Shown here: positions 1-64,000 of the stretch, piece by piece
Layout of the letters: every line of letters starts with the position of its first letter
Numbering within the stretch: position 1 is the stretch's first letter
Origin: a virus
Strand: one strand, 5' to 3'
IMG/VR virus record: IMGVR_UViG_3300045988_105030
DNA length: 64,000 nt
Program-made: the position numbers and the translations under genes
Notes under the pieces: generated by a model
What the model saw: only the letters and a program-made list of their open reading frames with translations
Databases searched by the model: none
What the model was told of the DNA's origin: nothing

Positions 1-28
1 CTGGTGTCGTGCCTGTTGGGTTGACGAT

Positions 29-211
29 ATGCTCGATGAGGTAGATTGTTTCCAGACCGCTGATGTCGCCCCGGTGGTGCGTTGTAAGGACTGCAAGTAT
101 AACAGAGGGAGCAAAAAGTGTTTGAACCCTGACAGTTTTTTTGCGGTGCCGAAGGACGACGACTTCTGCTCCTACGGGGAGAGAAAGGACGGTGGAGAGC
201 ATGTCGAGTGA
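29..211 (+). CDS. Small Cys-rich phage early protein
   Basis: 60 aa with VVRCKDCKY and DDDFCSYGERK motifs. Nt 154-189 are near-identical to 47710-47745, so it is a paralog of 47510..47755. Confidence 0.5.
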   Translation: MLDEVDCFQTADVAPVVRCKDCKYNRGSKKCLNPDSFFAVPKDDDFCSYGERKDGGEHVE

Positions 212-383
212 GACAATGTTTGGGCTGATGGCGGTAGCGTGCGCCTTGCTGGTGGCAGCGCTGTGCATCGAAGGAAGGGCACATGAAACCGTGGTGGGAA
301 CCATCTGCTGCGGCGTGATCGGCTTTGTTGGGCTTATTTGCCTGTATCTGGCAATGAGCGGTGGGGGAGGCAAGAGACGGTGA
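201..383 (+). CDS. Small membrane protein
   Basis: ATG at 201 after GGAGAG. 60 aa with two hydrophobic helices (FGLMAVACALLVAALCI, ICCGVIGFVGLICLYLAM). Confidence 0.4.
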   Translation: MSSETMFGLMAVACALLVAALCIEGRAHETVVGTICCGVIGFVGLICLYLAMSGGGGKRR

Positions 384-542
384 GCTGTACGGTAAAAAGC
401 GATGTTACGCGGCCCCACCAGCTACCGCCCCATCCATGCGCCAAATGCAAGAAATGCACAACCCCAACCATGAATAAGTGCGCCAAATGGAGATCGTGGT
501 TTCGGGTTGTGTGGCCTATTGTGACGGGAAGGAGGGCGCGGG

Positions 543-752
543 ATGGACAGATTTCCTGAACGGCTGCGAAAATTGCGGGAGAGCAAACGGATGAAGCGCT
601 GCGTGCTGGCGGAGCTGTGCGGCATGAACAAGAGCATGATAAGCCGCTACGAGCGAGGAGAGATGGAGCCGAAGGCCACGGCGCTGGCGGCGCTGGCGGA
701 TTTCTTCGGCGTGACCACCGACTATCTGCTGGGGAGGGACGAGGACACATGA
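543..752 (+). CDS. XRE-family helix-turn-helix regulator
   Basis: 69 aa with HTH ELCGMNKSMISRYERGE and the typical tail FGVTTDYLLG. Confidence 0.8.
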   Translation: MDRFPERLRKLRESKRMKRCVLAELCGMNKSMISRYERGEMEPKATALAALADFFGVTTDYLLGRDEDT

Positions 753-1435
753 GCGAGAGCATTGCCTATAACATGGACTGCATGGAGTATATGCGGACGC
801 TGACGGACAAGGCGTTTGACCTCGCCGTGGTAGACCCGCCCTACTTTTCTGGGCCGGAAAGGAGAGGATATTACGGCAACAAGGTAAGCGCGATTGGCGT
901 ACATAGGGACTACCCAATTTCTCCCAAATGGGACGTTCCGGGAACAGACTACTTTTCGCAGCTTGTGCGCGTGGCGAAAAAGTACATCGTATGGGGCTGC
1001 AATTACTTTGATGTCGTCTTTCCGCCGGGGCGCATCGTTTGGGACAAGTGCAACGACAACAGTTCTTTTTCGGACTGCGAGATCGCGGCGACAAACTGCC
1101 ACGACAGCGTTCGTATCTTTCGCTATATGTGGAATGGGATGTTTCAGGGGAAAAGCATCACGGACGGCACAACTCAGCAAGGGAACAAGGCGCTAAACGA
1201 GGTACGCATCCATCCAACGCAGAAGCCGGTGGCGCTGTATGAATGGCTGCTACAGAAGTATGCGAAAGAAGGTTGGCGAATTTTGGATACGCACCTCGGC
1301 AGCGGTTCGAGCCGTATTGCGGCGTATAACCTCGGCTTTGACTTTGTGGGCTGCGAGATCGACCGGGAATACTACGAAAAGCAGGAGGAGCGTTTTGCCG
1401 CCCACACGGCGCAAATGTCCCTTTTTGTGAAGTGA
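749..1435 (+). CDS. DNA methyltransferase, N6-adenine/N4-cytosine type (beta-class motif order)
   Basis: ATGA overlap with the upstream stop. Catalytic DPPY (VVDPPYF) precedes the AdoMet motif THLGSGSS. HPTQKP motif present. Confidence 0.85.
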   Translation: MSESIAYNMDCMEYMRTLTDKAFDLAVVDPPYFSGPERRGYYGNKVSAIGVHRDYPISPKWDVPGTDYFSQLVRVAKKYIVWGCNYFDVVFPPGRIVWDKCNDNSSFSDCEIAATNCHDSVRIFRYMWNGMFQGKSITDGTTQQGNKALNEVRIHPTQKPVALYEWLLQKYAKEGWRILDTHLGSGSSRIAAYNLGFDFVGCEIDREYYEKQEERFAAHTAQMSLFVK

Positions 1436-1580
1436 AATAATTCTTGCAAAATGCTGAAAGAAAAATTTCAAAAAGTTGCGTAAAAGGGAATCAGACAAGT
1501 GAATATCTGCAAAAATGGTATGAGAAGAAGTGCAACCTTCGTTCTTGTACCATTTTTTTGTGTGCGGAAAGGGGATCGAA

Positions 1581-2540
1581 ATGGCGGAGCTTTTACCTAT
1601 GGATGCGGAAAAACAGCAGGCGTACTACGAACTGCTGGAGGAAGAAGTAGGAGAAAGCCTCGCCTTCTTTTATTGCTGCATTCGGTTTGATAAGCCCTTT
1701 GACATGAAGGCGATCCCCGCCAAGTCTGCAAAGGAAAAGTGGACGAGCTACTGCGAAAAGCTTGAAAAAAAGGGACTTGCCAAGACAAAGGGCGGCGGCG
1801 AGTACGGCTTTTTGGACGGCTTGACAGACATAAACCGCATATTCGGGACGGGACTTGCAAAAGGCGAGTTCAGCCGCGCCGTGGATCTGGAAAAAAGCGC
1901 CAGAGACGGGAAAAACGGAACAAAGCGGCAGGTAGCCGATTGGGGCGAGGGCGGCGAGAAAAGCCACTACACCACGGAGGACTACAACGAGTTTGACCGC
2001 ATTTATAACGCCCTGTGCGCCGACTTTGGCGGGGAGGGAAACGTGAGCGCCAAGCAGCAGCTGATATTGCGGAACGTGGCGAAGTGGACAAAGCAGATGA
2101 ACGATGCGGCGGAGCTGGGCCAGATCGACAAGGCAAAAAAGCTCTCCAGCATGATTCAGGAGAACCTGGCCTCGGAAAACCTGCGGAAAAAGGACACAAA
2201 GCCCGTGGAGGAGCTGCGGCTGGACAATATGGTGCTGGCGCTGGAACGAGCGGGACTTTTGAAAAACGGGAAGCCCTGCGACCCGGACGAGGCATTCAAG
2301 ATATTCTTCGGTAGACCGTGCAAATATCCCTACACCAGGGACGCCGCCGACCAGATGATTTTGATAAACGAAAACCGTATGCGGCAAAACGACGGAATGC
2401 CTGAATTAGCAGAGCTACCGGACGAGATGCGGCTGCGGGATGACTTGGGCGAGTTTGCAAAGGAACCCAACGAGGCGGAAAAAGAGGCATACGAAAAGCT
2501 TGGGCTTGTGCGAATGCGACCGGTGAAGGGGAGCGAGTGA
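1581..2540 (+). CDS. Hypothetical protein; candidate small terminase or packaging protein (by position only)
   Basis: ATG at 1581 after GGAAAGGGG. 319 aa, charged and helical, immediately upstream of the large terminase. Confidence 0.4.
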   Translation: MAELLPMDAEKQQAYYELLEEEVGESLAFFYCCIRFDKPFDMKAIPAKSAKEKWTSYCEKLEKKGLAKTKGGGEYGFLDGLTDINRIFGTGLAKGEFSRAVDLEKSARDGKNGTKRQVADWGEGGEKSHYTTEDYNEFDRIYNALCADFGGEGNVSAKQQLILRNVAKWTKQMNDAAELGQIDKAKKLSSMIQENLASENLRKKDTKPVEELRLDNMVLALERAGLLKNGKPCDPDEAFKIFFGRPCKYPYTRDAADQMILINENRMRQNDGMPELAELPDEMRLRDDLGEFAKEPNEAEKEAYEKLGLVRMRPVKGSE

Positions 2541-2541
2541 C

Positions 2542-4404
2542 GTGTCGCGGAGAACGGGTAAGGCGTATGTGACCGGCCTTGGCTGGGTCACGAAGAAGCC
2601 GACGCAGGAACGAAGCTATGAAAACTATGAGGACGCATTTTGGGCGTTTTTGATCTGGGTTTTCAGATGGTATCCAGATAAGGCGCTGGACATATTCCGC
2701 AGCGAAACGGCGGACTTCGCCAATGAGGAACTGTTGCAGCGAGTGATGGCGCGGGTGTATGCGCGAAAAGCGTCTGTTTCCTTTACGGGAACGCGAGGCG
2801 TGACAAAAACCAATACAAAGTTCAAGTATGCGGAGGTAAACGGCCTCGTGTGGCCCGGCGTACAGAGCGCGTATTACGGGCCGAGCTACAAGCAAATGGC
2901 TACCATCGGCAGCAAGACATACCACCAGACAGAGCATGACTACCCGGCACTGGCAAAGCAGTGGCGCGTGACGGCGGAGAGTAAGGACGACTTCAAAATC
3001 GAAACGGACTGCGGAAGTGCTTTCTATATCTCCGCCATGCGCGGTGACAATATCCACGATGTTACTGCCGAGGAGTACGCACAGGAAGAAAACCCGCCAT
3101 TTGACTTTGCCGAGTATACCACGGTTGTTCTGCCGGCGGTGCGACTGACCCACAACGTAGATGGAAAACCAGACGGGAACTACGTGGCGTATAAAGACCA
3201 TGCCATCACCAGTGCGGGGCGAAAGCAAAACCACGCATACGAAACGCGCTGCGAAAACATGAAGGCCATGTTGGCGGGAGAAAGCGCCTTTGCCTACGAC
3301 ATATCGTGGGAGTGTGTGGTGCTGCAGCAGATGCGGCCTTATTCATGGGCGCAAAAGCTGAAAACAAAACTGACCCCGGAGCGGTGGATGCGGGAGATGG
3401 AGAGCCGCTACACCGGCGCGGACAGCAACCCCATTGTGCGGGACGAGGTGCTGACAGAGAGCCGCAAGCTGATGATTGCGGAAAACCGGCACTGTGCCTT
3501 TGACCTGCAAAACAAGCTTGCGCCGCAGGATGTGATCTACATCGTGGGCTACGACGTATCCTACGCCGATGACAAGAAAAACGCAAAATGCGCCTGCGTG
3601 GTGCTGAAATGCACGCGGCAGACGGATTGGCTGAAGCGGGACAGATACCTCAAGCAGCTGGTGAATGTGGACGTTTGGAATCCGCCGGTCAAGAGCATGA
3701 TGCAGGCGCAGAAGATCAAGGACGTGTGGAGCCGGTTTTGCTGCGAGGGCGGCGCGCCCACCTACCTTGCCATAGATGCATGGCAGTACGGCACCAGCGT
3801 GGTGGAAAACCTGATGATGGACTTGGGTGACGGACTTGCCCCCCTGTGCGTAAGGAACCACGCCTCCTTTACGGAGCTGGAGCAGGACAACGCCATTCCG
3901 TGCCTTTACCCCATCAAGGCGGGCGGCGCGGGCGTGACAGACCCGGACGCAGAGATGGTGCGCTACGCCGAGCTGCAATTTGAAAACCGGAATGTAGAAC
4001 TGCTGTGCGGCAACGTGAACGAGGGCGTGGAGGCCTACAAGAAGCACCACAGGATTAAGGATGACTACATGGACGCGCAGATCGCCGAGCCGTACCTGAA
4101 AACGAGGGAACTGGCAGGGCAGATACAAAACCTGAAAAAAGTACCCAGCGGCACCACCATGCGGGAGGAACGGATTTCCAAGCACATCCAGCGAGACATC
4201 TGGTCAGCATTGAAATACGCACTGCGGGTGGCGCAGATTCTGGAGCGCGAGGAGCTGGCAAAATCCGTCCGGCACACCAGCGATTGGGATGCAGAGCTGG
4301 AGCGCTTCAAGGACGCTGAACAGAGCACCGCCTTGACGGCACATACGGCAGGTGCAGGGCGCGGACGCACGGTGACGGCGCGGCGGGGAGGAAGGATGTT
4401 TTAA
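2542..4404 (+). CDS. Terminase large subunit
   Basis: 620 aa with a GTG start 1 nt after the upstream stop. Lies before the portal. C-terminal RNaseH-like nuclease signature IYIVGYDVSYADD ... YLAIDAWQYG. Confidence 0.7.
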   Translation: MSRRTGKAYVTGLGWVTKKPTQERSYENYEDAFWAFLIWVFRWYPDKALDIFRSETADFANEELLQRVMARVYARKASVSFTGTRGVTKTNTKFKYAEVNGLVWPGVQSAYYGPSYKQMATIGSKTYHQTEHDYPALAKQWRVTAESKDDFKIETDCGSAFYISAMRGDNIHDVTAEEYAQEENPPFDFAEYTTVVLPAVRLTHNVDGKPDGNYVAYKDHAITSAGRKQNHAYETRCENMKAMLAGESAFAYDISWECVVLQQMRPYSWAQKLKTKLTPERWMREMESRYTGADSNPIVRDEVLTESRKLMIAENRHCAFDLQNKLAPQDVIYIVGYDVSYADDKKNAKCACVVLKCTRQTDWLKRDRYLKQLVNVDVWNPPVKSMMQAQKIKDVWSRFCCEGGAPTYLAIDAWQYGTSVVENLMMDLGDGLAPLCVRNHASFTELEQDNAIPCLYPIKAGGAGVTDPDAEMVRYAELQFENRNVELLCGNVNEGVEAYKKHHRIKDDYMDAQIAEPYLKTRELAGQIQNLKKVPSGTTMREERISKHIQRDIWSALKYALRVAQILEREELAKSVRHTSDWDAELERFKDAEQSTALTAHTAGAGRGRTVTARRGGRMF

Positions 4405-4406
4405 GC

Positions 4407-4769
4407 ATGGCTGTGACATATAAGCTCTACGCCGCCGAGGTGAGCCGCCTGAATGTGGAAAAGGCGGAGCGGGAGCGGTTTTCCCGTGTGACGGCAAATT
4501 ATATGCTGCTCTACCGCCGGGCAAAGCCACGGCACATTCCCGCCGTGGAGGTCAAGGGCGAAGACCTGCGGCGCCTGACGGAGAGCGACCGCCTGTGGCT
4601 GGCGGACTGCATCGCCACACTGCTGGGAGAAGCCGCCGGACGGCGGCAGGAGACGGCGGCGCAGCGGGTGAACGAAATGCTGACGGCGTGGGAAAAGGAA
4701 CTGCAAAGGACTCGCAAGGGTCTGGAGAAGGAGGCGCAGGATGGACGAAACGAAAAATCTGACAACTGA
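4407..4769 (+). CDS. Hypothetical phage protein
   Basis: 120-aa ORF between terminase and portal, tightly packed. Confidence 0.45.
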   Translation: MAVTYKLYAAEVSRLNVEKAERERFSRVTANYMLLYRRAKPRHIPAVEVKGEDLRRLTESDRLWLADCIATLLGEAAGRRQETAAQRVNEMLTAWEKELQRTRKGLEKEAQDGRNEKSDN

Positions 4770-6519
4770 ACTGCGCGGACTTTCCAACGCCACCTACCCG
4801 GAGATTTTTAAGCGGTTTCAAGCACTTTCCGAAAAGTACGGCGATATGCCCGCCGGTGCGCTGGCCAGCGCCTTCAGCCGGGTGAGCGCGTCTGCCGCCA
4901 ACCGGAACAATCCCTACATTCAGAATCGGCGGGTACAGGCCGTTTCCTCGCTGCCCAAGGATTACAGCAAAAACCGCGTGGCGGAGATGCTGACAAACCC
5001 CATGGGCAACGAGCAGAGCTTGCGGCAGGTGGAGCATGGGCTGGAATTTACCGCCTATCCTCTTTTCCACACCCGGAAGATGTACCAAGACCTGCTGACC
5101 TATCACAGCTATATTGCGCCGGAGTTTACCGACAAGGACACGGCGAAAAACGACGAGTTCTGGCGGGAATGGAAATTGCTGGAAAAACTGCGGCGTAAGC
5201 TGGACCCCAAGACCACAGCCCACCAGTTGGCGGGACAGGCGGTGCAGGAAGGCAAGGTTTTCTACTATCCACGCGTCAGCGTGGATAAGCCCCACAACAA
5301 GGTGAACTACGCCTTTATGCAGCAGCTGCCCAGCGACTGGGTGAAGATCGTGGGCTTCAACAGCGTGTCGAAGTACACCGTGGCCTTTAACATGATGTAT
5401 TTCATGCAGCCGGGGACAGACCCCTTGCAGTTCGGCGACCTCTTTAAGCCCTATTGGGATGTATTTTCCCGCGTGACGGAGCGCGGCGCACCCAAGGGGA
5501 CGGGTACGCGGTTTGTGTACGCCGCCAAAAACCGGGTGGATATGGGACTGCTGGCGGAGATACAGCGGGGGGGCGGATTTGGCGAGGATGAAACGCCGGA
5601 TGTGTACTACCAGAACGGGCAGTACTTCTACTGGGTGACGCTGCCGGTGGACAGCGTGTACACCTTTGAGATCGACGACGCGCAGACGTCAGTGGTGTCG
5701 CCGCTGACGGGACTGTTTCTGTCGCTGATCCAGATTGCACAGTATGAGCAGATTCAGCTGGAGCTGGTACAAAACCCCCTCATTTCCCTGCTGACAGGCG
5801 AGATCGAGTACAGGGACGATGACACGCGGCAGAGCGCTGACGCCTATAAGCTGAGCAACGCCGGGTGGGAACTCTTTAGGACGCGATTCTATGACGAGCT
5901 GGCGGCAAACAACACAAACGGCATCGGCTGGTATGCCGCACCGCTGAAAAACATGGAGCTGCACCAGCTATCCGAAGCGCCGGGAGCCACCAAGATCAGC
6001 ACAGCCGGGTACGGCTACACCATGGCGAAGGCGGGACTTTCCGCCCTGATCCCCACCAGCGACGAGCCGAGGGCGGGCGTGGCCAACATCAGCTTGCAGA
6101 TCGAGAGCCGCTTTGCCGAGCAGATTTACCGCTGCTACGAGCGGATGATGCGGGGCATCATGGACGGTATGAACCTGAAACATTCGTGGCGATTTTCCAT
6201 GTTCGGGAATCTGGCGGAGGATGAAAAGACCTTTGAGAACGCACGGCAGGGCATGACGCTGGGCATTCTGCCCCAGACGATGATTTACATGGCCATGCTG
6301 GACATGAGCGTGATAGACGACCTTGCCATGAGCTTTGCCATCAAGGAGAGCGGCATCATGGATATGCGCCTGCCGCTGGTGACCAGCTACAACGCCAAGC
6401 AGAGCGAAAGCGAACTGCCCCCGCAGGCGGCACACGACATGAACCCCGGCGGAAGACCCGCCGCCGACAAGAAACCCGGCACGGAGGGGCAGGAAGCCTC
6501 GCAGGACGCCGGGGATTAA
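4741..6519 (+). CDS. Portal protein
   Basis: 592 aa directly after the terminase, with an acidic, Gly-rich C-terminus. Called from size and position. Confidence 0.7.
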   Translation: MDETKNLTTELRGLSNATYPEIFKRFQALSEKYGDMPAGALASAFSRVSASAANRNNPYIQNRRVQAVSSLPKDYSKNRVAEMLTNPMGNEQSLRQVEHGLEFTAYPLFHTRKMYQDLLTYHSYIAPEFTDKDTAKNDEFWREWKLLEKLRRKLDPKTTAHQLAGQAVQEGKVFYYPRVSVDKPHNKVNYAFMQQLPSDWVKIVGFNSVSKYTVAFNMMYFMQPGTDPLQFGDLFKPYWDVFSRVTERGAPKGTGTRFVYAAKNRVDMGLLAEIQRGGGFGEDETPDVYYQNGQYFYWVTLPVDSVYTFEIDDAQTSVVSPLTGLFLSLIQIAQYEQIQLELVQNPLISLLTGEIEYRDDDTRQSADAYKLSNAGWELFRTRFYDELAANNTNGIGWYAAPLKNMELHQLSEAPGATKISTAGYGYTMAKAGLSALIPTSDEPRAGVANISLQIESRFAEQIYRCYERMMRGIMDGMNLKHSWRFSMFGNLAEDEKTFENARQGMTLGILPQTMIYMAMLDMSVIDDLAMSFAIKESGIMDMRLPLVTSYNAKQSESELPPQAAHDMNPGGRPAADKKPGTEGQEASQDAGD

Positions 6520-6540
6520 GACGAGAGAGGGAGTGAGGAC

Positions 6541-7080
6541 ATGAGAGCCAGAGAATATGCCAACTGGGAGAATCCCAAGTTTGCGCCCCTCATGGGGCCG
6601 GTACGCCGGGTGATGGAGGCCTACGGCAACGCGGAGAAGTGGTTTGCAGACATCAAGGATCGGGTGCTGTGCGACATGGGGATGGTATTCCTGTCGGACG
6701 CCATCCATCGGTTGGAGCATAAGCAGCCGGAGCGGGTGGACGCCTTTGCGGATATCCCCCACGACTACCACCTGCGCTTGCCCTACCCCGGTACGCCGGA
6801 GCTGGACGAGGACTTCAATGACGACCTCGACCGGGTGTTTGAGGTGTGCGTGACCATCGTGGACACGGTGGACGGTGCGCTGGGTGATTTTATCCGGGTG
6901 ACAGCGGACGGGGAGTTCAACGCCCTGTCGTTGAAGGCGGAAGAATTGCAGCTGCAAAACACCGGCGACCGGCAAAAGCTGCTTTCTGCATGGTCGATGT
7001 GGAACCAAGGGGCGATGAGCCGCGCCAGCTTCGACAACTGGTGCCGAAATCTCTTTGCAGAGGACGGTGAGGACGCATGA
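6541..7080 (+). CDS. Hypothetical head-module protein
   Basis: 179 aa. RBS GGGAGTGAGG. Overlaps the next gene by 4 nt. Confidence 0.5.
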   Translation: MRAREYANWENPKFAPLMGPVRRVMEAYGNAEKWFADIKDRVLCDMGMVFLSDAIHRLEHKQPERVDAFADIPHDYHLRLPYPGTPELDEDFNDDLDRVFEVCVTIVDTVDGALGDFIRVTADGEFNALSLKAEELQLQNTGDRQKLLSAWSMWNQGAMSRASFDNWCRNLFAEDGEDA

Positions 7081-8444
7081 GCGGGCTGAAAACCAAGGCC
7101 ATGCCCAAGAAGGTGTGCGCCAGCGGCACACTGAAGGTGATGCAGCGGCTCAACGAGTACGAGTTCGGCGTGGAACTGTGGGTCATGCGAGAGGGAGAGA
7201 ACCGCAACAAGTGGTCGTACCAAAACATCGCGGAATACTACAAAACCTTTGTGGGACAGCCCATTTTGGTGGCCTATGTCGGACGGCAAGTCGGAGACGG
7301 GCACAACATGGCTAAGTACCGAGACCCGGAGACGGGGGAGGAATACTACTCCTTCATGGACGGGACGGCAGAGCGCATCGTGGGCACGCTGTCCGAGGAC
7401 GAACGGGACTTTACCCTTGTGGAGAGGGATGGTCATACATGGCTCAAGGCGAAGGGGCGGCTGTTTGAGTTTTACGCCCCGGAATTGGTGGAAAAGATCC
7501 GTCGGCAGGGAAAGATGGAGGTTTCCGCAGAAACCAATGTGACCGAGAGCCACAAAGAGGGCGATGTGGATGTATTTACCAAGTGGACGGGGCTGGGCGT
7601 GACCATCCTCGGCGACCGGGTAAGCCCCGCTATTCCGGGGGCAAGCATCGCAAAGCTGGCGGCTATGCAGGAGGAATTTAAGAGTTTGAAGCTGCGGGCC
7701 GCATCGCTGCACACAGCCGCAGAGGGCAGCGGAAAAATCAACAAGAAAGGACTGAAAAGAAGCATGAACAAGCAAATGATGGAAAGCGTACAGGCAAAGT
7801 TCCCCAATCACAAGCTGATCGCCTTGAGCGAGGACGGCATGAGCGTGGGACTGCTGGATGCTTCCGGCAACCTTTTCAGCTACACCTTCAACGCAGAGGA
7901 TAACGGCGAGGTCATGGAAAGCCGTATCGCGCCCTGCGCGGCACGCATCGTTTTGTCTGCCGGGGAAGTGGAGCTGAACGCCGATGTGGCGGATGTGGTG
8001 GCGTACACCGTTTCCGCCGCCAAGACGGAGAACGGCGAAATCAAGCAGCTTTCCGAGGAGCTGAACGCCGCCCGTGAGCAGATCCGCGCCATGCAGGAGG
8101 CGGAGAGCAAGCGCCGGCTGAGCGTGTGCAAGGCGACCGCCAAGGCCACACTGGAGGCATTCAACGCCAACCGCAAGGAGAAGCTGTCCGAGGACGCGCT
8201 GAAGGACATCAACGAGAACATTGAGTCCGGTGTGTATGCCAATTCCTGCGACAAGGACGGCGCATGGCTGGGCGAGAAGATGGTACGAAGTGCGGTGCTG
8301 GCCGTTTGCGGCGAGGCCGTGATGGAGGCAGACCGCAAGGCTGCCGAGAACCGCAAGAGCGCCTTTGCGTGGAACAATGCCAAGGGTGACGGCGCTGGTG
8401 ACAGCGGCATCGAAGGTATGCTGAGCCGCATCGGCAAGGCGTAA
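7077..8444 (+). CDS. Putative scaffolding protein (possibly a protease-scaffold fusion)
   Basis: 455 aa with a long coiled-coil C-terminal half (EELNAAREQIRAMQEAESKRR). Lies between portal and capsid. Confidence 0.45.
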   Translation: MSGLKTKAMPKKVCASGTLKVMQRLNEYEFGVELWVMREGENRNKWSYQNIAEYYKTFVGQPILVAYVGRQVGDGHNMAKYRDPETGEEYYSFMDGTAERIVGTLSEDERDFTLVERDGHTWLKAKGRLFEFYAPELVEKIRRQGKMEVSAETNVTESHKEGDVDVFTKWTGLGVTILGDRVSPAIPGASIAKLAAMQEEFKSLKLRAASLHTAAEGSGKINKKGLKRSMNKQMMESVQAKFPNHKLIALSEDGMSVGLLDASGNLFSYTFNAEDNGEVMESRIAPCAARIVLSAGEVELNADVADVVAYTVSAAKTENGEIKQLSEELNAAREQIRAMQEAESKRRLSVCKATAKATLEAFNANRKEKLSEDALKDINENIESGVYANSCDKDGAWLGEKMVRSAVLAVCGEAVMEADRKAAENRKSAFAWNNAKGDGAGDSGIEGMLSRIGKA

Positions 8445-8476
8445 CAACAAGAACTGAAAAAGGAGTGTGAATACAC

Positions 8477-9109
8477 ATGGCTTACATTGCTAAGACCGCA
8501 TTTTGGCCCCGCGTGAGCGACCGCGTTTTCGGCGAAACGCTGAATATCACCGGCAAGTTCGTCAACGCGAGCGGCGATAAGGAGACCTGCTCCGCCGGTT
8601 TCCTGTGTACCAAGAAGGAACTGATGCCCTGCGAGGGCTATGAAAACCTCGGCCCCGCCAGCGCGCAGGTGACCATCAAGAACGGCAACAGCTGGCTGAT
8701 GCAGAGCGCCGCCGGTGCCGTGACCAGCGAGGGCGACGGCATTTATGCCTGCAACACCTACGAGGTGAACATTCTGGAGGATCCTGTGACCGGCAACCTC
8801 TACAAGGTGGCCGCCAATACGCTGGGGCTGCCCGCACCCAAGGACTATCCCGTGACCTATACCCGCATCGTCTTTGACGGCGGCAAGATTTACCGCTTCG
8901 GCGAGGGCAACGTGAACGGCACCATCGGCAGCAAGGCCTTCTTCACCATCAAGGACGGTCTGCTGATCCCCGCCGACAAGCCCACCGCCGCTGGTACGCC
9001 CTACTTCAAGCTGCTGGGCAACGGCAACTTCACCGAGGGCGCGGAGAGTGCTTTCGGCTTCTATGACCTGGAGGCTTGCAAGGTCGATACCGTCCCCGTT
9101 GGCGGCTAA
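8477..9109 (+). CDS. Hypothetical head protein (possibly decoration or scaffold)
   Basis: 210 aa. RBS AAAGGAG. Immediately upstream of the major capsid gene. Confidence 0.45.
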   Translation: MAYIAKTAFWPRVSDRVFGETLNITGKFVNASGDKETCSAGFLCTKKELMPCEGYENLGPASAQVTIKNGNSWLMQSAAGAVTSEGDGIYACNTYEVNILEDPVTGNLYKVAANTLGLPAPKDYPVTYTRIVFDGGKIYRFGEGNVNGTIGSKAFFTIKDGLLIPADKPTAAGTPYFKLLGNGNFTEGAESAFGFYDLEACKVDTVPVGG

Positions 9110-9130
9110 GAGAAAGGAGAGTGAACAAGA

Positions 9131-10384
9131 ATGGCTATCATGCTGAACAGCATCAACCCCGAAGTTTTTAACGGCAACAGCGCCGAGTTCAACGGTGTGG
9201 AGCGCAAGAGAGCCGACATCGTGACCTGCGGCCGCCTGCTGATGCGGGAGCGTCTGGGCCGCGACGAGCGGGTGCTGATGACCGCCGCACAGCGCAGCCC
9301 CATGGAGTTTACCGCCATGCTGTCCGACGGTGAGGAGGAGAAGCGCCGCAGCTACGCCTCCGTCAACCGCGGCTTGCAGCACGACCTGCTGCTCTTCTGC
9401 GCTGAGCGGTGCTGCTCTATCAGCGGCGAGACCGCACCCGCCGACATGAACGAGTTCCGCCGCAACCAGCGGAAGTTCCTGTCTGACAGCACCTTCCTGA
9501 AGCTGCTGGCGGGTATCACCACCGAGATCGTGACCCCCATGCTGCCCACCGTTATGTCCTCCGGCCTTGGCTGGCTGGCGGAGATGCACACCGTTCCTCT
9601 GGGACAGACCAAGGAGCTGGATATCATGTCCAACGACATCTTCCTCTTTGAGGACGATAGCTGGGGCGCATCCCGCTCCAAGCCGGTAAACACCCTGTAC
9701 AACAAGACCGTGACCCTGAACCCCCGTCTGCGTACCGCCCGCGCCAGTGCAAAGTGGTATCAGCTGGTGGGCAACGACGCCGACCTTGGCCGTTTCTTCA
9801 ACGCTATTGCCGCCGGTTGGTACTCCAAGTTCACGGCTATGTGGGTGCAGCAGATGGTGAAGCTTTCCGGCAACACCGCCGCCATCCCCACCAACATGAC
9901 CTTTACCAATACCTCCGCCAACTGGGTTACTGCCGCCAAGCGCGTGGCGATGGTCAACGGCACCCTCTACCGCAACGTCATTGCGCTGGGCGATGCCTCT
10001 GCGCTGACCAAGGCGCTGCCCTCCGGCGTGGTGAACGCCAGCACCGTCAATCTGGACGCTGCTCTTTCCACCATGCTGGGCGTGGAGTGGGCGCGGTACG
10101 GCTATCTGGGCGAGTACATGGGCATTAACCTGATGCCCATCGACAACGCCATTGTCCCCGGCACCCAGAACACCACTGTGGTGGAGATGGTGCCCACCGA
10201 CAAGATCTGGCTGGCTCCCATTGGCGGCTACAAGCCCGTGGCGATCGGCGTGGAGGAGGGGACTCCCATCACGATTCAGCTTTCTCCCAGCGAGACCGCA
10301 GACGGTTCCATCGATATGGTGGTGTCCATGAGCATCGACGCGGTGCCCTGCATTGCAAACAAGCTGGCGCTCATCAACGCATAA
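9131..10384 (+). CDS. Major capsid protein
   Basis: 417 aa. RBS AAAGGAGAG. Codon use suggests high expression. Position after the scaffold. Followed by a stem-loop. Confidence 0.65.
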   Translation: MAIMLNSINPEVFNGNSAEFNGVERKRADIVTCGRLLMRERLGRDERVLMTAAQRSPMEFTAMLSDGEEEKRRSYASVNRGLQHDLLLFCAERCCSISGETAPADMNEFRRNQRKFLSDSTFLKLLAGITTEIVTPMLPTVMSSGLGWLAEMHTVPLGQTKELDIMSNDIFLFEDDSWGASRSKPVNTLYNKTVTLNPRLRTARASAKWYQLVGNDADLGRFFNAIAAGWYSKFTAMWVQQMVKLSGNTAAIPTNMTFTNTSANWVTAAKRVAMVNGTLYRNVIALGDASALTKALPSGVVNASTVNLDAALSTMLGVEWARYGYLGEYMGINLMPIDNAIVPGTQNTTVVEMVPTDKIWLAPIGGYKPVAIGVEEGTPITIQLSPSETADGSIDMVVSMSIDAVPCIANKLALINA

Positions 10385-10430
10385 CAAAAACGCACAACAG
10401 GGGACGGGGCGAGAGCCCCTCCCCCTATAC

Positions 10431-10517
10431 GCAGGATGAAGCCGCAAGGCGCGGCGGCGGTTTGCTAAACCGTTTCGCTCTGGCAAGGGTGGGGTTCGAG
10501 TCCTCCGTTCTGCGCCA
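10431..10517 (+). tRNA. tRNA-Ser(GCU)-like, phage-encoded, 87 nt with a long variable arm
   Basis: Acceptor GCAGGAT/GTTCTGC (2 G-U pairs). Anticodon arm GCGGT-TTGCTAA-ACCGT. T-loop TTCGAGT. G73 and an encoded CCA. The T stem is imperfect. Confidence 0.5.
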
Positions 10518-10718
10518 TAGGACTCCTCGCACCTCCTGAAAAGTGTGTCCCAGAGGAGACGTTATCTCAGCAAAGCTTTGCAAAGCAAGTAAAAGGCAGT
10601 GCCGGGAAACCGGAGGGTGTGCAATACGTCAACGTGCAAACGGGACAGAGGTGGGAGCCTTGATGTATTGCGGCAAATATTGACAAGCGACCATGGTGGA
10701 TCTGAAAGGAGTAGAAAC

Positions 10719-11537
10719 ATGGGAACGGAAAAGAATAGCAAAAACAAACTGGCGGCGCAGATTGCCGCAGAGGACGCGGAGGAGGATCAGTTCATGGTTC
10801 CGATCCCGGCCAACGTGAAGGAACACGAGGACACTGCGGCGGCAAAACGCGAGAAGAAAACGGACGCCGCCAAGAAAAAAGAGGAAACCGCGCCGCTGTA
10901 CACCGCCGAGCAGGTGCAGCAGATGATGAAGGAAGCCGCTGCCGCCGCCGTGGCCGAGGCTATGAAAAACCTCCCCCAGCAGCCGCAGGTGGTGCAGGTG
11001 ATGGCGGACACGGAAAAGGTGGTACTGCGGTGGATGGCGCCGGTGGCGGACGACAACGTGGCGGTTTTCGGCGCCAACGGCATGTATGGACAAGTCACCG
11101 GCAAGAACGGCACGGTGATCGTGCCCAAGGGAGAGTGGAGCCGGTTTTATGACGAGACCATGCGGCGGTTTATCGACCGGCGGTGGCTGGTGGTAATCAG
11201 CGGCATGACGGACGAGGAACGGATGCTATACCACTGCGATTACCGCAAGGGCGAGATCATGGACGAGAAGGGCTTTGCCAATATCTTCCGCATGGGCGAG
11301 GAGCTGCTGCCTTACTTTGATGCGCTTTGCACCGAGCACCAGGAGATGGTGGCGCGGAGCTTTTGCGAGGCGGCGGAAAAGGGCGAGCTGGACAGCGATT
11401 GGCGCCCGTTGGTGAAAAAGCTGAACGCCATGAACAAAAAGCGGTATAAGGACGCACCGGAGAGCGACATTCGCCGCAAGGGGATGTTCCGCCCGGTGCT
11501 GGATGCACTGAACAGCGCGGAGGATGAGGACGAATAA
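10719..11537 (+). CDS. Hypothetical phage structural-module protein
   Basis: ATG at 10719 after AAAGGAG. 272 aa with a charged Lys/Glu/Ala-rich N-terminus. Confidence 0.55.
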   Translation: MGTEKNSKNKLAAQIAAEDAEEDQFMVPIPANVKEHEDTAAAKREKKTDAAKKKEETAPLYTAEQVQQMMKEAAAAAVAEAMKNLPQQPQVVQVMADTEKVVLRWMAPVADDNVAVFGANGMYGQVTGKNGTVIVPKGEWSRFYDETMRRFIDRRWLVVISGMTDEERMLYHCDYRKGEIMDEKGFANIFRMGEELLPYFDALCTEHQEMVARSFCEAAEKGELDSDWRPLVKKLNAMNKKRYKDAPESDIRRKGMFRPVLDALNSAEDEDE

Positions 11538-11583
11538 AGTGGTCGAAACCGACCACTTTAGAAACACGAAAAGGAGGGAGCGT

Positions 11584-12309
11584 ATGGGAACCAGTTGGAG
11601 CGAGATCGTCACGGATCACGCCATGGTGGAGATAGACGATGTGCGCTTGCAGGAGGCGGCGCAGGAAAACGCGGCGGCGTTCCTGCGAAAAATGTCGCTT
11701 TATATGGTAAACGCCATCCCTCTTTTTAATATGCCGCCGGAAATGAGTGACTGGCTGCAAGAGGGAATTACATTCCCACAGTACGGAGACTTCTATTGGG
11801 AGAGCACGGTGCAGAGCACCGGCGAGGAGACCAATGTGGACACTGGCATGAAAGGCTATGCGCTTTTCTCCTGCGCCATTGTGCGGCAGGACGCGGCGGG
11901 GGTGACATACTACGTTCCCTACCGCGAGGCCGTGTACGACCCGGAAAGCGGCACGGTGACTTTTCCTGTGCAGGAGGAAAGCGGGACACACTATACGCTG
12001 GACTTTTACACGGACGGCGCGTTTGGACATGACCTGACCATGCGGCAAAAGCGCATCTTGGGGATGTGCGTGGCGGCAGTGTGGGACGAGCGGTTCTATG
12101 GTCACAACTGGCTGAACGACCAGATGAAGGTGAAGGACGCCAGCTTTGAGACGGTAAACGAGGGCACCTATATGGAAAAAGGCTCACAAAAGCACCGAAA
12201 AAACAGAGCGCGGCTGATGGACGAGCTGCACAAGTACGAGCAGGACTGCACCCATCTGAACGTGGTGCGGCGCGGCAGAAAAAGCACCGGAAGAATGCAG
12301 TTTGTCTAA
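11584..12309 (+). CDS. Hypothetical head-tail connector module protein
   Basis: ATG at 11584 after AAAAGGAGGGAG. 241 aa. Confidence 0.55.
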   Translation: MGTSWSEIVTDHAMVEIDDVRLQEAAQENAAAFLRKMSLYMVNAIPLFNMPPEMSDWLQEGITFPQYGDFYWESTVQSTGEETNVDTGMKGYALFSCAIVRQDAAGVTYYVPYREAVYDPESGTVTFPVQEESGTHYTLDFYTDGAFGHDLTMRQKRILGMCVAAVWDERFYGHNWLNDQMKVKDASFETVNEGTYMEKGSQKHRKNRARLMDELHKYEQDCTHLNVVRRGRKSTGRMQFV

Positions 12310-12342
12310 AAGCGCGCAGAGATACAAGGGGGTGAAAGGCCG

Positions 12343-13656
12343 ATGTATGACATAAAAACGGGATTGGGCAACGTGGGCACTGGAGGCGGCGCGCTGACGG
12401 GCGATTCCAACCGACCTAAGGCATACGATGACCGGAAAACCCCCTATTTTGCTGACGCGACAGGACGGTTTATTGCCCAATATGCCAGATATGCCACCAA
12501 CCACACGGCGGCGCGGATGCAAGGCATGGACAGCGAGGACTTTTACGCATGGTCGGATCAGTTTCTCAGGCTGGCAGACGTGAACAAGCGAGGCGGCGCT
12601 ATCGACCGGCCAACAGACGGCTATAAATCCTTTGTGGTGGAGGCACAGGCCGTGGAATATGTCCCGGAGGGTGCCAAGGTGGAGACTATGGGCAGCACCT
12701 GGCTGGTGACGAATCCGGCCAACATTTCAAGCTCTGTTGGAAACGGCATTATGCGGCGGTGCAACGCCACATGGAACCACATGGACTGGTACGGCAACAT
12801 CAAAAAAGAACCCATTGTGGTGGAAAAGCCGTCCATGAACGCCACGGCCAATGATTTCCAGGAGACGGTGCTGCTGATGCAGGGGTATTTCAACCTCATT
12901 TTGCAGTTTAACGATGAGACGGCGGAGCTGGATGTAAACAGCCGATTGATGCTGGGGAGATCCGTCTACCAGATCACAGGCTACTCGGAGGTATCGGAGG
13001 AGTTCACAGGAAGAGAGGACAGCGTTCATCTGCTGCGTTTCGCGGCGCGGATCAAGGAACCGGATAAGGAAAAGGACGATCTGGTAAACCGGGTGGCAAA
13101 CGCCTATCCCTTCCACTGGCAGGTGGATGTAGCAGGAACGCCCGCCATGAGCGGCGGAACGGAAGCACAGTTCACCGCAAAAAGCACCAGAAACGGCGCT
13201 GCGGCGGACGGCGACACAGCCCATCCGGTGCATTACCTGTGGCAGAGCAGCAACGAGGGCGTATGCACCGTGGACGCAGCAGGCAAGGTGACGGCGGTGG
13301 GCGCAGGAACATGCCGCATTACGGCAACAGTGGCCGAGAACAGGACGCTGCAAGGCGAGATGACTGTAACGGTGGAGGAGGGCTTCACCGGCGTGCGCTT
13401 TACCGGAACGCTGCCGGAGCGTATGCGCCCCTTTGAGACGGCGGAGATCGGCGCGGTATATGTGGAAAACGGCGCACAGACGGATAAAACGGTCACATGG
13501 CGGTTTTCCAGCGCAGACGAGACGGCCTATGGCGCAGAGGTAAAGGGAAACCGCGTGACCCTCACCTGCTGGAGCGGCAGCGCACAGCCGCTGACGGTGA
13601 CGGCGGCATACGGGGAGGAACAGAGAAACGGTACTGTGGTATTGGAGGGATATTGA
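12343..13656 (+). CDS. Structural protein with a bacterial Ig-like (Big_2-type) domain
   Basis: 437 aa. Ig-like repeat signature VCTVDAAGKVTAVGAGTCRITATV. Confidence 0.6.
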   Translation: MYDIKTGLGNVGTGGGALTGDSNRPKAYDDRKTPYFADATGRFIAQYARYATNHTAARMQGMDSEDFYAWSDQFLRLADVNKRGGAIDRPTDGYKSFVVEAQAVEYVPEGAKVETMGSTWLVTNPANISSSVGNGIMRRCNATWNHMDWYGNIKKEPIVVEKPSMNATANDFQETVLLMQGYFNLILQFNDETAELDVNSRLMLGRSVYQITGYSEVSEEFTGREDSVHLLRFAARIKEPDKEKDDLVNRVANAYPFHWQVDVAGTPAMSGGTEAQFTAKSTRNGAAADGDTAHPVHYLWQSSNEGVCTVDAAGKVTAVGAGTCRITATVAENRTLQGEMTVTVEEGFTGVRFTGTLPERMRPFETAEIGAVYVENGAQTDKTVTWRFSSADETAYGAEVKGNRVTLTCWSGSAQPLTVTAAYGEEQRNGTVVLEGY

Positions 13657-13865
13657 GATGGGCAGACCTATGTGTGCATTCGCATACCGAAAGCGGCGGG
13701 AGATCACGCTGCGATGCCGGAACCAAAATGGAGAGACCAACTACTGCTGCTATCAATACTACTGCCCGCAGACGGGACAGTATGAAAACGCAGATGAGCG
13801 GCGGACATGCCGCCTGCTGAACAAGGAAGAAACCGCCATTGTCACGCTGAAAGGAGAGGAAAACA

Positions 13866-14420
13866 ATGGAGAAAATGAGCGCCAAATGGCTGACGGAGTG
13901 CAGAACGTACATGCCGCTGATGAAAAAAACGGAGCTGGCAAGCCGGTGCGCAGAAAAATGTCTGGAAGAGGTAAGGATCACGACAGAGGGAAGGGCGGCA
14001 GGTGATACGCCGCCGATGTACCGGGAAAACGCGCAGAAAAAGTCCAGATACCTGATGGGCATTTTGCTGCGGTGGTATCTCAAACGGGATTTTGAAGGCG
14101 CAGAGGGCGAGGAATGGCTGGTAAGCGCAGACGACTATGACCGGTGGGCAGGCGAACACCTGATGCACCAGATCGAGCGGATGAAAGCAGAGGGCGGCGA
14201 GACCAGAAACCGCGCCTTTGACCTGATAGGCGATTACCGGGACATGGAAAAGCGGCTGAGCAGCGAGATTTACGCCGACCTGCAGATCATGAATGACCCG
14301 GTGGCAAGGCTTTCTATGGCAATGACCAGCGCCGTAACGCCGGAGTCGGTTCAGCAGATGGCAGAGGACGCGGAAAAACTGAAAAACATGCTGAAAAATA
14401 TCAAAACTGAAACGGCGTAA
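13866..14420 (+). CDS. Hypothetical phage protein
   Basis: 184 aa with a strong RBS AGGAGAGGAAAACA before the ATG. Confidence 0.5.
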   Translation: MEKMSAKWLTECRTYMPLMKKTELASRCAEKCLEEVRITTEGRAAGDTPPMYRENAQKKSRYLMGILLRWYLKRDFEGAEGEEWLVSADDYDRWAGEHLMHQIERMKAEGGETRNRAFDLIGDYRDMEKRLSSEIYADLQIMNDPVARLSMAMTSAVTPESVQQMAEDAEKLKNMLKNIKTETA

Positions 14421-14497
14421 AAGTTATAAAAATATCGAAAATGAAACATAATTGTCGATGTTTCATGTGAAACAATTACAAAAACGGAGGTGACGGC

Positions 14498-15193
14498 ATG
14501 GCGGCAAGCTTTGATAGCCCGTGGTATCCCTTTGAAAAAGTGCAAGAGGGGAGCTGCACCTATAAGGGGGCAGAGATCGTGCCCAAAAAGCTGGTGAACT
14601 ATCTGCTGGATCTTCCTGACAAGGCGGGATACCGGCCAAGCGACGACAACGCGAGGCCGAGAGTGCGGCTGATGAAATATCTGTGGCACGATGGGGCGCG
14701 GCCTCTGGCCGGAAAGCTTCCCACGCCGCAGGAGAAAATGAGCCTTCTGTTTGATGGAGAATCCCCGGTTGTGGACACGGAGGAGCAGAAAAAGCGGCAT
14801 CCGAAGGGATACCGGCTGTTTCCGCAGCAGTATTGGGGGCAGGCGCAGAGCATGGCACAGAGCACCATTAAGGTGTACATAGGGCGCGTGATCCCGCTGA
14901 CGGCGTTCACAGCCAGCGTGGGCGTATATTTTGAGATTTTGTGCAACTACGGGCATGAGGGTACCACGAAAACAGATGCCTATTCCCGCAGCTTTGACAT
15001 GGAGCAATGCCTGATCGAAGCGCTGAACGGCGTGAACATCGGCGGCGCCGGCGTGATGAGCTTTGATAGAGGCGCACATCCGGACAACGGCTCGCGCCCT
15101 GTCTATGACGAGGGAACCAACGTGGGCAGACGACTGCACATGAGCCTTGCGTGGGCGGAGAGCGACGGTGAAAGCGTCGTGACCACATTTTGA
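14498..15193 (+). CDS. Hypothetical phage protein
   Basis: 231 aa. RBS ACGGAGGTGA. Confidence 0.55.
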   Translation: MAASFDSPWYPFEKVQEGSCTYKGAEIVPKKLVNYLLDLPDKAGYRPSDDNARPRVRLMKYLWHDGARPLAGKLPTPQEKMSLLFDGESPVVDTEEQKKRHPKGYRLFPQQYWGQAQSMAQSTIKVYIGRVIPLTAFTASVGVYFEILCNYGHEGTTKTDAYSRSFDMEQCLIEALNGVNIGGAGVMSFDRGAHPDNGSRPVYDEGTNVGRRLHMSLAWAESDGESVVTTF

Positions 15194-15213
15194 AAGAACG
15201 GAGGACGGCGCGG

Positions 15214-15516
15214 ATGGATGAGATTCAGATGGAGCACCGCTTGGCCGAGGTGGAGCAGCGGAGCAAAAGCAACACACACCGCATTGACGAGTTGGCGAAA
15301 GAGCAGAAGGCGCTGAATGAACTGGCCACCTCGGTGGCGATGATGACGCAGGAGCAGAAGGACATCCGGGAGGACATTTCCGAGGTCAAGAAGGATGTGA
15401 AGACGCTGACGAACCTGCCGGCGAAGCGATGGAACGACGTGGTGGAAAAGCTGGCGTGGCTTATCCTGGGCGGCGCTGTGGCAGCGCTGCTGGCGCAGGC
15501 GGGGATACACATTTAA
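15214..15516 (+). CDS. XhlA-like coiled-coil protein with a C-terminal transmembrane helix
   Basis: ATG at 15214 after GGAGGA. Coiled coil (EVEQRSKSNTHRIDELAKEQKALNEL) followed by a TM helix (LAWLILGGAVAALLAQAGI). Confidence 0.45.
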   Translation: MDEIQMEHRLAEVEQRSKSNTHRIDELAKEQKALNELATSVAMMTQEQKDIREDISEVKKDVKTLTNLPAKRWNDVVEKLAWLILGGAVAALLAQAGIHI

Positions 15517-15551
15517 AAAGACGGTGTTTCGTGTGGGAAAGGAGAACATGA

Positions 15552-16355
15552 ATGGAACTCGCACCCAACATAAAAAAAGCAATCCAACGGTATGCACCGG
15601 TGGAGGCGGAGGGCCTGACGCTGTATCCGGTGGTGATGGCAGAGCGGGAGGAGTTTGAATACGCAAGGTCCGCCATCGACATGATGCAGCAGAGTATGCC
15701 GCCTGCCTATGCAGCCATGCCCCTTTTGAGCGCCTATTACAAAATGGATTATGAGGCGGCGATGAAGGGAGAAGAGCCGGTAGGACTTTTTGCCGGGGCG
15801 CTGCTGATGCTGGCGCTGTCCCTGCGGCTGGGGACGGGCCTGACAGCGGAGGAACGGCTGGGTCTTTTCCGGCTGAAGGCAGACGGCGAGGACATGAGCC
15901 GCTTGCTGGCGGTGACATTCTGGGCAGACGGCGAGGAATTGCACAGCGTAACGCCAGTGCAGTTTCAGCGTTTGCGGGAAATCATTGCGGCGCAAAACGG
16001 AATTGAGTTGACGCCGGAGGATGCCAACGCGGAGCTGGTTGAAGCGGAGAGAGCCTTGCACGAGATGGAGGGCGCGGCGCTAAGCGGTGACGCGGGAGAA
16101 AAAATTGCTGCGGTGTGCGCCCTGTGCCGTGTGGACGAGGACGAGGTGGAGCAATGGCCGATTCTGAAATTTCAGACGAGAGCCAAGACGTGGCAGCGGA
16201 TCATAGGTTTCGCCGTGTGCGGCGTGGCGCAGGCACAGGGAGGACGCTGGAAGGGCGGGAATCCGTATCCCAGTATGTTCTATGAGAGAACCGACCGGGA
16301 AAGCGGCGCACTGCGGCCTATCAACGAGGTAACGCGGGGAATGACGGCGCAGTGA
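15552..16355 (+). CDS. Hypothetical tail-module protein
   Basis: 267 aa. RBS GGAAAGGAGAA. Confidence 0.5.
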   Translation: MELAPNIKKAIQRYAPVEAEGLTLYPVVMAEREEFEYARSAIDMMQQSMPPAYAAMPLLSAYYKMDYEAAMKGEEPVGLFAGALLMLALSLRLGTGLTAEERLGLFRLKADGEDMSRLLAVTFWADGEELHSVTPVQFQRLREIIAAQNGIELTPEDANAELVEAERALHEMEGAALSGDAGEKIAAVCALCRVDEDEVEQWPILKFQTRAKTWQRIIGFAVCGVAQAQGGRWKGGNPYPSMFYERTDRESGALRPINEVTRGMTAQ

Positions 16356-16411
16356 CTGCGGAGCCACCCAGCGGCAAGAAGGATAAGACGCGACAACAAA
16401 TTTGAAAAGGA

Positions 16412-17536
16412 GTGGACAGAGACATGATTAGATTTACCGATACCCCGCTGTTTGTGCGCGGTATTTGCAGCGCACAGCTGGCGGACATCAGCACCGGTGA
16501 CGTGCTGTTTTCCAGCAACAAGTATCAGAGCGGCAACATCACCTGCTCGGTGAACGCCGATCCCCTGCGTGCGGGACTGAACAACCCCATTGCAACGGTG
16601 ATCGAGAGTGACCCGGACATTCAGGTGAACTTTACGCAGGCAGACTTCAACCTGAACACCAAGATGGCGGCTGTGGGCGCACACGTGACCTACAACGCTG
16701 TTGTACCTGTGTGCCAGGTGGTGACGGCCAAGGCTGAGACGCTGAGCGTGGACGTGACGGATGGTGCTCCTGCCGCCAGCTACGGAATGGACAGAGCCGT
16801 TTGCTATGTGCAGGAGGTGGGCGCGGCCAGCAAGATCGCCACGGGCGGCACCGCCTATGACATCAGCGAGGCAGGTGCGATTACCGGCTTTACCGCAGAG
16901 ATCGGCAAGCAGTACAAGGTTTGGTACTATACCCGGAAAATGAACGCCGCTGTGGGTACGCTGACCAGTGCCATGAACGGCAAGATCGGCATTTTTACGG
17001 CACAGCTGGCGGTTTACAGCAACGTGAACGCCAAGACCAACGAAGGCACCCGCTGCGGCTGGCTGTACATCCATGTGCCGCTGAAGCTTCAGGCGGACGG
17101 CGCGACCGTGACCGGAGACCAGAGCACCTACGACACCACCGCCATTGTGGGGCGCGCCATTTCCAACGACAGCGGCGTGATCTCCGGCACCTGTGAGGAC
17201 TGCGCGGAATCCACGCTGGCATGGTACGTGCTGGCGCTGGAGGACGGCGTGAGCGTGGTGACGGGCCTTGTGGCGCAGATCGGCGGCGTGATCTCCGTGC
17301 CCAAGAGCGGCAATGCGCAGGTGCAGCCCAAGGCCGTGGTCGCCAACGGGCAGCTGGTGAACATTGCCCCTGCCAAATGCACCTATAACCTGACCGGCGG
17401 CCCCGATGGCACCACCGTGGACGCCAAGGGCGTTATCAAGGCGGGCGCTACCGCAGGCGAGGGACAGCTGACCGTGACGCTGGAGGATGGCGGCGAGACC
17501 TTCACCGACAAGTGTACCGTAAGCGTGACCGGCTAA
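16412..17536 (+). CDS. Major tail protein with a C-terminal Ig-like domain
   Basis: 374 aa upstream of the tape measure. C-terminal Big_2-like KCTYNLTGGPDGTTVDAKGVIKAGATAGEGQLTVTL. Followed by a strong hairpin. Confidence 0.55.
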   Translation: MDRDMIRFTDTPLFVRGICSAQLADISTGDVLFSSNKYQSGNITCSVNADPLRAGLNNPIATVIESDPDIQVNFTQADFNLNTKMAAVGAHVTYNAVVPVCQVVTAKAETLSVDVTDGAPAASYGMDRAVCYVQEVGAASKIATGGTAYDISEAGAITGFTAEIGKQYKVWYYTRKMNAAVGTLTSAMNGKIGIFTAQLAVYSNVNAKTNEGTRCGWLYIHVPLKLQADGATVTGDQSTYDTTAIVGRAISNDSGVISGTCEDCAESTLAWYVLALEDGVSVVTGLVAQIGGVISVPKSGNAQVQPKAVVANGQLVNIAPAKCTYNLTGGPDGTTVDAKGVIKAGATAGEGQLTVTLEDGGETFTDKCTVSVTG

Positions 17537-17546
17537 AAAAATAAAC

Positions 17547-17574
17547 TCCCCTCCCGCTGTTTGGCGGGAGGGGA
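17547..17574 (+). terminator. Stem-loop after the major tail gene (putative terminator or attenuator)
   Basis: TCCCCTCCCGC-TGTTTG-GCGGGAGGGGA, 11 bp. There is an A-tract upstream and no U-tract downstream. Confidence 0.45.
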
Positions 17575-17632
17575 CAGACGCGAGTGCGCGGCGGCAATGG
17601 CGGCGCATTGGCGTGTGTAAGAAAAGGGGGCG

Positions 17633-18184
17633 GTGAGCGTTGTGGCAATGAAGATCATGGGGCAATTCAGCGGATTTGAGGCGGATATCGCCGCGCTGGA
17701 GATGCAGGTGAAAAACGCCTTTCGCGCCTCCCGCAAGGCGCTGGCAGACGACATGCGGGAGTGCTTGCAGGATCACATTGAGGTGGAGGTCTACGACGCT
17801 TTTCAGCCCACAGAATATGTGCGCCGGGAGGGAAACGGCGGCTTATACGACATGAGCGCCAGCGCCACCGTGTTTTCTGACGAACGGGACGGCGGCATGA
17901 ATCTGACGTTTTTATACCAGCCAAGCGGCGCAACGGACGGAGAGGGCAACGAGATAGAACCCCATGTAGACGGGGACGATCTTATCAACCGTATTGAGAA
18001 AAAAGAACCGCCTTATAACTGGCGAAGAAAGCCGGGAAAGCGTCCATTCTTCCGGCATTTTGTGGAAGAAATGATCGGCGGCAGAGCGGAGGAGACGCTG
18101 GTGCGGGCGATGAACACGGCAGACCCCGCACTTGAGGTGGCGGCAGACGGCGGGGTGGTAAGGGAAAGCGAGGATTGGAGGTAG
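17633..18184 (+). CDS. Hypothetical tail protein (start uncertain: GTG 17633 or ATG 17648)
   Basis: 183-aa ORF between the major tail and tape measure genes. Confidence 0.45.
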   Translation: MSVVAMKIMGQFSGFEADIAALEMQVKNAFRASRKALADDMRECLQDHIEVEVYDAFQPTEYVRREGNGGLYDMSASATVFSDERDGGMNLTFLYQPSGATDGEGNEIEPHVDGDDLINRIEKKEPPYNWRRKPGKRPFFRHFVEEMIGGRAEETLVRAMNTADPALEVAADGGVVRESEDWR

Positions 18185-18187
18185 CGT

Positions 18188-21100
18188 ATGGCGATTTTCA
18201 AGGTAACGGCTGTACCTGATTTTTCACAGCTCAGGGGTGAAATTGCAAGACTGCAAGGCAGCCCCGTGACTTTGGGCGTTGATACGCGGCAGGCCAATGT
18301 AAACATCAAAGCGACCACGCAGAATTTGAAAAAACTGACGGAAACCTTTTCCCCGGACGGAGAACTAGTGCATTCCGTCTCCAATTACAGCAAACGGGTC
18401 GGCGAGGTCGTAACGGTAACAAAGTCCCTCGACAGGGAAAGCGGCGAGATGACCGTGACCAGCAAAAAGGTCACGCAAAACTTCGAGGCACAGGCGAGGG
18501 CGGCGCAAAAGGCGGCAAGAGAGGTACAGAGCGCGGCAGACGCCTACCGCGCATACACGGCACAGCAGAATAAGGGGTATACGCCCACCGCCATGCAGCG
18601 GCGCATTGAGAGTATTACCGGCATCAGCGGCGGCAGCACCAAGAGCGCTTCGGATAGCGCAAAGGTTTTTGAAAGAGCGTGGCTGAACGCCAGCGGCAAG
18701 GTGCAGGACGGAGCGCAAAAGGCGGCAAGGGAGGTCAAAAACGTCGGGAAAGCCGCCAAGGAAACCTCCGGCTTTGCCGATTTGATGGGAGACAGCTTCG
18801 GGCGCGTGGCGGCAAAGATGGCGATGTGGCAGGTAATGGGCAACACCATCGCCGGTGTAAAGCGCGAATTTACAGAAGCCCTTAAAACCATGAAGGCCGT
18901 GGATGACGAGATGGTGACGATCCGAAAGGTCACGGGTGCATCCAAGGACGAGCTGGAGAAGATCGAGAAGCAGGCGTACAAGACCGCCAGCGCCTACGGT
19001 GTGGCGGCGGACGAGTACCTGAAATTCGTGTCGGGATTTAGCCGCGCCGGTTACGGCGAACAGGCATCCGCACTGGCGGAGCTGGCTGCCAAGACGCAGA
19101 TTGTAGGCGACACCAACGCCGAAACGGCGCAGCAGTTCCTTTTGTCCGTGGACGCAGCGTACAAGTATCAGGGCAACATTGAGCAGCTGACGAAGGTGCT
19201 GGATGGAGCCAATGAGATCGACAACCGTTACGCAACCAGCATATCGAAGATCGCCGAGGGCTTGGGCAAGGTGGCGCCTATTGCGGCGCAGGCCCATGTG
19301 GGCGTGGATGAGCTGACGGCGGCTATCGGCACCATCACCGCTGTGACGCAGCGCAGCGGCACAGAGGCCGCCACCGCGCTGCGGGCGCTTTTCCTGAATA
19401 TCATAGGCGATACCAAGACGGAAATCGACGAGGGCGTGACATGGACCACCGGCGAAATCGCCGGACTGCGGGATGTCATCAAGGTTTACGCCAAGGACGC
19501 CTATGACGCGGCGAAGGCATCCGGCGATGTCATTAACCCCATGAAGGCCATTGCCGGGTTGTCCCAGAGCATGAAGGATGGTTTCCTGACTGAGCAGCAG
19601 CTGATGGAGATGGTCAGCGACATCGGCGGCAAGCTGCGTACCTCCCAGCTTTTGGCGCTGATCCAGAACTGGGATATGTACGAGTCCATGCTCACCGACT
19701 TTGCCGGAGCTGCCGGGAGCGCGGACAAGGAAGTGGAAAACGCGCTGGATAGCTGGACTCGCAAGACGGAGATCCTGAAAAACAAGTGGACGGAGTTCGT
19801 GAGCCACCTTGTGGAGACGGACACCATCAAGGGTGCGCTGGACGGCGTGATAAAACTGGTGGAGTTTTTGGACAGCGACACCGGGCGGCTCGTTGTGCAG
19901 ATGAGCTTGCTGGTGGGTACGCTGGCACTTTTGAACAAGGGCTTTACCTCCCTTATGACCAAAACGGCTGTGGGGACGTTCTTTGGAACGCTGACCTCCG
20001 CCATCGGCGGAAACGCGATGGCTACCACCCAACTCATCGGACAACTGAAATCGCTGGTGGCTATTCTGCCGCAAATCGGTATCGGAGCGGCGATTTTTGC
20101 GGCACTGGCGGCGGCAATTTATGTCGGGACGCAGAAGCAGCGGGAGTACAACAACGCCTTGAAGGAAACGGAGGAAATACAGTCCAAACTGGGCGAAACG
20201 CAAAGTGAATATGACGCGCTGATCAACAAGACCGGGGAACTGACCGCCGAGGAAAAGAAACGGCTGGATGTCCTGAAGGAACTGCGAAAAGAGCAGGAAA
20301 AGCAGCTGGAGGCAGCGAAAAAGGCGGAGTGGACGGCATGGAACAAGCTGCACGGCAGCGGGGCTAAAACGGTCGTTGGCGGCGGTGAGGGCGTTGGCGG
20401 CGGACTTGGTGCAGGTGCTCTGAAAACGGAGCGCATGGATATTGAGGCACTGCGGAACTACCGGGAAGAGCTGGCGGCTATTGAGGCGCAGTATCGCGCC
20501 GGGGAAATGTCCGCTGGTGCGTATTATGACGCGCTGGAGAAGCTGAACGCCGCCCGCGAGGACAGCGTAGAAACCATCCGCGCCGCCATAGACGCCGGAT
20601 ATGATGTGACGGAGGAGCAGCGGGAGCTGGTGGCTGCCTACGACCGGGTGCAGCAGACGCTTGGCGTTACGCAGAACGCCACGAAGGACTATATTTCCGA
20701 GCTGATCGAGGAGGCGCGGCAGAGCGGGGCGACCGGCAAGGCACTGTACGACCTTGTGGCGGCGCAGATCACCGCCAGCAGCACGGGGCTGGACGTGAGC
20801 CAGCAGATCGCGGCGCTGCAGGCACTGGCGGTGCAGGCGGGGTATACGGCGCAGGCCATTGCCCAGGTGTTTTCCTACGCCAACGGCGCGGGCACCTATC
20901 AGGCAGACAGTGATGAGATCAAGCAGCGGGCGCAGGAACTGATGGAGAGCGGCGCGGCCAGCAGCGTGAGTCAGGCATTCAATCTGGCGAAAAAGCAGCT
21001 GACGGAAGAAGCGTGGGGCAACCTGACCGGCAACTACACGCCCAGTATCAGCGTTCCCTCCGTCTCCTATCCCAGCGGGGGCGGCTATTCCGGCGGCGGT

Positions 21101-22339
21101 TATTCCGGCGGCAGTTCGTCCTCCCGAGGAGACGGCGGGCGGCAAAACGCACAAGCGCAGATCAAGAAGCTGCAAAAAGAGCGGGACGCGGAGCTGGCTG
21201 TAATCCAAAAGCAGATCGACGCGCTGAAGGAACAGACAGAGGAAGAGGATCGGCAGGCAAAGCTAGAGGAATATAAGCTTGAGATCCTGAAAAAACAGGA
21301 CGCTGTGATGAACGCCCGCAACGAGCGGACGGTGCGCCAGTACAACGCCTCCACGGGGCAGTGGGAATGGGTGGCGGACGCGACCAAGGTGAAAAAAGCC
21401 GAGGAGGATCTGGAAAACGCCAAGAAGGAGCTGCGGGAATATGAGCGCAAGGTGGAGATAGACCTTGCGGTGGACGAACTAAAGGCACGGCAGGATGCCA
21501 TCAAGGCGGCGTATCAGATCAAGATCGACGCTTGGCAGGACTATCTTGATGGGCTTTCCAGCGCCATCAGTGCAGAAAAGTCGATGCTTGACCAGAGTGT
21601 GGCCAACAACCAGGCGGCGACAAACGCCATTATAAAAGCGTGGAACGAGGCCAACAAGGCGAAAGAGAACGGAAACGAAAGCGGTGATGTGCAAAGCCCC
21701 GGTGGCGGAGATGACACCGTTTATGCCCCCGATAACGCCAGTACCACCGACATCAAGATTATGCAGGCGTATTTGGGCGTTACACCGGATGGCATCTGGG
21801 GAAAAAACTCGGAGGCCGCGTTGAAAAAGAGCCGGTTTTCCAGTTTTGACGAGATGCTGCGGCACTTCTATGCAGATGGCGGTGCGCTGGATCAGGCTGT
21901 GGCAAAAGTGAGAAGCGACAAGGTTGCCAAAAGTACATACGACGAGGCCATGAGAAACGGGTATTCCTCCACGCAATCTTACGCAGTTGTGGCAAGGTCG
22001 TACAAGTACGACGAGGGCGGCATTTTGAAAGGCATGGGCGGCATAAAGGCTACGCCGAAAGATGAGATCGTGCTGCCGCCGAAGCTGGCCGCCAAGATGC
22101 TGACGCCGCTGGCAGACAGAACCTTTAAGGCACGGCTGGGAGAGCTGGGCTTCCTTTACGGCGCGGAAACGGGACTTCCGAGGACGCTGACGGGCAGCAC
22201 GGACAACAGGAGCTATACCGACAACAGCGGCACACGCTATCAGATCGGCTCGATTGTCATGACAGAGCAGCAAGCCAAGCACACCACCATTTATGAGGCG
22301 GCGCAGCAGGCCCATAACCTGCAAGCCTTTAACGCATAG
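18188..22339 (+). CDS. Tail tape measure protein
   Basis: 1383 aa. Conserved core IAEGLGKVAPIAAQAHVGVDELTAAIG. Mid-protein TM segments and long coiled coils. C-terminal peptidoglycan-binding-like IKIMQAYLGVTPDGIWGKNSEAALKK. Confidence 0.85.
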   Translation: MAIFKVTAVPDFSQLRGEIARLQGSPVTLGVDTRQANVNIKATTQNLKKLTETFSPDGELVHSVSNYSKRVGEVVTVTKSLDRESGEMTVTSKKVTQNFEAQARAAQKAAREVQSAADAYRAYTAQQNKGYTPTAMQRRIESITGISGGSTKSASDSAKVFERAWLNASGKVQDGAQKAAREVKNVGKAAKETSGFADLMGDSFGRVAAKMAMWQVMGNTIAGVKREFTEALKTMKAVDDEMVTIRKVTGASKDELEKIEKQAYKTASAYGVAADEYLKFVSGFSRAGYGEQASALAELAAKTQIVGDTNAETAQQFLLSVDAAYKYQGNIEQLTKVLDGANEIDNRYATSISKIAEGLGKVAPIAAQAHVGVDELTAAIGTITAVTQRSGTEAATALRALFLNIIGDTKTEIDEGVTWTTGEIAGLRDVIKVYAKDAYDAAKASGDVINPMKAIAGLSQSMKDGFLTEQQLMEMVSDIGGKLRTSQLLALIQNWDMYESMLTDFAGAAGSADKEVENALDSWTRKTEILKNKWTEFVSHLVETDTIKGALDGVIKLVEFLDSDTGRLVVQMSLLVGTLALLNKGFTSLMTKTAVGTFFGTLTSAIGGNAMATTQLIGQLKSLVAILPQIGIGAAIFAALAAAIYVGTQKQREYNNALKETEEIQSKLGETQSEYDALINKTGELTAEEKKRLDVLKELRKEQEKQLEAAKKAEWTAWNKLHGSGAKTVVGGGEGVGGGLGAGALKTERMDIEALRNYREELAAIEAQYRAGEMSAGAYYDALEKLNAAREDSVETIRAAIDAGYDVTEEQRELVAAYDRVQQTLGVTQNATKDYISELIEEARQSGATGKALYDLVAAQITASSTGLDVSQQIAALQALAVQAGYTAQAIAQVFSYANGAGTYQADSDEIKQRAQELMESGAASSVSQAFNLAKKQLTEEAWGNLTGNYTPSISVPSVSYPSGGGYSGGGYSGGSSSSRGDGGRQNAQAQIKKLQKERDAELAVIQKQIDALKEQTEEEDRQAKLEEYKLEILKKQDAVMNARNERTVRQYNASTGQWEWVADATKVKKAEEDLENAKKELREYERKVEIDLAVDELKARQDAIKAAYQIKIDAWQDYLDGLSSAISAEKSMLDQSVANNQAATNAIIKAWNEANKAKENGNESGDVQSPGGGDDTVYAPDNASTTDIKIMQAYLGVTPDGIWGKNSEAALKKSRFSSFDEMLRHFYADGGALDQAVAKVRSDKVAKSTYDEAMRNGYSSTQSYAVVARSYKYDEGGILKGMGGIKATPKDEIVLPPKLAAKMLTPLADRTFKARLGELGFLYGAETGLPRTLTGSTDNRSYTDNSGTRYQIGSIVMTEQQAKHTTIYEAAQQAHNLQAFNA

Positions 22340-22359
22340 GAGAGAGGAGCGAGACACCG

Positions 22360-22665
22360 ATGGGCAATGAGACGGGGGCTTTGGTAACGCTGGCGCAGCG
22401 GCTATGGAATAACTTTTTTCGACACAGGGTAAAGGAGACGCAGACGGACATGCTGCGCTTTTACCGGGCGGAGGTGACGAAGGCGGCGGCAAACGGCAGG
22501 ATCACAGTGCGACGGCCCTTTGACACAACGGAAGCATCGCTGGGCTATGTGGCGAGTATGGCGGGTGCGCCGGTGGGGTCACAGGTGGTGGTGCTGGTGT
22601 TTGGCGAGAAAAAGAACGCGGCCAACCAGAAGATCATCATGTATACCGACGGGTCGAATTTGTGA
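22360..22665 (+). CDS. Hypothetical tail protein
   Basis: 101-aa ORF following the tape measure. Confidence 0.45.
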   Translation: MGNETGALVTLAQRLWNNFFRHRVKETQTDMLRFYRAEVTKAAANGRITVRRPFDTTEASLGYVASMAGAPVGSQVVVLVFGEKKNAANQKIIMYTDGSNL

Positions 22666-22681
22666 GAAAGGCGGAGAAAAC

Positions 22682-22885
22682 GTGGGACGAAACACACGGC
22701 ACATTCTGATTTTTCGGGACGGTAAGGAAATCCCTGTAACGGGGATCACGCGGCAGCACTATGTAACCCGGGAGGGCAGCTACCGAAAAAAAGACCCCAC
22801 CATCGGCAAGCTGCGGCCTGCCACGGCGGAAGAGTGCGAGGCGCTGGACGACGGCTATGAGCGGAGGGGACGGTGGCGCAGATGA
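22682..22885 (+). CDS. Small hypothetical protein
   Basis: GTG at 22682 after AAAGGCGGAG. 67 aa. Overlaps the next gene by 13 nt. Confidence 0.3.
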   Translation: MGRNTRHILIFRDGKEIPVTGITRQHYVTREGSYRKKDPTIGKLRPATAEECEALDDGYERRGRWRR

Positions 22886-24156
22886 CGGCGCAGGAGCAGT
22901 ATGCCGCGTATCTGGCGGCGCTGAAAGGGCCGTTTCAAAAGCTGTGCCGGCTGCGGTTTTTGAACACAGATGGCAGCACTGCCTTTTTCGTGGACAACAA
23001 CCGGCGCAACCCGTACAGCGGTGCTTTTGTATCCAGCGGGTCGATCACGGTGAATTTGCAAAACGGCGTGCGGCGCACAGCCAGCGTGACGCTGAGCAAT
23101 GTGGGAGAGACGTTTTCCTATGATGTGAACCACATATGGTTCGGACAGGAAATCGCACTGGACGAGGGCTTGGTGCTGCCCAACGGCGAGGAATACTACA
23201 TACAGCAGGGCGTTTTCCTGGTGGAGGATCCGGTGGAAACGGTGAATCCGGCGCAAAGAACAATAACGCTTCAGCTGGTGGACAAGTGGGCCAATCTGGA
23301 TGGGACGCTGTGGGGCAACCTTGACGGCACCTATCGCGGTACGCTGGGCGTGAACATCTTTGAACAGATCGATGCGCTTTTACGGACGGACAGAGGAAAC
23401 GGAAGGCCGGTAGACTCAGTGGCGGCGGTATATACCGAGTACTACAACGGGAAAACGCAGACACTGCCGGACGGCGGCACGGCAAAGCTGACAGACGCGC
23501 CGTATACGCTGGAGGTATCGCCGGGAAGCGGCGGCACCTATTCCTCTGTCATTCTGGGCTTTTGCGAAATGCTGAACGCATGGGTGGGATATGACGCCAC
23601 GGGCAGACTGCGGATCGACCCCAGCCAAGACGACCTGCTGGATACGGGCAAGCCCATTGCCCACGCCTTTTCCATGGAGGATGTGACGCTGCTGGGGCTA
23701 TCCTACACGGCGAAAAACACCGATGTATATAACGACTACATCGTGATGGGCGAGCAGCTGGAGGACAACAGCCAGCCGGGAGCAAGAGCTACCAACGAGG
23801 ACCCGGAGAGCGACACCAACGTGAAGCTGATCGGGCGAAAGACCATATGGACCTCTACCAACGGGTTTACCACGGTGCGGCAGTGCCGGGACAAGGCGGA
23901 GTGGATGCTGAAGCGCTCCACGGTGCTGCAAAAAAGCGTGGACATATCCTGCGGGCAAATTTTCCATATTAAAGAAAATGAACTTGTGTCCGTTGTGAGA
24001 TCGGATAAGCCGGGAAGCCCAACGGAGCGGCACCTGATACAGGGATTTTCAAGGCCGCTGGCCTATGCCGGAGAGATGACCATTACGGCGGTGAGCGTGG
24101 CGGACTTCCCCACCGCCACGGTGACGGAGTGGGGGACGGCAGGAGGCAAGAGCTAG
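22873..24156 (+). CDS. Distal tail or tail-tip protein
   Basis: 427 aa. First large gene after the tape measure, the typical position for a distal tail protein. Confidence 0.55.
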   Translation: MAQMTAQEQYAAYLAALKGPFQKLCRLRFLNTDGSTAFFVDNNRRNPYSGAFVSSGSITVNLQNGVRRTASVTLSNVGETFSYDVNHIWFGQEIALDEGLVLPNGEEYYIQQGVFLVEDPVETVNPAQRTITLQLVDKWANLDGTLWGNLDGTYRGTLGVNIFEQIDALLRTDRGNGRPVDSVAAVYTEYYNGKTQTLPDGGTAKLTDAPYTLEVSPGSGGTYSSVILGFCEMLNAWVGYDATGRLRIDPSQDDLLDTGKPIAHAFSMEDVTLLGLSYTAKNTDVYNDYIVMGEQLEDNSQPGARATNEDPESDTNVKLIGRKTIWTSTNGFTTVRQCRDKAEWMLKRSTVLQKSVDISCGQIFHIKENELVSVVRSDKPGSPTERHLIQGFSRPLAYAGEMTITAVSVADFPTATVTEWGTAGGKS

Positions 24157-24174
24157 GAAGGAGGCGCATCGTAC

Positions 24175-26262
24175 ATGGCACTTTTTATGCCCACGAACAT
24201 TACACCCTCAACGCTGGGAGCGCTGGGCAACGGCACCGTGGACGCAGATAAGGATCTGACGGTCAGCTGGCAGGTGGACGGGCAGAACGCCATGACGGCG
24301 TTCCAAATAAAAATTCTGGCCAACACGGCGCAGAGTACCGCGCTGTATGACACGGGGAAACGGACAGACGGCTGCCCCTTTTACGGGAGAGACGCTGCGG
24401 GGAACGTGGTCTTTTTCCAGTACACCATACCCAAAAGTGCGCTGGCGGCATCGGGCATTCGGAACGGCAGCACCTATAAGCTGCTGATCACGCAATGGTG
24501 GAGCAGCACAGAAAGCGTTACACAGCAGTCAGCCTCGGTTTTTGTATGCAGGACAACCCCAACGCTGACGATTCACGGATTTCAAACCCCGGTGACGCAA
24601 AAGACGGTGACGTGGACGGCGGACTACGCGCAGGCGCAGGGCGACGCCATTATCTGGGCAAGATGGACGCTGGCACAGGCGGGGCGGCTGGATGAACCGC
24701 TGCGCGACACGGGCAACGTGGCCACGGCGCAGCTGGCCTTTACCTACGATGGACTTTTCTCGGGACAGGAATACGCCATACGGTGCCGGGTGGAGACGGT
24801 AAACGGCGTGACGGCGGACACGGGATGGCAGGAATTTTCGGTTTCCTACACGGTAGCGGAGTATTCCGGCGATGTGACGACGCAAGTTTACCCCAACTTG
24901 AGCGGCGTACTGGTAACATGGCCGAGAGCTTATGACATTCCCGGAGAGGTGACAGGCGGCTACACCACGGAGGGTGGAAAGCTGACGCTTTATGACGGCG
25001 CAACGCTGACGTGGCAGCAGGTAAAGGGCGTGGGAATGGCCTTTGCGCCGCCGTGGTCGGCTGTGTGGCGCGGCACATTGACGGCGCTGGGCGTGGCTCT
25101 GCTGACAATTCGCGGCAGCGACGGAAGAGAAACTGCACTGAGGCTGGAGGCGGATCATTTTGAAACGGTCACGACAGGGGAAGCACCCATCCAGACGGAG
25201 GCGGAGTTTGCCGTGGGAGACCAGATCACGGTGATCCTGACGGGAAATAAGCTTCAGGTGCAGCGGCGCTACTATGTGGAGGGATTGAACCCCAGCACCA
25301 CGCTATACCCGTCTGAAACGCTTTATCCAAGAGACCGGCGGCGGCTGACGCAGCTCTACACCGCGCCGGCGGTGACGCAGTGGAAAACGGTGACGGCGGT
25401 GACGCTGGGCGGCGCACAGGAGTGCGACTACTTCTGGATGGCGGCAGGCGCCCTGACGGCGCAGGAGATGGCGGCGATTCTGAGCGAAAGCGGATATAAG
25501 CCGACATGGGAGGACAGAACGCTGCTGCTGACCAACTTTGCACAGGGGCTGAACGGCGGAAACATGACAACTGATGTGTCGCTGGCGGGATGGAGCGTGT
25601 ACCGGCTGCGGGCAGGCGATACGCTGCTGTTTCATGTGGCAGACACACCCTATGAGCAGAATGCCATTGTGGATTGCAGCGTGAAATCGCAGGAGACATA
25701 TACCTATTATATATTCGGCACAGGGCAGAACGCATTTGCCACCAACGGCATTGCCAGCCAGCCGGTGAAACCGGTTTTGTGGGACTGGACGATCTTGGCG
25801 GCGGAGACGGATCAGCAGGGCGCTTATCGGGTGGGAGAGCTGTTCCGATTCCGGCTGAACGTTACGTCGGGCACCATTGGCAACAACAATATCCCCAATG
25901 CACTGAACAACTTTACCCGGTATCCCACCATTCAGATGTCCCCTGCCAACTACCAGAGCGGCAAGCTGAGCGGCTATATCGGCAGCGTGGGGAGAGACGG
26001 AGAATACCGGGACGATATTGCAACGAGAGACGCCATTTACGCCCTGTCCACCACAGGGAGGACGCTGTTTTTAAAAAACAGAAAGGGCGATTTCCTGCGG
26101 GTGTTTTTAAACGGCGCGGTGGCCATGGACACGCAGGACAACACGCGGCAGCAGGCACAGATCGCCTCGGTTCCGTGGGTGGAAACGGGCGGCACCAAGG
26201 ATACGCGGCTGATTATCACAAGAGAGGACGGCCTATGGCCGGAGACGGAAAGGAGACGCTGA
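24175..26262 (+). CDS. Tail-tip or baseplate protein
   Basis: 695 aa. Second large gene after the tape measure. Confidence 0.55.
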   Translation: MALFMPTNITPSTLGALGNGTVDADKDLTVSWQVDGQNAMTAFQIKILANTAQSTALYDTGKRTDGCPFYGRDAAGNVVFFQYTIPKSALAASGIRNGSTYKLLITQWWSSTESVTQQSASVFVCRTTPTLTIHGFQTPVTQKTVTWTADYAQAQGDAIIWARWTLAQAGRLDEPLRDTGNVATAQLAFTYDGLFSGQEYAIRCRVETVNGVTADTGWQEFSVSYTVAEYSGDVTTQVYPNLSGVLVTWPRAYDIPGEVTGGYTTEGGKLTLYDGATLTWQQVKGVGMAFAPPWSAVWRGTLTALGVALLTIRGSDGRETALRLEADHFETVTTGEAPIQTEAEFAVGDQITVILTGNKLQVQRRYYVEGLNPSTTLYPSETLYPRDRRRLTQLYTAPAVTQWKTVTAVTLGGAQECDYFWMAAGALTAQEMAAILSESGYKPTWEDRTLLLTNFAQGLNGGNMTTDVSLAGWSVYRLRAGDTLLFHVADTPYEQNAIVDCSVKSQETYTYYIFGTGQNAFATNGIASQPVKPVLWDWTILAAETDQQGAYRVGELFRFRLNVTSGTIGNNNIPNALNNFTRYPTIQMSPANYQSGKLSGYIGSVGRDGEYRDDIATRDAIYALSTTGRTLFLKNRKGDFLRVFLNGAVAMDTQDNTRQQAQIASVPWVETGGTKDTRLIITREDGLWPETERRR

Positions 26263-26266
26263 GAAT

Positions 26267-27223
26267 ATGAGTTATAAATCCCCAAAATGGAACAACGGAA
26301 GCGCCCCTCCGCTGAGCGCAGAAAACATGCAGGCTCTGACAGACGCTGTGCAGGAGCAGGGGGAAACGCTGGCAACGATGTGCAATCCAAACATGTTGGA
26401 CAACTGGTACTTCGGCAATCCGATCAATCAGAGAGGACAAACGAGCTATACGGGCGGGGTGTATGGAATTGATAGGTGGCTTAAATCTGCAGCAGAGACT
26501 ACCGTTGCTGTTGTAACCGGCGGTATCTCCGCCTCGGGTAAACAGTTCCAAAGACTGGAACAGAGAGTGGAGGACGCTCAAAGCCTGAACGGGATCACTG
26601 TTACATTTTCTGCTCTGGTTAAAAATCCTAATGGAAATTTCCGACTTGCCCTGTATAATGCAACAACCGGCGGTTTAATTACCCAGGACTTCCAGGCATC
26701 AGAAGATTTTCAGCTGGTGCAGATTACAGCGGCACCAGTTATTAACGCGGGTGATGTTTTCTCTGTGGCACTCTATCCTGGTGCGAACAATGCTACGACC
26801 GAGCGCACATGCCTAATCAAGGCCGTCAAGCTGGAGCTTGGCTCCCAGCAGACGCTGGCGCATCAGGAGAACGGCGCGTGGGTGCTGAACGAGATACCGA
26901 AGTTCGGCGATCAACTGGCGGCGTGCCAGAGGTGTGCGGTAAGGCTCTCAAAATGGAGCCAGATTAGGGCGGCATCCATCGAACAAAACACCATTGATTT
27001 CTCTGTCCCGATTCCTACATCAATGAGAGCTGTTCCGGTACTTGTTGATGTGTCCAAATTTATCGTGAGAACCGTTTCCGGCAATGCTCAAGATGGCTTC
27101 TCACTGACAACGTTAGGAGGCAGCGAAAGTGTCGTGCTTGTTCGTGCGACAAAGACCTCTCACGGCTTGGCTGACGCACAGTTATATATTGAAGACGGAG
27201 CGATGTTTTCTGCTGATCTGTAA
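26267..27223 (+). CDS. Tail fibre or receptor-binding protein candidate
   Basis: 318 aa. The N-terminus MSYKSPKWNNGSAPPLSAENMQALTDAVQE is typical of Firmicutes phage fibres. GC content drops in the distal half. Confidence 0.5.
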   Translation: MSYKSPKWNNGSAPPLSAENMQALTDAVQEQGETLATMCNPNMLDNWYFGNPINQRGQTSYTGGVYGIDRWLKSAAETTVAVVTGGISASGKQFQRLEQRVEDAQSLNGITVTFSALVKNPNGNFRLALYNATTGGLITQDFQASEDFQLVQITAAPVINAGDVFSVALYPGANNATTERTCLIKAVKLELGSQQTLAHQENGAWVLNEIPKFGDQLAACQRCAVRLSKWSQIRAASIEQNTIDFSVPIPTSMRAVPVLVDVSKFIVRTVSGNAQDGFSLTTLGGSESVVLVRATKTSHGLADAQLYIEDGAMFSADL

Positions 27224-27235
27224 GGAGGTAGCGCA

Positions 27236-27592
27236 ATGGAAAATCTGAAATCAAAGGTCTACGTCCTGCTGGATGAGAGAAGCCGCGTCCTGCGCTGCGA
27301 GGGCGGCTACACCATTAGCAACATCGATGATGTGAACAAATGGACGTACATCGATGAGGGCACGGGGGACAGATACAACCTGTGCCAGAGCCACTATTTT
27401 GATGCACTGTACACTGAGCAGGGCATTCCCCGGTACAAGTACGAGGATGGCGCTTGCGTGCTGCGGAGTGATGCGGAAATCGCAGAGGACGTGGCAAACC
27501 TGCCGCCTCCTGCCCCTGCGGAACCGACATCTGCTGAGGCGGTGCAGTACAAGGCCGCGCTGAAAATCCTTGGTATCGAAACGGAGGAATGA
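27236..27592 (+). CDS. Hypothetical protein (fibre-associated)
   Basis: 118 aa. RBS AAGGAGG. Confidence 0.45.
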   Translation: MENLKSKVYVLLDERSRVLRCEGGYTISNIDDVNKWTYIDEGTGDRYNLCQSHYFDALYTEQGIPRYKYEDGACVLRSDAEIAEDVANLPPPAPAEPTSAEAVQYKAALKILGIETEE

Positions 27593-27593
27593 T

Positions 27594-27998
27594 ATGAGAA
27601 CTGACATTCTGGAACAGGCCAAGGCACTGCGCGCCAGCATGGACGCGGCAGCGGCTGTCCTGACCGATGAGCAGGCGGCAAAAGCGCCTATGATCTATCG
27701 CCCGTGGAGCAGCGACAGCGTGGCCTACGCTGCCGGTGACAGGTGCCTGTATGGCGGCGTGCTGTACAAGTGCTTGCAAGGGCACACCTCGCAGGGAGAT
27801 TGGACGCCGACTGGTGCTGTCAGCCTGTGGGCAAAGGTGCTGATCCCCGACCCTACCGCGATCCCTGAGTGGCAGCAGCCGGAGAGCACCAATCCCTACA
27901 TGAAGGGGGATAAGGTGACATATCAAGGCCAAACATGGCAGTCTACTGTTGACAACAACGTGTGGGCACCGGGGGCGTATGGATGGGAGGTGGTTTGA
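27594..27998 (+). CDS. Carbohydrate-binding protein (two CBM5/12-like repeats)
   Basis: Two repeats: AGDRCLYGGVLYKCLQGHTSQGDWTP and KGDKVTYQGQTWQSTVDNNVWAP. Confidence 0.5.
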   Translation: MRTDILEQAKALRASMDAAAAVLTDEQAAKAPMIYRPWSSDSVAYAAGDRCLYGGVLYKCLQGHTSQGDWTPTGAVSLWAKVLIPDPTAIPEWQQPESTNPYMKGDKVTYQGQTWQSTVDNNVWAPGAYGWEVV

Positions 27999-27999
27999 T

Positions 28000-28302
28000 A
28001 TGTGGCAGTATATTATCCCCGCCATCAGCGCCATTGTCGTGGCGGCTCTGACCAGCGGTGGCCTATGGGCGCTGGTGGGCAGACGGGCGGACAGAAACGA
28101 TGCAGAGCGCAAAATGCTGGTGGGGCTGGCCCATGATCGCATCATCCATCTGGGCATGACCTACATCCAGCGCGGCGAGGTCACACAGGACGAGTACGAG
28201 AATCTCAACGATTACCTGTATGCGCCGTATGAAAAAATGGGCGGCAACGGCAGCGCCAAGCGCGTGATGGAAGAGGTGCGCCGCCTGCCTATCCGAAAAT
28301 AA
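28000..28302 (+). CDS. Membrane protein in the lysis cassette
   Basis: ATG at 28000 right after the upstream stop. N-terminal TM helix IIPAISAIVVAALTSGGLWALV. Confidence 0.4.
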   Translation: MWQYIIPAISAIVVAALTSGGLWALVGRRADRNDAERKMLVGLAHDRIIHLGMTYIQRGEVTQDEYENLNDYLYAPYEKMGGNGSAKRVMEEVRRLPIRK

Positions 28303-28334
28303 CAGACAGGGCAAAAGCCCGGAAAGGACAAAAC

Positions 28335-28562
28335 ATGAAACTGAATGATAGAATTTATGATGTGCTGAAATGGGTGGTCATGATCGTGCTGCCCGCCGTG
28401 GCGGCGCTGTACGCCGCTCTGGCCCCCGTCTGGGGCTGGCCCCGGCCCGACGACGTGGTGCTGACGCTGAACGCCGTGACGGCCTTTGCAGGCGCGATTC
28501 TGGGCATTTCCACGGCGCAGTACAACAAGACCAAGGCAAATGGGGGCGACAGAAATGCCTAA
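28335..28562 (+). CDS. Holin, Dp-1-family-like
   Basis: 75 aa. YDVLKWVVMIVLPAVAALYAALAPVWGW plus a second TM helix. Immediately upstream of, and overlapping, the endolysin. Confidence 0.7.
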   Translation: MKLNDRIYDVLKWVVMIVLPAVAALYAALAPVWGWPRPDDVVLTLNAVTAFAGAILGISTAQYNKTKANGGDRNA

Positions 28563-29253
28563 AATCTTTCTCAGCCCAGAGGATCGAGCGAGCAATGCCT
28601 ATGCCACCGAGGCGCTATGGAACGGGCATACCACCAACGAGAAGGAACAGATGGGACGCTGCGCCGATTATCTGGAAATCGCGCTCAAGCGCTGTGGCTT
28701 CGAGGTGATCAACGCGCAGTATGGCAACATGTACGACCGTGTCAGCGCGTCCAACAAATGGCCGGCCGATCTCCACATCGCCCTCCACACCAACGGCTTT
28801 AACGGCAAGGTAGCGGGGACGCGGGTGCACTGTTACCCCAGCGAAAAAAGCCGCGCCATCGGTAGGCTGATTCAGGATCGCATTGCCCCCATGTCCCCCG
28901 GCACATCCGAGCGGCTTATTGAAGACACGCGCCTCTACGAGCTGCGGGTGCCCACCATGCCTGCGGTGCTGCCGGAGTTCGGCTTCCACGACAACCCGGA
29001 GGAAGCCCAGTGGCTGATCGACAACATGGAGGCCATCGCGGAGGAAACCTGCAAGGCGGTGTGCGCGTTCTTCGATGCGCCCTACATCGCGCCGGACAAG
29101 CAGCTTGACGTAGAGCCGGAGCCGGTGCCCGATTCGGGCACGATCTACCGGGTGCAGGTGGGCGCATTCAGCGTAAAGGGAAATGCAGAGGCGTATCTCA
29201 AGGAGGTACGCAAGCACTTCCCGGCGGCGTTTATCACGCAGGTAAAGCGTTGA
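28555..29253 (+). CDS. Endolysin: N-acetylmuramoyl-L-alanine amidase (Amidase_3-type) with a C-terminal SPOR domain
   Basis: ADLHIALHTNG and PEFGFHDN motifs. C-terminal IYRVQVGAFSVKGNAEAYLKEV is SPOR-like. Confidence 0.85.
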   Translation: MPKIFLSPEDRASNAYATEALWNGHTTNEKEQMGRCADYLEIALKRCGFEVINAQYGNMYDRVSASNKWPADLHIALHTNGFNGKVAGTRVHCYPSEKSRAIGRLIQDRIAPMSPGTSERLIEDTRLYELRVPTMPAVLPEFGFHDNPEEAQWLIDNMEAIAEETCKAVCAFFDAPYIAPDKQLDVEPEPVPDSGTIYRVQVGAFSVKGNAEAYLKEVRKHFPAAFITQVKR

Positions 29254-29277
29254 CGCTCCCCGCGGCACAACAGAAAA

Positions 29278-29324
29278 AAGACCGTCATCCGAAACCGGCT
29301 GCTTGCCTCGGATGGCGGTCTTTC
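29278..29324. terminator. Bidirectional intrinsic terminator between the endolysin (+) and integrase (-)
   Basis: AAAGACCGTCATCCGA-15 nt-TCGGATGGCGGTCTTT, a 16-bp stem with A and T tracts on both sides. Confidence 0.75.
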
Positions 29325-29367
29325 CGTTTGTGGAACTTTTGTGGCGCTGTCTGGCTGGCGGAGGCGG

Positions 29368-30393
29368 TCAAGACTGCTCCTGCGCCAGCTGGGCGGTGAT
29401 CTGGGCGCAGCGCTCCTGTTCCTCACGGACGAGGACGGCGCTCTTGCGGCCTGTGCGGCTGAGAAGCCGGCCGGAATAAATCTGGGTGGTGTTGGGGTTG
29501 GCGTGGCCCAGCTTGGCTTGCAGCTCCTCCATGGGCATACCGGAATTTAAGTCCAGCCGCGCCCCTACATGGCGCAGGTCGTGGGTACGGACGTTATCCA
29601 CGCCGGTGACGGCCTTTACATGGCGCGCTACAAGGCTGCTGAGCCACTGGGGAGAGCCGCGCCGCCACACGCCGTCTTGCTGGAACACGCCAAATTCTTT
29701 GGCGCTGGTGGTGCCGAACAAGGGCGCTGTGTCGGGGACATCCCGGGGGCGAATACCGCTGGCCAGATAGATACGGACGGCGGACTGGGCAATCTCGGGG
29801 AACTCCACGCGGCGGAATTTGTTGCCCTTGCCCCGCTCTACTATCAGCTCGCCGGACTCCCAATCCAGATCGGCGGGGGAAAGACTTAAAAGCTCGGCAT
29901 TGCGAAGCTCGGTGGTGAGCAGCAGAATGATAATGGCATAGTTGCGGGGCCATCTATCACGGCGGCAGCCGCTGGGCCGGTCGCAGCGCCAGAGCCGCAT
30001 GACCTGACGGTCTGTTAAGATGGCATCGTAGGGACGCCGGTCTGACTGACTGGTCTGGGGGAAAAAGCGGCGGGAGACAGGGTTTGTGGGATACCAGCCG
30101 CCGCAGGAGGGGTCACAGGCAAAGTCAAAGAACACACGGAGGCGGGTGAGATACTGCCGGACGGTGTTGGGCGTCAGGCCGCGCTCTACCAGACTATCGC
30201 GCCACGCGGCCACGGTGGTATAGGTAGGGTCTTTATAATTCTCGGCGCCGGAGATGTAGAAATTCATGAAGCTCTCAAGGGTGCTGGTGTAGGCATAGAG
30301 GGTGCGGGGGGACTGGCTGGTGGCGGCGAGGTTCTTCAAGTATGCATGTGAGGCCTCACATAACTTTCGCTCGGGTGCACTGCTTCTCGGCAT
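29368..30393 (-). CDS. int: Tyrosine recombinase / phage integrase
   Basis: 341 aa. C-terminal catalytic region HDLRHVGA ... LGHANPNTTQIYSG. Confidence 0.85.
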   Translation of the reverse strand: MPRSSAPERKLCEASHAYLKNLAATSQSPRTLYAYTSTLESFMNFYISGAENYKDPTYTTVAAWRDSLVERGLTPNTVRQYLTRLRVFFDFACDPSCGGWYPTNPVSRRFFPQTSQSDRRPYDAILTDRQVMRLWRCDRPSGCRRDRWPRNYAIIILLLTTELRNAELLSLSPADLDWESGELIVERGKGNKFRRVEFPEIAQSAVRIYLASGIRPRDVPDTAPLFGTTSAKEFGVFQQDGVWRRGSPQWLSSLVARHVKAVTGVDNVRTHDLRHVGARLDLNSGMPMEELQAKLGHANPNTTQIYSGRLLSRTGRKSAVLVREEQERCAQITAQLAQEQS

Positions 30394-30435
30394 GGGGCAT
30401 ACCTCCTCTCCTGATGGGTGGTGCTTGCCGCTGCA

Positions 30436-30648
30436 TCAGGCAGTGGCGCGGACAAACTGCTGCATGAGGACAAGCTCCACGCCGCCCTCCCAGACGTGGC
30501 AGGAGTCGATGAGGAAATCACCGTAGGCCATCATCTCAAGGTCGTTGGCGGGGGTAAAGGGTACGCCATTGGTGCCGAAGGTGAGTTCGATGTTGGGCTT
30601 CACGCCGTCGCCGATCTCCAAAATGGAGCAGATTTCACGAACTGTCAT
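30436..30648 (-). CDS. Hypothetical protein
   Basis: 70-aa ORF. RBS AGGAGGAAAATCAAA. Confidence 0.45.
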   Translation of the reverse strand: MTVREICSILEIGDGVKPNIELTFGTNGVPFTPANDLEMMAYGDFLIDSCHVWEGGVELVLMQQFVRATA

Positions 30649-30721
30649 TTTGATTTTCCTCCTATATCATAAGGGTGTTTGTTGATTTTGACGAATGGTT
30701 CAGGGTGATTACGAAATGTAA

Positions 30722-31528
30722 TCAGATGGCGATGGAGCGGCTGGTAGCCAGACGGACGATCTCATTACGCAGGATCGTCTCAAACATGGCGCGGAGTTTC
30801 TTGTCTGCGGCGATGACGGACAGCTTGAACACGGCCTTGCACTCCGTCTTGGTGGCTCCTGCGGCGTACAGCCGGTTTCTCATGCGGGTCTGACGGCACT
30901 TGAGGTCTACGCCTGCGGTGCGCTCCAGCTCTTCGTAGAGCTTGGCGTGGAACTGCTGGTAGTTCAGACCAAATTCCTCCACGGCGCGGCGGATGTGGCG
31001 GGTCATGCGCTCCTGCCATGTGTCGGCGTCGGTGAGGGGAGAGGTGACGAAGGTGGTAACGGCGTCGAATTTGCGGTTGGTTTCGTCCAGCCGCTTTTCG
31101 TTTTCGGCGGTGCGGCCCTTCAGCTCCTTAATCTCCCGCTCGTTGTCCAAATTGATCTGGGCTTGCAGGGAGAACATCTCATTGGCGGTCATGGGCTTTC
31201 GGGTCTGCTGGCGCATTTTCTCAAAGGCGGTGACATAGGCGGCGGTGAACAAAACGCCCTTTTCGCCGGTCATCTTGTTTGCCACCATGTCGCAGCCCTT
31301 CTTGGTGAGCAGGTAGCAGGGGAGCGTCCGCCCGGTGCTGTCGGTATAGGTGTGGGGGATGAAAAAGTCACTCAGCCCAAAGTTGGGCTCAGTAGAATTT
31401 TCGATAACCTCCGCATAGTTGCGGATGTCGCGGATAAGGTGGCGATGGTCTTTCCCGATGGCCTCCGCCACAGAGCGGCTGTCAATTACATCAACGCCGC
31501 CCTGCTGGAACACGGATAATTCGTACAT
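30722..31528 (-). CDS. Rha-family phage regulatory protein (antirepressor)
   Basis: ATG at 31528 after GAAAGGAG. N-terminus VIDSRSVAEAIGKDHRHLIRDIRNY is the Rha signature. Confidence 0.75.
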   Translation of the reverse strand: MYELSVFQQGGVDVIDSRSVAEAIGKDHRHLIRDIRNYAEVIENSTEPNFGLSDFFIPHTYTDSTGRTLPCYLLTKKGCDMVANKMTGEKGVLFTAAYVTAFEKMRQQTRKPMTANEMFSLQAQINLDNEREIKELKGRTAENEKRLDETNRKFDAVTTFVTSPLTDADTWQERMTRHIRRAVEEFGLNYQQFHAKLYEELERTAGVDLKCRQTRMRNRLYAAGATKTECKAVFKLSVIAADKKLRAMFETILRNEIVRLATSRSIAI

Positions 31529-31662
31529 TCTGTTGCTCCTTTCATCTACATTTTTGTTTGACAGGAGCATACCCCATGTGGTAGGATAGATTTATCACAA
31601 GGGCTACTCCTTGGGTGTGATAACGGTTTGCTGACGATCTTGGTGGGACTGGCAGCAGACCG

Positions 31663-31845
31663 TTATTTTTGCTTCACCGGCAAAAGCATAATCCCATCCC
31701 GGATTCCCTCCGTGCGCTTTTTATTGTTTTCCTTGCAGTATTCGTCAAGAACGGCAAGGGTCTTATCATCAAGTCGCACATGAATAGGGTTCGATTTTGG
31801 ATTTTCTGCTTTCGGTCGTCCAGTTTTTGGACTCAAATTTTTCAC
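31663..31845 (-). CDS. Ribbon-helix-helix (CopG-like) DNA-binding protein
   Basis: 60 aa. IHVRLDDKTLAVLDEYCKEN fits a beta-strand plus helix RHH. Low-GC islet. Confidence 0.5.
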   Translation of the reverse strand: MKNLSPKTGRPKAENPKSNPIHVRLDDKTLAVLDEYCKENNKKRTEGIRDGIMLLPVKQK

Positions 31846-31849
31846 CTCA

Positions 31850-31889
31850 CTTTATGTAGCCCATAAACACATTATAGTTTATGTAGCCC
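31850..31889. promoter_or_regulatory. Two perfect 13-nt direct repeats in a divergent intergenic region (candidate operator)
   Basis: TTTATGTAGCCCA at 31850-31862 and 31877-31889, between the RHH gene (-) and the small gene (+). Confidence 0.5.
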
Positions 31890-31928
31890 AATATGTCAAT
31901 GGGGAATTTTAAGAAGGGAGAAAGTAAA

Positions 31929-32162
31929 ATGTACAGACCATACTCGTTCGGGTTCAGAAATCGTGCCAATCCTGCAAATCGGGGGCAGCAGACCTGCAAA
32001 ATGTGCGCCAGGAATGAATATTGCACATATAACAGGCGCGGTAACCACAGCAATTGTTTTGTCCCAATCGGTAGCAGCCAGTCTGGGTGCCTTATTCCGA
32101 TTGTACTGATAATGTCGCTGCCAACTGCCGCTGCCGTTGCTATTAAACTGATGTTTTTTTAA
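31929..32162 (+). CDS. Small Cys-rich protein with a hydrophobic C-terminal tail
   Basis: ATG at 31929 after GGGAGAAAG. 77 aa. CKMCARNEYCTYNRRGNHSNC followed by LIPIVLIMSLPTAAAVAIKLMFF. Confidence 0.35.
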   Translation: MYRPYSFGFRNRANPANRGQQTCKMCARNEYCTYNRRGNHSNCFVPIGSSQSGCLIPIVLIMSLPTAAAVAIKLMFF

Positions 32163-32166
32163 GATT

Positions 32167-32322
32167 TTAGGGCTTTTCCACCAGTTCCACGGTGTCGGGA
32201 ATGAGCAGACGGGCGGCGGCTTCGGATTCCGCCTCGATGAGCATGGTAAACTCCTCGCCGTCCCGCTTGCGGCGGACACGGAAGGAATATTCCTGCTTGG
32301 TGACATTGGTGACAAGGTTCAT
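32167..32322 (-). CDS. Small hypothetical protein (51 aa)
   Basis: Its ATG overlaps the desulfurase stop (ATGA). Sequence MNLVTNVTKQEYSFRVRRKRDGEEFTMLIEAESEAAARLLIPDTVELVEKP. Below the ORF-track size cutoff. Confidence 0.35.
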   Translation of the reverse strand: MNLVTNVTKQEYSFRVRRKRDGEEFTMLIEAESEAAARLLIPDTVELVEKP

Positions 32323-33374
32323 ATTTGCATCTCCTTTCCGTGCTTCAGGTGGGGGACGAAGGCGGCGATGAGCTGCGCCGCCTCGTCCGCTTCGGACAGC
32401 GTATTCTGCCAGTCGAATGAGAAACGGACGGTGGACAGGGCTTCTTCTTCGGTGAGGCCGCTGGCGATGAGGTTTTCCGAGGCGCGATTCTCGCCGCTGG
32501 AGCAGGCGGAGCCGGTGGACACCATGACGCCGTGGTCACTCAGGGTGGCGGCAAGGGACGCGCCGTAGACGCCGGGGAAGGTGAGGGACAGGATGTGGGC
32601 GGCGGTGTTTTTGCCGCCGTTTACCCGGTATTCCACGCCGCTTTCCGTCAGGCGGTGCAAAAGGCGATCCCGCAGGTCGATGAGGTGGGTAATATTTTCC
32701 TCCATGTGGGCGGTGTGCCATTCCAGCGCCGACGCCATCGCGTAGGCCAGCGGCACGGACACCGTTCCGCCGCGCATACCGCGCTCCTGTGCGCCGCCGT
32801 GGAGCAGGGGGGTAATGGGACACCCCTGACGGACGATCAGCGCGCCTATGCCCTTGGGAGCGCCGAATTTGTGGCCTCCAAAGGCCATGTAGTCCACGCC
32901 GAGGGCGTGGAAGTCGATGGGGAGGTGTGCGACGGCGGCGGTGGCGTCTACTGCGACGCGAATGGGTCTGTTTTTGCGGCAGAAAGCGTCTATGTCGCTT
33001 ATCAGTCCAGTCTCGTTGTTGACGAGGGAAAGAATGGCGGAGGGCCTGCTGCGCGGCGCGTTAGGGGATGAATAGGCGTGGATGCCCTCGCTGACGGCGT
33101 GGTGAACGGTGCCGTTGTAGATGATGCCGTCGGACTCTATGCGAAGGCATTTGACCATCCAGTTGCAGGACTCGGTGGCGCCGGAGGTGAAGTAGACCTC
33201 GCAGGGGTCGCAGTTGAGGCACCGGGCGATGGCGGCGCGGGCGTTCTCCAGCGCGGCTTTTGCCTCACGGCCGGCGGCGTGGCTGCTGGATGGGTTTGCC
33301 TCCGGCGCGGCTTGCATGGCGTTCCACGCGCAGGGAAGCACCGGCGTGGTGGCGGCATTATCAAAGTAGATCAT
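32319..33374 (-). CDS. Cysteine desulfurase (NifS/IscS-like class V aminotransferase)
   Basis: 351 aa. PLP lysine in GGHKFGAPKG. Catalytic Cys in STGSACSSG. N-terminus IYFDNAATT. Confidence 0.85.
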   Translation of the reverse strand: MIYFDNAATTPVLPCAWNAMQAAPEANPSSSHAAGREAKAALENARAAIARCLNCDPCEVYFTSGATESCNWMVKCLRIESDGIIYNGTVHHAVSEGIHAYSSPNAPRSRPSAILSLVNNETGLISDIDAFCRKNRPIRVAVDATAAVAHLPIDFHALGVDYMAFGGHKFGAPKGIGALIVRQGCPITPLLHGGAQERGMRGGTVSVPLAYAMASALEWHTAHMEENITHLIDLRDRLLHRLTESGVEYRVNGGKNTAAHILSLTFPGVYGASLAATLSDHGVMVSTGSACSSGENRASENLIASGLTEEEALSTVRFSFDWQNTLSEADEAAQLIAAFVPHLKHGKEMQI

Positions 33375-33510
33375 GGGGGCGCTCCTTTCAATGAATTTTT
33401 GTGTGGATTTTAGGAATAAATATCAAAAAAGAAACGTAAGCACCACTTTCAGAACAAGCCGGAGGCGCTGATGCCGTCCGGCTCATTCTTTTGGGGATTG
33501 CGTAGGGGAA

Positions 33511-33789
33511 TCAGGTGTTGAGCAGATCCTTGAGGGCCTTGGACGGCTTGAACACAACTACGCGCTTGGCGGGGATCTCCACGGTTTCGCCGGTGGCGGG
33601 ATTGCGGCCCGTATGGGCGGGACGCTCCTTGGCGGCGAAGATGCCGAAGCCGGGGATATTCACGCTGTCGCCGCTGCGTTGCAGCACTTCGGTGATGGCG
33701 GTAAACACAGCGTCGGACACGGCGGCGGCGTTGGTGCGGGTCTGGCAGGACACGGTGGCCACGCGGTCAATAAATTCCTTCTTGGTCAT
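33511..33789 (-). CDS. hup: HU-family DNA-binding protein
   Basis: 92 aa. Sequence FGIFAAKERPAHTGRNPATGETVEIPAKRVVVFKPSKALKD is canonical HU/IHF. Confidence 0.9.
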   Translation of the reverse strand: MTKKEFIDRVATVSCQTRTNAAAVSDAVFTAITEVLQRSGDSVNIPGFGIFAAKERPAHTGRNPATGETVEIPAKRVVVFKPSKALKDLLNT

Positions 33790-33829
33790 ACAATAATGCC
33801 TCCTTTCTTTCGTACTTCTTAGATTTTAA

Positions 33830-33857
33830 TGGAGCGGAAGGCGGGAGTTGAACCCGC
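33830..33857 (-). pseudogene. Orphan 3' fragment of a tRNA-Gly (T arm, acceptor strand, UCCA)
   Basis: Minus strand GCGGG-TTCAACT-CCCGC-CTTCCGC-T-CCA. No D arm or anticodon arm lies upstream. Likely an att scar. Confidence 0.6.
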
Positions 33858-34518
33858 GTGTCGTGTAGGTTAGGCGGTAAACATTGAAAAAGGAACAGGA
33901 TCGAAGGAGAACTCAAAAACACAATAGGAGGTGTGTTAAGAATGCGTTTCATGCAGCAAGAAAACCCGGAAAATGATCGATATCATTTTGCCCGCGCCCA
34001 ACGACGCCCCAACGGCTCTTCCGCACATTAGGCCGGCGCGGCGCTTTCCCGCGCCAGCCAATGGTGAGAGAAATAACGCCCAAAGGCGGGAATTTTACTT
34101 TTGATTTTTTGTATCAGTATGAGTATTTTCACCGCAAATTGACGCTAGGTGAAGCCAACAGGATAACGCCTGCCGTTTCTCTGCCCACCGTCATGCGTGC
34201 CACGGAACAAGAGCACAGGAGCTTTGATGCGCGGCTGGTGCGGTGAAGTCCAACCGGGGGACATCAAGAGCAGCCCCGCTCCGTTATGGCCTATCGTCGG
34301 CCCTGTCGCTTTATGGCATATGAACCAACTCTCAAAATACATTAGAGACTGCCCCCTTTCTTTGTTTTGCCACTGTTGTAGCCGTGGCCGCTTTGAGGTG
34401 GGAGGTTCCAAATTCGCCGGGGCCTCCTAACTCGCTATCCGCTCTATCAACCGGATGACATCACGGCCAAAGTGTGAAGGTTTCATTCCAGCCACGGTAT
34501 ACGTCGGGCTGGTGGGCC

Positions 34519-34595
34519 TGGAGCAGCGTAGCGGATTTGAACCGCCACTCTCGGTTTGGAAGACCGGTGTGCTGACCGTTGAACACTAACGCTGC
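34519..34595 (-). tRNA. tRNA-Gly(UCC)
   Basis: 77 nt. Acceptor GCAGCGT/ACGCTGC. Anticodon loop CTTCCAA. T arm GGCGG-TTCAAAT-CCGCT. U73 and an encoded CCA. Confidence 0.75.
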
Positions 34596-34737
34596 ATGGG
34601 TGCCGCGCCATATCCCGCTTTGGCGGCGCGGTGGTTGGCCTTGGCCTCATCGTGTCTGTGGTTGCAGACATTCCGTCTGGCGGTGCCTTGCCGCCATAGT
34701 ACAGGCTGGACGGGAGGCCCCCAACGGGCGGCCATTT

Positions 34738-34808
34738 TGGGGCGGCGGGGTCTCGAACCCCAATTCAGCGATTCCGTCGCCAGCATTTACCTTTATGCTA
34801 CTCGCCCC
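34738..34808 (-). ncRNA. tRNA-like gene X2 with a non-canonical anticodon arm
   Basis: GGGGCGA acceptor (A7-C66 mismatch). D arm AGCA-TAAAGGTAAA-TGCT. T arm TGGGG-TTCGAGA-CCCCG. Middle arm TGGCGA-CGGAA-TCGCTG. No CCA. Confidence 0.45.
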
Positions 34809-34951
34809 AGGGTGGGTGCCGGTCTTTCCCGGCTGTCACCGCTGCGTGTCGGCTGCTTGCGGTTAGCCCCGATAGGTACACGTTTCTGCTTCCTTCTTGT
34901 GCTCTATCCCCGGAAGCCCGTTCAGCTTGTACTTCGCATGAGCACTGGATC

Positions 34952-35024
34952 TGGTGCAGACGGTTGGACTCGAACCAACGACATACCTCCTGGCGCGGTG
35001 CTCTACCGACTGAGCTACGTCTGC
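34952..35024 (-). ncRNA. tRNA-like gene X1 lacking a foldable anticodon arm
   Basis: Perfect acceptor GCAGACG/CGTCTGC. D arm GCTCAGTCGGTAGAGC. T arm GTTGG-TTCGAGT-CCAAC. Encoded ACCA. Only 19 unpaired nt (CCGCGCCAGGAGGTATGTC) lie between them. Confidence 0.5.
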
Positions 35025-35199
35025 ATTGAGGGGGGTGCTCGTCTTTCCGAGCCGCCAGATCTTTTCCGTGCCTTGCTTTTGCCAGCAGATCACAGGCGCA
35101 ATTACTGCATCAAGGCTTGAGGGGCTTACTTCAGGACTTCGCATCACCCAAACGGCTATCCCGCTAAAACGCTCGTCACTCGCGGTGTCCACGTAGAAT

Positions 35200-35275
35200 T
35201 GGAGGTATCGGTGGGGATCGGACCCACGACCTGCTCATTACGAATGAACTGCTCTGCCAGCTGAGCTACAACACC
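35200..35275 (-). tRNA. tRNA-Thr(CGU)
   Basis: 76 nt. Acceptor GGTGTTG/CGATACC (2 G-U pairs). Anticodon arm GTTCA-TTCGTAA-TGAGC. Unusual T-loop TCCGATC. Encoded CCA. Confidence 0.7.
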
Positions 35276-35480
35276 GGATCCCCACCTTGTTTACGTCCTG
35301 GTGGGCGAGCTGACGTGCGGCAGAGGGGCTTGCGCCCCTGTGACCGCGTTCCTGCGCGAACTTCACGCGGGACGCCGGAAGAATGGATGTAAGACCGGCG
35401 CAGCCTTTCTTACGGAAGGGCTTATATTACTGTGAAAGGAGGTTCCTATCCTGGAACAATGGGAGGGGGAGAATGTTCCT

Positions 35481-35509
35481 CCTCATGATGATTGTACGTC
35501 CCGTGTCAA
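35481..35509 (-). promoter_or_regulatory. Promoter-like motif copy 1, upstream of the tRNA array
   Basis: Minus strand TTGACACGGGACGTACAATCATCATGAGG. It shares TTGACACGG..ACAATCAT with copies at 35757-35785 and 45967-45995. Confidence 0.35.
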
Positions 35510-35560
35510 GAACTTTTGAAAAAGTTTTTTGAAATGTTTTCGGGAACTTTTGGCCCACTT

Positions 35561-35731
35561 TTAAGCGAGGTAGCTTTCGCAGAACGTCCCGAAGGGGAAC
35601 TGAAAGCGGAGGGTGAAATAGCGCCGCAGGGGATGGACATACACCACCACGCCGGTGTAGAGCTGTTTATTTTCCACGCCCTCCATGCGGCGTGAAATGC
35701 GGTCGCCCAGGCGGATATCAGGGGAGATCAT
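35561..35731 (-). CDS. Small hypothetical protein (56 aa)
   Basis: ATG at 35731 after AAAGGAAAA. Sequence MISPDIRLGDRISRRMEGVENKQLYTGVVVYVHPLRRYFTLRFQFPFGTFCESYLA. Confidence 0.4.
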   Translation of the reverse strand: MISPDIRLGDRISRRMEGVENKQLYTGVVVYVHPLRRYFTLRFQFPFGTFCESYLA

Positions 35732-35756
35732 AGGCAAATTTTCCTTTCGTTTTTGT

Positions 35757-35785
35757 TCTTATGATGATGGTAGCATCCGTGTCAA
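35757..35785 (-). promoter_or_regulatory. Promoter-like motif copy 2, upstream of the 56-aa ORF
   Basis: Minus strand TTGACACGGATGCTACCATCATCATAAGA. Confidence 0.35.
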
Positions 35786-35824
35786 CAACCGATGGGGGAA
35801 ATTTTAAGCGCTGAAAAATGGGCG

Positions 35825-35863
35825 CAAAAATCCCCTGCGGAAAGCAGTTGACTTTCGCAGGGG
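35825..35863 (-). terminator. Intrinsic terminator of the minus-strand zinc-ribbon operon
   Basis: CCCCTGCG-16 nt-CGCAGGGG. On the minus strand it is followed by ATTTTTGCGCCCATTTTT. Confidence 0.65.
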
Positions 35864-35876
35864 CGGCGCCTATAAT
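35848..35876 (+). promoter_or_regulatory. Near-consensus sigma-70-type promoter
   Basis: TTGACT (35848-53), a 17-nt spacer, then TATAAT (35871-76). No ORF with an RBS lies downstream. Confidence 0.6.
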
Positions 35877-35882
35877 GATTTA

Positions 35883-35960
35883 GACGAAGCCCATGCGGCT
35901 TTGGTCGAGCAGCGCAACGGGACAGGTCGCCAAACTTAGGCCCGTTGTGCTGTTTTCTTA
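35883..35960 (+). ncRNA. Candidate small RNA of about 80 nt
   Basis: Starts about 7 nt after TATAAT. 5' hairpin GACGAAGCC-CATGC-GGCTTTGGTC. Terminator AGCGCAACGGG-19 nt-CCCGTTGTGCT followed by GTTTTCTTATTTC. Confidence 0.5.
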
Positions 35961-36006
35961 TTTCAGATCGTCTTTCAAAAGGGAAATGCCGTGCGTTTTT
36001 TGTGTG

Positions 36007-36810
36007 TTAATATACGGAGACGCTGCGAGTCTCCAAAAGCTTGTTGCTATCGGCGTCGTAAAGGGCGAATGTGACAGAGCCGATCACGTCTGTGGTGATT
36101 CCATTTTCCCAGCCGAACCAATAATATCCGCCGTCCTGGAATGTGCCCATATCCTTCTGTTCCGTGGACGAAGGAACGCCCTGCATCTGCCAATACATGC
36201 TGGGGTAAAGGGTAGCCTCGTAGCGGAGATGGCGGGTTTCGCCGATCCGTCCGCCCTTGACGGACACATAGAAAAACAGCGGCTCGTTCTGGCTGAAAAT
36301 GCTGCTCTCCGGGGCGCCGGTTTTCGTTGTGCAGGAAACAACGGAGATATTCCAACGGTAAATTTGATCCTCAATGCGGGCAGCGTCCTTGTATTCCGCT
36401 TCTACCAGCTCGTGGAGATAGTCGCGGGTCTGCTTGTCGTCACGGGTCTTGTTGAACATAACGTACTGGTAGCGGGCATCCAGCGCCTGCTGGGCGCTGT
36501 CGCGGTAGTCCGCCATAGCGTCAAAGGCTTCCGCCGCCTCCACATATTTCTGCTGCTCCAGAAGGTTACATGCTGTGCGGTAATCCAGATAGTCAGGCAG
36601 GAAGAGGGCGGCACAGACACCCCCGACAACCAGCACCACCGCGGCGCAAATGCCGCCGATCAAAAGGGCACGTTTTCGTTTTGCCTTTTTGGCGGCGTTC
36701 CGTTGGGCCAGCTCTTCCGGGGAAATGCGGGGATTCTGATGGCATGCCGGGCATTGTTCCGCCTTTTCGCTGATGGGGTGGCCGCAATGGGGACACGGTT
36801 GCAAAGCCAT
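36007..36810 (-). CDS. Zinc-ribbon membrane protein with an extracytoplasmic domain
   Basis: 267 aa. CPHCGHPISEKAEQCPAC, then TM helix LLIGGICAAVVLVVGGVCAALFL, then a domain of about 190 aa. Confidence 0.6.
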   Translation of the reverse strand: MALQPCPHCGHPISEKAEQCPACHQNPRISPEELAQRNAAKKAKRKRALLIGGICAAVVLVVGGVCAALFLPDYLDYRTACNLLEQQKYVEAAEAFDAMADYRDSAQQALDARYQYVMFNKTRDDKQTRDYLHELVEAEYKDAARIEDQIYRWNISVVSCTTKTGAPESSIFSQNEPLFFYVSVKGGRIGETRHLRYEATLYPSMYWQMQGVPSSTEQKDMGTFQDGGYYWFGWENGITTDVIGSVTFALYDADSNKLLETRSVSVY

Positions 36811-36814
36811 GTTT

Positions 36815-37273
36815 TCAGCCCTCCTTTTTCGCGTTGAGCTTTTCCAGATTTAGCCGGGTGGCATGGATATCCACCAGCAATTTCGACGCGCCGTAGAGCA
36901 ATGCGCCGAAGAACAGGGACGAGACGCCCAAGGTCAGGGCGAGAAAGGCCAGAAGATCCCCGGCGCTATTGGAGGCGTAGTAGGAATCGCGCAGCCGGCT
37001 GGCGGCAATGGCGATGACGATGATGCCGATGGCGCCGCCGATCCAGACGAGCCAGGCGAAGAAGGCCAGCAATTTGGAGGCGGTGGTTTTGTAAGGGGCG
37101 TCGTCTGTTTTCGCTGCGCCCTGCGGCTCCGGCTTTGGTTCCGGCGCAGGGGGAGGGGGCATGTGCTTGCGGACTTCCGCTTCTGGCAGGCCGCAGGAGG
37201 GACACATACCGGCGTCTTTGAGCTGCTGGTCGGTGAATACGGAACCGCACTCCGGGCAGGTGATGAGGGCCAT
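36815..37273 (-). CDS. Zinc-ribbon membrane protein
   Basis: ATG at 37273 after GGAAAGGAGAAA. CPECGSVF..CPSCG, a Pro-rich linker, then 3 TM helices. Confidence 0.6.
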   Translation of the reverse strand: MALITCPECGSVFTDQQLKDAGMCPSCGLPEAEVRKHMPPPPAPEPKPEPQGAAKTDDAPYKTTASKLLAFFAWLVWIGGAIGIIVIAIAASRLRDSYYASNSAGDLLAFLALTLGVSSLFFGALLYGASKLLVDIHATRLNLEKLNAKKEG

Positions 37274-37425
37274 TTTTATTTCTCCTTTCCATGGGCTATG
37301 GGTGAATTTTAAGGGCGATTTTTCGTCGCCATTCATATAAGGGGAAACCGCGCCCACGTCCGGCAGGTGGTCTTATTTGTCAGGCATGGGCGCGGGGGTG
37401 CGCGTGTCGATGGGTAGGCGGCTGT

Positions 37426-37617
37426 TCAGGCGGAGGCCGCTTCAACGAGCTTTGCGGTGGTGAGTTCCCGTGCGCCTGCCTCGGTGTGTTCCCAAATGTC
37501 CACACTGTAACCGGCGGCTTCAAGCTGGTGCACCCGTGCAAGGGCTTCCGTCGGCGTTTTCTCCCATGCGGTGAGGGGATCGCCGTGTTTTGCGTAAAGG
37601 ATTCTGTAACGTGCCAT
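37426..37617 (-). CDS. Small hypothetical protein
   Basis: ATG at 37617 after GGAGGCATACAAA. 63 aa. Confidence 0.45.
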   Translation of the reverse strand: MARYRILYAKHGDPLTAWEKTPTEALARVHQLEAAGYSVDIWEHTEAGARELTTAKLVEAASA

Positions 37618-37630
37618 TTTGTATGCCTCC

Positions 37631-38071
37631 TTATGCAAGATAGATTTTATGACCAACAAGCTCTTCCTCACGCTTGAGGTCTATGAGGCAGATACGCTGC
37701 ACGGTAGCACCGACTGCCAGCTTCAGCCCCTCGAATTTGATCCGGCCGGAGAACAGGCCGTTCACGGTGTCAATCTGCTCGGCGGTGGGGACAAAAGGCG
37801 ATGACATGGATTTCCCCTCGCAATCGGCAACGGACTTCTCAAAGGTCTGGAGGTAGTTATTGTGTTCAGCGCCGAACTCCCACGAACGGAAAGCAAGGGA
37901 GCCGTCCGCCCGGATGGCGATTTTCAGACGCAGGGGGAGTTCTGGCCCGAATGGGGAGATATAGCAGATCAGGTCTCCGGGGGTGTAGGGATCCATTTTC
38001 CGCTCCAGATCGACGGTGTATTCGTCGCCGTCAAAGCAGGCGTAAGGATATTTCAAGATTTTGATTTGCAT
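37631..38071 (-). CDS. Hypothetical protein
   Basis: 146-aa ORF. RBS GAAGGAGGCTCTGCC. Confidence 0.5.
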   Translation of the reverse strand: MQIKILKYPYACFDGDEYTVDLERKMDPYTPGDLICYISPFGPELPLRLKIAIRADGSLAFRSWEFGAEHNNYLQTFEKSVADCEGKSMSSPFVPTAEQIDTVNGLFSGRIKFEGLKLAVGATVQRICLIDLKREEELVGHKIYLA

Positions 38072-38113
38072 GGCAGAGCCTCCTTCTGTTAAATTTACTT
38101 TTGCTCAATTTTA

Positions 38114-38344
38114 TCACGGTTTTGCCGGGGGTGCAACGGGGAGTTTTGCGGGGGGGCAGATAACACCGGATTGCTCCAGCTTTGCCTTTAGCTCTGCATT
38201 TTCTGCACACAGGGATTCTATGCAGGATGTCTTCAGGTCGATTTTTCGAGCAAGGCCGTCAAACGCCTTTGCAAACGAGCAAGGATTTTCGCCGTAGCAC
38301 ATATCGCGGCATACCTTTTTGTAGGGGCAAAATTTATTTTTCAT
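38114..38344 (-). CDS. Small Cys-rich protein with a coiled coil
   Basis: 76 aa. CPYKKVCRDMCYGENPC followed by ENAELKAKLEQ. Confidence 0.45.
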   Translation of the reverse strand: MKNKFCPYKKVCRDMCYGENPCSFAKAFDGLARKIDLKTSCIESLCAENAELKAKLEQSGVICPPAKLPVAPPAKP

Positions 38345-38371
38345 TTTGGTACTCCTTTCTGGGGATGATGT

Positions 38372-40285
38372 TCACATTCCGGGCAAGGCCACAAGTGCGC
38401 TGCCGGAGGTGATGAGCATGGAGGGGTCGGCAAGGGTCTTTTCGTAGCTGTCCGCGCCCTGGAAATCATCAATGACGGCCTGTTCTTCGGCGGTCATGTC
38501 GGCGTAGTGCTTTTTGCCGTAGGTGGGCGGCAGCCAGTTCTTTTTCTGACCGGCAAAGATGTTCAGACGGTCGATGATGCGGGATGCCTCCGGCTTGAAT
38601 TTAATGTGGCAAGTGCCCTTTTTGTAGAAAGTGCAGGTGAAGTAAGTAAAATCGGCCTTGTTGGTGTCGGCGGCGTTGGCGATGCGGACGGCGTGGTCTA
38701 TGGGCGTGTGGAAAGTAGTCTCGCCGCGATCCAGATAGTTCATGGCGCGTTCCAGGTCGGAGATCAGGGAGCTGACGCGGTAGGTGTCCAATTTTTCGCG
38801 GCTCAAACTGCTGGCGCAGCAGCCGTTGGCGGGGATGATGACCTTCATACCCACCTTGTGGGCCTTATTGGTGGCCCAGCCGTTATAGTAGTGAATATTA
38901 TTGGCGGACTCCGGGCACCAGGAGTGCTTGGCGGAGAAGGTCTCGAACAGCTCCAGGATGGATTCTTCCACGCCGCGGGTCAACTGGTGGGCGATCTCGC
39001 GGATGACGGACTCGATGTTATAGCGGGAGAAGTCATAGGCGGAGAGGGAACGGATCTTCTGCTGGTAGTCCTGCCGCATGGCGGAGGTCATTTTCGCGGT
39101 CAGCTCCGGACGCTGCAGCAGAAGGCCCCAATATTTTCCCCGCAGGCCGGAAAGATAGGAGTTGATCTGGGAAGCGGTGCCGTTGCCGCGCTTATCACAG
39201 CCTACGGTAAGGGACAGCAGAGGCTTGTCGTACTTGTCGCCGGTGTCGAAATAGGGCTTGAGGGCCTGAAACTCATGGATGATCTTTTCTCCCAATTTTG
39301 CCTCGAAATTATACCCTTCGATCAAATTTCCCATCCAGTCGGCAGAGGCGAGAGCGGAAGGATTGGTGGAAGAATTTTCGCTGTTTTCGCTGGCGCGGTG
39401 CAGTCCTTCCAGAATGTCGGAGGTGTAATTTTTGCGGGGGATATTCACATAGACCATGGCAATTTCAACGTCGCTGGAACGCTTGGCATGGCGGAAGGCG
39501 TCGGGGATGAACTCGATGCGGGCGTTATAATCGCTCAATTTTTGGGCCAGCAGCTTGCGGCGGTTGGTGTAGGGATTGCGGATGGTCTCGGCGTTCAAAA
39601 GGCACACGATCTGGCCGCCGCGCTCCATGAGGGACAGCGCTTGCAAGAGATGCTGGTCGCCGTTTTCAAAGGGGGGATTCATGATGCACAGGTCATACTG
39701 CTTGACGGTGCGGAAGGTGAGAAAATCATCGTGGACGACGTGCAGGCCCTTGCCGCGCAGAAGGGCGGCAAGGTCTGCGTCCTGCTCGATGCAGTCCAGA
39801 TAAGGCTCGTTGGCGTCGATATATATGCGGCTGCTGATCTTATGGCGGCGGGCGCGGATATGGCGATCCACGGCGTCGGCAAGGTCGCCTTTACCGGCGG
39901 AGGGTTCCAGAATGGTATAGACGCCCTCCCAGGACACGCAGGCCAACATTTTACCGGCCAATTTTGACGGCGTGGGGTAAAAACCGCTGTTGCTGAAGGA
40001 CGGCAGGCGGCGCACGTCGGCGCGGCTGGTAAGGGCGGCGGATTTTACGGCGTCAATGTTTTCATTGTACCAGTCGCGGACCAGCTTTTTCGCGGCGGCG
40101 ATGGTGGGGACATTGCCCAGCCATTTACCGCGGTCGGGATTTTCGCCCAGGATGGCGTAGACGGTGAAGCCGTCGCTGTTGCGATAGTTGTGGTTTTCGC
40201 GGATGGTGGCGATCTCCACGCCGAGGGCAGAGACCAGGATGATATTTTCGCGGTAGCGGTCTTTGGCGGTGGTGTATGTGAACAT
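38372..40285 (-). CDS. Orphan SAM-dependent DNA methyltransferase (N6-adenine type, NPPF motif) with a large C-terminal domain
   Basis: ATG at 40285 after GAAAGGAAA. 637 aa. AdoMet motif ILEPSAGKGDL and catalytic CIMNPPFENG. No adjacent restriction gene. Confidence 0.7.
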   Translation of the reverse strand: MFTYTTAKDRYRENIILVSALGVEIATIRENHNYRNSDGFTVYAILGENPDRGKWLGNVPTIAAAKKLVRDWYNENIDAVKSAALTSRADVRRLPSFSNSGFYPTPSKLAGKMLACVSWEGVYTILEPSAGKGDLADAVDRHIRARRHKISSRIYIDANEPYLDCIEQDADLAALLRGKGLHVVHDDFLTFRTVKQYDLCIMNPPFENGDQHLLQALSLMERGGQIVCLLNAETIRNPYTNRRKLLAQKLSDYNARIEFIPDAFRHAKRSSDVEIAMVYVNIPRKNYTSDILEGLHRASENSENSSTNPSALASADWMGNLIEGYNFEAKLGEKIIHEFQALKPYFDTGDKYDKPLLSLTVGCDKRGNGTASQINSYLSGLRGKYWGLLLQRPELTAKMTSAMRQDYQQKIRSLSAYDFSRYNIESVIREIAHQLTRGVEESILELFETFSAKHSWCPESANNIHYYNGWATNKAHKVGMKVIIPANGCCASSLSREKLDTYRVSSLISDLERAMNYLDRGETTFHTPIDHAVRIANAADTNKADFTYFTCTFYKKGTCHIKFKPEASRIIDRLNIFAGQKKNWLPPTYGKKHYADMTAEEQAVIDDFQGADSYEKTLADPSMLITSGSALVALPGM

Positions 40286-40364
40286 GGTGATTTTCCTTTC
40301 GTATGTTTTCGTTGTTGTGGTGATTATATCTGCCGTGTCAAGGCGGATTTTGCGGGGGTGGTGT

Positions 40365-41069
40365 TCAGGCGGATTTTCGGGCAGTGGGCCTGCGTACCGG
40401 CAGCAGGATCCCGAAACCGTCCGCGCTCTCAAAGTAGATGCCGCCAATGTCCGGGCGGTAGTTGGATGCCCGGAAGGACGCACCGGGGAGAATTTCCAAA
40501 ATATCCAGCAGGAAACGGGCGTCAACGGTGGGAAGGCCGTCGCCGAAGTCGTACAGGGGGAATTTTTCTTTTTTCCCTGCGGCCTTCAGCTCCGCGCCGC
40601 GCTGCTTGATATAGGCGCGAAGCTCCGCCGCCGTGGGTGCGGGCAGATATGCACCGCTGTTCCGGCTGGCTGGCTCGATGCAGTTCAGCGCGTCGAAGGT
40701 CTGATTTTCCGCCGTGGGGAGGTCGTTAAGGGGCGTGTTCAGGGCGATGGCAAGATAACCGTTGCACAAAATTTGCTTTCCGTCCTGTTCCCACGCGCCG
40801 CGCAGATCGTCCCGTGAGGAGGTCTTGAAGATATGCAGCGCGGCTTTTCTGGCGCTGCCGCGTCCGGCGGTTTTCGCGGCCTGCTGGGCGATGCCCTCCC
40901 GGAGATCGGCGGCGAGGTCTGCCAGGGCAAAACCGGCGTTATATCCGGCGCACTTGTGCAGCTCCGCCGCGTGGGTGGTGTAGTAGTTGAAGGCGTCCCG
41001 CTGTTCATCCGGCAGACGCTCCACCGCTGCCAGCAGCTTTTCCAGAATTTTTTCGTAGTTGATAGCCAT
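40365..41069 (-). CDS. Hypothetical protein; C-terminus resembles the last domain of the beta sliding clamp
   Basis: ATG at 41069 after GGAGG. 234 aa. VDARFLLDILEIL ... GGIYFESADGFGILLPVRR resembles the DnaN C-terminal motifs. Confidence 0.4.
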   Translation of the reverse strand: MAINYEKILEKLLAAVERLPDEQRDAFNYYTTHAAELHKCAGYNAGFALADLAADLREGIAQQAAKTAGRGSARKAALHIFKTSSRDDLRGAWEQDGKQILCNGYLAIALNTPLNDLPTAENQTFDALNCIEPASRNSGAYLPAPTAAELRAYIKQRGAELKAAGKKEKFPLYDFGDGLPTVDARFLLDILEILPGASFRASNYRPDIGGIYFESADGFGILLPVRRPTARKSA

Positions 41070-41104
41070 TTTATAAACCTCCATTTTTCGCGCTGTTCGC
41101 GCTG

Positions 41105-41302
41105 TCAATAGTATTCTTTGCCGCTTTCAAATTTTTTGATGGCGTCAATAATTTTTTTCGCGTCATTATATACGGTCTCCACATGGATATTTTTGTTTAC
41201 ATCACGCCAGATAATAATTTTTCTGTCTGGATTTGCACCTTGCGCCCGATATAATGCGGGAAAACCTTTTTCAAAATTGACGGGGCATCCATTTGTAGAC
41301 AT
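41105..41302 (-). CDS. Small hypothetical protein (AT-rich gene)
   Basis: ATG at 41302. 65 aa. Markedly lower GC than its neighbours. Confidence 0.4.
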   Translation of the reverse strand: MSTNGCPVNFEKGFPALYRAQGANPDRKIIIWRDVNKNIHVETVYNDAKKIIDAIKKFESGKEYY

Positions 41303-41411
41303 TGCCCCCGCTTTTTCATTTATAAAATACACTTTGAACCTCCGTTTTCTTGCGCTGTTCGCGCTGTTCGTGTTTTTGTGGATGGGGCGGCATCCGCCGC
41401 CCCGGTGGGGA

Positions 41412-42692
41412 TTAGTCGGGCTGTTCGGAAGCCTCGCCGCGTTTCCAACGGCGGAACACGGAAAGCGCGTTGCTTTCGTTGCGGCGGTGCAGCTCCTGAA
41501 GGAAAAACCGGGCAACATTCAAATTTTCCGCGTCGGTGGGGCTGATGGAGAAAATAGCGCTCTCGATCTGTTCATCCGTCAGCATTTGCACCGATTCGAG
41601 AATGTCGGCGAAGTCCTGGCGGGCCTGTTCCTGCTCCTGCTGTGCCTGTTCAGCCTTGCGGCGCTTGTATTCTTCCAGCCAGGGCGCGGGCATGACGGAG
41701 ACCACGCGCCCGCCCTCGGTGTACTGTTCCAGCAGGTCGGCCACGGCGACGATGGCCGCGCCGGTCTCCTTGTCCTCGTCGGTGGGCTTGCCGTTGCCAA
41801 AATTTCCCTTGTCGCGCAGGAACGCGCCAAAGCTGCGAATGTGGGCAATGAGTCCGCCCTCGTTGTCGCCCAGGTCATAGCGGCCTTTATATGTGTCCTG
41901 CTCGCCGTCGGCGTTGGTGTACTCTATGGAAAATTTGGTTTTGTCATAGCCGCGTTCCTGGTCGTTATGGTTTTGCTCGTCCAGCGTCTTGAAAATGATC
42001 TCGGCGGCGGCGACGGAGAATTTCATACCATCATCAAAAGCGCAGTTTTCGCTCCATTCCACGGTGACGACCGGGGCGCCGTCCTTGATGGGGTGTGCGG
42101 CGGCGGTCTGTTCGATGAAAGCGCGGTTTTCGTTGCGGGTGCGGATGGCCTTTTCCCGGCGTTCCAGCTCGGCGGCGTGTTCACGCGCCAGCCGCGCCGA
42201 CTCGGCGGCGTTGTTCATTTCGTGGACGGCTTCCACGTCGGCGGCGGTGGGGTGTCCCTTGGGCAGGGTGGCCAGCTCGGCGGCGTTGCGGTCAAACTGT
42301 GCCTGCCGCCGGTCGATCTCGGCGCGGATGTCCTCCGGCTTGCGCCAGTGGTAGCGGCCGGGGGTCTTGGTGTCCTGCTCTGACTGCTTCAGTTTGGCGA
42401 TATATTCAGGCTCGCCGCGCATGGCAGACTTGAGCGCGGCGGCGCGGACGTACTTGTAAAGCGGGTGTTCCGGGGTAACGGTGGCGCTGTCGCTGTCGAA
42501 ATAGTCGGTGTAAAGGTCGGTTTCGTTCTTGACCTTGAACATATCGCGGGGAAGGTCGGCATAATCGCGGGCGCTGATTGTCACGCTGTCGCTTTTGCTG
42601 TCGGTAAAGTAGAAGCAGCGGATCAACTTCCCGCCGTTTACCTTGATGCCGTTGTAAAAAAAGCGGATGGATTCTGTTTTGTTGGTGTTCAT
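41412..42692 (-). CDS. Conjugative-element or phage accessory protein (polyvalent-protein-domain-like)
   Basis: 426 aa. VVTVEWSENCAFDDGMKFSVAAAEIIFKTLDEQ resembles domains seen in ICE accessory proteins. This rests on recall only. Confidence 0.45.
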   Translation of the reverse strand: MNTNKTESIRFFYNGIKVNGGKLIRCFYFTDSKSDSVTISARDYADLPRDMFKVKNETDLYTDYFDSDSATVTPEHPLYKYVRAAALKSAMRGEPEYIAKLKQSEQDTKTPGRYHWRKPEDIRAEIDRRQAQFDRNAAELATLPKGHPTAADVEAVHEMNNAAESARLAREHAAELERREKAIRTRNENRAFIEQTAAAHPIKDGAPVVTVEWSENCAFDDGMKFSVAAAEIIFKTLDEQNHNDQERGYDKTKFSIEYTNADGEQDTYKGRYDLGDNEGGLIAHIRSFGAFLRDKGNFGNGKPTDEDKETGAAIVAVADLLEQYTEGGRVVSVMPAPWLEEYKRRKAEQAQQEQEQARQDFADILESVQMLTDEQIESAIFSISPTDAENLNVARFFLQELHRRNESNALSVFRRWKRGEASEQPD

Positions 42693-42774
42693 TTTATGTT
42701 TCTTTCTGCCCTCGTGACCTCCGGGGCGGGCGTGGTGTGGTTAGTGGGTGGGGCACTGAAACAGGACGCAAAGA

Positions 42775-43002
42775 TCAGCCTTGGGCGCGAAGATGGGTTG
42801 TGACGTTGGCGGCCTCCGTGACTTCGTGCAGCGCGTCCGCGTAGCACTCGCGGTAAAGGTCAACGCCGTATTTGTCGCGGATGGCGTCGAGCTGGGCCAC
42901 GTCGAAAAGCTCCGTAAATGGTTCGTATCTGTGCGGGGCGGCGAGGCGGGCGGCGATGATCTCATTTCTGCAAGCCCAATATCCGGCGGTGCGGTCGTTC
43001 AT
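42775..43002 (-). CDS. Small hypothetical protein
   Basis: 75 aa, preceded by a conserved 31-nt leader. Confidence 0.45.
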   Translation of the reverse strand: MNDRTAGYWACRNEIIAARLAAPHRYEPFTELFDVAQLDAIRDKYGVDLYRECYADALHEVTEAANVTTHLRAQG

Positions 43003-43074
43003 TTTGTTTCCTTTCTGCCCTCGTTACCTCCGGGGCGGGCTGTTCGTGGTTTGGGGGGGCTGACGGTCTGGCGG

Positions 43075-43836
43075 TCAAAGGTTGTCCCGCTCCCGATTGT
43101 AATACTCCCGCCGCGCTGCCAAATATGCGGCCTTCTGGATCTCGTTAAATCCTGCGGCAGAAAAGAGCTTTCCCGCGTCGGTGTAGTCCTCCACGCCGGA
43201 GCAGTTGCCAAAGCAGGAAATTACGTCATAGTCGCCCTGCCAGTTGATCCCGTATTCGTGATTATACATTTCCGACAGAAACGCGCTTTTCCAATATTCC
43301 GCGTTTTCTTTGTTGCGCTGTTCGGCCTCGTCCAGCCCTCGCAGCAGCTCCGCGCCGCGCTTCACAAAATCGGCATTTTCCGGGGCATAGTACGCCATAA
43401 AAACCGGGGAAAAAATCATCTTTTCTGTTTTCTTCTCGATCTCCGCCCGCTCCGCATCGCTGCCGATGAAAAACGCGGAAATATACGGGCGGCGCATGGC
43501 GTAGTAGTTGCGGATGTAGTAGGATTTGGCGGTGTAATCGTCGTAGCTGTTCACGGTCTGCAACTCCTCATCCGTGAAAAGCTTCCCGGAAAGCTTCCGG
43601 CGGTAAATCTCGCGCAGCTCGTCCCGGCTCTTGCCGCCGTGGTGCAACTCGTAGTCGTTGGCATAATAGATATGTCGGCCGTCAGCGCAGACGCAGGCGG
43701 AAAAGCCGAACGCGCCGCCGAAGTCGATATAATAAACCGTGTGGCCCTTGATCGTCTCCACTTCCTCCGCGAAGCTGGCCAGATCTGCCGCGCTCATGCG
43801 CTCAATGTCCTTGATGGTGTATCTGTACTCGTTCAT
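43075..43836 (-). CDS. Hypothetical protein
   Basis: ATG at 43836 after AGGAGGAGCGAAAAA. 253 aa. Confidence 0.5.
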   Translation of the reverse strand: MNEYRYTIKDIERMSAADLASFAEEVETIKGHTVYYIDFGGAFGFSACVCADGRHIYYANDYELHHGGKSRDELREIYRRKLSGKLFTDEELQTVNSYDDYTAKSYYIRNYYAMRRPYISAFFIGSDAERAEIEKKTEKMIFSPVFMAYYAPENADFVKRGAELLRGLDEAEQRNKENAEYWKSAFLSEMYNHEYGINWQGDYDVISCFGNCSGVEDYTDAGKLFSAAGFNEIQKAAYLAARREYYNRERDNL

Positions 43837-43992
43837 TTTTTCGCTCCTCCTGTTCAAAATTTTAATGGGGTGGGGCTGATGCGCTCAACCCCCCCAGAAG
43901 CGTTACCGGTCGCCGCCCAGCCATTCCACCAGGCGAACCACGGCGGAAGCCAGCCACGCCGCGCCGATGACCGTTGTTATAATGCCCATGTC

Positions 43993-44196
43993 TCAGGCCT
44001 CCCGGGTGTAGTACGCGATATAGTGATAGTTGGTGGTGTCCCAGCGGGGAGAGTGGACGGCGTAGCCGGTGCCGAACTTGCCGGAATACTCCCGGATCAC
44101 GCCCTCGATCCGGCGGCTGATGTAGCCGCGGGCGGCGGCGATGTGGTGCAGCGTGTAGCCCGCTGCGGTCAACTGATCGATAGTCTGATATGCCAT
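43993..44196 (-). CDS. Small hypothetical protein
   Basis: ATG at 44196 after GGAGGGTTTGAAA. 67 aa. Confidence 0.45.
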   Translation of the reverse strand: MAYQTIDQLTAAGYTLHHIAAARGYISRRIEGVIREYSGKFGTGYAVHSPRWDTTNYHYIAYYTREA

Positions 44197-44212
44197 TTTC
44201 AAACCCTCCATT

Positions 44213-44389
44213 TCAAAAACTCGGTTGCAGCCGGATTTCCCACCGTCCGCAGATGTCGCCCGCGGCGTTCTTCGCGGCCTTCTTCAGGGCCTTGTCGATC
44301 GCCGACGCCTTGTCAGGGGCGGCGACAATAAACGCCTGGCGCTTGCCGCCGTTGTCGATGCAGCTAAAAGCAAACTTGTGATTTGTCAT
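44213..44389 (-). CDS. Small hypothetical protein; first gene of the minus-strand operon
   Basis: ATG at 44389 after GGGAGGATCAAAA. 58 aa. Confidence 0.45.
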   Translation of the reverse strand: MTNHKFAFSCIDNGGKRQAFIVAAPDKASAIDKALKKAAKNAAGDICGRWEIRLQPSF

Positions 44390-44557
44390 TTTTGATCCTC
44401 CCGGCCTTGCGGCCTGTCCTGTTGTTGTTTTTGCGTGGGGTGCGGTTTGCTGGATGCCGCCCAAAACCCCCGGCCAACTGATGGCAGACCGGGCGCCATG
44501 CCGGGGGACTCTACGCAGCCCCGGCCCCGCGAAAGGTGCTTTGCTATGGTCTTATTG

Positions 44558-44661
44558 TACTACTTATCAAGTAGTATTACAATTGGCGGAATCACTAATT
44601 GTTAAGTAGATTTTATGTGTGTTTTGTATACTTGACAAGTATAGACCCCGCCGCGTATAAT
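44558..44661. promoter_or_regulatory. Divergent promoter pair with two palindromic operators
   Basis: Plus strand: TTGACA (44632)-18 nt-TATAAT (44656). Minus strand: TTGTCA-17 nt-TAAAAT (44610-15). Palindromes TATACTTGACAAGTATA (44627-43) and TACTACTT-ATC-AAGTAGTA (44558-76). Confidence 0.6.
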
Positions 44662-44688
44662 GGGAGACGGTGGAAAGGGGGGCGAATA

Positions 44689-44889
44689 ATGCCAGTATCA
44701 GAGGCGCAGAAAAAGAGCGCCGCCAAATGGGACGCCAAAAACCTGGATCGGCTATCGCTGGCACTCCCAGCAGGGAGCCGGGACGCGATCAAAGCCCATG
44801 CAGCCCAGCGCGGCGAGTCCGTCAATGCCTTTATAGGCCGCGCCATCCGGGAGCAGATCCAGCGCGACAACGCCGCCGGGAAGGACTAA
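44689..44889 (+). CDS. Ribbon-helix-helix (Arc/CopG-like) DNA-binding protein
   Basis: ATG at 44689 after GAAAGGGGGG. 66 aa. LSLALPAGSRDAIKAHAAQRGESVNAFIGRAIREQI fits an RHH fold. Confidence 0.6.
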   Translation: MPVSEAQKKSAAKWDAKNLDRLSLALPAGSRDAIKAHAAQRGESVNAFIGRAIREQIQRDNAAGKD

Positions 44890-44911
44890 GCCCCTCCGGC
44901 AAACAAAAAAG

Positions 44912-44951
44912 CAGCTTCAACGGTATTTGTGCCGCTGGAGCTGTCTTTTTT
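44912..44951 (+). terminator. Intrinsic terminator after the RHH gene
   Basis: CAGCTTCAACGG-8 nt-CCGCTGGAGCTG followed by TCTTTTTT. Confidence 0.55.
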
Positions 44952-45463
44952 CCGTCCCCGGTCTACTCCTTCAAATAATACCAAACTGTCATAATCGCAT
45001 TTTAACGCCCCTCCACGCGATTTTATATCTTCACAGCTATAACCACCCTCAAACGTACCCAAAACGCCGCCAGCATAGAGCAGGGACGCGGGAAAGCGCT
45101 TTATATGCGTTTCACCCCCCTACGCGTGCGCGCGCGTTTATTCCGTGCGCGGTTGTACAAAGTATCATAGAGTATCACATAAGAGAGAGCCAAGACACGC
45201 CACACACCGCCAGCCACGCCCACCACAGGCCGCAGACCTCCACCGCCTGCCACACCATCCAGAGACGGCAGACAGAGGACGGAGGACAGCCCAGACCCGC
45301 CCAGAGGGAGAGAGGGGAGAGGAGTCGCCCGGCGCGGCCTGTTCCACCGGCCACGAGCGCCCGCAGACGGTCGGCAGCAGCGGCCGCCACCAGCACCGGC
45401 AGCACGTCAGACCACCGGGGGACGGTCCGGAGCAGCCCGGAGGCTTCAAAAACCGGCGGCAGA

Positions 45464-45583
45464 CTTGTAAAATGCAAGAAAACTTGCAAGAAAAATCCAC
45501 TACGTTGCGATAACGTCTGTTATTGAAACGTAACGCCCCCAGAAGTGACGGGCAAACTTGCAAAATTCCGACAGTCTTGCAGG
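45464..45583. repeat. Iteron-like cluster (five CTTGCA/CTTGTA repeats) with an inverted repeat
   Basis: CTTGTAA 45464, TGCAAGAA 45473, CTTGCAAG 45483, CTTGCAAA 45557 and CTTGCAGG 45576. Inverted repeat ACGTT-GCGAT-AACGT at 45502-16. Confidence 0.4.
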
Positions 45584-45966
45584 ACGGCCGGCCGCAGGCC
45601 ATCAGCGGCGGGGGGGTGGTTTACAATTCGGAGCGGGGAATCCTGGCGCGTCTCCCCCGGAACTCTCCTCCCTCTCCAAATGTTCCGTTCCCGCATCCAT
45701 ACGTTTCCTTTCAAACACTCGTGCCCTGTAAAGCTATGGCTTTGCGGGGTTTTCTTATGTCCATAGGGGGGTGGTTTAAAAACGGAAGTCAAAAAAGTGT
45801 TTGCATAAAAAGGGGAAGCCAAAAAATTTTAATAAAGGTGATGGATAGTTGGTGTGATGCTGGGTGCTTGGTGGTGCCGTTTTGGTGGGCTGGCAAGCGT
45901 TATGTGGTGCTGTTGTGAGTGGTAAGAGAGATGTAGGTTATTTTTGCAGATTAGAGAAAAAAGGTG

Positions 45967-45995
45967 TTGACACGGGTAGCACAATCATAGAAAGG
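45967..45995 (+). promoter_or_regulatory. Promoter-like motif copy 3, upstream of the plus-strand early-type gene cluster
   Basis: TTGACACGGGTAGCACAATCATAGAAAGG. TATAGT lies at 46005-10. Confidence 0.4.
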
Positions 45996-46031
45996 GCATG
46001 TTTTTATAGTACATGTAGGAGGTGATATGCC

Positions 46032-46265
46032 GTGGGCTTTGTAAATCAGCCGCTAACAAATGAAGCGGCAAGGAAACTGATGGCGCTGGACGAGTTTTCC
46101 CCTGTGTGCAGGTATAAAAATGATGATAAATCGTGTCCATCGCGCAGGGTTGCTTGCTCATATCAGAAATATGACTACAATCCTGACGGGAGTATCAATC
46201 TTGTTGAGTGTGGGAGGACGCTTGAACGCCCACCCCAGAGCTGGGGATATGTGGAGGAATTGTAA
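46032..46265 (+). CDS. Small hypothetical protein
   Basis: GTG at 46032, 9 nt after GGAGG. 77 aa. Confidence 0.45.
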   Translation: MGFVNQPLTNEAARKLMALDEFSPVCRYKNDDKSCPSRRVACSYQKYDYNPDGSINLVECGRTLERPPQSWGYVEEL

Positions 46266-46672
46266 TGAAGAAAATTGCTTTTGACGACTTGCGCCAGTTT
46301 TTGCTTTACCGGCGCATTGTGAAGTGGAACGACGACCGCATCGAACTGGACAACGGCGTAAAAATCCGCATTGAAATGACCGACAACGACTGCTGCGCTT
46401 ATGCGTCCGGTGTATTTCAGAATGTTGTGCTGGATGCCGCCATTACCAGTGTTTCGGAGATAACCCACGAAAAATGGGAGGATGACGACACTTACGGCTG
46501 CCGCGCAAGGGTGACGATCATGCACAACAGGAACCCCATTTGCGAGGCATACGCAAACGCAGACGCCGGGAACGGTGGGTATTACTATTCTATCGCATCG
46601 TTTGTTGTGACGCTGCCCGATGTGGACGAGGAGGGCGCGTGCGAGTTCGCAAATAGCGAATTTGAGTTTTAG
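46265..46672 (+). CDS. Hypothetical protein
   Basis: 135-aa ORF with a start/stop overlap (TAATG). Confidence 0.5.
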   Translation: MKKIAFDDLRQFLLYRRIVKWNDDRIELDNGVKIRIEMTDNDCCAYASGVFQNVVLDAAITSVSEITHEKWEDDDTYGCRARVTIMHNRNPICEAYANADAGNGGYYYSIASFVVTLPDVDEEGACEFANSEFEF

Positions 46673-46710
46673 GAGTAGGACGGCGCTACTTTTGACAGGA
46701 GGATTTTGTG

Positions 46711-46923
46711 ATGACCGAATTGAAACGCTGCCCTGAGTGCGGTGGAGTTGCAACCGTTATCCATATGTACGATACCTACGATAGAGCAGACTTTGGGTGG
46801 GATGCCGGTTGTGGGAGATATAGGGCTGGTGATGGCCTCCACACAAAGGAGATGAAAGTATCTGGGCTGCCCAGCAAAGAAAAAGCAATCGAAGCATGGA
46901 ACAGGAGGGCTGAAAATGGCTAA
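46711..46923 (+). CDS. Lar-family restriction-alleviation-like zinc-ribbon protein
   Basis: ELKRCPECGG ... KEKAIEAWNRRA matches the Lar signature. RBS CAGGAGG. Confidence 0.6.
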   Translation: MTELKRCPECGGVATVIHMYDTYDRADFGWDAGCGRYRAGDGLHTKEMKVSGLPSKEKAIEAWNRRAENG

Positions 46924-47230
46924 ATACATTGACAAGGAAGCAGCAATATCACTAATCAAACGGTATGGACATGATGCAATAGACGGTGGGAGATACAGCC
47001 TTGACACTGTTGACGATTGCAGAGAACTGGCAAACCGCATTGAAGCACTTCCCACGGCAGATGTGGCGCCGGTAGTCCGTGGTCGGTGGATTAACGCTCC
47101 GCTTTGCGGAAACGCAATTTGCCGGTGTTCCGTTTGTGGCTATGTGACAAGTATTCACGCAAATCTTTCCGGGCAGATAATGCAGATGTTTTGCCAAAGC
47201 TGCGGGGCGAAAATGGACGGTGTGGAATGA
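46916..47230 (+). CDS. Phage zinc-ribbon protein
   Basis: 104 aa. DVAPVVRGRW ... CRCSVCGY ... CQSCG. Related to the ORF at the window start. Confidence 0.5.
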   Translation: MAKYIDKEAAISLIKRYGHDAIDGGRYSLDTVDDCRELANRIEALPTADVAPVVRGRWINAPLCGNAICRCSVCGYVTSIHANLSGQIMQMFCQSCGAKMDGVE

Positions 47231-47523
47231 AAATCTACAAAAATCCGTGGGTGACGCGAGAAAGCTACTTTGTGGGAACTGGCGCTGCAAAGTCAGCAAA
47301 GATGGAGGCGGCGAAATCCAGCGGCTATTCTATTGATTTTTGGGACGGTAAATGGGTCGTCAGAAAGACAGCCTATTATAACAAGTCCCTATCTGAAATG
47401 CCTGTTGTTTGCGAAAACAGATGCAGTTTGCAGGCGCGAATTGACAAGGCGATTGTGGACACGGTTCTTGGGTTTGTGGAACTGGCGAAGATGGACGGAG
47501 GTGACAACGATGCCAGCGTGTAA
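47227..47523 (+). CDS. Hypothetical protein
   Basis: ATG at 47227 overlapping the upstream stop (ATGA). 98 aa. Confidence 0.5.
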   Translation: MKIYKNPWVTRESYFVGTGAAKSAKMEAAKSSGYSIDFWDGKWVVRKTAYYNKSLSEMPVVCENRCSLQARIDKAIVDTVLGFVELAKMDGGDNDASV

Positions 47524-47755
47524 AGTTTGTGGCAGATGGTTTGCAAAAATCCGAGACGACGAGGAACTTTGCGATAAGTGTGAGGTAGCATTGAGCCGAT
47601 TGTCGGGTTATGCCGTGCCGGTGGTACGCTGCAAGGACTGCAAGTACTACGACCGGGGCGAATGCTATCATCCGAGGCACGAGCGTCATCTGCAATCTAT
47701 TTGCCAAGAGGACGACGACTTCTGCTCCTACGGCGAGAGAAAGGAGGAAATGTAA
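47510..47755 (+). CDS. Small Cys-rich phage protein (paralog of 29..211)
   Basis: 81 aa. CKVCG..CDKC, VVRCKDCKYYDRGEC and DDDFCSYGERK motifs. Confidence 0.5.
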   Translation: MPACKVCGRWFAKIRDDEELCDKCEVALSRLSGYAVPVVRCKDCKYYDRGECYHPRHERHLQSICQEDDDFCSYGERKEEM

Positions 47756-48171
47756 TGTCTGGTGGGTCTATGAACTATTTTTACGCCCAGCTTGAGCAAT
47801 ACGCCTCTTGCCTGAAGGACAAGGAACTGGTGGAGCTGGCGGAGGACATGGCGCGGCTTTTCCATAACCGTGAGTGGTTTGACTCTGGGGACATTGGCGA
47901 GGGCGCTTGGAACCGTTCCGTTGTGGAGTTCAAGAAGAAGTGGTTTTCCGCTCCCCGCGAGGAACGGTTGGAGAGGTATATCGACGAGGCCGTGTCTGAT
48001 CTGAAGGCTTCTCTTGGCATTGGCAATTTCTGCAAGGACTGCGCTCTTTTTACGCCGCAGGATGACGGATACTACGGTAGATGCCCGCACCAGACAAATG
48101 TGCTGGTGCATGGCTACGAAAAGCCTTGTGGTCTGTTTGATGCGCGGAAGGTCGGTGGTGGGGACGGATAA
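47755..48171 (+). CDS. Hypothetical protein
   Basis: 138 aa. Its ATG overlaps the upstream TAA by 1 nt. Confidence 0.5.
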   Translation: MSGGSMNYFYAQLEQYASCLKDKELVELAEDMARLFHNREWFDSGDIGEGAWNRSVVEFKKKWFSAPREERLERYIDEAVSDLKASLGIGNFCKDCALFTPQDDGYYGRCPHQTNVLVHGYEKPCGLFDARKVGGGDG

Positions 48172-48415
48172 GGCTATTTTCAAGATATGCACCGCCAAGC
48201 TATGCCCCAAGTGCATAGATGAAATGGCTGATGAGTATATCGTGCGGCCTACCCATGACATTGCGCTGGATGCGTCAAAGGACATTTCGGAAAAGGGCTA
48301 CTGTGACCGCTGCCACGAAAAGAGCGTTATGCTCCGGCGGCGCAGGTACACCATGAACGCGAGAACGCTGAAAGCAAAGGGCTACGCGGATAGGTGGCGG
48401 GAATACATGGACTGA
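48155..48415 (+). CDS. Small zinc-ribbon protein (start uncertain: ATG 48140, GTG 48155 or GTG 48158)
   Basis: CPKCIDE ... CDRCHEK motifs. Confidence 0.4.
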   Translation: MVGTDKAIFKICTAKLCPKCIDEMADEYIVRPTHDIALDASKDISEKGYCDRCHEKSVMLRRRRYTMNARTLKAKGYADRWREYMD

Positions 48416-48455
48416 CCGTGAGTATTCCCAAGAATATGACGAAAGGAATGTTTGA

Positions 48456-48477
48456 CGGTGAATACATACAACAGGCA
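48456..48477 (+). repeat. 22-nt direct repeat, left copy
   Basis: CGGTGAATACATACAACAGGCA, identical to 48936-48957 and exactly 480 nt upstream of it. Confidence 0.8.
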
Positions 48478-48560
48478 GCCCACGAGATGGGAGAATGGGA
48501 GAAGAAAGACCCCTATACCGGATGGAACAATGATCGTACATTTGTGAGGAGGAAAGCATA

Positions 48561-48941
48561 ATGGGATCTGTTTTAGGAGTCCTCGTTTGTTTCGTTCTGA
48601 TCGGCGGGTTCGTCGCATTTATCGGCCTCGTTTCCAAGGACAATGGGCAGGGACGGCAGGAGTATCGTGGCTATCAGCCCAACAAGCCCCTGAACGGTAC
48701 TCCCCCCAACAAGGGGAACTGCATACAAAAACTACCTGATGACAAGACGCGGCATAAGGCGGCGCTGATGATACAGACTGGAGATTTCCGCAACCCGGAA
48801 CGAGTTATCGGCCTCGTCTATGGGGAGGACGCAGCTATGTGGCACGCCAATATCTTCAAGACCTGCTGTGGCGCGGAATATTTCACTGACACCGGGGAAC
48901 TCGCTGGTGTTGTTATTCTGCCGAAGGAGGACGAGCGGTGA
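48561..48941 (+). CDS. Membrane-anchored hypothetical protein
   Basis: 126 aa. N-terminal TM helix VLGVLVCFVLIGGFVAFIGLV. The gene lies between the 22-nt direct repeats. Confidence 0.5.
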   Translation: MGSVLGVLVCFVLIGGFVAFIGLVSKDNGQGRQEYRGYQPNKPLNGTPPNKGNCIQKLPDDKTRHKAALMIQTGDFRNPERVIGLVYGEDAAMWHANIFKTCCGAEYFTDTGELAGVVILPKEDER

Positions 48942-48957
48942 ATACATACAACAGGCA
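48936..48957 (+). repeat. 22-nt direct repeat, right copy
   Basis: CGGTGAATACATACAACAGGCA. Overlaps the GTG start of the next gene. Confidence 0.8.
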
Positions 48958-49141
48958 ACCCCGTGGGAAACTGGAGGTTTGCCCCCACTGCGGAAGAGAC
49001 AGCGGGGAGCGCAAAATCGGTATTCATGTGCCGGAAAGGTACTATGTGCGCTGCGCGAGCTGCGGTTTCACTCTGTCAGGGTGGAGCCAGAGCGCCGCTA
49101 CGGCAAGCTGGAACAGACTGAGTAAGAAGGTGAGAACATGA
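48938..49141 (+). CDS. Zinc-ribbon protein, Lar-like
   Basis: 67 aa. CPHCG ... CASCG ... ATASWNRL. Confidence 0.5.
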   Translation: MNTYNRQPRGKLEVCPHCGRDSGERKIGIHVPERYYVRCASCGFTLSGWSQSAATASWNRLSKKVRT

Positions 49142-49295
49142 AAAGCAAATGCTGTGTTGGCTGCAAATGGCACGAGGAATGGACTTGGGCGTGCTGCAAC
49201 GGGGACAGCCCGTATTGCGCCGATTTTGTAAACTGCGGGTGTCCGCTGTATGAGGAGAAGGAAAAGGACGATGAAAAGAGAAAAAATCATCTATA
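49137..49295 (+). CDS. Small Cys-rich protein (52 aa)
   Basis: ATGA overlap with the upstream stop. Sequence MKSKCCVGCKWHEEWTWACCNGDSPYCADFVNCGCPLYEEKEKDDEKRKNHL. Below the ORF-track size cutoff. Confidence 0.35.
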
Positions 49296-49906
49296 ACGCC
49301 ATGAGCGACAACATCACACGCGCTGCCGAACTCGGCCTTTGCCCTGAGCCGTTTGTGGTTATGCGGGCAGAATATCGACGCATTGCGAAACGAAATCTTC
49401 TTCACACAATTACAGAGATCGTTTTGGCGGCAGCTTTAACGGTTACGTTGTGTGTGCTCTTATCAGATCCTGCGGAGGCGGTTTCGGATTCGCAGGACGC
49501 CTTAATAATTCAGTCTGTCAACACGTCTGAGACAGAGGCAGAGGCTTGGGAAGATCCTGACGAAGAAGAAAAAACGCGAGAGGCCATCAAGGCCAAGAGC
49601 AACGTGATCGAGGACTGTATCATCACTGGCTACTGTGCGGACTGCACGCCATATGCTCACATGAACAGGGACGAGTTCGGCCGGGTTCTGACCGCCAGCG
49701 GCCAGTGGGTATGGATTGGAAGCTGCGTTGCAACGGACCCAAGCGTCATTCCCACCGGTTCCACGGTGGTCATCGGTGACGAGACGTACATCGCCCTTGA
49801 TGTAGGGGTGAAAGGGGACCACGTTGACATCCTGATGCACCACGACGATGCAGCCGTGGTGGGAGTACGGAGAGAGACTGTTTGGTGGTGTGAGGAACGT
49901 GAATAA
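49271..49906 (+). CDS. 3D-domain (MltA/RlpA-like) cell-wall hydrolase with an N-terminal membrane anchor
   Basis: TM helix EIVLAAALTVTLCVLL. C-terminal VATDPSVIPTGSTVVIGDETYIALDVGVKGDHVDI matches the 3D-domain pattern. Confidence 0.65.
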   Translation: MKREKIIYNAMSDNITRAAELGLCPEPFVVMRAEYRRIAKRNLLHTITEIVLAAALTVTLCVLLSDPAEAVSDSQDALIIQSVNTSETEAEAWEDPDEEEKTREAIKAKSNVIEDCIITGYCADCTPYAHMNRDEFGRVLTASGQWVWIGSCVATDPSVIPTGSTVVIGDETYIALDVGVKGDHVDILMHHDDAAVVGVRRETVWWCEERE

Positions 49907-49908
49907 AG

Positions 49909-49940
49909 AAAACCAGCCTCAATGATGGGGCTGGTTTTTT
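49909..49940 (+). terminator. Intrinsic terminator
   Basis: AAAACCAGCC-10 nt-GGCTGGTTTT plus a T-tract, directly after the stop codon. Confidence 0.8.
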
Positions 49941-49948
49941 GCTTTTAT

Positions 49949-49969
49949 TTCGACACGAACTTCGACACG
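49949..49969 (+). repeat. Arm-type direct repeats, left of the att core
   Basis: TTCGACACG at 49949-57 and 49961-69. Confidence 0.55.
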
Positions 49970-50015
49970 AGAAAAATAAACCTTGTATTCATGCGCTTTT
50001 TAAGACTTTTTTCAT

Positions 50016-50041
50016 GGGTTCGACTCCCCTCGCCTCCACCA
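50016..50041 (+). other. att core: 3' end of a tRNA-Ala- or tmRNA-type gene (fragment only)
   Basis: GGGTTCGACTCCCCT-CGCCTCC-A-CCA. The acceptor strand implies 5' GGGGGCG with a G3-U70 pair. No upstream tRNA body. Confidence 0.6.
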
Positions 50042-50050
50042 AAGAGAAAG

Positions 50051-50082
50051 AAAACCCGTAACCATTGTGGTTGCGGGTTTTT
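50051..50082 (+). terminator. Intrinsic terminator directly after the tRNA/tmRNA 3' fragment
   Basis: AAAACCCGTAACCA-TTG-TGGTTGCGGGTTTT. Confidence 0.7.
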
Positions 50083-50178
50083 CTTGCATTTGCAATGGTT
50101 TGCGGATTTTCGTTGAACATAAAATATGTTAGACTTGCAGCATATTTTTTGCTCTCGCAACGTAAATTGTTGATATTT

Positions 50179-50199
50179 TTCGACACGGATTTCGACACG
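50179..50199 (+). repeat. Arm-type direct repeats, right of the att core (next to int)
   Basis: TTCGACACG at 50179-87 and 50191-99. Confidence 0.55.
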
Positions 50200-50216
50200 G
50201 ATTTCAATATGGGGTG

Positions 50217-51368
50217 TCAACGTTTGTCTTCTGTCTTTGCTTGTGGTGGCGGTAGCTTTTCGGCTGTCCGATAGAATTTTGCCATCTTGTTTTCTGCTTT
50301 CAGTCTGTCCCTTTGGGCGAGGTGCAGATAAATGTCGTGTACGGTGGAACTGTCAGACCAGCCGCCCATACTCATGACCTCGATCTCCGACAGGCGCAGG
50401 TGGTAACCAAGAGATGCGAACGAATGCCGCAGACAATGCTCCGTGATATTTGGAAGACCCTGCTGCACTGCAATAGTGCGTATGTGCCGATTGATGGTGC
50501 TGTTGGCTTGCGTTACGATGTAGCCGTCTTTTGACTGCGCCTCAAGCAGTTCTCTAAGCCGGGGTATCATGATGGGGACAGTGCGTGCGGACTGCCGCGT
50601 TTTATTGCGTTGCTTGAACACCTCTTTGTTGTGTTCGTCCCGAACAACGGCGCCGGATACAAAGATGCTGCCGTTTTTCATGTCAAAACTGTCTGGAAAA
50701 CGCAATGCCCTGATTTCTGACATTCGCAAACTGTGTAGGCCGAGAAGCATTGCCATTTCGCAGGTGTCGCCCTTTGCAGCCTCGCAGAAAGCGATGATCT
50801 GCTGTGGATCAAGGAACTCCCGCTCATTTTTCTCCGGCACAGGGAACAGAACGCGGGGGACGGGAATCTCATTTACGCGCATGATGACAGTCATAAGTCC
50901 CCATGCGTTTTTTACGGACTTGTCGGAAAGACCGGAAAGTGCCGTGTTGATCTCCGCTTGCCAGTTGACTTGTGCGCTCATAGGCTTTTGCATGATATTA
51001 TGAAAGCGGTTGCGCTGGATAACGCGGTAGCCCCGGACGGTTTCCGGCGACAGCGATTCAGATCGGTCGGCGATATAGGCATCTATCGCCTTAGTCCACG
51101 TTAAGGATGGCAGTTTTTTCTGCTGCTCCACAAAACCTGCGCGGACGGCTTTTGCTTTTGCAATACAGCGGTCTTTTGTCGTTTCGGTGACAGATCGCTT
51201 TTCGGCGGCAAGATAGATACGCCAGCTGCCGGAGGGAAGCTGCTTCGGCTCCGGAACCTTGATAATACCGTCCTTTTTGCGCTCCCGCACCTGCTTCTGG
51301 CCGCACCAGGGGCAGAACGTGGCGTTGTCGGGGACTTCGCGCTTACAGGACTTGCACTTCGTTGACAT
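50217..51368 (-). CDS. int: Phage integrase (tyrosine recombinase) with an N-terminal zinc ribbon
   Basis: 383 aa. CKSCKREVPDNATFCPWCG. Catalytic region HCLRHSFASL ... MGGWSDSSTVHDIYLH. Confidence 0.85.
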   Translation of the reverse strand: MSTKCKSCKREVPDNATFCPWCGQKQVRERKKDGIIKVPEPKQLPSGSWRIYLAAEKRSVTETTKDRCIAKAKAVRAGFVEQQKKLPSLTWTKAIDAYIADRSESLSPETVRGYRVIQRNRFHNIMQKPMSAQVNWQAEINTALSGLSDKSVKNAWGLMTVIMRVNEIPVPRVLFPVPEKNEREFLDPQQIIAFCEAAKGDTCEMAMLLGLHSLRMSEIRALRFPDSFDMKNGSIFVSGAVVRDEHNKEVFKQRNKTRQSARTVPIMIPRLRELLEAQSKDGYIVTQANSTINRHIRTIAVQQGLPNITEHCLRHSFASLGYHLRLSEIEVMSMGGWSDSSTVHDIYLHLAQRDRLKAENKMAKFYRTAEKLPPPQAKTEDKR

Positions 51369-51545
51369 TTTGATATTTTCGTGTTACCCTACTGTTGTAG
51401 GCTCCTTTCTTTAAGACTCGTGATGGTGTTGGCGGGAATAGAGCTTATATGCAAAAGCCGTCCGATTGGGCGGCTTTTTTCTTTTTTAGCAAAAATTAAC
51501 AAGAAACTTGTGGGATATAATGTAGAATGCGGTAGAACTGTCGTT

Positions 51546-52157
51546 CTATTTTCGGAGTGAGGTCTTTTTTGCAGTATCGCGCAGCACGCGGTATCCGACA
51601 ATGCTGCACACGCCGATAGAAACAGGCACAAGAAGGATCACAAGCCACGCAAACGCTGAAGGTCCGTCTTTGAGGATGAAGCCGGCACGGGGATTGCGGA
51701 AGTCGAAAAGAAGATAAACAATTAAGAGCAGGGAGAGGATCGCACCGAAAATTGAAGAAAACACAGACCAGCGCTTGTAATGATCGCGCTGGCGGATAAC
51801 GGCATCCAAGCGCTGGGTGCAAAGTCCATTGACCTGCTTCAGGCGCACCACGTCACCGGAGCTGACGGCGTTATCCAACTCCAGCTCGTGGATGCGTTCC
51901 TGCATGGCGGATGGAGCTGATGCGGGAGGCTGGATGTCAAACACTTGGTCGGCGGATATGCCGACGGCTTTCATCACCGCGACAGCATCGTACAGCTTCG
52001 GATCGCGCTCACCGGACTGCATTTTGCAGACGGTGGAATAGCTGATGCCGGACAGTTCGGCCAGTTCATCGTTGGTGATGCCCTTGTCCATTCTGGCTTT
52101 ATGGACAAGGGCAGGGAAGTCCTGAATATGCTGCGCAAGTTCCTGAATTTCTGACAT
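51546..52157 (-). CDS. Membrane-anchored XRE-family regulator
   Basis: ATG at 52157 after AAAGGGGAAAATC. HTH ITNDELAELSGISYSTVCKMQSGE plus two C-terminal TM helices. Confidence 0.65.
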   Translation of the reverse strand: MSEIQELAQHIQDFPALVHKARMDKGITNDELAELSGISYSTVCKMQSGERDPKLYDAVAVMKAVGISADQVFDIQPPASAPSAMQERIHELELDNAVSSGDVVRLKQVNGLCTQRLDAVIRQRDHYKRWSVFSSIFGAILSLLLIVYLLFDFRNPRAGFILKDGPSAFAWLVILLVPVSIGVCSIVGYRVLRDTAKKTSLRK

Positions 52158-52420
52158 GATTTTCCCCTTTCTATCTGTAACGGATACTATTTCATCCGTA
52201 AAAGTCCATATTTGGGGGACAATTACCCAGATATGAGGAAGCCTAAGAGCACCAACTACCCAAATTGGGGAGCGATTCCCCAAAATGAACGTAGACACCG
52301 CAGCTCACATAGAGTACGATTGAACCAAGCAAACGCCACAAAACGACATACGAGAGGGCAGAGAAATGAACGAACAGGAAGCAAGGAAATTGGTCTCCAC
52401 CCTGACGATGGAGGAAAAGG

Positions 52421-52774
52421 TCAGGCTTTACGAGCTGCTATCAGCGCTGCGGCAAAGCCCTGCACCTGCGCCAATTCAGTCGGCGTAAGAGAACACAGCA
52501 ACTTAACAAGAGCGGAATCGAGTTCGCTTTCCAGTTGGGAAGCGGGCTCTTTTTCTGTTTCATCGCCGTAAAGTTCGGTCAGCAAATAGGAGACGTCAAT
52601 CTCCAGAACGCGCGCAATAGCGCGAAGAGTGTCCATTGATGGTTTGGTCTTTCCTTTTTTGTAAAGAGCCATTGCCGACGGAGTGATGCTGGCAGCTTCA
52701 TAGAACTCGGCTTTTGTCAAGCCCTTGGCTTTGCATAATTGCCAAATCTTGTAAACGAACAGTTCACCATTCAC
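52421..52774 (-). CDS. XRE-family repressor (cI-like)
   Basis: 117 aa. HTH LTKAEFYEAASITPSAMALYKKGKTKPSMDTLRAIARVLEIDVSYLL. Divergent from the cro-like gene. Confidence 0.75.
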   Translation of the reverse strand: MNGELFVYKIWQLCKAKGLTKAEFYEAASITPSAMALYKKGKTKPSMDTLRAIARVLEIDVSYLLTELYGDETEKEPASQLESELDSALVKLLCSLTPTELAQVQGFAAALIAARKA

Positions 52775-53001
52775 AAAAGTATACCTCCAAAATTATGCAT
52801 TGCTACAAACATTGAAAAATGAAGTAGATTGCTCTTGAAATTGAGAAAATATTGAGTTAGTATAAAGACACGCAAAATAAATCGAGCAGATATAGAGAGA
52901 TGCTTCACCAAAATCAAGCAGAATTTGCTAAGTTATTTGAACAGGCAACCACATAATAAGGCGAATTTCAGGAAAAGTCAAGTATTTCTCAATTATTTTT
53001 G
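52775..53001. promoter_or_regulatory. Lysis-lysogeny switch region
   Basis: AT-rich. TTGAAA (52835)-17 nt-TAGTAT. ATTGAGA motif at 52840-46 and 52851-56, and inverted at 52987-93. Confidence 0.5.
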
Positions 53002-53214
53002 ATGGGAGATGAGAGATTGAGTTATAAGGAGCAAAGAAAGAAAGCCGGATATTTGCAAAAAACGGTGGCAGATTTGCTTGGGATAAGCGTTTCAGCGGTG
53101 AGCCTTTATGAGACAGGCAAGGCTGATCCTCCGGTGGCAGTTCTGCACAAGCTGTCTGCGCTGTACCGCTGCACGCTGGACGAGCTGATGAAGGGGGAGG
53201 GCAGAAAGAAATGA
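53002..53214 (+). CDS. XRE-family Cro-like regulator
   Basis: HTH YLQKTVADLLGISVSAVSLYETGKADPPVAVLHKLSALYRCTLDELM. Confidence 0.7.
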   Translation: MGDERLSYKEQRKKAGYLQKTVADLLGISVSAVSLYETGKADPPVAVLHKLSALYRCTLDELMKGEGRKK

Positions 53215-53236
53215 ACGAGATTAGGAGGGTGCAGGT

Positions 53237-53482
53237 ATGCCGAGAGTGACGTATTTGAACACAAAGAACCCCACGGAGGACAAGATCGTGGCGCTGCTGT
53301 ACGGCGCACTGGAGCGTGAGGGCGTTCAGAAGCGGGAGTTTGCAGAGGCGTTGGATATGACTACCATGACGCTTTCGCGCCGGAGAAAGTCCCCGTTGGA
53401 CTTTACGCTGGGAGAGCTGCAAAAAGCCTGCCGCAAGCTGCACATCCCCATCGAAGACCTTCGCGCCGCTATAACGCTATGA
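53237..53482 (+). CDS. Hypothetical HTH-like early protein
   Basis: 81 aa. KREFAEALDMTTMTLSRRRKSP. RBS AGGAGGGTGCAGGT. Confidence 0.5.
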   Translation: MPRVTYLNTKNPTEDKIVALLYGALEREGVQKREFAEALDMTTMTLSRRRKSPLDFTLGELQKACRKLHIPIEDLRAAITL

Positions 53483-53649
53483 GCTGGCGGTGCTTGATCT
53501 GCGGCGTGAAATTTGACACGCCGTTGGTCTTTGTGACCAAAGAGAATCTGGACGGGGAAAACGGCTGGGAAACGCGAATCGAGCGTATTTGCCCCGTGTG
53601 TGGGGAGAGCTACATGGAGGAGGTAGAGGATGAGCAGGACGCGGAATGA
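53479..53649 (+). CDS. Small zinc-ribbon protein (56 aa)
   Basis: ATGA overlap with the upstream stop. CLICG ... CPVCG motifs. Confidence 0.4.
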   Translation: MSWRCLICGVKFDTPLVFVTKENLDGENGWETRIERICPVCGESYMEEVEDEQDAE

Positions 53650-53818
53650 GCGCCGCCGGGACAGGAAATGGAAGATCCTGTTGGCCGTAAGCAGCTTCGC
53701 GGCGCTGGGTTTTCTTGGCGGCATCGAAACAGGCGGCTCGTTGTGGCTGCTGGTAGGAGAGGGAATATCCCTTGGCGGTGTGTGGGTGAGCTGCACGGCG
53801 CTGGGGCTGTATAAGTGA
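53630..53818 (+). CDS. Small membrane protein
   Basis: 62 aa with two hydrophobic helices. Confidence 0.35.
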   Translation: MSRTRNERRRDRKWKILLAVSSFAALGFLGGIETGGSLWLLVGEGISLGGVWVSCTALGLYK

Positions 53819-53838
53819 GATAGGGGAGGAAGATCGTT

Positions 53839-53979
53839 TTGGCAGGTGGCATCCTTACGCAAGGACAGGTGGCGGCGATCAACGCGGCGCTGGAGAAGAA
53901 CTACCGCGTTGAGCTGATACCGCTGAAGGACGGTGTGAAGATCGTCAAGGTCAGCAGAGCAGAGATCAAAGCCAAATAA
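53839..53979 (+). CDS. Small hypothetical protein (46 aa, TTG start)
   Basis: TTG after GGGGAGGAAGATCGT. Below the ORF-track size cutoff. Confidence 0.3.
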   Translation: MAGGILTQGQVAAINAALEKNYRVELIPLKDGVKIVKVSRAEIKAK

Positions 53980-53998
53980 TGTACCCCTCCTAAGTCGC

Positions 53999-54730
53999 TT
54001 GGAGGGAAGGGCGGAGCGTCGTCGAGTGGTTCGGAATTTCCGAACTGCTTGGCGGCGTTTTTTTGTTTGTCAGAAAGAGGTGAGAAAAACGCAGAGATTA
54101 CATTTTGAGGACAGAGAGACTTGGTTGGCAGGGCGAAATACGCAAGGGATCGGCGCCTCAGAAGCCGCAGCGGTAGTAGGCGTTTCCCCGTGGATGACCC
54201 CGATGGAGCTGTGGCGGCTGAAGGTGGGCGCGGCACAGGCGAAGGATTTGAGCGGCAGTGCCGCGGTGAGCCGGGGTGTGCGGATGGAACCGGTACTGCG
54301 CGACCTGTACGCCGCCATGCACCCCCATTACACCGTGGACTACCACGCCTACGACATTCTGTACCAAGAGGACAGACCGTGGCTTTTCGCCACGCTGGAC
54401 GGCGAGGTGACGGACGATCAGGGGCGGCGGGGCGTTTTGGAGATCAAAACCTCCACCCCCAACGGGAAACTCGGCTGGGCAAAGTGGGACGGTCAGATTC
54501 CCCTCCACTACCTGACCCAGATCCTGCACCAAATGCTGGCCACCGGCTGGGACTTTGTAGACCTGTTTGCGGCGCTGGAGAACATGGACGGCGACTTGAG
54601 CATACGCACCTACCGCTTCGAGCGGGCAGAGTTGACCGACAACTTGGCGTGGCTTTTGGAGCGGGAGGAAGATTTTCACAAAAATCATGTGCTGACCGGC
54701 ACACCGCCGGCGGCGATTTTAAGAATGTGA
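53999..54730 (+). CDS. YqaJ-type viral recombinase exonuclease (start uncertain: TTG 53999, GTG 54026 or GTG 54080)
   Basis: GIGASEAAAVVGVSPWMTPMELW ... LDGEV ... LEIKTS matches the YqaJ / lambda Exo-like PD-(D/E)XK pattern. Confidence 0.75.
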   Translation: MEGRAERRRVVRNFRTAWRRFFVCQKEVRKTQRLHFEDRETWLAGRNTQGIGASEAAAVVGVSPWMTPMELWRLKVGAAQAKDLSGSAAVSRGVRMEPVLRDLYAAMHPHYTVDYHAYDILYQEDRPWLFATLDGEVTDDQGRRGVLEIKTSTPNGKLGWAKWDGQIPLHYLTQILHQMLATGWDFVDLFAALENMDGDLSIRTYRFERAELTDNLAWLLEREEDFHKNHVLTGTPPAAILRM

Positions 54731-54746
54731 AGGAGGACAAAACCAA

Positions 54747-54983
54747 ATGATCGTAAAGGCAATTTACTACAAGCCGTTGTGGAAGGGGTACAGCGGACGG
54801 GCATACACCTTCCGCACGAACCTGCCCCTGCAACTCGGAGACCATGTACTGGTGCCGGGCAGCGAGGCGGACGAAAAGCCCGCCATGATTACCGAGGTCA
54901 ATCTGCCGGAGAGCGTCATTGACCCGTCGTGGGCTGACCGGGTGAAGTGGATCACCCGGATGGATACGGAGGTGCGGGCATGA
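54747..54983 (+). CDS. Hypothetical protein
   Basis: 78-aa ORF in the recombination module. Confidence 0.45.
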   Translation: MIVKAIYYKPLWKGYSGRAYTFRTNLPLQLGDHVLVPGSEADEKPAMITEVNLPESVIDPSWADRVKWITRMDTEVRA

Positions 54984-55915
54984 GCGGCATGGTGGAATTT
55001 CGCATCACTTCCGACTTGCAGGAGATCCGCAAGCAGGCCATTACCACCAACTACGCCGATGTAAAGGCGTGGGTGGACGGCGTGGCGGAGCAGTACCGCA
55101 GCATTGTGGTGACGGAGGACGGCGTACAAGCCGCCAAGCAGGACAGGGCGAACCTCCGCAAACTGCAAGCCAACATCGATCAGGTACGCAAGGAATGCCG
55201 TGCGGCGGCGCTGGCGGTATCCGCTGAAACGGAGACCAACTGCAAGGAGTTGGTGGCGACACTGGAAACCGCCGTACAGAACCTCGATACGCAGGCCAAG
55301 GCATTTGAGGCGCGGCGCAAGGAGGAGAAGGCGGCAAGGCTCAAGACCTACTTCGACCGGGAAAACGAGTTGCACAACACCAACACCTACCTGACATGGG
55401 AGGGCGTGCTTGACCCCAAGTGGCTCAACGCCACCGCCAGTGAGGACGCGGCAAAAAAGGCTATCGATGCCATCATCACCAACACCGTGAACGGGATCGC
55501 TGCCATCGTAACGCTGCAAAGCCCCTTCGAGGTGGAGCTGCTGGACTACTACCGTGGAACCCAGGATGTGACCGCCGTTCTGCAAAAGAACGCCCGCCTG
55601 CTGGAAATGAAAAAGGCACAGGAGGAGCGGGAAAAGGCGACGCGGGAGGCGGCAGAAGCCAAGCGTCTGGCAGAGGAGGCGGCACGGAAGGCCCTTGTGG
55701 TGGAAGAACCTGCGCCGCAGGAGGCACCCAGCGTGGCGGACGTGATCCGCTCCGTAGAACAGGAGGCGTTTGCATACGCGGCAGTCGAGGACGAACCGCA
55801 GGAGGAGGAAATTTACACCGTGGATTTCCGCGTACACGGTACGGCGGTACAGCTCAACGGCTTGAAGGCATACATGAAGGAACACGACATCCGCTTTGGG
55901 CGTGTGCCGGAATAA
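54980..55915 (+). CDS. DUF1351-like phage protein (commonly found next to RecT)
   Basis: ATG at 54980 (ATGA overlap). 311 aa with coiled coils. Family assignment is by recall. Confidence 0.5.
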   Translation: MSGMVEFRITSDLQEIRKQAITTNYADVKAWVDGVAEQYRSIVVTEDGVQAAKQDRANLRKLQANIDQVRKECRAAALAVSAETETNCKELVATLETAVQNLDTQAKAFEARRKEEKAARLKTYFDRENELHNTNTYLTWEGVLDPKWLNATASEDAAKKAIDAIITNTVNGIAAIVTLQSPFEVELLDYYRGTQDVTAVLQKNARLLEMKKAQEEREKATREAAEAKRLAEEAARKALVVEEPAPQEAPSVADVIRSVEQEAFAYAAVEDEPQEEEIYTVDFRVHGTAVQLNGLKAYMKEHDIRFGRVPE

Positions 55916-55933
55916 CGGAAGGAGAGAAACACC

Positions 55934-56234
55934 ATGAAAGTCCAGAACCAGAGCAATTTTACCCAGATGACACAGCAGAAGAAGCAGAAATTCAGCATGG
56001 CGATCACCGCCCCCAGCACACAGCAGATGATCTCCCGCGCCCTCAAAAACGAGCGCATGGCGGCACGGTTTACCTCCACCCTGATCTCCGCCGTAAGCGC
56101 CAGCGACCAGCTCAAGGAGTGTGACCCCGGCACCATCATTGCCGCCGGTCTCCGCGGCGAGGGCATGGGGCTTATTTACGGCCACGGCTACTACATCGTG
56201 CCCTACGGCAGCGTGGCCCAGTTCAATCTTGGCT
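55934..56234 (+). CDS. recT: RecT recombinase, exon 1
   Basis: ISAVSASDQLKECDPGTIIAAGLRGEGMGL..YIVPYGSVAQFNLG. The frame stops 1 codon after the splice point. Joins 57168..57901 in frame (345 codons in total). Confidence 0.75.
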
Positions 56235-57167
56235 AAACTTTTATGGTCAAGTAAAACCGCGTGAACCCTATTACTCAGGGGTGTGCCGCCACAAGGCGGT
56301 GCTAACGGTGAAACCCGTCGAAAAAGGGCAATACCGTGCTGCGGTATTTTTATTGGAGACAAGTATGACAGGTATTTATTTGATAACCAACAAGGTTTCT
56401 GGCGGTTCCTATGTTGGGAAAAGCGTAGATATTCACCGAAGATTTATTGAACACAGAACGGTGAATGCTGAACATAACGGAAGCTTGAAGGCAGCATTTT
56501 TGAAATACGGGGTTGAGTGCTTTTCTTTTGAAGTTTTGGAGGAGTGCCCTGTTGAGATGCTGAATGAGCGAGAAATGTACTACATCGATAAATTGAATCC
56601 TTCTTATAACCGCACAAAGGGTGGAGACGGGCGATCTCGAAGATTGACTCCGGCTGAAAAGGAACATTTGCGCCAGTGTGGAAAACGCCAATGGGCCAAT
56701 ATGTCCGAATCAGCAAGAGAGACGCAAATTCGCAACAACCTGAAAGGTCCTAAAGTTGGCCATCCTGTATCACAGGAAACGCGAGAAAAGCTTAGAAAAG
56801 CTAATATTGGGAAAACTGCCAGCCCCGAAACAATTGCAAAAAGAAAAACAACTATGGCAAAAAAAGGCATTGAGTTGTTTAACGGAAAGCGTTATATGCG
56901 CCCCATCCGCTGCATTGAAACGGGCGAAACCTTTGAGAGTTTGAAAGAAGCCGAAAAAAAGTACGGGCTAACAACTCTCTGCGCCCACTTAAAGGGGAAA
57001 TACAAAACCTGTAAAGGTCTCCATTACGAATACTTGAGTGTAGAGACTACCCGTGATGAATGTAGCGGGGTAGGGCAGAAGATGAGTTACTGCCCGAAGT
57101 GCGCGGCACACAAAAAAGTGTGAAGAGATAGTCCACCCCGGCGCGATGATAAAGCGCCGGAATAGTG
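56235..57167 (+). mobile_element. Group I self-splicing intron (933 nt) interrupting recT
   Basis: P1 CTTGGCT/GGTCAAG with a U-G pair at the 5' splice site. P7 GACTA/TAGTC within AGAGATAGTCC. P8 GGGCAG/CTGCCC. P9 CCGGCGC/GCGCCGG. Terminal G at 57167. Confidence 0.7.
56365..57123 (+). CDS. GIY-YIG homing endonuclease with NUMOD-type DNA-binding repeats (intron-encoded)
   Basis: GIYLITNKVSGGSYVGKS..RRFIEH..YYIDKLNPSYN. Repeats GHPVSQETREKLRKANIGK. Confidence 0.85.
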   Translation: MTGIYLITNKVSGGSYVGKSVDIHRRFIEHRTVNAEHNGSLKAAFLKYGVECFSFEVLEECPVEMLNEREMYYIDKLNPSYNRTKGGDGRSRRLTPAEKEHLRQCGKRQWANMSESARETQIRNNLKGPKVGHPVSQETREKLRKANIGKTASPETIAKRKTTMAKKGIELFNGKRYMRPIRCIETGETFESLKEAEKKYGLTTLCAHLKGKYKTCKGLHYEYLSVETTRDECSGVGQKMSYCPKCAAHKKV

Positions 57168-57901
57168 ATAAAGGTTACATCCAGCTGGCCATGTCCACGG
57201 GCTTTTACGAGGACATTGACTGCATCGAGGTGCGCGAGGGCGAACGGGAGGGGCGAGACGCCCGTACCGGAAAGCCCATTATCAACCTTGCCAAGTACGA
57301 AACGGACGAGGAGCGGGACGCCCACAAGATCATCGGCTATTACGCCTATTACAAGCTCAGCACCGGGGCGTTCCGCTCGGAATACTGGCCGATGGACAAG
57401 CTGCTGCGCCACGCAGACCGTTACTCCCCCGCCTTCAAGCTGGAGAAGTACAACGCCCTCATCAACGGTGAGTTGGACGCCAAGGAGCAGAGCAAGCTCC
57501 TGAACGGTACGCCTTGGTACGACGTGAACGGCGGGCAGGACAGAATGTGTAAAAAAACTGTGCTCCGCAGTCTGCTGAACAGCGGCTATGCCCCTCTTTC
57601 CAACGAGGTACGCAGCTACTTCAACGAGGACAGAGAGGACGGCGTTGTGACGGACATCCCCGCCGCTCCTGCGGAGAGTGCCATTCCCGTGACGGATTTC
57701 TCTGTCAACGAAGAAAATCGCGCCGCCAGCGACAAAACCACCGTAGAACGCCACCGGAACGCGCCTGTTGGCGATGAAACCTCTGCCGAGGGTGAGGATA
57801 CCGCCCCGACCAAAAAGCGCGTAGAACGCAAGGAAACGGCAAATGCGGCGGTCGAGAGCACGGAGGACTTTTCCAAGGGTTTCTTTGGGGAGGGCGAGTA
57901 A
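57168..57901 (+). CDS. recT: RecT recombinase, exon 2
   Basis: Splicing restores ..AQFNLG-YKGYIQLAMSTGFY.. (RecT GYKG motif). The ATG at 57146 in the ORF track lies inside intron P9. Confidence 0.75.
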
Positions 57902-58450
57902 ATGCCTCTTTTTATCCGCAAGCGCGTAGACGCAGAGGGTAAGGCAGACGGCAGCCAGTACATGATCTGTACTGGCTCCGTAAGCCGGGACGCCAAGGTG
58001 GGGGAGATTCCCAAGAACCACATTCCCAAGGTGGAGTTTGGCATGGGGTACGACAGCAAGCAGTTTATGAACGTGTGTGCCGTGGGTGATAACGCCGCCA
58101 CGAAGCTTGCCGCGTGTTTGGAAAAGGGCGACGCGGTGGCGGTGGTGGGAACGTGGCGGCAAAGGCCATACACCACCCGCGACGGCGAGGAAAAGGTGTG
58201 GAGCGAGCTTCGCGCCGACCATGTAATCCCGCTGGGCGCGCTGGAAACACTGCTGCAAGTGCCGACGGAGTATTTCCTTCGACTGGCCGACCTGCTGCCC
58301 GCGCTGGAAAAGCTGTGCGCCGGGGAAAAGCCGGATGTAAGACCGGCGGACGCGCCCCAGAGCGCGGCGGGTTTTCAGGAGATCGAGGATAACGAGCCGC
58401 TTCCGTGGGACGCGGAGGACGGCGGCGACGACTACGAGCTGAGTATCTGA
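57902..58450 (+). CDS. Single-stranded-DNA-binding-like protein
   Basis: OB-fold-like KGDAVAVVGTWRQRPYTTRDGEEKVWSELRADHV with an acidic C-terminal tail DAEDGGDDYELSI. Confidence 0.5.
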   Translation: MPLFIRKRVDAEGKADGSQYMICTGSVSRDAKVGEIPKNHIPKVEFGMGYDSKQFMNVCAVGDNAATKLAACLEKGDAVAVVGTWRQRPYTTRDGEEKVWSELRADHVIPLGALETLLQVPTEYFLRLADLLPALEKLCAGEKPDVRPADAPQSAAGFQEIEDNEPLPWDAEDGGDDYELSI

Positions 58451-58467
58451 CGGGAGGTGTTGGCGAA

Positions 58468-59550
58468 ATGGCGACAGGTAAAACATACTACTGGATGCGA
58501 TTGAAGGAATCTTTCCTGAACAGCGACACGGTGGACTTCTTTATGAGCCAGCCAAACGGCGCGAATTATGTCGTTCTCTATCAAGCACTGTGCCTGAAAA
58601 CCATTAACACGGAAGGGAGGCTCTCTCGGCAAATCGGGGACATCATCATTCCGTTTGACATTGAGAAGATACGCCGGGACTGCAAGTGGTTCTCCGCTGA
58701 TACCATCCGCGTGGCACTGGAATACTACAAGCGGTTTGGCCTGATCTACCAAGACGTAGACGGAACGTTGGTCATGGCAGACCACCACAGTCTTGTTGGA
58801 AAGACAACAGATTATGCAGACCAGAAAAAGGCTCAACGTATAAAAAACGCCGAAAAACCGAAACTTTTGGCAGATGGTGGTGTGGACAATGTCCACAGCG
58901 ATGTCCATACAGAGATTAGAGATATAGAGATTAGAGATATAGATACCCCCCTATATCCCCCCACGGGGGGGCAGAAAGGTAAACGCCGCCCCGATGTGGA
59001 ACCGAAACCGGAGGACAGGTTCAGGGGCGAACTGCTGGATGCGGTGAATAGTTGGCTGGACTACAAGTGGGAGAGGAACAAGTCCAATTACTACAAGGAA
59101 ACCGGGTACAAGAGCCTTATTACGCAGCTGGGCAACTGTGCCAGAGACTATGGAGAGGCCGCAATGGCGCAGGTCATACGGTACAGCATGGCGAACAATT
59201 ACCAGGGTATTTGCTTCGGAGAACTGAAAAAGGGCGCGAGAATGCCGGAGACAGTATACGGCGAGGACAGCAAGGCATTACGGGCCGCAAGATACTTTGC
59301 AGAGCAGAAACTGGCTGACTATCCAGACAGGTCGCAGCCTACTGAAGATGATCTCCAACGGTGGGCAGACGCGATGGAGCGGCTGCATCAGGAGAACGGA
59401 GTGAGCTGGAAAGTCATGGCAGAGGTGATGGACTTTTCGCTGGACAGTGAGTGGTGGAGCAGAAAAGTGCAGTCTGCTTACGACTTCAAACGTGATTTTA
59501 ACAAGATTTTCGCGGATATGACCAAAGAGCAAGGGGCGGTAAAGGAGTGA
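58468..59550 (+). CDS. Phage replisome organizer (DnaD-like N-terminal domain)
   Basis: YYWMRLKESFLNSDTVDFFMSQPNGANYVVLYQALCLK is the replisome-organizer N-terminal signature. RBS GGGAGGTG. Confidence 0.7.
   Translation: MATGKTYYWMRLKESFLNSDTVDFFMSQPNGANYVVLYQALCLKTINTEGRLSRQIGDIIIPFDIEKIRRDCKWFSADTIRVALEYYKRFGLIYQDVDGTLVMADHHSLVGKTTDYADQKKAQRIKNAEKPKLLADGGVDNVHSDVHTEIRDIEIRDIDTPLYPPTGGQKGKRRPDVEPKPEDRFRGELLDAVNSWLDYKWERNKSNYYKETGYKSLITQLGNCARDYGEAAMAQVIRYSMANNYQGICFGELKKGARMPETVYGEDSKALRAARYFAEQKLADYPDRSQPTEDDLQRWADAMERLHQENGVSWKVMAEVMDFSLDSEWWSRKVQSAYDFKRDFNKIFADMTKEQGAVKE
58911..58945 (+). repeat. Tandem 15-nt repeats inside the replisome organizer gene (candidate origin iterons)
   Basis: AGAGATTAGAGATAT x2 plus a partial AGATA. 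An AT-rich island in a GC-rich gene. Confidence 0.5.
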
Positions 59551-59557
59551 GAAGCCG

Positions 59558-60940
59558 GTGGAGATTGGCGTGATTGAGAGAAACGGCGAGGCGAAGGGGC
59601 TGTCCCTCCCGTGGCAGGCAGCTTATTCCCCAGAGGCAGAGCAAGCGGTGCTTGGGGCTATGCTGGTTGACGCAGGATGCGTAAAAGATGTGTTGAAGAA
59701 CCTGGAGGAGGACGACTTTTACATAGAGACGAACCGGGAGATATTCAGGGTGATTCGGCGGATGCACACAGAGGCAAAGCCTATTGACGGCGTGACGGTG
59801 GCAGCGGAGATGGAGCGGACTGGCGTTTATCACGAGAATACGAGAAGCTATCTGGTGCAGCTGATGGAGGTGACGCCTACCAGCGCCAATGTGCTGGAAT
59901 ACGCCAAGATCGTCAAGAAAAAGGCGGAGAAAACACGCTTTTTGCAGGCAGTGATGGAAGCGCTGGGCGACGATGATGACCCGCAGGCGGCGGTGGCGGC
60001 AATTTGCCGGCAGAAGATGAAAGCGCGGCGCGGCGGACGACTGAAAACCATGTCGGAAGCCATGCAGGACGCCATGGACAGCGCATCCGGCAGGAAGGAC
60101 AACCGCATTGACACAGGATATCCGCTGCTGGACGCTACGCTCAAAGGCATGTGGCCGGGACAGCTGATCCTGATCGGCGCAAGACCGGGGTGCGGAAAGA
60201 GCGCCATGTGCATGTCGCTGGCAGAGGCGGCGGCAAAAGAAGGAAACACGGTGCTGTACGTTACGGCGGAAATGCTGGCCGGGGAGGTAGGCGAGCGTTT
60301 GTTGGCAAAGAACGTGAGTGGTCTGACCATGGATCAGATGATCGACGGCGTTCCGGAAAGTGATGAAACACTGTGGATGCACATTGCGTATGAGGCCAGC
60401 ATGGAGGCGAAGCTGCCGATTTTCTTCTACGACGGGCCTGATGTAACGGTGAGCCGTATTCGAGAGCTGGCACTAGGCATAGAAAACCTGAAAATGATCG
60501 TGGTGGACTATCTGGGACTGATGATTGGCGAAAAGAGGACGGAAAACCGAAATCTTGAGCTGGGAGGTATCAGCCGGGAGCTGAAGCTGCTGGCCTCGGA
60601 AATGGAGATTCCCATTGTGGCGGCGGCACAGCTTTCCCGCACGGTGGACGAAACGGACCGGCCGCGGCTTTCCTCCCTGCGAGACAGCGGAGAGCTGGAG
60701 CAGAACGCGGTAAAGGTGATATTCCTTTGGAAAACAGATCCGGCCGACATACGGCAGGTGGGGTGCAGCGTGGCAAAGAACCGGCGGGGCCGCACGGGAG
60801 ATGTGAACTTCTTTTTTGAGGGGAAGAAAATGGAGTTTATGGAGCTGAGCTACCGCAAGGAGGACGAAAACGGCAGAGGTGTGTATCAAAAAAAGAAATC
60901 AAGGAACGCAAGAGAAAAATTCGGCTCTGATGACGACTAA
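59558..60940 (+). CDS. dnaB: DnaB-type replicative helicase
   Basis: 460 aa with a GTG start. N-terminus PEAEQAVLGAMLVD. Walker A GARPGCGKSA. LIVVDYLGLM. SRELKLLASEMEIPIVAAAQLSR. Confidence 0.85.
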   Translation: MEIGVIERNGEAKGLSLPWQAAYSPEAEQAVLGAMLVDAGCVKDVLKNLEEDDFYIETNREIFRVIRRMHTEAKPIDGVTVAAEMERTGVYHENTRSYLVQLMEVTPTSANVLEYAKIVKKKAEKTRFLQAVMEALGDDDDPQAAVAAICRQKMKARRGGRLKTMSEAMQDAMDSASGRKDNRIDTGYPLLDATLKGMWPGQLILIGARPGCGKSAMCMSLAEAAAKEGNTVLYVTAEMLAGEVGERLLAKNVSGLTMDQMIDGVPESDETLWMHIAYEASMEAKLPIFFYDGPDVTVSRIRELALGIENLKMIVVDYLGLMIGEKRTENRNLELGGISRELKLLASEMEIPIVAAAQLSRTVDETDRPRLSSLRDSGELEQNAVKVIFLWKTDPADIRQVGCSVAKNRRGRTGDVNFFFEGKKMEFMELSYRKEDENGRGVYQKKKSRNAREKFGSDDD

Positions 60941-60960
60941 AAGTCTGGAAGGTGCGGTTT

Positions 60961-61455
60961 ATGGGACTTGGTATGGAGGATATCGGACGCTTTAGCAAAA
61001 AAGCACAGGCGCAAATCTTGCAGAAGGTGCAGGAGCAGCAGAGGGCGGAGAAAGCGGCGGCGGACGCCAAAGCCAAGGCGGAGAAGCCGAAGAAGGGAAA
61101 CAAGCTCCACGCGGAGAAGGTGGACATGACCATGCCGGACGGTACGCTCATGCACTTTGACAGCAAGCGGGAGGCGCGGCGGTACATGGATCTGTGGCTG
61201 ATGCAGCGATCGGGACAAATCACCAACCTGCGGACACAGGTAAAGTATCCGCTGCTGCCCAAGCAGGAACGCAAGGACGGAACGAAGGAACGCGCCATAG
61301 ACTATGTGGCGGACTTTGTGTACGAAAAGGACGGCGAGACGGTGGCAGAGGACAGCAAGGGCTTTCGGAACACATCCAGCGCCACATACAAGGTGTTTGT
61401 GATGAAACGGAAGATGATGCTGTACTTCCACGGCATTACAGTGAAGGAGGTATAA
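60961..61455 (+). CDS. DUF1064-like phage protein
   Basis: FDSKREARRYMDLWLMQRSGQITNLRTQVKYPL ... DYVADFVY is the typical DUF1064 pattern. Confidence 0.55.
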   Translation: MGLGMEDIGRFSKKAQAQILQKVQEQQRAEKAAADAKAKAEKPKKGNKLHAEKVDMTMPDGTLMHFDSKREARRYMDLWLMQRSGQITNLRTQVKYPLLPKQERKDGTKERAIDYVADFVYEKDGETVAEDSKGFRNTSSATYKVFVMKRKMMLYFHGITVKEV

Positions 61456-61461
61456 GAAATC

Positions 61462-61758
61462 GTGGCAGGAGGTGCGGAGTCCATGTATTTGAGAATGGCG
61501 GCTGGAGCGGTGCTGCCATGGTTTTCTAAGGAAATGACGGCAAGGAAAGTTACGGAAAATGCAAAGGGAGACGGTAAATTCTCACCCAGCGATGGGTATC
61601 ACATGGTAGTGGCTACGGTGGAGGAGGTGGAGCAGTGCATGAGCTGCCCCTACCCGGAGTGCCGCAACTGTCAGGCGCGTAAACCGTCGAAGCGACGAAA
61701 AACACCAACAAAGGAGCTGGCGGACAGCCTGCGTATTCACCGATGCGAGGAGGTGTAA
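61462..61758 (+). CDS. Hypothetical Cys-containing protein (start uncertain)
   Basis: 98-aa ORF. CMSCPYPECRNC motif. Confidence 0.4.
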   Translation: MAGGAESMYLRMAAGAVLPWFSKEMTARKVTENAKGDGKFSPSDGYHMVVATVEEVEQCMSCPYPECRNCQARKPSKRRKTPTKELADSLRIHRCEEV

Positions 61759-61762
61759 GGCC

Positions 61763-61954
61763 ATGACGACGGTGTATATGATCGTGTCGCGGGATAAATA
61801 CCGGTTTCCCTGCTGGTGGGGCACGAGTACGGCGGAGCTGGCGCGGCTGTCCGGCAGATCGTATGCCAGCGTGCGGTCCGGCATAAGCAGGGCGCGCAGG
61901 AACGGCGGCAGATACGGATGCTACGAGGTGGTGCGCATACAGGAGGGCGAGTGA
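61763..61954 (+). CDS. Small hypothetical protein
   Basis: 63 aa. TAELARLSGRSYASVRSGISR is HTH-like. Confidence 0.45.
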   Translation: MTTVYMIVSRDKYRFPCWWGTSTAELARLSGRSYASVRSGISRARRNGGRYGCYEVVRIQEGE

Positions 61955-62229
61955 TGGGCAAGCAGCATTTAAGCCGGGATGAACGGCTGATAATGAAAGG
62001 CAAGCTGCAAGGTACGCAGGAGTGCATGGACATGGTGGCGATGGTGCTGATGGACAAGTGCGGTTGGCACGTCTTTGAGGAGACAGAGGACTGCCGGGAC
62101 ACGTTGAGTATCGCGTACCTGTACAAATGTTTGGAAAAGATCACGCAGGAGATCAACGAAGGCCGCATCAAGCGGAAGCACATCAAGGACGTGCTGAAGG
62201 ACGAGTGCGGCGTTGTGTTTGGAGATTAG
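61954..62229 (+). CDS. Hypothetical protein
   Basis: ATG at 61954 overlapping the upstream stop. 91 aa. Confidence 0.45.
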   Translation: MGKQHLSRDERLIMKGKLQGTQECMDMVAMVLMDKCGWHVFEETEDCRDTLSIAYLYKCLEKITQEINEGRIKRKHIKDVLKDECGVVFGD

Positions 62230-62236
62230 GAGGTGA

Positions 62237-64000
62237 CGCGCCATAAAGCACTTGGGAGATATTACAAATATCAACGGCGCGGAGATCAAACCGGTGTGGG
62301 TGGTGACGGGCGGCAGTCCCTGTCAGGACCTTTCCATCGCCGGGAAACGCGCCGGTTTGGCGGGAGCGCGAAGCGGCCTGTTTATGGAGCAGGTTCGTAT
62401 TGTAAAAGAAATGAGGGAGGCAGACAAAAGGAATGGACGGACAGGTGCGGAAGTACGCCCGCGCTACATGGTGTGGGAAAATGTTTGCTTTGCCGGGGAA
62501 ACGCTGGTGGCTTGCAAGAGCGGCTATAAGCGCATAGACCAAATTGCCGTGGGTGATGAGGTAAAGACCCACACGGGGATGTACCGCCCGGTGGCGAAGG
62601 TCATGCGGACGAAAAATCAGGCAGTGGTACGGCTGAAGGTCAGCGGCGCGGAGGACATCATCTGTACGCCAAATCACCCGCTGTACATCATGGAAAAGGT
62701 GTACGCAAACGCAGGGAAAAAGCAGGGGCGCAGTTTCACGAAACCGAGATGGGAAGCCGCTGAGAACCTGAATGACAGGTGCATGGTGGCGTACAAGCTG
62801 GACGAACCGACACTGCCGGACAACTTTATCACGCCGGACGAGGCGTGGGCGCTGGGACGCTATATGGCGGATGGGAGCGTGGACTTGAATCGAGGAACGC
62901 CGCGTATATTTATCAGCGTGGGCAACGCAAAACTGGAGGAGGCAAGGGAGCATTTGCACCGGTTGCCATATCAGATACACGAGAACGCACCCCACGCCAC
63001 AGCGACCAATATGGTGTTTTCGTCACAGGAGTTTTACAACCTTGTTTCCGGCGTTGGAAAGGGAGCGGGGAACAAGCGCGTACCGCCCTTCGTGTTTGAT
63101 TTGCCGTTCAGTTTGCAGAAGTGCGTACTGAACGGGTATATCAGCGGGGACGGGTACATCAGGGAGCGCGGAAAGTGCAGGGAGTTGTGCTGCGTAACCG
63201 CCAGCAGAGAATTGGCATACGGCATCGCCCGGATGATACGGAATGTGTACCGGGTCGGCGCCAACATCTCCGTAAGAAAACCAAAAGACGGGAGAATGGG
63301 CGGACGCATTATCAAGGCAAACTATCCCTGCTATTGCGTGACGGCGGCACTGACCAATAAAAACAGCACGGGCGTGTGCAAAGACGGCTTTGTGTGGCAG
63401 ATGGTAAAAAGCGTGGAGCCGTGCAGAGAAAAGGCGACCGTCTACAATTTGAGCGTTTGGGAGGATAACACCTATGGAGCAAATGACGTTGTGGCCCATA
63501 ACTGCGGAGCATTCAGCAGCAACAGAGGAAAAGACTTCGCAGCCGTGCTGGAAGAAATTGCGCGTATCGCAGAACCAGGATTTTCTCTATCTGGACTGCC
63601 GGAAAAGTGGAAATGGACAAAAGCAGGAGCCATTGACGGTGATGGGTGGTCTATCGCTTGGCGAACTCACGACACTAAGGACTGGGGAAAAACCATCCGA
63701 GACAGCCGTACAGGAAATGTTATCCGTTTGGGGACCCCACAGCGTCGCCGAAGAATCTCGGTTGTCGCAGATTTTGGAGGTGAATCCGCCGCCCAAATAC
63801 AATTTGACCGCGAAAGCGTGTCTGGGCATCCTGCGGAGAGCGGAGCGGCGGGGGAAGGCCTTGCCGGAGCGGCTGAAAGCGGTTTTAATCCGGCAGTCGC
63901 AAGGAACCTCACCGCAAGAGCGGACGGAAGCCCCTGCGCCGACAGAGGCCCCAACATCGTATGCAGTCCGCATCAGGGGGGCTGTGACGGAGGAGGAAAA
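62237..64000 (+). CDS. DNA (cytosine-5)-methyltransferase, N-terminally truncated, intein-containing, running off the window
   Basis: The frame opens after TGA 62234-36. Motif IV GGSPCQDLSIAG, motif VI VWENV, then (after the intein) GAFSSNRGKDF, motif VIII QRRRRI and ADFGG. No FxGxG motif I. Confidence 0.7.
62486..63502 (+). mobile_element. Intein (339 aa) with a LAGLIDADG homing endonuclease domain
   Basis: Starts CFAGETLV. Block B TPNHPL. LAGLIDADG motifs LGRYMADGS and LNGYISGDGY. Ends VVAHN followed by Cys +1. In frame with no stops. Confidence 0.75.

Follow-up and report, generated by a model that had tools for sequence, protein, structure and literature searches.

Phage tRNA genes are usually taken to supplement codon usage or to replace tRNAs that host defence systems have cleaved. 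The tRNA cluster of phage T4 also includes the stable RNAs C and D, and the precursor of the C4 antisense RNA of phages P1 and P7 is processed by RNase P; to our knowledge, neither an anticodon-arm-replaced tRNA-like family nor a shuffling of cassettes among phages has been described for these cases. For GOLLD and ROOL we know of no function. Both are long structured phage or prophage RNAs reported by phage tRNA islands, beside or around the tRNA genes, with tRNAs at times within the GOLLD linker (PMC12286853, PMC5737381). The TMERs of gammaHV68 combine non-aminoacylated viral tRNA-likes with downstream hairpin RNAs, and RNase Z processes the tRNA-like element (PMC4337559). Theta ribozymes, which are minimal HDV-like ribozymes, adjoin tRNAs in gut phages; 4.5% of the associated tRNAs have an encoded CCA, and about 90% of the predicted hosts are Bacteroidota (PMC10879173). 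Phage tRNAs are also reported to counter tRNA-cleaving defences, including by changes in the anticodon loop (PMC10264068, PMC11464382, PMC11555353).

The locus described here lies on the minus strand of the window, the whole 64,000-nt stretch of virus record IMGVR_UViG_3300045988_105030 that was analysed. Positions 35490-34340 form a noncoding unit in the order leader, tRNA-Thr(CGU), S1, X1, S2, X2, S4, tRNA-Gly(UCC) and S5, where X1 and X2 are tRNA-like and the S elements are spacers. Like GOLLD and ROOL, the array is located in a phage and beside tRNA genes. Those RNAs have a single fixed fold of 580-800 nt, whereas the array is made of interchangeable modules of 140-330 nt, each set off by a tRNA or a tRNA-like, and has non-decoding tRNA-likes built into it. 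The GOLLD and ROOL covariance models found no match in the window and 14 related loci, at the gathering score or at E ≤ 10. With the TMERs the array shares clustered viral tRNA-likes (uncharged in the TMERs), each joined to a downstream structured RNA and, in the array as proposed below, guiding its processing. The TMERs, however, are those of a eukaryotic virus; their Pol III promoters lie within the tRNA-like and their cargo is pre-miRNA hairpins, while the array has one predicted bacterial promoter, interspersed canonical tRNAs and much longer cargo. The resemblance is one of analogy, not homology. The T4 and P1/P7 C4 cases are likewise phage noncoding RNAs that share a transcript with tRNAs or fold like them and mature through the host tRNA machinery, but they comprise one or two small RNAs. 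The phage tRNAs reported to evade anticodon nucleases are also phage-borne, with anticodon loops unlike those of the host (PMC10264068); they still decode, with 7-nt loops, whereas X1 and X2 lack any usable loop of this kind.

Theta ribozymes offer a further parallel, as structured RNAs that abut tRNA 3' ends in human-gut phages and are tied to the formation of tRNA ends. The array differs in encoding CCA, in its likely host (Oscillospiraceae) and in the absence of a double pseudoknot from the descriptor scan: a simplified descriptor of the nested HDV-like double pseudoknot (P1, P2, P3, P1.1) gave 0 matches at the first 12 positions of S1-S6. With no Rfam HDV-family match either, a theta/HDV-like ribozyme at the spacer 5' ends was rejected. 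The Rfam scan proposed in a preliminary description of the locus matched the tRNA model alone, the sole model to reach its threshold; it covered the window and 13 loci with gathering scores as the cut-off, and the array region and related locus L014 with E ≤ 10. Antisense 'Plastid-ycf2' matches were rejected as tRNA artefacts. No Rfam family beyond tRNA covers the array modules. The T-box leader model (RF00230) had no match at E ≤ 10. Neither a tmRNA tRNA-like domain nor YrlA fits X1 and X2. In place of the G3.U70 of tmRNA, X1 has A3-U70 and X2 G3-C70; the tmRNA model gave only one match, below threshold, in the X3 unit of a relative (31 bits against 47), and the YrlA model reached 17 bits against 69.

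Setting and composition of the array

Genes for portal, tape measure, tail and integrase identify the window as a temperate tailed phage, in agreement with the placement of the cluster on mobile DNA in the preliminary description, and a syntenic tyrosine integrase gene lies ~4 kb from the array. The four tRNA and tRNA-like modules sit on the minus strand with the coordinates first assigned to them, and the array does consist of repeated spacer-plus-tRNA(-like) units. A predicted sigma-70-like promoter (TTCAAA-18 nt-TACAAT; 35491-35520, minus strand), which is a consensus match only, precedes the array, and a related array (L097) has an equivalent promoter-like layout (TTCAAA ... CATAAT) upstream. 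No terminator was found inside 35490-34340 or at its 3' end, and from the sequence we infer a single promoter-led transcription unit. The spacers had been called free of open reading frames, which is not correct as it stands, as mechanical ORFs span the region, such as 34863-35192 (minus) and 34596-35120 (plus). These ORFs run through the tRNA genes, and in relatives they are disrupted by 1-nt indels and by the presence or absence of the 213/214-nt X2+S4 block; protein-coding spacers were rejected, since the ORFs are not conserved among relatives. The small neighbouring ORFs had no Pfam match, and a search for annotated phage relatives returned only two fecal-virome records, both unannotated. 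The host of the array-bearing phages is likely a member of the Oscillospiraceae.

The two canonical tRNAs fold as regular cloverleaves with an encoded CCA. The tRNA-Thr(CGU) gene (35200-35275, minus strand) was called by ARAGORN as Thr(cgt) at 35275-35200 and scored 57 bits with the Rfam tRNA model; it is 96-97% identical among more than 20 loci, and the T-loop noted earlier, TCCGATC, is present in the window where most relatives have TTCGATC. The tRNA-Gly(UCC) gene (34519-34595, minus strand; ARAGORN Gly(tcc) 34595-34519; Rfam 37.9 bits) does carry the reported C27-A43 mismatch. Relatives have T27-A43 or fully compensated anticodon stems, namely CCAGC/GCTGG, TCGGC/GCCGA and TCGGT/ACCGA.

X1 (34952-35024, minus strand; 73 nt) has an acceptor stem GCAGACG/CGTCTGC, normal D and T arms, A73 and an encoded CCA, with a 19-nt middle (CCGCGCCAGGAGGTATGTC) in place of the anticodon arm and variable loop. 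It shares with X2 a 7-bp acceptor stem, a D arm with G18 and G19, and a T arm with T54-Psi55-C56 and A58. The Rfam tRNA model gave X1 52.2 bits (gathering score 29) by bypassing the anticodon arm through a local end, 12 nt standing where 15 are expected, and ARAGORN made no call. Folding with the acceptor and T arms constrained bore out the earlier observation that the 19-nt middle forms no 5-bp helix; a canonical arm (5-bp stem and 7-nt loop with U33 and a purine at position 37) is not formed. A primer-binding role was rejected, the window containing no complement of at least 12 nt to the X1 3' end elsewhere.

X2 (34738-34808, minus strand; 71 nt) has an acceptor stem GGGGCGA/CCGCCCC with an A7.C66 mismatch also present in its homologs, D and T arms, and no encoded CCA. 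Its middle is a hairpin, GGCGA-CGGAA-TCGCT, and under the same constraints the compact arm first described was recovered as a stem of 5-6 bp that closes the 5-nt loop CGGAA. ARAGORN labelled the unit 'Ser(gga)' at 34809-34737, and its Rfam tRNA score was 28.1 bits against the gathering score of 29. The Ser label depends on a 7-nt-loop reading in which A31-U39 must stay unpaired and position 33 is C, and the long variable arm of the Ser type is missing. Neither program appears to fold X1 or X2 as an ordinary tRNA, in line with the preliminary description.

Each spacer starts directly past the CCA or discriminator of one unit and ends at the 5' end of the next, and upstream of each tRNA(-like) unit there is a GC-rich hairpin followed by CACCC; the base at -1 is T in 118 of 122 tRNA-like units. 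The leader (~215 nt; 35276-35490, minus strand) is a series of hairpins with a minimum free energy of -80.6 kcal/mol, the last of which (CCCACC...GGTGGG) abuts tRNA-Thr. S1 (35025-35199; 175 nt) ends in the hairpin CTCG-GAAAGA-CGAG followed by CACCCCCCTCAAT, S2 (34809-34951; 143 nt) in GCCGG-GAAAGA-CCGGC followed by CACCCACCCT, and S4 (34596-34737; 142 nt) in CCGCGCC...GGCGCGG followed by CACCCAT, all on the minus strand. S5 opens with a structured post-Gly domain (34396-34518, minus strand; 123 nt) that contains the invariant motif GGAATGAAACCT and has its homolog in the opening ~125 nt of the S6 of relatives. The 3' tail of S5 (34340-34395, minus strand) is confined to the closest relatives, being 100% identical in L032 and partly kept in L094, L095 and L098. 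The proposed relatedness of the pre-tRNA elements is borne out by a 28-nt repeat at 35057-35030 and 34838-34811 (75% identity) and by GGAAAGACNNNCACCC, which occurs twice against 0.01 expected. The shared 9-mer ACTTCGCAT on which the earlier claim had drawn is weak evidence by itself. A CsrA sponge was rejected, GGA not being enriched (22 observed, 23.4 in shuffles), as were antisense targets of the leader and spacers within the window, where the only matches were of 13-16 nt and none was convincing.

Conservation and exchange of modules among gut phages

About a hundred related phage contigs contain these modules in reshuffled order, and the modules are common to at least two families of human-gut phages. 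The X1 family comprises about 90 gut-phage loci, about 30 of them with copies identical or near-identical to that of the window. Across 37 distinct sequences, 95% of the cells in the acceptor, D and T stems are paired (as high in 0 of 500 shuffles), and double-sided changes occur at three T-stem pairs and at the acceptor pair 7-66. Little or no variation is seen at G18, at the T54-T55-C56-A58 positions of the T loop or at the CCA end. The middle, in contrast, is 19-37 nt long and unalignable, with at least 12 kinds on a near-identical scaffold; the helix-less 19-nt kind of the window (kind A) has 2-3 variable sites across about 30 loci. Two X1 paralogs that differ in the middle alone occur within one array in L026, L037, L043 and L062, and the CCA is kept in 52 of 52 distinct elements that precede S3. 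The exact X2 pattern was absent from the viral contigs; the X2 homologs were recovered by a scan anchored on the spacers and by a less strict one of metagenomes. Those in L094/95/97/98 are 97-99% identical, and those in L039/41/42/44/93/96 (87-89%) have compensatory changes in the T stem and in the middle stem, where GGCGA/TCGCT becomes GGTGA/TCACT. Stable small-loop hairpins of several kinds serve as the middle in independent tRNA-like families, with the loops CGGAA or CGCGA in X2, ATCCT in L036, GTAGA in L026b, TCCGG in kind H of L097, GAAC in X6 and AAA in unit 1 of L097.

Conservation extends to the spacers, several of which covary, as the preliminary description had asked to be checked. 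S1 is 92-97% identical among 17 distinct full-length variants, with one compensatory pair (C-G to U-A) in the copy of the window itself. S2 is 96-100% identical across 14 loci, too little variation for a covariation test, and S4 is 91-93% identical in L094/95/97/98, with an internal hairpin that changes from TGTCTG/CAGACA to TGGCTG/CAGCCA. In the post-Gly domain 6 of 23 predicted pairs have compensatory double changes (8-sequence alignment), and in S3, a ~290-nt domain of relatives with long-range helices, the count is 13 of 75. The 3' 150 nt of the leader are 89-93% identical in at least 10 loci where the flanking genes are 70-75% identical.

Overall, identity is 89-100% for S1, S2, the leader and X1 across phages whose flanks (HU, desulfurase, integrase) have a DNA identity of 70-75% or none that can be detected; X1 itself reaches 97-100% where the flanking genes have 70-75%. 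This identity could partly stem from recent horizontal spread and not from purifying selection. X2+S4, S3, X3 and X4 are each optional and the order varies. The same spacer is joined, before or after, to different tRNA(-like) units in different phages: S1 lies downstream of Thr in some and of X1 in others, and S2 is followed by X2, X3, another X1 or tRNA-Gly. L032 is otherwise near-identical to the window and has no X2+S4 block, which is bounded by the short direct repeat GGCACCCA. Recombination of the modules is free and falls on the tRNA boundaries. X1 is present in two phage families with unlike neighbours, retaining the U at -1 and the CCA, and lies either within arrays or between a regulator gene and terS. 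A linked neighbour protein was rejected, as desulfurase, HU and orf58 are syntenic in the array-bearing family only and not in the family with solo X1+S3. X1 as an att site was also rejected, as it is no 3' fragment but a complete tRNA-like gene and lies well within contigs. An origin from a host tRNA was rejected on an X1-pattern scan of 185,579 species genomes, whose one match was a non-canonical 82-nt kind in an Oscillospiraceae MAG.

Processing scaffolds and competing explanations

The preliminary description had taken decaying tRNA pseudogenes as its null. Both X1 and X2 belong to conserved families that show compensatory changes, and their defects lie in the anticodon arm alone, with whole acceptor, D and T arms in every family; for these reasons they do not appear to be decaying pseudogenes. 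Its wider proposal of a duplicated RNA unit on mobile DNA stands as regards the mobile DNA, the repeated units and the conserved families; the suggested role as replacement tRNAs is improbable for X1 and X2, since both lack an anticodon loop that could be used. The pattern of conservation suggests that the tRNA scaffold is under selection and that the anticodon arm is not needed for decoding.

Our preferred reading, held tentatively, is that the array is a tRNA-punctuated polycistronic noncoding RNA in which the tRNA-likes provide scaffolds for folding and for processing by RNase P and at the 3' end, so as to set free stable structured RNAs. The phage unit would yield a noncoding precursor of ~1.15 kb punctuated by Thr-CGU, Gly-UCC, X1 and X2. 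X1 and X2 would retain the parts read by RNase P, the 3'-end maturation enzymes and the CCA-adding enzyme, namely the 7-bp acceptor stem, the T arm, the elbow formed by the D and T loops and the U at -1; having lost a decoding anticodon loop, they could be cleavage or folding signals without entering translation. RNase P would cleave at the 5' end of every tRNA(-like) unit, leaving the 3' end of the upstream spacer shielded by its terminal GC-rich hairpin and CACCC tail. The products would be stable structured spacer RNAs or chimeras of tRNA-like and spacer, with the spacer modules as conserved cargo, and the tRNA(-like) units may also supply the short identical sequences for recombination of modules between phages. 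The U at -1, the intact acceptor stems, T arms and elbow, and the module boundaries at tRNA ends indirectly support cleavage by RNase P and at the 3' end, and the assorted small-loop middles would fit the notion that any stable arm will do. The TMERs, the stable RNAs of the T4 cluster and the C4 precursor of P1 and P7 offer precedents for this model. The processing model does not account for the near-invariant, structureless 19-nt middle of the X1 kind in the window, for the paired X1 paralogs that differ in the middle, or for the CCA kept in every element before S3, and it is silent on the activity of the released spacer RNAs. The comparative data nevertheless lean towards scaffold and processing over decoys.

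In the chief competing explanation the tRNA-likes themselves would be the effectors, a constant chassis whose variable arm binds, traps or misleads a host tRNA-handling factor while the canonical tRNAs replenish cleaved host tRNAs. The candidate targets include anticodon nucleases, other tRNA-targeting defence nucleases, modification enzymes and synthetases, a different middle meaning a different factor. We consider this rather unlikely, although it has the 12 or more unalignable middles on a near-identical scaffold, the two different X1 paralogs inside single arrays, a helix-less kind-A middle conserved as strongly as the scaffold and the constant CCA ahead of S3 in its favour; closed 5-nt loops would withhold the usual 7-nt anticodon-loop substrate, and phage tRNAs are reported to act against tRNA-cleaving defences (PMC10264068, PMC11464382, PMC11555353). 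However, the loops are unlike real anticodon loops (3 to 12 nt, with U33 often absent), and the long, conserved and covarying spacers, about 70% of the unit, are left unaccounted for. In addition, there is no known tRNA-targeting system in the hosts of these phages and no partner protein gene linked across both phage families.

A broader and more speculative variant, which we regard as doubtful, is that gut phages use a tRNA chassis (acceptor, D and T arms with CCA) to display a hypervariable hairpin or loop, with repertoires held in cassette arrays that are traded between families. The variable arm would confer specificity, neutralising host tRNA-directed immunity or hijacking another tRNA-binding machine, and the structured spacers would be co-effectors freed by the same processing.

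It is improbable that the array, whole or in large parts, forms one large ornate RNA or ribonucleoprotein with embedded tRNAs in the manner of GOLLD and ROOL. More than 1 kb of contiguous noncoding RNA by phage tRNAs, GC-rich, hairpin-dense and rich in GNRA loops, would suit such a particle, as would the ~290-nt S3 of relatives with its long-range helices and the reported position of GOLLD and ROOL near phage tRNA islands, with tRNAs sometimes in the GOLLD linker (PMC12286853, PMC5737381). The highly variable content and order of the modules, with X2+S4, S3, X3 and X4 optional, are hard to reconcile with one fixed architecture, and no GOLLD, ROOL or other large-RNA model matched even at E ≤ 10. 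Least probable of all is that X1 and X2 are dead tRNA remnants on a spreading, perhaps selfish, recombining DNA segment, or DNA-level recombination sites: the mosaic modules almost identical in otherwise diverged phages, the direct repeat on both sides of X2+S4, the syntenic integrase gene and an S2 variation too low to reveal selection are in keeping with it, but selection on RNA helices is suggested by the paired, mutually compensating substitutions in two helices of X2, in four pairs of the X1 family and in S1, S4, S5/S6 and S3, the disabling changes are in the anticodon arm alone, and X1, present in two phage families with unlike neighbours, keeps both its CCA and the U at -1.

Significance for phage tRNA loci

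The anatomy of the array, its conservation and covariation and its modular shuffling are established by these comparisons, while its transcription as a single unit, processing by RNase P and a role for the released RNAs are inferred. The array adds a third component to phage tRNA loci: conserved tRNA look-alikes with the anticodon arm deleted, closed or swapped, placed between conserved spacer RNAs. Under either the processing or the decoy model, new RNA family models could be proposed for X1, X2, S1-S6 and the post-Gly domain. If the tRNA-likes are decoys, they would represent a further RNA-based strategy of counter-defence. If they are display scaffolds, they would make up a new class of phage RNAs for counter-defence or host takeover, and a natural counterpart to engineered tRNA-scaffold and tRNA-gRNA arrays. 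The processing model, if true, would provide a bacterial-virus case of tRNA punctuation for making noncoding RNAs, and a direct handle on the RNAs that these phages bring into abundant gut Firmicutes.

Organization of the array and its phage context

The window belongs to a temperate tailed phage whose structural genes (portal, tape measure, tail) lie at 4.7-27 kb and are followed by a minus-strand block that begins with an integrase (29368-30393) and continues with a Rha-family regulator (an anti-repressor in PHROGs), an IscS/NifS-like cysteine desulfurase (32319-33374; Pfam Aminotran_5, with PLP-lysine and catalytic-cysteine motifs), HU (33511-33789), the RNA array and, after it, zinc-ribbon proteins and a DNA methyltransferase. 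At least 11 related loci show synteny of the desulfurase with HU and the array. Only two database records resemble the region, both of them unannotated and from human fecal viromes, and an exact-protein look-up gave matches only in gut metagenome contigs.

A putative sigma-70-like promoter was placed by sequence match at 35520-35491 (minus), and the ~1.15 kb downstream of it on that strand contains neither a terminator nor a conserved ORF. The array then runs, all on the minus strand, through a leader (35490-35276), tRNA-Thr(CGU) (35275-35200), spacer S1 (35199-35025), the tRNA-like unit X1 (35024-34952), spacer S2 (34951-34809), a second such unit, X2 (34808-34738), spacer S4 (34737-34596), tRNA-Gly(UCC) (34595-34519) and spacer S5 (34518 to about 34340). 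ARAGORN called Thr, Gly and X2 (labelled 'Ser gga') and left X1 uncalled. With the Rfam tRNA model (threshold 29 bits), Thr scored 57, X1 52.2, Gly 37.9 and X2 28.1, the model jumping over the anticodon arm of X1. When the acceptor and T arms were fixed, the 19-nt middle of X1 formed no 5-bp helix and that of X2 folded as a 5-6 bp stem with the 5-nt loop CGGAA. The 28-nt element before both X1 and X2, a GAAAGA-loop hairpin with CACCC behind it, is genuinely repeated, and GGAAAGACNNNCACCC was observed twice against 0.01 expected. These calls, folds and repeat bear out the preliminary description of tRNA genes and arm-defective tRNA-like genes separated by related spacers, except that its 'ORF-free' is too strong a wording for spacers with no conserved ORF.

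Several features were noted in and around the array. The leader contains ACCTCCTTTC (35434-35443, minus), which matches exactly the anti-Shine-Dalgarno sequence at the 3' end of 16S rRNA, and its motif GGAACCTCCTTTCA is kept in the otherwise diverged leader of the related locus L097. A hairpin in S4 (34665-34677) resembles the X2 middle arm (34766-34778) over 13 nt (GACGGAATGTCTG vs GACGGAATCGCTG, minus strand), a similarity that may be due to chance. Just upstream of HU, where relatives have an intact tRNA-Met, lies an orphan tRNA 3' half (33830-33858, minus; T arm CGCGGGTTCAACTCCCGC, acceptor 3' strand and TCCA), which may be left over from a rearrangement that introduced the 550-nt gap as well. 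The S5-HU gap holds a 61-aa ORF (34061-34246, plus) directed opposite to the array, with no Pfam match and found only in the lineage of the window and L032. Far from the array, a lone tRNA-Ser(GCU) (10431-10517, plus) sits among the structural genes. A second tyrosine integrase (50217-51368, minus) adjoins a 26-nt copy of the tmRNA 3' end (GGGTTCGACTCCCCTCGCCTCCACCA; 50016-50041, plus), present there without a full tmRNA gene and probably an att site for insertion into ssrA. Next in order are an HTH regulator, a YqaJ recombinase and a DnaB helicase.

Families of non-decoding tRNA-like units

The X1-scaffold pattern retrieved 36 loci from IMG/VR, and a scan anchored on the neighbouring spacer S3 gave 81, ~45 of them new. 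Common to the family are the acceptor GCAGACG/CGTCTGC (variants GCAGATG and GCAGGCA/TGTCTGC), normal D and T arms, A73 and an encoded CCA, while the middles fall into at least 12 mutually unalignable kinds of 19-37 nt. In an alignment of 37 distinct members, pairing holds in 95% of the acceptor, D and T cells, a level reached by 0 of 500 shuffles (slid controls, 30-49%), and both sides had changed in three T-stem pairs and in pair 7-66. Kind A, the middle of the window's X1 (CCGCGCC[A/G][G/A]GAGGTATGTC), is found in ~30 loci, varies at just two or three sites there, and is combined with five or more contexts upstream and three or more downstream; from its sequence, it seems to have arisen by a 3-nt deletion from kinds retaining a CCGC/GCGG stem (L020, L062b). 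Single arrays of L026, L037, L043 and L062 contain two X1 paralogs that differ in the middle only. Among 185,579 species genomes the pattern matched once, in an Oscillospiraceae MAG, which suggests that group as host and shows, at the level of such a scan, no host tRNA with the X1 scaffold.

In L032, in other respects the nearest relative of the window, X2 is missing together with S4 as one block. Ten more copies came from a viral scan anchored on a spacer and from a metagenome scan. In the L039 group, compensatory changes have converted the middle stem from GGCGA/TCGCT to GGTGA/TCACT and the T stem from TGGGG/CCCCG to TGAGG/CCTCG, the loop keeps its 5 nt (CGCGA), the A7.C66 mismatch is retained and CCA is still absent. 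Judged from these homologs, the aberrant arm is maintained, which argues against the null of decaying tRNA pseudogenes raised initially.

Relatives carry further tRNA-like families in which the scaffold is intact and the middle non-decoding. X3 (108-115 nt; L014 1179-1290, minus, L012, L009 and others) ends in ACCA and has two extra internal hairpins; it scores 31 bits with the tmRNA model, under the threshold of 47. X4 has a 6-nt loop in the middle, a 69-nt unit of L036 has 6 bp and loop ATCCT, Thr-derived units bear long hairpins closed by GAAC or AAA, and an X1 kind in L097 has 5 bp and loop TCCGG. One hand-folded unit combines a normal-looking anticodon arm, Trp(CCA), with a poor D arm; the ARAGORN run called neither this unit nor the GCAGGCA kind.

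Conservation and exchange of the spacers

In phages whose HU, desulfurase and integrase are 70-75% identical to those of the window (DNA), or whose upstream genes are undetectable, identity reaches 89-93% in the leader, 92-97% in S1, 96-100% in S2 and up to 100% in X1, so that at the DNA level the RNA parts are far more alike than the flanking genes. S1 has one compensatory pair, seen in the window's own copy, and the S4 hairpin changes from TGTCTG/CAGACA to TGGCTG/CAGCCA. A 123-nt post-Gly domain common to S5 and S6, a spacer of relatives, has compensatory changes in 6 of 23 pairs, and S3 (~290 nt, absent from the window) in 13 of 75, with 98% of cells paired; S2 varies too little for a covariation test. 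Every module starts immediately behind CCA or the discriminator and extends precisely to the 5' end of the next tRNA, and modules assort almost freely among phages. In a second, ~42-kb phage family lacking the desulfurase, one X1-like unit with S3 (L008 3343-3810 and about 80 other loci) is preceded by a terminator-like hairpin and lies directly upstream of the small-terminase, large-terminase and portal genes. No Rfam family except tRNA matches any module.

A proposed processing model and its rivals

What the tRNA-like units hold constant is what RNase P, the enzymes of 3' processing and the CCA-adding enzyme recognize. Of 122 units, 118 carry T at -1, a stable hairpin lies ahead of each unit, and the anticodon arm tolerates deletion, closure or exchange for any small stable hairpin. 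Together with the stronger conservation of the spacers, these properties lead us to favour, at a little short of even chances, a tRNA-punctuated polycistronic noncoding RNA. The tRNA-like units would serve as processing and folding scaffolds and double as recombination anchors, the spacers would be the cargo RNAs, and the preceding hairpin would shield the upstream RNA at its 3' end after release.

This processing model gives no account of why the helix-free middle of kind A hardly varies, why paralogs differing in the middle only occur together, or why CCA is universal. The same three observations keep alive the rather unlikely alternative that the tRNA-like units themselves act, as effectors or decoys. 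A single large ornate RNA is improbable given the variable module content, and non-functional remnants or a DNA-level role are slightly more doubtful still in view of the RNA-type covariation.

Among known settings, phage tRNA islands containing GOLLD or ROOL RNAs come nearest to the array (PMC12286853, PMC5737381). By analogy, the TMERs of gammaherpesvirus 68 are close as well; they are clusters of non-aminoacylated viral tRNA-like units co-transcribed with downstream RNAs (PMC4337559). The array is a member of neither, and a theta-ribozyme arrangement (PMC10879173) was rejected for it. No published description of these families was found in a literature search of incomplete coverage. The feature is real and belongs with phage tRNA islands bearing associated noncoding RNAs, the mechanism being a proposal.

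Follow-up and report, generated by a model that had tools for sequence, protein, structure and literature searches.

The recT gene of a gut phage, which encodes a recombinase, is interrupted by a 933-nt insert that we identify, with a probability of about 0.92, as a mobile IA-type group I intron inserted after the first base of a Tyr codon, in the invariant GYKG motif of the protein. This identification was reached from the sequence of a 64,000-nt stretch of viral DNA (referred to here as the window, whose numbering is used throughout) and from its comparison with related loci. The intron belongs to a known kind of selfish element; recT is, as far as checked, a previously unreported host gene.

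A single recT gene in two exons

The original prediction held that the two open reading frames (ORFs) on either side of the insert are parts of one recT gene. The upstream ORF ends at a TAA (56234-56236) and, once the insert is removed, the flanking 301 and 734 nt make up 1035 nt, that is, 344 codons plus the stop; both the coordinates and the sequence of the insert match those first given. When recomputed, the joining of T56234 to A57168 did restore the GYKG motif in frame, as GGC-T^AT-AAA-GGT-TAC (the caret marks the junction here and below), and the predicted spliced sequence reads ..AATCTTGGCT^ATAAAGGTTAC.. (as a 30-mer, CAGTTCAATCTTGGCTATAAAGGTTACATC). A boundary placed one base further 3' would give an identical spliced product, but only the boundary after T56234 combines a U at position -1 with a G as the last base of the intron.

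Evidence for a single gene came from the joined protein, which matches the Pfam RecT family (PF03837) in one stretch, over profile positions 2-187 (7.9e-21). More than 50 clusters of uninterrupted homologues (338-346 aa) cover 100% of this protein with 80-93% identity and share ..LGYKGYIQLA.. at the junction position, exon 1 aligning with residues 1-100 of the 344-aa homologues. In addition, the solved RecT of a Listeria phage (PDB 7UB2) aligns straight across the junction (2.2e-24; AQFQLGYKGYIQLA aligned, ..AQFNLG^YKGYIQLA..), and the intron-less locus L001 differs from the window by an indel of exactly 933 nt. The comparison with intron-less homologues thus confirmed the junction. Residues K102, G103 and Y104 are invariant; no residue-level account of the role of the YKG residues was found in the paper describing the LiRecT structure.

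In all contigs with the intron, gene callers give three separate products (100, 252 and 251 aa), which is what would be annotated if the flanking ORFs were two naturally separate genes, or if a free-standing endonuclease gene lay between them, with no splicing involved. However, homologues of 344 aa with no interruption reach 93% identity, and exon 1 alone matches no Pfam family. The 251-aa ORF is called from an ATG at 57146, inside the P9 hairpin of the insert, and its first 8 residues are common to no homologue, while the sequences on either side of the endonuclease gene form the covarying group I core described below. The notion of separate genes, to which practically no probability can be given, is already refuted by the Pfam, homologue and covariation results, and the 251-aa ORF is an annotation artefact. 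At least nine public protein clusters are truncated "RecT" artefacts.

The fold of the insert and its predicted splicing

Table 1. Position of the features of the interrupted recT locus in the window
Feature	Position	Strand	Description
recT exon 1	55934..56234	+	100 codons and first base of the Tyr codon; boundaries from ORF list and sequence
P1	56228..56251	+	exon end CUUGGCU (56228-34) with internal guide GGUCAAG (56245-51); 7/7 pairs
Group I intron (predicted)	56235..57167	+	933 nt; exact indel relative to intron-less L001; fold and covariation
P10 guide	56238..56244	+	CUUUUAU with AUAAAGG at the start of exon 2 (57168-74); 7/7 pairs
P3, 5' strand	56257..56262	+	CCGCGU; partner GCGCGG (57101-06)
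Two extra hairpins between P3 and P4	56266..56302	+	CCCU/AGGG (56266-69 / 56277-80); GUGCCGCC/GGCGGUGC (56283-90 / 56295-302)
P4 enclosing P5	56305..56337	+	P4 ACGGUG 56305-10 / UACCGU 56332-37; P5 CCC 56314-16 / GGG 56326-28
P6 and P6a, 5' strands	56339..56360	+	P6 CU 56339-40 / AG 57037-38; P6a 56343-60 with 57017-34
Homing endonuclease gene (putative)	56365..57123	+	759 nt, 252 aa, GIY-YIG family; in P6a loop
P6a and P6, 3' strands	57017..57038	+	within the end of the endonuclease ORF
P7, 5' strand	57043..57049	+	G57043, bulged A57044, GACUA 57045-49; within conserved element GUGUAGAGACUA
P7.1 hairpin	57050..57069	+	CCCG/CGGG, loop UGAUGAAUGUAG
P7.2 hairpin	57073..57095	+	GGGCAG/CUGCCC (57073-78 / 57090-95), loop AAGAUGAGUUA
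P3, 3' strand	57101..57106	+	GCGCGG
P8 hairpin	57107..57122	+	CACAC/GUGUG (57107-11 / 57118-22), loop AAAAAA
P7, 3' strand	57129..57134	+	UAGUCC, within AAGAGAUAGUCC
P9 hairpin	57138..57160	+	CCGGCGC/GCGCCGG (57138-44 / 57154-60), loop GAUGAUAAA
Terminal guanosine (omega G)	57167..57167	+	last intron base
recT exon 2	57168..57901	+	residues 101-344

The insert, whose GC content is 45% compared with 59% in the exons, had been proposed to be a group I intron, and this proposal received support from its fold, from covariation and from the presence of the P1 U•G pair, P7 and the omega G. Once the ORF is deleted, the RNA folds with a z of -6.7 relative to 200 shuffles, and its minimum free energy (MFE) structure contains P1, P3, P4, P5, P6/P6a, P8 and P9. 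The 10 relatives used to assess covariation were homologous introns, some from five further diverged lineages of recT and some from other genes: 91.3% of the cells were paired, compared with 73.1% upon shuffling (a figure of 91.3% was reached by none of 500 shuffles), both sides had changed in 35 of 57 pairs, and slid controls were 33-45% paired. The group I core topology, namely the P3/P7 pseudoknot around P8 and the P4-P5-P6 domain, is therefore present with comparative support.

At the 5' end, the P1 helix described in the original prediction forms all of its pairs, and the U56234•G56245 wobble at the splice site closes it. The changes read by eye in the P1 of L228 (exon UGGGGU, guide GCCCCA) and L241 (CAUGGGU/GCUCAUG) are compensatory and keep the U•G. 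The P10 guide is located directly 5' of the P1 guide, and the window copy has no P2. The earlier reading had left P3 to P6 unidentified. Four of the six P3 pairs change on both sides across the 10 relatives (for instance CCUUGU/GCAAGG, CGAUGU/GCAUCG and UUUUGU/GCAAAA), with 98% of the cells paired, as do six of the eight pairs in the second extra hairpin (56283-302). An alternative P3, formed by GUGCCGC (56283-89) and GCGGCAC (57103-09), was rejected, since its strands are better paired, with covariation, in that hairpin and in P8. Compensatory changes in P4 were found in L192 (G-C to A-U) and L239 (U-A to G-C); J4/5 and J5/4 are A-rich, and sequence of variable length is located in L5. The local hairpins ACGG/CCGU (56305-18) and AUACCG/CGGUAU (56332-47) were likewise discarded: conservation fails in L268, L215 and L228, and their strands make up P4, with a compensatory change in L192. 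The P6a helix, in which 16 of 18 pairs form, has a counterpart of different sequence in the same register in L268 (GAUACUCAAAAUG/CAUUUUGAGUAUU, read by eye), and the C57021U variant of L002 and L004 leaves a G•U pair. An alternative closing stem, CAAGUAU (56360-66) / AUACUUG (57030-36), was set aside; the 18-position P6a, which shares its register with the L268 stem, was preferred.

In the 3' domain, all pairs of the P7 previously proposed (57045-49 / 57129-33) form, together with G57043-C57134 across the bulged A57044, which adjoins G57045-C57133. No variation in this helix was seen among the 10 aligned relatives, the same elements align in relatives to the P7 positions of Rfam model RF00028, and P7 is presumed to be the guanosine-binding helix. 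In contrast, the assignment of GGGCAG/CUGCCC as P8 had to be corrected: this hairpin precedes the 3' strand of P3, a position that rules out P8, and corresponds to P7.2, whereas the true P8 is CACAC/GUGUG. Both-side changes affect all four pairs of P7.1 (CCUG/CAGG, UGGG/CCCA, ACCG/CGGU, GUCA/UGAC), three of six in P7.2, all five in P8 (whose stem is longer in L268 through A-to-G and A-to-C changes in the loop) and six of seven in P9 (for instance CCUGCCG/CGGCAGG and CAUACAA/UUGUAUG). The P9 helix forms all its pairs and a G is the last intron base, both as originally described; between P7 and this omega G there is a single P9 hairpin, with a 2-bp P9.0 being possible.

Those refuting conditions of the original prediction that could be checked here all turned out in its favor, the one on intron models only indirectly. 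No group I match to RF00028 was obtained for the window copy or the whole window at the gathering threshold, nor for 56150-57250 or the 3' domain alone at E values up to 10; we attribute this to the 759-nt endonuclease ORF within P6a and do not read it as a sign that the intron is absent. However, an ORF-less sister intron (L305), whose 5' core is ~85-90% identical to that of the window copy, scored 54.5 bits (threshold 50). Another relative, L277, reached 47.7 bits (E = 3e-11) against the same threshold, its P3 being placed on the wrong strand by the model because this class carries an insert between P3 and P4, while canonical relatives with shared P7...P3' motifs scored 72-82 bits. The conserved P4, P7 and J8/7 elements of the relatives do align to the model. 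The layout departs from the textbook one in that the canonical 3-nt P3-P4 junction is replaced by two hairpins, an arrangement found in 49 of the 114 ORF-less introns of the class among the matches listed, and in having a single-hairpin P9 and no P2. ORF-bearing copies escape the standard model altogether and many ORF-less members of the class fall under its threshold, so the intron counts of phage metagenomes are probably underestimates.

This atypical layout and the lack of an Rfam match for the window copy would also suit a decayed group I descendant that has lost splicing, leaving recT as a split pseudogene and the phage dependent on host recombination. We consider this very unlikely. Every intron-bearing allele keeps an intact spliced reading frame, and the recT codon differences are mostly synonymous (synonymous:nonsynonymous ratios of 38:5, 45:19 and 32:16), a mark of purifying selection which argues that recT of these alleles still functions. 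In L003, 30 of the 31 intron differences fall in the part that is only ORF, and one in the 278 nt of the parts that are only RNA (Fisher p = 4e-4). The RNA-only parts are thus nearly invariant while the ORF drifts, from which selection would be acting on the intron RNA. Furthermore, all core helices pair and covary across lineages, and many ORF-less phage introns share this layout, one of them passing Rfam.

Splicing of a functional intron can be outlined from the canonical group I mechanism. Briefly, the last seven bases of exon 1 would pair in the pre-mRNA with the guide GGUCAAG to form P1, placing U56234•G56245 at the splice site, and a free guanosine held in P7 would attack after U56234. 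The terminal G57167 would then occupy the guanosine site, P10 (56238-44 / 57168-74) would align exon 2, and exon ligation would yield GGC-UAU-AAA-GGU, restoring the 344-aa RecT.

The endonuclease gene and probable intron mobility

The ORF looped out of P6a had been described as a GIY-YIG/NUMOD endonuclease. The first half of this description holds, as the protein matches Pfam GIY-YIG (PF01541) with 45.4 bits (cut-off 22.6; 1e-11) and the catalytic domain of I-TevI (1MK0/1LN0) at 1.4e-4, with the GIY, YVG, Arg and Glu aligned; the second was overstated, as NUMOD3 scored 15.4 bits, below its cut-off of 20.4 (E = 0.019). The start ATG lies 5 nt past a GGAGA (56355-59), a ribosome-binding site located inside the P6a helix, where it would probably be buried. 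Phage homologues can be aligned along 85-95% of the length, the product annotated by gene callers in L002-L004 is again this 252-aa protein, and the ORF is intact in every intron copy. Its 3' end enters the intron core, as had been noticed: the ORF overlaps P6', P7, P7.1, P7.2, P3' and P8, and its last ~27 codons (82 nt) run through the P7-P8 core to a TGA (57121-23) in J8/7. The possibility that this tail is a conserved dual-coding, zinc-finger-like segment was dismissed, as relatives stop 2, 9, 37, 43 or 64 nt into the core; the tail is read-through.

Evidence for mobility was provided by close relatives, and the lower GC content of the intron compared with the exons is in line with it. The intron is identical to that of L002 at 930 of 933 positions and to that of L004 at 929 (99.6-99.7%), whereas the flanking recT sequence is 94-95% identical in exon 1 and 89% in exon 2, the nearest mismatches lying 35 nt upstream and 20 nt downstream of the intron. 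Such a difference points to recent mobility and indicates a recent, presumptive transfer of the intron between phages. A homologous intron with its endonuclease occupies the same recT codon in five further lineages (30-62% identical), which brings to six the number of diverged gut-phage recT lineages with an intron at this codon.

A different view would be that of an intron that splices but does not move, with an endonuclease that is inactive or plays another role (for instance, that of a maturase), and with vertical descent and ordinary recombination accounting for its distribution. Endonuclease and recT divergence do rise together across lineages (endonuclease identities of 69%, 43% and 39% with recT identities of 52-62%, 30-36% and ~30%, respectively), as expected of long-term co-descent, and the DNA-binding NUMOD3 motif is under threshold. 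The insertion site also differs between alleles: it reads T^ATAAAGG or T^ATAAGGG in those bearing the intron and, among 73 sampled alleles that lack it, T^ACAAGGG or T^ACAAAGG in 72, with T^ATAAGGG in the remaining one (L031). Beside the site, all but one of the 73 differ by 2-4 synonymous changes from the junction of intron-bearing alleles. Two of the intron-less junction types are ..CTTGGGT^ACAAGGGATAC.. (L001) and ..ATGTCGT^ACAAGGGC... Against immobility stand the signature of recent transfer in the close clade, sharply bounded at 20-35 nt away from each splice site, and the fact that every copy keeps the ORF intact, with the catalytic residues aligned. An immobile intron is consequently regarded as unlikely, although less so than a decayed one.

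If the intron is indeed mobile, the endonuclease would cut the intron-less recT of related phages near the insertion site, and repair from the intron-bearing copy would transfer the intron together with only some tens of nucleotides of adjoining exon sequence, the co-conversion tract predicted from the sequence comparison being roughly 20-35 nt. As a guess, cutting might resemble that of I-TevI and occur some 20-30 bp upstream of the insertion site, where a CAGCG at -26 to -22 agrees with the CNNNG motif of I-TevI. Beyond this, it may tentatively be proposed that the intron represents a widespread, undescribed structural subclass of phage IA-type introns, with two extra J3/4 hairpins and largely missed by Rfam thresholds, and that homing depends on the interrupted recombinase itself, the endonuclease breaking a rival recT and the spliced RecT of the donor repairing the break. 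We hold this combined proposal to be possible, with the odds clearly against it.

The view of recT as an unusual host was borne out as far as checked. No earlier report of a recT intron was found among the papers searched, and no interruption was detected in the best 60 of 246 matches to recT of GenBank phages. A blastn search of the region against 50,697 GenBank phages returned one record, matching the recT exons only, and among 164 recT loci drawn from viral and genome collections, tblastn detected no interrupted copies other than L002-L004. None of the ORF-less class members lies in recT among the 112 loci listed. With this intron, the RecT single-strand annealing recombinase joins the DNA-metabolism genes invaded by phage group I introns. 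Homing endonucleases pick invariant, functionally constrained sites, a rule that the recT insertion site, beside the invariant K102, G103 and Y104 and occupied in all six lineages, fits, and the enzyme encoded here could be a new site-specific nuclease, one whose natural target is defined.

Comparison with known phage introns

Subgroup IA2 has been described as having P7.1 and P7.2 and an extended P9 domain with P9.0, P9.1 and P9.2 (PMC4227781). The recT intron has both P7.1 and P7.2, which covary, but a single hairpin in place of the extended P9 domain (P9.1 and P9.2 are absent), and for this reason it is filed as IA-type and not strictly as IA2. Group I introns, some with GIY-YIG endonucleases, are known in recA, nrdE and nrdF of the Bacillus cereus group (PMC3984707; PMC2248736). 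By description, these are likewise group IA introns, of bacteria or phages, and their host genes also serve recombination or nucleotide metabolism; recA and recT, however, belong to unrelated sequence families.

A further parallel is the td intron of phage T4 (subgroup IA2), which encodes I-TevI and also splits a phage DNA-metabolism gene at a conserved site, in that case that of thymidylate synthase. In both introns, P7 is separated from the 3' strand of P3 by P7.1 and P7.2, and a GIY-YIG endonuclease gene is looped out of P6a. The ribosome-binding site of the td endonuclease is sequestered in RNA structure, as that of the recT intron would be. The P4-region sequences of td, which we take to be ..UAAACGGGGAA.. 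and ..CAAUCCCGUGCU.., resemble UAACGGUGAA and CAAUACCGUGCU of the recT intron. Unlike td, the recT intron lacks P2, P9.1 and P9.2, carries two extra P3-P4 hairpins and has an ORF that reads 82 nt into the P7-P8 core, and the similarity between the two endonucleases is detectable in the catalytic domain only. With respect to the orf142 introns of Staphylococcus phage Twort (IA2, with a solved ribozyme structure), these have a canonical P3-J3/4-P4 junction, a longer P9 region and other host genes. Their 3' domain presumably follows the same grammar as the recT intron, AGACUA - P7.1 - GUAG - P7.2 - CGAA.. - P3' - P8 - ..AUAGUC, and this Twort-like arrangement is present in many members of the class, such as L237 and L209.

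Two reading frames and one recT gene

Taken alone, the recT-like frame of exon 1 matched no Pfam family, and exon 2 aligned with positions 63-187 of the Pfam RecT profile. When T56234 is joined to A57168, as the original prediction had proposed, the product matches profile positions 2-187 in a single stretch (E = 7.9e-21). Across 5.8 billion proteins, over 50 clusters with lengths of 338-346 aa align with 100% of the joined 344-aa product at 57-93% identity; the search also picked up about nine clusters of 241-251 aa, which are exon-2 ORFs of other intron-bearing copies. In the protein alignment, uninterrupted homologues read ..AQFNLGYKGYIQLA.. or ..ATYMMSYKGYIQLA.. at the junction, and K102, G103 and Y104 are invariant. 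The RecT of a Listeria phage whose structure is solved (7UB2) can also be aligned across this point, with AQFQLGYKGYIQLA. Comparison with intron-less homologues confirmed the junction: at L001, an intron-less locus with the window's gene order (YqaJ exonuclease, DUF1351, RecT, SSB, replication protein, DnaB), the difference at the insertion point is exactly the 933-nt insert. Judged by these comparisons, the two ORFs are one recT gene. A one-base slide of the intron boundary leaves the product unchanged, and only in the position adopted here is the 5' splice site preceded by U and the last intron base G.

Public gene calls present exon 1 (55934-56236) as a 100-aa orphan and the exon-2 ORF (57146-57901) as a 251-aa 'RecT' with its ATG inside the P9 hairpin; at least nine protein clusters are such artefacts (P0051, P0099, P0102, P0103, P0107-P0109, P0111 and P0112).

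Positions of the recT frames, the endonuclease ORF and two intron helices
Feature	Position	Strand	Remark
recT-like ORF (exon 1)	start 55934, stop TAA 56234-56236	+	ORF list/sequence
Second ORF with RecT similarity	end 57901	+	ORF list/sequence
Endonuclease ORF	56365-57123	+	GGAGA ribosome-binding site 5 nt upstream
P1	56228-34 / 56245-51	+	pairs in window
P10	56238-44 / 57168-74	+	pairs in window

The intron fold and its class

The fold runs P1, P10, P3, two extra hairpins, P4, P5, P6 with P6a (the ORF in its loop), P7, P7.1, P7.2, P3', P8, P7', P9 and the omega G, and every helix pairs in the window sequence, including one originally labelled P8, which is in fact P7.2. The ORF-deleted RNA gave a folding z of -6.7, with the long-range P3 recovered in the MFE fold. 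The suggested Rfam search found no match for the window copy, as one would expect of a fold interrupted by a 759-nt ORF; relatives were therefore collected by scanning viral contigs for two P7 consensus elements, which yielded many introns. The ORF-less relative L305, whose P3-to-P4 region closely matches that of the window and shows compensatory changes, scored 54.5 bits on the group I model RF00028 (threshold 50); L277 scored 47.7 bits (E = 3e-11), and canonical relatives with 3' domain motifs in common 72-82 bits.

In five more lineages (L268/L187/L181, L192, L228, L215 and L206; recT 30-62% and endonuclease 26-69% identical to the window's) a homologous intron with a homologous GIY-YIG gene sits at this recT codon, and the same RNA class occurs in other genes (L229, L241, L277, L239 and L305). 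Mapped from the window copy onto an alignment of introns with their ORFs removed (A3), the structure comprises 12 helices with 57 pairs. In these, 91.3% of cells were paired versus 73.1% in shuffles, a value reached by 0 of 500; both sides had changed in 35 of the 57 pairs, and controls with 3' partners slid by 1-3 columns were 33-45% paired. P3, P7.1, P8, P9 and the second extra hairpin had the best support; P7 did not vary among the aligned relatives. Covariation and pairing thus support the folding of the insert as a group I intron.

The presence of P7.1 and P7.2 places it in subgroup IA, but it lacks the extended P9 given for IA2 in one paper (PMC4227781). The two P3-P4 hairpins, unusual against the textbook group I fold, are nevertheless common in this class (49 of 114 ORF-less members), and may or may not equal the optional pairing 'P3.1' (PMC3873408).

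Three further observations concern these RNAs. The loops of P7.1 (UGAUGAAUGUAG, 57054-57065), P7.2 (AAGAUGAGUUA, 57079-57089) and P9 (GAUGAUAAA, 57145-57153) all carry GAUGA-like motifs, kept in distant relatives, including ORF-less ones, and in the loop outside the ORF, which points to tertiary contacts or to the binding of a protein. L206 (minus strand; about 2300-3240 in reverse-complement coordinates) holds a sixth recT-like gene (..QFQIG/YKGYLDLA.., slash at the insertion site), so divergent that tblastn from the window protein misses it; its intron is of this class, interrupts the corresponding codon, carries the same endonuclease and has a P2 hairpin. Finally, L209 (1513-2980, minus strand) and L319 (171-2908, minus strand) each pack three group I introns that Rfam recognises into 1.5-2.8 kb; a single gene, or a set of adjacent ones, presumably holds several of them.

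The endonuclease and intron mobility

The encoded protein had been described as a GIY-YIG/NUMOD endonuclease. Its GIY-YIG domain was recovered (Pfam, 1e-11), and the alignment with the I-TevI catalytic domain takes in GIY, YVG, Arg and Glu; the NUMOD part is weak, NUMOD3 falling below threshold. Its closest GenBank phage homologues are less than 33% identical. The ribosome-binding site lies inside P6a, a burial that may restrict how far the folded RNA is translated. As originally described, the ORF runs into the intron core, by 82 nt, with its stop in J8/7. The stop position varies widely among relatives, so the tail is taken as read-through and not as a conserved dual-coding segment.

Compared with the recT alleles L002 and L004, the window's intron shows 99.6-99.7% identity, versus 94-95% for exon 1 and 89% for exon 2, and the first flank mismatches come 35 nt to the 5' side and 20 nt to the 3' side; its GC content is 45% against 59% in the exons. 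On sequence grounds, this identity pattern is the mark expected of recent homing with short co-conversion tracts. The intron of the intron-bearing allele L003 has 31 differences, of which 30 lie in the ORF-only part (p = 4e-4). All intron-bearing alleles keep intact spliced frames, and their recT codon differences are mostly synonymous (synonymous:nonsynonymous 38:5, 45:19 and 32:16), so recT is still under selection, from which we infer that splicing is required.

The junction reads T/ATAAAGG or T/ATAAGGG in intron-bearing alleles, compatible with P10, and T/ACAAGGG or T/ACAAAGG in 72 of 73 sampled intron-less alleles, the sole exception being L031 (T/ATAAGGG). In close intron-less alleles (L001, L005-L084; site homologous to window 56220-56234) the five residues preceding the insertion site are either AQFNLG, which intron-bearing alleles also have, or ATYMMS, in proteins otherwise about 90% identical; this local mosaic could have been left by earlier gain and loss of the intron.

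A known kind of element in a new host gene

The window belongs to a temperate phage of the gut Clostridia type and encodes an integrase, a tail tape-measure protein and the module YqaJ-DUF1351-RecT-SSB-DnaB. Its minus-strand block between tail genes and integrase carries two unusual phage cargo proteins, one class-V aminotransferase-like (32319-33374, 3.6e-50) and one a 717-aa DUF4942 protein (38372-40525). ARAGORN called a three-tRNA cluster (34519-35275, minus strand; Gly-TCC, Ser-GGA, Thr-CGT), which Rfam places slightly differently, and ARAGORN alone called tRNA-Ser(GCT) among structural genes (10431-10517).

The view that recT is an unusual host gene held as far as the searches went: no paper describing a recT intron came up in the literature searched, and none of the best 60 of 246 GenBank phage matches is interrupted. 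The structural peculiarities of the intron are common to a poorly catalogued class. The element itself is of an ordinary kind, a phage group I intron with a GIY-YIG homing endonuclease, like T4 td with I-TevI, but in a new host gene, recT.
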